Translations under genes and position numbers: made by a program
The notes under the pieces: generated by a model
Seen by the model: only the letters and a program-made list of their open reading frames with translations
Database searches by the model: none
Told to the model about the DNA's origin: nothing
Origin: Candidatus Asgardarchaeum abyssi
GTDB taxonomy: Archaea; Asgardarchaeota; Asgardarchaeia; Asgardarchaeales; Asgardarchaeaceae
DNA length: 12,879 nt
Assembly: GCA_040225955.1 (NCBI GenBank)
Contig: JBECUL010000056.1
Location: 1 to 12,879, forward strand
Reading direction: 5' to 3'
In this document: one piece after another, positions 1-12,879 of the stretch
Layout: each line of letters starts with the position of its first letter
Position numbering within the stretch: position 1 is the stretch's first letter

Positions 1-369
1 GAAAATGATGATACCGTATTGATTATTTTTACAAATGATTTATATTTATACTTATTTTCAAGATATAAGGCTAGTGCATTAAGTAAATTTATAAAGGCTT
101 TGAGACTCTATTATAAACTAAATATGGTTCAACCAACAATAAGTGATCAGGAGCTTGCATGTAAACTATTTGGAAAATATAAGCTTGGAATATCCGACTT
201 AATTAATTTATCCGTGATGAAAAGACTGAAAATTAGAGAAATTTACTCTACTGATACCAGGTTTAAGGATGCTGGAATTAAGGTTATTTTTCACGAATTA
301 CAAAAAGAAAAAGAATTTAAAATCTTTATTGATCTTCTTGTAGAAAAAGGCTTTTCTCCAAGTTTTTAG
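1..369 (+). CDS. vapC: PIN-domain (VapC-like) ribonuclease toxin, 5'-truncated by the window edge
   Basis: Frame is open from base 1 (ENDDTVLIIF...). The C-terminal PIN signature is present: LGISDLINLSVMKRLKIREIYSTDTRF, matching S/TD...M...I.EIYS.D..F. The N-terminal D-T/S motif lies outside the window. Confidence 0.75.
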   Translation, partial: ENDDTVLIIFTNDLYLYLFSRYKASALSKFIKALRLYYKLNMVQPTISDQELACKLFGKYKLGISDLINLSVMKRLKIREIYSTDTRFKDAGIKVIFHELQKEKEFKIFIDLLVEKGFSPSF

Positions 370-392
370 TGATATTAATACTAAAGATAATA

Positions 393-2336
393 TTATTCAA
401 GTAGTTCTTTAAGTTGATCTTGAGATGCAGTTGTTGCAGTTCCGTAGCCGACGTAAATTACTTTATCTGGAGATAAAGCTTTGATTATTTCTCTTCTATG
501 GGTTATCATTATTAGTGTTATTCCGCTTTCTCTTGCAAGTTTAGATAGCTTCCTTGCGACACGCATGGCTGTCAATGTGTCTAAATGTGCAGCAAATTCG
601 TCAATTAGTAATACATTTGGTTTTTCTGCCAACAATGAGGCCAACCTAGCTCGTTCTTTTTGCCCAGTAGATAATTCATAGAAGGTTGCACGATATAGGA
701 CAGCATCACTTAGCCCTGTTTTATTTAAAATTTCAACTGCTATATCTATGTCGTTTAATTTATTATACATATGTTCCAGTATTGATTCATTTCCAAATAC
801 TGGCTCTATTTCACCTGGTAGTAAGATAGATGGTTTAACATTCTTAGGAACTATTATTTCTCCAGAATCCAATGTAAACTTTGGCTCCTTGATATTCTTC
901 ATAGCCCCATAAATAAGTCGGAGAAGAGTTGTTTTTCCAGCACCTGAGGCTCCTATTATTACAACAACCTCTCCTGGTTTTATCTCAAGATTTACATGCC
1001 TGAGGACCAACCTTTGGATTATTCTGAATTTCACACCAAATGATCCTAATACTTGTCGTATCTCTGGATTCACTTTTTCTAAAGACAAAACATTTTCATA
1101 AGCTTTTGTTACGTTTTTTAGCAAAATTGGAGCGGATATCTTCTCCACAGTGCCATATTTCGATATACATAACCGGCCTTGGTGCTCCCTAGCAACTGGA
1201 TCTTCCTGTAAGAATTTGCTTAAAAGAGCTTCTGCGGATTTTGAAAGAGGATAAAAGAGAACTGGTCTGCCAGAACGTGTATCCCAAAGATACTTAAACC
1301 CAACTTTTTCAAAGAATGGATTATATTTGGCCATCATTGCAATTGTTTCAACTATCTCTTTTTTCTTTCTCATTTCTGGGACTCTGCGTGCACTTATCCA
1401 TTTTATAGCCTCTCTAACCGCAACTTGCCCTAACCCATCGGAACGATAATCAGGGTGTATAACAACCCTCGCAATTCTTGCTCCGGCAGTATTAGCAGTT
1501 CTTATTGCTTGTATTCTAGCCTCTTCCCATATTTTTGCTCGACTGACAGCTTTAGTGTATTTTTTAGTGAGCTCCTTTAATTTATCTCTAAGTACTTTTT
1601 CGGGCCAGAATGGGGGATTGAACCAATCCTCAGGAAATATTTTTTCTCGAATATCCCTTATTATCGTACCATCTGGTAACCGTCTATGCATTTTTGGAAT
1701 TGGAGGGTCTACTCTAACATAACCAACTATTTTTGGCTCATAAGGTTGCCTACTTAATAATTCTAATACCAGAAATCGGGAAGCTGGTGTGGATCCTTTA
1801 ATCTCAAATATATGAATATCTTTATCCGTTTTACACTTTGGGCACTGAGGCTTAGTATTGCTAGGTATTAATTCATCACATTTTTCACAACGCCAAACTG
1901 CAATAATTGCCTTTTCAGATGCATAGTGAAATTGCTCAAGCTGGGCTATCTCTTCGTAATCAGATTCATAAACAGCCTCTCGTGCATAAATTTTGTAAGA
2001 ATAAATTTCTCTGCCAAGAACCGGATCAACCCTCGGTATTGATATCGTCTCCTCAAACGGCGGCCACACCGGAAATATTTCCTCTCCATAATATTTCCAT
2101 AGTTCATAAGACTTAAAGTCGAGAATTAATTCATTTTTAATCTTTTTAGGACTTTTTAGTACTTTGAGCTTAATTTTTTCTCCTGTTTTAAACCATTGAG
2201 CAATGTTTCCAGACATATATAATGATAATACAGTATTGTTAACCTTTACCTCTAAAATTCCAAACCATTTATGCTTAAAACGAGGAATCTCAGATCCTAC
2301 AACCTCACCCTCATACTCAGTATTAACTTTCAGCAT
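393..2336 (-). CDS. GNAT acetyltransferase fused to an ABC-type ATPase (COG2401-like), with an N-terminal beta-rich domain and a Zn ribbon
   Basis: Zn ribbon CEKC...CPKC; GNAT motif A IARVVIHPDYRSDGLG; Walker A GASGAGKT; signature LSTGQ; Walker B LLIDE; D-loop AAHLD; H-loop ITH. No TM segments. Start ATG at 2336 is preferred over GTG 2345 because AGGTGA lies 5 nt upstream. Confidence 0.88.
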   Translation of the reverse strand: MLKVNTEYEGEVVGSEIPRFKHKWFGILEVKVNNTVLSLYMSGNIAQWFKTGEKIKLKVLKSPKKIKNELILDFKSYELWKYYGEEIFPVWPPFEETISIPRVDPVLGREIYSYKIYAREAVYESDYEEIAQLEQFHYASEKAIIAVWRCEKCDELIPSNTKPQCPKCKTDKDIHIFEIKGSTPASRFLVLELLSRQPYEPKIVGYVRVDPPIPKMHRRLPDGTIIRDIREKIFPEDWFNPPFWPEKVLRDKLKELTKKYTKAVSRAKIWEEARIQAIRTANTAGARIARVVIHPDYRSDGLGQVAVREAIKWISARRVPEMRKKKEIVETIAMMAKYNPFFEKVGFKYLWDTRSGRPVLFYPLSKSAEALLSKFLQEDPVAREHQGRLCISKYGTVEKISAPILLKNVTKAYENVLSLEKVNPEIRQVLGSFGVKFRIIQRLVLRHVNLEIKPGEVVVIIGASGAGKTTLLRLIYGAMKNIKEPKFTLDSGEIIVPKNVKPSILLPGEIEPVFGNESILEHMYNKLNDIDIAVEILNKTGLSDAVLYRATFYELSTGQKERARLASLLAEKPNVLLIDEFAAHLDTLTAMRVARKLSKLARESGITLIMITHRREIIKALSPDKVIYVGYGTATTASQDQLKELLE

Positions 2337-2459
2337 TATAGTCACCTATTATAATCATACTATCTATTATTAAACGACAAGACTAATTGACGCAATAAAA
2401 TATTAAAAACTTTTATACATATTTACTGGTCTTATCAAATCTAAATCTTGTCTAAGAGG

Positions 2460-2488
2460 TTATACAAAAACTCTTTTATCTTGTATAA
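2460..2488. promoter_or_regulatory. 8-bp inverted repeat TTATACAA-N13-TTGTATAA in the divergent promoter; putative operator
   Basis: Perfect IR at 2460-2467 and 2481-2488, overlapping the TATA-like TATAAAA about 25-30 nt upstream of the HTH gene ATG at 2516. Confidence 0.4.
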
Positions 2489-2515
2489 AATTATCAATTT
2501 TCGAGGGATCTCTAT

Positions 2516-3246
2516 ATGACAAAAATTAATGTGAATGACCTACTCAAAGTATTAAATAATCCTTTTAGAAGACAAATACTCTACAATGTTGCAAAATATG
2601 AACGGATAAAATATAGTGATCTCATGAGGCTAATGAATCTAGACCCTACTAGAAGTAGTGGTTGGTTTGCGTACCATCTTAGGCTCCTAATCGATGTAGG
2701 TCTTCTTAAGAAAGAGGAAGAAAATAATTTTGTGTATTATTCATTGTCGGATGCTGGAAAGAAGACAGTTCTATTTCTGGATGAAGTGGGCAGGGAGATG
2801 TCGTTTTCATATACTATTATCAATTTCTTTGAAAGGCTTAGCTTATTCAATCAAGTGGAGGCTTGCTGGGGTTTAATATTTCTCTTATATTTTCTATCGC
2901 TTATTCGCCTACCATTAACCTACCATTAAAGGTGCTAAATCCCCTTTTTAATTACCTTGGCTATTTATTATTAATACTATTTATAGCTATCGAATCTCAT
3001 CTCGCATATAAAACTCGCTCCTCCGCATATTTTCTTCTTCTAAACATCTATTGGCTTTTCCTTAAACCGCCGAAGTGGAAAGAACTGAGTGTGATTGTAA
3101 TATCTGGTATATTAAGTGCTATAACCTTTGACGTTTACTTGTCAAAAAGTCAAAATATATACCTATTTACAACAATAGCTCTTCTTTTAATATCTGCAAT
3201 TGTAACTTCTTATGTTGTTGCAGAAGATAGAAAATCTATCTCATAA
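2516..3246 (+). pseudogene. ArsR-like winged-helix regulator with a C-terminal multi-pass membrane domain, frameshifted by an 11-bp tandem duplication
   Basis: ORF 2516-2929 carries a wHTH (LKVLNNPFRRQIL...YSDLM...FAYHLRLL...GLL...YYSLSDAGK). ORF 2863-3246 is hydrophobic with about 3 TM segments. CCTACCATTAA is duplicated at 2908-2918 and 2919-2929. Removing one copy gives one 720-nt ORF (239 aa) reading ...LIRLPLKVLNPLF.... Confidence 0.82.
2908..2929 (+). repeat. Perfect 11-bp tandem duplication (CCTACCATTAA x2)
   Basis: Read directly; it coincides exactly with the frame break between the two ORFs. Confidence 0.92.
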
Positions 3247-3248
3247 GA

Positions 3249-3677
3249 TCACTTTTTGACAAAATCCTCAAGGAAAATGATATCAATATCAAGCGGTCTC
3301 TTATCAATTTCTCTTTGCAATTCTCTCTCCTTTTTAGCAAAAACAGCAGCTGCTTTTATCTTTTTAGCAAGCGCTATTACAAATGAATCCGCTAGCGATA
3401 TTGCTCGATAGCATTTAATTCTTCCTCCTTCTTGAGGTGAAACATATAGATTAATAATACACTCTGATTCATGTAACTCTTTAATTTTTGTGTCAGCCTC
3501 TTCTAAACCAAGATTTCTGCAGAGGATATAATATAACTCGGCTAGTGCAATATCTGTTGTGTAAACATCATGTTCACTACTTTGCGCTAATTCTAATGCA
3601 TACTTACCTATCTCTGTGCCATAAACAATCTCTACAAGTACACTCGCATCATAAACCAGCTTTTTTAAATTTTTCAA
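3249..3677 (-). CDS. vapC: PIN-domain VapC toxin
   Basis: LVYDASVLVE, IALAELYYILCR and ISLADSFVIALA supply the PIN acidic residues. Overlaps the upstream antitoxin. TTG 3677 with GGAGG upstream is preferred; GTG 3695 is possible. Confidence 0.88.
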   Translation of the reverse strand: MKNLKKLVYDASVLVEIVYGTEIGKYALELAQSSEHDVYTTDIALAELYYILCRNLGLEEADTKIKELHESECIINLYVSPQEGGRIKCYRAISLADSFVIALAKKIKAAAVFAKKERELQREIDKRPLDIDIIFLEDFVKK

Positions 3678-3909
3678 GACGCTCTTCCTCCTCACGTCTT
3701 AGTTCTTGTAGCTGTTTATACGCTTCTCTGATATCTCGTCCTTTGAGGCATCCAAAAAAACTCATTAACTTATCCTTATTTTTCCTTTTTCTTAATAGAA
3801 ATCTAATTGCTTCATCTATACTCACTTTTCTGCCAAGCTCTAATTGCAGTTTTGCTGCTAATTTTAATAGTCTGATTTTTGTATCTTCACCAACTTGTAT
3901 AGTAACCAT
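3649..3909 (-). CDS. vapB: VapB-type antitoxin (RHH/CopG-like)
   Basis: MVTIQVGEDTKIRLLKLAAKLQLELGRKVSIDEAIRFLL is a beta-alpha-alpha N-terminus, followed by a charged tail. ATG 3909 follows GGTGA. Directly upstream of and overlapping vapC. Confidence 0.82.
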   Translation of the reverse strand: MVTIQVGEDTKIRLLKLAAKLQLELGRKVSIDEAIRFLLRKRKNKDKLMSFFGCLKGRDIREAYKQLQELRREEEERLEKFKKAGL

Positions 3910-3920
3910 AATATCACCAT

Positions 3921-3945
3921 ATGTCAATTAACATAAAATGTCAAT
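3921..3945. promoter_or_regulatory. Array of ATGTCAA/TT(G/A)ACAT half-sites upstream of vapB; putative autoregulatory operator
   Basis: ATGTCAAT at 3921-3928 and 3938-3945, with an inverted one-mismatch copy (TTAACAT, 3928-3934) between them. Located between the TATA-like region and the SD of vapB. Confidence 0.5.
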
Positions 3946-4010
3946 AAAAATATTGTGATTTTCTATATTGATATTCGCATTGTATGTATGCTCTAATTAT
4001 TTTTGAAGGT

Positions 4011-4079
4011 TATTAAAAATCAGTGACCGGGATCATCATCATTGCAAAGCTCAGAATAACGGGCTCTCATCCCTTAATA
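4011..4079 (-). ncRNA. Archaeal box C/D 2'-O-methylation guide sRNA
   Basis: Minus strand reads GGGATGA (C, 4073-4067), GAGCCCGTTATT (12-nt guide), CTGA (D', 4054-4051), gctttgca, ATGATGA (C', 4042-4036), TGATCCCGGTCA (12-nt guide), CTGA (D, 4023-4020). It spans 54 nt from C to D, with a terminal stem TATTAA/TTAATA, a T-run after D, and a TATA-like AAAACATTTAAG about 25 nt upstream. It is a GC-richer island in AT-rich intergenic DNA. Confidence 0.85.
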
Positions 4080-4189
4080 GAAAGTATTAAACTTGTATTC
4101 TTAAATGTTTTCACGAGGCAACTAACTAAAACTTATTAAGTATTGTCTTATAATCGAAATAACGAATATCTTTAGAGGAGAAATTAAGC

Positions 4190-4475
4190 ATGTATCAAAA
4201 AATCATACCAATGTTTCTTATAGAAAATGTAGATGAAGCCATCAAATGGTATAAGGATGTATTAAATGCGAAGATCCAAGCAACAGACCCAGAAAATCCA
4301 CCATTTGAATGGGCATCTCTTTTGCTAAATGATGTTGAAATTATGTTTGCGGACAAGAGATCTGCGGTGAAATGGTATTCTGAAGATGTCCCAATAGGAG
4401 ATAGAATTTAAAGAGTTTGCAATAAAAGACCCTTTTGGAATTGTTTTGATATTTGCACAAACATTGAAGAAATAA
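4190..4475 (+). pseudogene. VOC/glyoxalase (bleomycin-resistance-like) family pseudogene with an internal deletion and frameshift
   Basis: N-terminal half MYQKIIPMFLIENVDEAIKWYKDVL... stops at 4411. The VOC C-terminal motif KEFAIKDPFGIVLIFAQ continues in the +1 frame at 4410-4475. The usual intervening strand-helix segment is missing. SD GAGGAG upstream. Confidence 0.78.
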
Positions 4476-4741
4476 GTTCAAGTGTTATAAGAAGAGAACA
4501 GAAGTTATTCTGCTTATTCTGCTTATCCTCTCTTCAACTAAATTAAAGCTTATTAGTGAATAAGTTCATAGAGTTAAGTGTAAAGGAGTTTTATGTATCA
4601 TTCGCGAAAATAGATAACATCGATGATGCATTAAATATATTTTCAAAATATTAAAGAAGAATATATAACACTGCAACTTTCGTTTATACGATGCTTATAT
4701 GAAAGTGAGCTATCGAAAATAATACTCAATCAAGAGATAAG

Positions 4742-5176
4742 TTAATGAACTAAAGCTATTCGAATAATCTTACCACTTTCATCAAACTCTATCTTTACCT
4801 TACTCTTCAAACTCTTCTCATACTCTTTCTTTAATAAATCCCATACTCCGTCATCGTATACAACAATCCCATATTCTAAAGCTTCTACTATTGTGGTATC
4901 AACATCTCTTAGCGCTTTCCACAAATCCTCAACAGTATAAGGCTTTGGGTCTATTATGCCAATATTTTTTGCAAGAAGAACTTTTTTTAAGTCCTGTTCA
5001 TCCTCTATAATAATCACTAAATCTAAATCACTTGAAAGGCTCCATGCCCCCCTTGCTCTAGAACCTATTACAACAACAGCTCTTAATTTAACCTCCCTAC
5101 TTTTTAAATCCTTTAAGAAATCCTCTAGAATTTCTTCGGCATATCTTCCATTCCAAATTACTCCAAATTTTGACAC
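4742..5176 (-). CDS. Minimal nucleotidyltransferase (MNT, Pol-beta superfamily)
   Basis: GS-X10-DXD motif in VIGSRARGAWSLSSDLDLVII, plus a downstream D (IIDPKPYT) and EALEYGIVVYD. Overlaps the HEPN gene. Confidence 0.9.
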   Translation of the reverse strand: MSKFGVIWNGRYAEEILEDFLKDLKSREVKLRAVVVIGSRARGAWSLSSDLDLVIIIEDEQDLKKVLLAKNIGIIDPKPYTVEDLWKALRDVDTTIVEALEYGIVVYDDGVWDLLKKEYEKSLKSKVKIEFDESGKIIRIALVH

Positions 5177-5574
5177 AACTTCTCAACCTCTTTCCATATC
5201 TTTTTCATCATTTCAATACATCTCTTGGCCGTACACTCATCGTACTTTATCTTAAATCTACGGCTTGCATCAGGATATCTCGAGGCATAGTAATGAATTG
5301 TAAGTTCGCGAAGGGGCTCTTCATTAATAGTCACGCCTAAAATCTCAACCTCGTATTTTTCCTCAATAAGTTTTAGTAGGCCGACAATATCATGCGTTGG
5401 AGCAAAAATCCCGACTTTTATAGCTAAAGCTTTAAGCAATTTTTCAATAGCTTGTTGAGAATGATAACAAGCTTCTCTCCACTTTCTATGAGAGAATCTA
5501 TCTATTGCCTCCTCCTTATCCTCTTTTGCATATCTAAACCAATCAATCCAATCATTACCCTTTAAGCTAGGCAA
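5158..5574 (-). CDS. HEPN domain protein (partner of MNT)
   Basis: WFRYAKED...ACYHSQQAIEKLLKAL...THDIVGLL...YYASRYPD is typical of archaeal HEPN. TTG start with GAGGG upstream. Confidence 0.9.
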   Translation of the reverse strand: MPSLKGNDWIDWFRYAKEDKEEAIDRFSHRKWREACYHSQQAIEKLLKALAIKVGIFAPTHDIVGLLKLIEEKYEVEILGVTINEEPLRELTIHYYASRYPDASRRFKIKYDECTAKRCIEMMKKIWKEVEKLCQNLE

Positions 5575-5755
5575 ACGAGACCCTCAATCAAAAATCACTA
5601 AATATTGTTATATTAATTTTATTAGCCCAATCCTATAAATAGTCAATGACTAAAAGTGATTTCTCGTGCGATAATCAAGCGCGTTAAATTATAAAAGATA
5701 ACTTAAATCTTTTTATAATTTCAATTTTATATTCTTCCTTAGCTATATATCTTGA

Positions 5756-6139
5756 TTACTTTGGAGCACATGCCTTGAAATATTTTTTCCAATCAATCTC
5801 TGTCATCTGTAATACATTTCCATCAGGGTCTTCGAAAAGTAGGATGCGACCACCCCAGAGTGTCTCTTTTATTCCTTCAATAATTTTTACGCCATTCTGC
5901 TGCAAAATTTTGTATGCATGATCAATACTTTCAACTAAAAAGTTTATACATGGCTCTCCTTTTCTTGGTTTTTCTATACCACCCCATGTTTTCAATCCTA
6001 TTTCGACTCCACCACAATCAAACCCAGCATAGTCCTCGAATTCGTACTTTTTCTGAAGCCCCAAAACATTTTTATAAAAATCAACAGCTTTTTTTAAATC
6101 CTTAACGGTTAAGGTTATATCCCAAATTCTTCTAATCAT
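5756..6139 (-). CDS. VOC family (glyoxalase/bleomycin resistance/dioxygenase) protein
   Basis: ITLTVKDLKKAVDFYKNVLGL...INFLVESIDHAYKIL...GVKI...LWGGRILLFEDPDGNVLQM. Start at ATG 6139 preferred; alternatives extend to 6163. Confidence 0.9.
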   Translation of the reverse strand: MIRRIWDITLTVKDLKKAVDFYKNVLGLQKKYEFEDYAGFDCGGVEIGLKTWGGIEKPRKGEPCINFLVESIDHAYKILQQNGVKIIEGIKETLWGGRILLFEDPDGNVLQMTEIDWKKYFKACAPK

Positions 6140-6254
6140 GGTATTGTTCAACCTACCCATCAATTTATTTTTTCTTATTGATTTTAATTACATAGTTTAA
6201 GTTGTACATCGAGATATTTAAAATTTGGTCTAAAGAAACCCACCACCCCTCCTC

Positions 6255-6306
6255 CCTAATTCATCCCACATTGAAATGCGAGGCCCTCTTAGCGACATTT
6301 TGTAAA
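6255..6306 (-). mobile_element. IS200/IS605-family left-end remnant (no transposase)
   Basis: Minus strand reads TTTAC|AAAATGTCGCTAAGAGGG-CCTCGCATTTCAATGTGGGA-TGAATTAG: a TTAC-type target tetranucleotide followed about 18 nt later by an imperfect GC-rich subterminal hairpin (6264-6283). This is the layout of IS608-like left ends. No tnpA/tnpB and no recognisable right end. Confidence 0.55.
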
Positions 6307-6320
6307 CGATTTAACTAACT

Positions 6321-6532
6321 TATTTGGAAAATACTCTTGAAATAACCAATTTATTATTTTTGTAAAAATTAATATTTAGGAAATAAATATAATATAGAGC
6401 CTAATGATGCACTGGCGATCGTGATTATGAATCGGTATAAATGTAATGAAATATATACATTTGACGGCAATTTTAGAGATACCAGATATCGAAAAACCAT
6501 TATTAAATGAGGAATACTCTAAGTTTGGATAA
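6321..6532 (+). pseudogene. vapC: vapC (PIN) C-terminal fragment
   Basis: From 6373 it reads YLGNKYNIEPNDALAIVIMNRYKCNEIYTFDGNF (PIN C-terminal PNDAL...EIYTFD.F), then shifts frame to EIPDIEKPLLNEEYSKFG* (6476-6532). No start codon or N-terminus; not in the ORF track. Confidence 0.72.
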
Positions 6533-6692
6533 ATACTCCAAATACCTGATGTATCACAATTTAGAACTAAATATGATGAATATTAACATCTTCCTGCGTA
6601 GTACTCTATAAAGACTGTGGTGCTTTTCTAAATTTCCAGTCACTTTCAAAAAAATTATATATTGATATATATATGTAAAAATGGTGAAAAAT

Positions 6693-6938
6693 GTGGCAAA
6701 GACTATAGCTGTTTCGGATGAGGTATATGAGCTACTCAAAAGATTTAAATTGCCAGGAGAAAGTTTTAGCGATGCAATTAAAAGAGCTATAAAGCGAGGG
6801 GGACGATTAATGGACATTGCCGGCACCAAGACAATAACTAAAGAAGAATGGGAGCTTGTAGAAAAAGCTATGAAAAAAATTAGAGCAATAGAGATAGAAA
6901 AGAAAAAGGAACTAATTAAGAAAATGCAAAGCGAGTGA
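6693..6938 (+). CDS. vapB: VapB-family antitoxin (RHH, archaeal COG1753-like)
   Basis: (M)AKTIAVSDEVYELLKRFKLPGESFSDAIKRAI motif. GTG 6693 follows GGTGA; ATG 6681 is an alternative. Ends 6 nt upstream of vapC. Confidence 0.88.
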   Translation: MAKTIAVSDEVYELLKRFKLPGESFSDAIKRAIKRGGRLMDIAGTKTITKEEWELVEKAMKKIRAIEIEKKKELIKKMQSE

Positions 6939-6944
6939 TCTCAA

Positions 6945-7364
6945 ATGTGGATTTTCGATACAACATTTATTATCGACCTAATAAACTCTGATCCAGGTGC
7001 AATAAACAAAGCAAAGGAGATAGATGAATCTCCTTCTCTTAAAGCGATTTCCGTCATAACAGTTCAAGAATATCTCAGAGGGATATACTACTTATTTTCA
7101 AAAGATGAAAAGATTCTGAATGAGAAACTAAGAAGAGCTGAGAAAGAGTTATCAAACTTTGAAATTCTTCCGATTGATTATTCAATTGCGAAGATAGCTG
7201 CTGAGATAGATGCTAAGCTTCTTATGAATGGGACTCCAGTAGATACAGCTGATGTTCTTATAGCCGCAACAGCTATTAAGTATGATCTTACGCTTGTTAC
7301 CAGAAATGTGAGGGATTTTGAAAAAATTAAGAAAGTAAAAGAGCTTAAAATAGAAACATATTAA
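6945..7364 (+). CDS. vapC: PIN-domain VapC toxin
   Basis: IFDTTFIIDL, SVITVQEYLRG, DTADVLIAATA and LVTRNVRDF give a complete PIN active site. Confidence 0.93.
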   Translation: MWIFDTTFIIDLINSDPGAINKAKEIDESPSLKAISVITVQEYLRGIYYLFSKDEKILNEKLRRAEKELSNFEILPIDYSIAKIAAEIDAKLLMNGTPVDTADVLIAATAIKYDLTLVTRNVRDFEKIKKVKELKIETY

Positions 7365-7557
7365 TTTAATAATTAAGATAAATATGAATGCAACTCATAA
7401 TCTTCATTATACCTAGCTATATGAAGTATAAACTCTATGGTAATTAAACATAGTAATAAGAAAATTTTCCTGCAAGTACAATAATTATTTTTCTGACAAC
7501 ATTGAAATACAAGAAGTATTTATATTGCCTCCTATACTATATTTTTCGGTGATATGA

Positions 7558-7812
7558 TTGATTTCAGAAATTGTTGTTAAAGTTGGTAAGAAAGGTGAAA
7601 TATACTTTCCTAGCAAGTTTAGGAAAATGATTGATCTCAAACCCGGTGATAAGGTTAGGCTTAGAATCGAAGGAAAGAAAATTATTATTGAGAAAGAGAA
7701 GGATATTGAAGATCTCCTTGGAGATTATGTTCTGAAAATAAGTATTGATGAGGCTGAAAAATTAGTGAAGATGCCCAAAGGGAGGCAGGAATTATTGACT
7801 GAAAAAGAGTAA
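7558..7812 (+). CDS. AbrB/MazE/SpoVT-family antitoxin, probably with a 3' frameshift
   Basis: VKVGKKGEIYFPSKFRKMIDLKPGDKVRLRIEGKKIIIEK swapped-hairpin motif; GGTGA before TTG. An alternative frame from 7764 gives a more typical tail, SEDAQREAGIID* (stop 7800-7802). Confidence 0.85.
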   Translation: MISEIVVKVGKKGEIYFPSKFRKMIDLKPGDKVRLRIEGKKIIIEKEKDIEDLLGDYVLKISIDEAEKLVKMPKGRQELLTEKE

Positions 7813-7848
7813 GCATATTATTTGGATACTACATATATAATTCCTCAA
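7795..7848 (+). pseudogene. vapC: N-terminal stub of a vapC (PIN) gene
   Basis: GGAGG (7781-7785), then TTG 7795 reading LTEKE*AYYLDTTYIIP. YLDTTYIIP matches the PIN beta-1 motif. There is an in-frame stop and the rest of the gene is absent. Confidence 0.58.
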
Positions 7849-7891
7849 TATAAGATATATTTTTTGAATATTTAAAATTCAATATAAAAAC

Positions 7892-7942
7892 TTTAGTTCT
7901 GATTAAGAACTAAAAATTTAAATATTAGTTCCATAAGAGAAC
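7892..7942 (+). promoter_or_regulatory. Promoter of the ATPase gene, flanked by two GTTC-N7-GAAC palindromes
   Basis: TTTAGTTCT-gatta-AGAACTAAA (7892-7914, perfect 9-bp IR) and GTTC-cataaga-GAAC (7928-7942) bracket the TATA box TTTAAATA (7917-7924), about 25 nt before ATG 7949. No SD, so probably leaderless. Confidence 0.62.
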
Positions 7943-7948
7943 CTATAT

Positions 7949-9241
7949 ATGGAAGAATTATTATTAATTTTAAATGAATGGTGGACCGAAGGAGAAATAT
8001 CTGAAGAAAAGGCTAAAGAGTATAAGCGGACAATATTCCAACATGTAACGGATACTTTCATGAATTATAGACAGATTGTTATTCTAACCGGACTAAGACG
8101 GGTAGGGAAAACAACACTAATGTTCCAGATTATAAAGAAACTAATTGATAATGGTGTAAATCCAAAAAATATCCTTTACTTCAGTTTCGATGAAAGGATA
8201 GAGGACCCATTACTAATTTTCAAATTCTACGAAAAGATAACTAAAGTGAACTGGAAAAAAGAAAAAATATACGTGTTTCTCGATGAAATTCATAAACTGG
8301 AAGACTGGAGCACAAAAATAAAAATATTATACGACAACATGCCAAACATAAAATTGTGCGTCTCTGGATCTGCAAGTCTGATGTTAGAAGAAGAGGCAAC
8401 TAAAAACTTGGCCGGCAGATACTTTCTAATAGAAGTCGAACCACTATCACTAAAAGAATATGCAGAGCTATACTTCAACAACAGAATAGATAACTACTAC
8501 CTCTGGAAACCAAGATTGGAAGCGATTTTCGAAGATTTCATACTAAAACCATTCCCAGAAATCGTGAAATGGACCGATAGACAAAAAATAAACGAGTACA
8601 TCAGAACATTAATCATAGAGAAAATAGTGAAATCCGACATACCCCATATCTTCCAAAAAGTAAATATTAAACTAATATCAACACTAACAAACATATTCTT
8701 AAAGGATATAGGCTCAACACTAAACATAACAAGCCTAGCTAAAGAGCTCGGCGTACACAAATTAACACTGTTGAACCACCTGTACTACCTGGAATTCGGA
8801 AAAATGTTTAGAATAATAAAAAACTACAGACCATCAATAAGAGCTGAATCAAGAAAACTGATGAAAATATACCCATACCACCCATCATTAAGCCTAGCAC
8901 TGTACCCAGAAACAGAAAAGGGGAAAATCATAGAAAACTTGATCCTATCATACGGAAAATATAACAAATACTGGCGAAAAGGAGAAAAGGAAATCGACTT
9001 CCTAAAAATAAACAGCACAATTATACCAATAGAAATAAAATATAAGCCGAAAATCAAAAACGAAGACCTAAAAACAATGAATTTCTTCCTTAAAAAGTAT
9101 AACCTGAAAAAAGGAATTGTGTTCTACCAAGGAGATGATAAAACAATAAAACTAAATGACAAAAATATAAAACTCCGCTCAATAACTCACTTCTGTTTCG
9201 ATCCTCTTACATTAAAATCAAGGGATATAAGCTCATGTTAA
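7949..9241 (+). CDS. AAA+ superfamily ATPase (COG1373; AAA_14 + wHTH + DUF4143/PD-(D/E)XK-like C-terminus)
   Basis: Walker A GLRRVGKT; Walker B VFLDEIH; SGSAS...LAGR; PLSLKEY; HTH NITSLAKELGVHKLTLLNHLYYLE; C-terminal YWR...EIDFL...IPIEIK. Confidence 0.9.
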   Translation: MEELLLILNEWWTEGEISEEKAKEYKRTIFQHVTDTFMNYRQIVILTGLRRVGKTTLMFQIIKKLIDNGVNPKNILYFSFDERIEDPLLIFKFYEKITKVNWKKEKIYVFLDEIHKLEDWSTKIKILYDNMPNIKLCVSGSASLMLEEEATKNLAGRYFLIEVEPLSLKEYAELYFNNRIDNYYLWKPRLEAIFEDFILKPFPEIVKWTDRQKINEYIRTLIIEKIVKSDIPHIFQKVNIKLISTLTNIFLKDIGSTLNITSLAKELGVHKLTLLNHLYYLEFGKMFRIIKNYRPSIRAESRKLMKIYPYHPSLSLALYPETEKGKIIENLILSYGKYNKYWRKGEKEIDFLKINSTIIPIEIKYKPKIKNEDLKTMNFFLKKYNLKKGIVFYQGDDKTIKLNDKNIKLRSITHFCFDPLTLKSRDISSC

Positions 9242-9413
9242 GACTTAACTTGAATAGAGTATCATCTATTGTTTAACTTCGAGGTTTTTTAACTAAGTTA
9301 ATGATGTGGCGACGCTATATACATTTAAAAGAATTATGCAATCAAAGATAGGGCTGAGATGCATCTCCATAATTTTTCGAAAGCACTATTCACACTTAAA
9401 AAGAGTTTAATAA

Positions 9414-9486
9414 ATTATGAAAACATAAAGATATAAGATTGAAAGGTCATTATCAGTTTCACCGTTACCAGTGGCGTCATATTATG
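9414..9486 (+). CRISPR. Possible solitary CRISPR repeat plus spacer-like unit
   Basis: ATTATGAAAACATAAAGATATAAGATTGAAAG (9414-9445) ends in the archaeal repeat handle ATTGAAAG. It is followed by a 35-nt higher-GC segment and then ATTATG again at a 67-nt period, abutting the cas3 stop. Only one full repeat, so the evidence is weak. Confidence 0.3.
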
Positions 9487-11637
9487 TTATTTTACCTCCT
9501 TTCTTACACCGTATGTTTCATCATAAAATACTTCTACAATAGGGAATCCTCTTTCTACTGGTCTTTTAATAGAAACATCCATCCAGATCGGAATAGAAAC
9601 GGTGTATTCCTTTATTTCAGCAAATATTTTTCTCTTTTGTATATATGATATCTCTCTCCCTATCTTTTCATATAGTTTCTCTATATAATCCCTATAAATG
9701 CTTGGTATAACAAGTCTTGTGAATTCTTCTCTGAATTTAAGAAGTCTTTGAGCAAATTCATCATTCACAGGCCAAGAATACAGGAAGTTTGTATATTCAC
9801 TCCAAGTTTCTAGTAAGTTATATATCTCCCTTCGTTTTACTCGTGAGAGATGAGCTATTTTATCATATTCGTCTATCAATTGGAGCTCATCCGTCAATTC
9901 ATTTCCTTCTAACTCTTTCAAAAGATTCCAAGTATTTGTAACATCTTCCTTATCGTATGGATATCCCTTCTTAATATTTATTTCAGACGGAAAGACAATC
10001 CAAACGTTTACCTCCTCTGTTTTGTTCTTATACCTGTTTACTCTGCCAAATCTTTGAACAAGCGACTCTAAAGGCGCACATTCAGTAACCATAAAATCGA
10101 AGGAGATGTCAAGAGATACTTCAATAACTTGTGTAGCAACCAAAATGAAACTTTTCCCTTCTCTTATCCAGCTGTTAATTTTGTCCTCCTTTTCACATCG
10201 ATGTTTATAAATAAAACGAGAATGCAATAATTCTGTATTTAATTCTAACCCTAACTCTGATGTTAAGTTTCGTAGTTTTTTGAATACTTTTTGAGACTTT
10301 TCTACTGTATTGCATACTATAGCCATTCTAAATGGCTTTCTGCTTGATTTGTAAAGCTCAATAATATCTTCAACAATGTCTAAAACATCTCCCGCCACAA
10401 CTCTAAACATAACCCTTCTTCTGTTCTTAAATTCTTCATCTAGCCATATTTTTTCAACTCTTTCTAATAGTTTTTCAAAATGCTCTCTAAGTACAGATGG
10501 GAAAGTTGCGGACATTATGCATATTCTTAGATCATAAATCTGAGAAAATTTTTCAAGAAAGTAGGAAAGGATATATAACATATTCTGGGAAAAAGTATGA
10601 ACTTCATCGAAAATAATCACCGAGCCTCTTAAATGAGGACGTTTCATGAAGTATTTTCCTACCTGAAGAAATGTTAATAACAGCTGATCAAGCGTAGTAA
10701 TAATAACAGGTTTAACAAAATAAGAAGAGAGCATCAATTCTCTGAAATCGTTCTCTTCTTTTTCGTTCCCCCTCTTTATAGTTTCTACATCGGCATAATA
10801 GAAAAATTCTCCAACATTCTCTTTTCCAAAGAAAGCACAAAAGTCGTCATAAAAACTTTTTATTGAGGTAATTGTAGGTAAAACATAAATTATTCTTGAG
10901 CCTTTACTTATCGCATACGAGAGCGATGCTGCTGTCTTTCCCCATCCTGTTGGAGCTCGAATAAGTAAATTTGTATCAATTTTGCTTAAACTTAATTGTG
11001 TTTGAAGGTCTTTATTTCTAACTCTAAGTTTCTTCTTCTGGATTTTTTCTAGAATCCATGCTTTTAAATCTTTAACATTTTTATTCAGGTTGCTTATCTT
11101 GAAATTTGTCAAATTATTCGCTGAGAGGATATCTGCAAGTTTAAAAAGTCCATAAGTATCAACAAAATTAACCTTTGAGGAAAAATCAAGCTTAGGAACA
11201 ACTTTATATAGATTTCTTTGCCAATTTTTCATTTCATCATCAATCCACTCCTTCTTACTTTCAGTGGCCTCTTCTTTTACCCTTAACACGTCACTATCTT
11301 CTACTCTTGTGAGATATCCATGATGCTTAAGTATAAATAAAGGAAGAAGAGGATACTTTTCTATTTTTTCTTTGTCTTTTTCGAAAAGCATGAAAACCGA
11401 ATAAGGAGAGTGAAGAGGATTTGTTTTGTTATTTATATTCCAAGTATTCTTAAGCTTTCCCATGTCGTGATAATAACAAAGAGCTTTAGCAAATTCTTTG
11501 TATTCATGTAAATTATAGAATTCGAGAAAACAGAGAATAAATTTTTCACATTCTTTGATGTGCTCAATCAATTTTTTCCCTTTATGAGATTCTTTACTCC
11601 AAACTTCCCTTTCTAAATCGTTCAACATCGTTTGCAT
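9487..11637 (-). CDS. cas3: CRISPR-associated Cas3 (HD nuclease fused to SF2 helicase)
   Basis: HD domain: LIEH, YYHDMGK, HSPYS, KHHG, LADILSA. Helicase: APTGWGKT, FDEVH, MSAT, LLHSRF, VATQVIEVSLDI, QRFGRVNR. Start uncertain (11637, 11628 or 11625). Confidence 0.96.
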   Translation of the reverse strand: MQTMLNDLEREVWSKESHKGKKLIEHIKECEKFILCFLEFYNLHEYKEFAKALCYYHDMGKLKNTWNINNKTNPLHSPYSVFMLFEKDKEKIEKYPLLPLFILKHHGYLTRVEDSDVLRVKEEATESKKEWIDDEMKNWQRNLYKVVPKLDFSSKVNFVDTYGLFKLADILSANNLTNFKISNLNKNVKDLKAWILEKIQKKKLRVRNKDLQTQLSLSKIDTNLLIRAPTGWGKTAASLSYAISKGSRIIYVLPTITSIKSFYDDFCAFFGKENVGEFFYYADVETIKRGNEKEENDFRELMLSSYFVKPVIITTLDQLLLTFLQVGKYFMKRPHLRGSVIIFDEVHTFSQNMLYILSYFLEKFSQIYDLRICIMSATFPSVLREHFEKLLERVEKIWLDEEFKNRRRVMFRVVAGDVLDIVEDIIELYKSSRKPFRMAIVCNTVEKSQKVFKKLRNLTSELGLELNTELLHSRFIYKHRCEKEDKINSWIREGKSFILVATQVIEVSLDISFDFMVTECAPLESLVQRFGRVNRYKNKTEEVNVWIVFPSEINIKKGYPYDKEDVTNTWNLLKELEGNELTDELQLIDEYDKIAHLSRVKRREIYNLLETWSEYTNFLYSWPVNDEFAQRLLKFREEFTRLVIPSIYRDYIEKLYEKIGREISYIQKRKIFAEIKEYTVSIPIWMDVSIKRPVERGFPIVEVFYDETYGVRKEVK

Positions 11638-12268
11638 CCCACACAGCTATACCGTTTACCGTTTTTATCGGCTCTTTAACTTTAAATTCAACTTTAAAGC
11701 CTTGATAAAAGAAAGTGTTTAAATATAGCACTCTTAATATTTTGCCCCCCTTTTCTACATATGAAAGACCAGTAATGATATCCACTGGAATCATTCCTCT
11801 TGCTTCTGCTTTTTTCATAAACCTAGCATTGTTTTCGTTTTTAATGTCTTTTAGGAAATAGTCAGAAATTCCTCCATAAATGTCAAATTCAAAATCTCTC
11901 CTTTTGATTCTTCTTTTTAGTTCCATAATTAATTCATCTTTTGCATAAACACCAATTCTAAAACGTGGTTCGATTAGAAACTCAAAGTCTTCCACCGTTC
12001 TTATAAACATTTTGTTTTCTTCATCCCATGCCATTAAAGTGGCTTTTTCGGAAGCTATTCCTCTGAAATCGCATAATTCTGCCCCTACAGTAAGATTATT
12101 GTCTTTAGCAAAATCACATAATTCTTCTCTTTCTACACCAAATATTGCGCCAATAATCCCCCAGATAACTGTTGGAGGTGGTAAAAAATAACTTGATCTA
12201 AATTTCTTTGTTTCGTGTCGTTTAAAATGCGCTGTAAAAAAAGATATTAAGAAGGTATGTGACTCCAT
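11594..12268 (-). CDS. cas5: CRISPR-associated Cas5 (type I)
   Basis: N-terminal AHFK...RSSYFLPPPTVIWGIIGAIFG, EFLIEPRFRI and IYGGISD (G-rich loop). Immediately upstream of cas3. Confidence 0.92.
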   Translation of the reverse strand: MESHTFLISFFTAHFKRHETKKFRSSYFLPPPTVIWGIIGAIFGVEREELCDFAKDNNLTVGAELCDFRGIASEKATLMAWDEENKMFIRTVEDFEFLIEPRFRIGVYAKDELIMELKRRIKRRDFEFDIYGGISDYFLKDIKNENNARFMKKAEARGMIPVDIITGLSYVEKGGKILRVLYLNTFFYQGFKVEFKVKEPIKTVNGIAVWDANDVERFRKGSLE

Positions 12269-12270
12269 GC

Positions 12271-12879
12271 TTATGCACCTAATAGATACTTTGTGACTCC
12301 CTCTATTACCTCATCTATCTTTTGAGGACTAAGAACTTCAATCGATTCTAATATATCAACTTTCCTCTTAAGTTCTTCAATTCTTTCTTTTAACTCTTCG
12401 TTGTTTGATTTTTTCAGTTCTTCTTCGAGTTTCTTTATTTCCTCCTTGTATTTTTCAATTCTTAATTTAATCTCTTCATTTAATGCATGTTCAAAATCTA
12501 CTATCGTAATCCTTTCTTCATCTTCAAGAAAGCATCCTAAATCTTCAATTTTATCAAGATTTAAAACTACTTTTCCATTTTTAATCTTGTAATCTATATG
12601 GGCAAATAATGGAAGTAAGCGTTCTGTAGGTAAAATAACTACATAGTAATAATGTGGCTGATGTAAGTTTGTTGCCGACCTTGGGAATGTATATCTTTCC
12701 TTTAGTAATACTTCTAGAAAAGCTTTTAATCTACTCTTTCTTCCATAAGTTTTCTTAGAATTTTCAGTTGGCTCAAATGGTAAGTAATAGAATTTCTTTC
12801 CATTCTGCATTTCTGTCACTAATACTCATAGTTATCATTGCAGATATTGTAAATCAGATAAATTTTCTTTCCTATATTG
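12271..12879 (-). CDS. cas7: Cas7 (DevR/Cst2-like) C-terminal portion; reading frame interrupted near 12820; partial at the window edge
   Basis: Lies directly upstream of cas5. FYYLP...RKSRLKAFLEVLL...FPRSAT...P resembles the Cas7 I-A/I-B C-terminal helix region. The ORF frame is closed upstream of 12819, but the neighbouring frame reads NIGKKIYLIYNICNDNYEY* up to that point. Confidence 0.65.

Follow-up and report, generated by a model that had tools for sequence, protein, structure and literature searches.

Which RNA, if any, is modified with the help of the short intergenic element upstream of a vapBC toxin-antitoxin pair in Candidatus Asgardarchaeum abyssi? From the bare sequence this element had been read as a canonical box C/D guide sRNA with its own promoter, and the peptidyl-transferase loop of the 23S rRNA had been suggested as target of one of its guides. 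The element was analyzed within the window, i.e., the whole 12,879-nucleotide stretch of DNA, where the following features were located (C31 denotes the contig with a paralogous sRNA described below).

3249-3695, minus strand: vapC PIN-domain toxin gene (PF01850, E 2e-9)
3649-3909, minus strand: vapB-type antitoxin gene (PF02697, E 3e-5, slightly short of the curated cut-off)
3927-3945, minus strand: imperfect inverted repeat before vapB, by its sequence a possible antitoxin operator
4011-4019, minus strand: run of five U following box D, possibly a terminator, and 3' arm of a weak A-U stem with 4074-4079, by sequence
4020-4023, minus strand: box D, CUGA, by sequence
4024-4035, minus strand: 12-nt D guide, with C50 of tRNA-Glu/Asp as its best-supported target (tRNA-His C49, a 23S site or an orphan guide as alternatives)
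4036-4042, minus strand: box C', AUGAUGA, by sequence, same in the C31 paralog
4043-4050, minus strand: K-loop spacer, 8 nt, with a GC/GC mini-stem, the GC...GC being the same in the C31 paralog
4051-4054, minus strand: box D', CUGA, by sequence, same in the C31 paralog
4055-4066, minus strand: 12-nt D' guide, predicted to act on A27 of tRNA-Glu(UUC) and tRNA-Glu(CUC), from duplexes, energies and shuffles
4067-4073, minus strand: box C variant, GGGAUGA, by sequence
4098-4112, minus strand: BRE and TATA promoter-like element (TATA 4105-4100), putative, from its matrix score
4190-4474, plus strand: divergent glyoxalase/VOC-like gene (family by eye only), apparently broken by an internal deletion

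The four boxes C, D', C' and D and the two 12-nt guides were found again on the minus strand, running from 4073 to 4020, and the target sequences derived for both guides are exactly those originally written. From box C to box D the sRNA comprises 54 nt, where two unstructured guides of 10-13 nt in a total of 50-70 nt were taken as the expectation for the class. No stable fold was predicted (z 0.95-1.25), and the GC content of 50% stands out, the bins on either side having 17-27%. The D guide would be 9 nt long in a second register that the AUG repeat at C' permits. However, the element is not canonical, as its box C (GGGAUGA) has one mismatch to RUGAUGA. A G replacing U in box C may weaken the binding of L7Ae. 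Despite this single mismatch the GA dinucleotides of K-turn and K-loop are all intact. The proposed terminal stem is weak: it consists of six A-U pairs, offset by UUU, is missing from the predicted fold and is not kept in the C31 paralog.

The promoter was scored with a matrix trained on the upstream regions of this genome's tRNA genes. A BRE-TATA element of 9.4 bits is located 38 nt before box C, in agreement with the TATA-like promoter of its own that had been proposed, and BRE-TATA elements at -37 to -42 also precede four other sRNA candidates of the genome. The sRNA is indeed upstream of and co-oriented with vapBC, as the vapB-vapC pair starts 110 nt downstream, and it lies outside the ORF track: no ORF of at least 50 aa overlaps it, only a 38-aa antisense ORF. 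Four-box units of this kind occur eight times in the 2.6-Mb genome versus none in two order-4 Markov simulated genomes. The Rfam search that had been recommended did return C/D families with similar box spacing and consensus, sR5 (RF01304) and snoPyro_CD (RF00095), but the hits are weak (19.4 of 40 and 19.6 of 45 bits gathering, respectively) and the guides differ. Thus, the sRNA is a member of no Rfam family. Judged on the features testable here it is nevertheless one of the archaeal box C/D sRNAs, so that the assignment as methylation guide is supported at the level of sequence. As the genome encodes fibrillarin, Nop5 and L7Ae, the machinery genes are present as well, and we consider a real C/D sRNA gene very probable.

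Targets were scanned throughout the assembly and in the 43 tRNAs predicted from it, which were numbered after the tRNA alignment of Rfam. In both tRNA-Glu genes the junction of D-stem and anticodon-stem forms 11 bp with the D' guide, and therefore a tRNA, the last-named option of the original prediction, fits. With tRNA-Glu(UUC) there are 10 straight Watson-Crick pairs and a terminal G-U, and with tRNA-Glu(CUC) 10 Watson-Crick pairs and an internal G-U; the duplex energies for the two isoacceptors are -16.9 and -19.7 kcal/mol. In both cases the +5 pair is Watson-Crick and falls on A27, with which the anticodon stem begins, the unpaired base is +1, and the duplex stops before the intron at 37/38. 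Shuffled D' guides equal this score on any of the 43 tRNAs in 1.1% of trials (P 0.011). Nine straight Watson-Crick pairs have been given as the rule for significance (Dennis et al., 2015, PMC4644070), which the 10 straight pairs with tRNA-Glu(UUC) exceed with +5 included. In the genes of the window no cis target above 10 wobble-rich pairs was found. The 23S rRNA, most of the 16S rRNA and some tRNAs are absent from the assembly, which leaves room for a better target. Even so, A27 of tRNA-Glu is with good confidence the predicted target of the D' guide.

The four-box scan also detected a paralogous sRNA on the plus strand of contig C31 (C31:16446-16499; L063:4947-5000). From C through C' 33 of 38 nt are identical to the sRNA of the window, whereas the flanks are unrelated; its box C reads AGGAUGA. 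The D' guide of the paralog is one base shorter and its +1 G pairs with C23 of the tRNA, giving 11/11 pairs on the same A27 at -17.8 kcal/mol (shuffle P 0.004, which is not independent of the P of the first sRNA). In the assembly tRNA-Glu(UUC) is the only site with at least 10 straight Watson-Crick pairs to both D' guides. Since the composition of the C31 contig is typical of the genome and not outlying, a paralog is more likely than contamination, and the target is common to both either way. By its complementarity the paralog gives independent support for A27.

The D guide has its match in the T-stem of tRNA-Glu and tRNA-Asp, where it forms 9 contiguous pairs (8 of them Watson-Crick), or 11 with one bulge; in either register +5 falls on C50, and the duplex has an energy of -18.1 kcal/mol. 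With 8 straight Watson-Crick pairs it passes only under a relaxed rule for double guides. The A54 loop read by this guide is found among the tRNAs only in tRNA-Glu and tRNA-Asp. Shuffled guides matched tRNA-Glu equally well in 2% of trials and some tRNA in 19%; a match of both guides to a single tRNA arose in 0/3000. In Sulfolobus tRNA-Gly a guide has been reported to act on C50 (Wolff et al., 2020, PMC7668247), and two guides on one tRNA are rare in Pyrobaculum, with 4 families (PMC6009581). Taken for itself, C50 of tRNA-Glu/Asp as the predicted target of the D guide falls a little short of an even call. In both tRNA-Glu and in tRNA-Asp (L065:130-232, L066:116-218, L064:142-216) the T-loop carries A54 and G60, the near-universal U54 being replaced.

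A reading that shares this main mechanism and differs only in the second guide is that of a single-guide sRNA, with D' on A27 of tRNA-Glu and a D guide that acts elsewhere or is an orphan. We lean against it but take it as a serious possibility. Around 80% of the tRNA-targeting sRNAs of Pyrobaculum have one empty guide (PMC6009581), and the D guide of the C31 paralog differs from that of the sRNA. Moreover, rival sites of the D guide score alike: C49 of tRNA-His (-18.5 kcal/mol, 10 pairs including 2 G-U) and a site in domain II of the 23S rRNA of one relative, G011 (-19.8 kcal/mol, 11 pairs including 2 G-U). However, this 23S site varies among the relatives and fits poorly in most of them, and the low frequency of an equally good match of shuffled guides on tRNA-Glu itself also speaks for a second guide on this tRNA. 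The D guide of the paralog fits just one T-loop well, in a tRNA-Lys(UUU)-like gene with several introns (C46:15459-15596) that ARAGORN labels 'Stop'. It points there to C56, which recalls the guide-made Cm56 of Pyrobaculum, and a search for Trm56 in this genome, which is 93% complete, gave no gene.

The true targets might also lie in unassembled rRNA, either in the 16S beyond nt 400 or in the 23S away from A2451, with a tRNA-Glu match by chance. Archaeal guides mostly target rRNA, most of which is missing from this assembly: Rfam searches of the assembly gave no own 16S or 23S, and blastn recovered only the first 400 nt of the own 16S at the end of contig C110. In addition, shuffled guides equal the score on one 16S and 23S pair in 1% of cases, a frequency similar to that on the tRNA set. 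Against this, the D' guide reaches at most 9-10 pairs in 23 rRNA stretches of relatives, at scattered and non-conserved sites, at most 8 pairs in the own 16S fragment and 6 in the own 5S, and the change in the paralog improves the fit to the tRNA. Another sRNA of the genome served as control: in these relatives the same test placed it cleanly, with 11 pairs, on a conserved 16S site. If the D' guide had a conserved target in rRNA, it would thus probably have become visible. We therefore regard an rRNA target as improbable. The specific 16S segment offered earlier as an alternative did not hold, since the proposed site reads differently in the organism's own 16S fragment and no duplex of more than 8 pairs forms there.

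Two other RNA genes were observed on contig C78. The 5S rRNA gene (G000:C78:8532-8655, minus strand; L069:383-506) is circularly permuted: the 3' part comes first, followed by a UUU linker, and a long flanking stem has a bulge-helix-bulge, where cutting and joining would give a 121-nt 5S. A C/D sRNA is located directly downstream of tRNA-Trp (G000:C78:8279-8328, minus strand; L069:130-179); its D' guide matches the 5' end of the own 16S with 9 pairs and its D guide has a 9-pair match in the variable region of tRNA-Glu.

The closest relatives of this genome are found only at phylum level, with no genome of the same family. The boxes are kept in the paralog and in two strains at 99.5% identity, of which the latter are uninformative (the sole change in the sRNA is at 4048, in the K-loop spacer), but an exact pattern search gave no homolog in 399 other, distant genomes of the phylum and therefore no cross-species covariation. 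Only chance hits were obtained by blastn in 40 relatives, and a mismatch-tolerant search for the tRNA-Glu pattern in five relatives was swamped by them. Exact patterns in genome, metagenome and viral collections returned chance bacterial hits and the two same-species strains, and nothing viral. The metagenomes containing this DNA are marine, vent and sediment samples; the sequencing runs listed with it include no RNA runs, which has no bearing on expression. That the sRNA is a duplicate that is silent or decayed, or that its boxes stand together by chance, would agree with the non-canonical C box, the weak terminal stem and the sub-threshold Rfam scores, as well as with the redundancy with the C31 copy and a contamination estimate of 7.8%. 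Yet no such units arose in the simulated genomes, the promoter is at the expected distance, the boxes and the D' guide are kept between paralogs with unrelated flanks, and the contig composition is not outlying. Accordingly, decay or chance seems quite improbable to us.

Another possibility is given by the toxin neighborhood, namely that the guide is an accessory of the adjacent RNase toxins and that methylation of tRNA-Glu shields it from, or tunes, cleavage by VapC/HEPN. Both tRNA-Glu guides lie just upstream of RNase-type toxin-antitoxin pairs (VapBC and HEPN-MNT), with a co-oriented toxin domain 364 nt (VapC) and 320 nt (HepT-like, C31) downstream. Of the intergenic positions 1.5% are placed in this way, or 6.9% if orientation is disregarded, and of the other sRNA candidates 0/6. 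VapC toxins are reported to cut tRNA commonly, and a 2'-O-methyl group blocks RNases that use the 2'-OH. However, of the two cases just the one on C31 is independent of the way in which the finding was selected, and the two toxins belong to different families; the proximity is thus treated as a lead. The genome carries about 76 PIN, HEPN and HepT-like genes, and further VapC, HEPN-MNT and Cas genes are located on the contig of the window. RNase toxins usually cut tRNA at loop sites; A27 and C50 are in stems and away from these. The U run after box D and the operator-like repeat before vapB suggest separate transcription; the promoter score of vapB is weak (4.3 bits), and read-through from the sRNA is possible. 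Most likely the position beside vapBC just reflects a variable, toxin-rich region with no functional link, and a toxin accessory seems quite improbable.

Several further features of this region were noted. In the VOC-like gene the middle part is lost in this assembly, with a stop at 4411 and the C-terminal part in another frame, whereas strain L049 continues in frame. The window encodes cas3 and cas5 at 9487-12819, together with another cas-like ORF that is truncated at the end of the contig. Next to these there are a second vapBC, an HEPN-MNT pair, an ATPase of the AAA_14/DUF4143 type and, at 7558-7812, a lone antitoxin of the AbrB/MazE type. In a 650-aa protein encoded at 393-2345 an ABC ATPase domain and a GNAT domain are joined to a CxxC pair resembling a Zn-ribbon.

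Least tenable is the idea that the D' guide directs methylation of the equivalent of 23S A2451 and so modulates or silences ribosomes among toxins, which we judge extremely unlikely, as the G needed at E. coli position 2453 is present in 0/25 genomes of the phylum (A in 24, U in 1). The count of 9/12 matches to 23S 2447-2458 was right and the +5 rule in that register does fall on A2451, but a C·A mismatch is located at guide +7. Because 2453 is never G the duplex breaks there, leaving at most 5-6 straight pairs and -6.1 kcal/mol with the commonest loop type. The best case is one of the families nearest by fibrillarin (f14, G017), whose loop pairs 11/12 with two G-U and one C·A mismatch at -14.5 kcal/mol. 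The C31 paralog keeps the C at +7, its +1 G would clash with G2447, and its guide reaches -9.9 kcal/mol on the f14 loop versus -17.8 on tRNA-Glu. A better match of at least 10 nt elsewhere, which had been named as evidence against A2451, is thus given by tRNA-Glu. These data come from the 23S of relatives, the organism's own 23S being unassembled, and make A2451 unlikely. A lenient sRNA scan gave no guide revealing the organism's sequence at 2451-2455. Contigs of four samples with this DNA, compared with a relative's 23S loop, show at the 2453 position only A>T; they are unassignable to the organism, rare variants are dropped in them, and they were not counted as evidence. In the peptidyl-transferase loop of several members of the phylum (L011, L012, L013, L014) the equivalent of E. 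coli A2448 is a G, and the 23S of L017 has an apparent insertion right after the 2452 equivalent.

Overall, a stand-alone C/D sRNA guiding 2'-O-methylation of tRNA, at A27 through D' and probably at C50 through D, is the likely explanation for this locus. The boxes, the complementarity, the promoter-like site, the machinery genes and the paralog are observed, while we infer expression, RNP assembly, methylation and the purpose of the sRNA. In the established pathway L7Ae, Nop5 and fibrillarin form an RNP that places the 2'-O-methyl group by the +5 rule. Here, a stand-alone sRNA of around 55-60 nt would be transcribed from its own TATA promoter, L7Ae would bind the C/D and C'/D' kinks, and Nop5 and fibrillarin would then join. 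The guides would pair with unfolded or precursor tRNA-Glu. The D' guide would open the 5' side of its anticodon stem (A24-N34) for methylation of A27, and the D guide would probably bind the T-stem of this tRNA at C49-G57, where it reads the unusual A54, and direct methylation of C50, in tRNA-Asp too. Stiffer stems of the (pre-)tRNA at high temperature, the usual role, would likely be the purpose.

Similar systems are known from other archaea. tRNA-targeting C/D sRNAs make up about one third of the Pyrobaculum families and cover 23 tRNA positions (Lui et al., 2018, PMC6009581). The sRNA resembles these, especially the dual-guide sR46, sR61, sR123 and sR126, in its four boxes, guides of 11-12 nt, the +5 rule and the tRNA target, and the duplication with guide swapping between paralogs resembles the 'composite' sRNAs of Pyrobaculum (PMC6009581); however, it comes from another phylum and as far as Rfam shows its guides are unrelated. 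With the guide for Sulfolobus tRNA-Gly (PMC7668247) it shares a predicted C/D-guided methylation of C50 in the T-stem, but there the site was seen by mass spectrometry, whereas here it is predicted in tRNA-Glu/Asp with an A54 T-loop. Like the sR50/tRNA-Trp intron guide (Cm34, Um39; PMC7994747), two guides would act on one pre-tRNA and the pairing would open the anticodon arm. In difference to the intron-encoded sR50, the sRNA is stand-alone with its own putative promoter and both sites are in exons.

In a literature search no catalogue of C/D sRNAs was found for this archaeal lineage, and in a limited search no report of Am27 in archaeal tRNA. The finding is modest: an unannotated tRNA-modifying guide RNA and its paralog in a deep, uncultured archaeal lineage, with Am27 and Cm50 of tRNA-Glu as predicted sites, while the support for an RNA-guided hit on the catalytic base of the ribosome is mostly removed. 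Its importance would be much greater only if the closeness of the paralogs to RNase toxins proved functional. RNA-guided modification would then serve as an accessory antitoxin, for which the paralogs would be kept beside the VapBC and HEPN-MNT operons.
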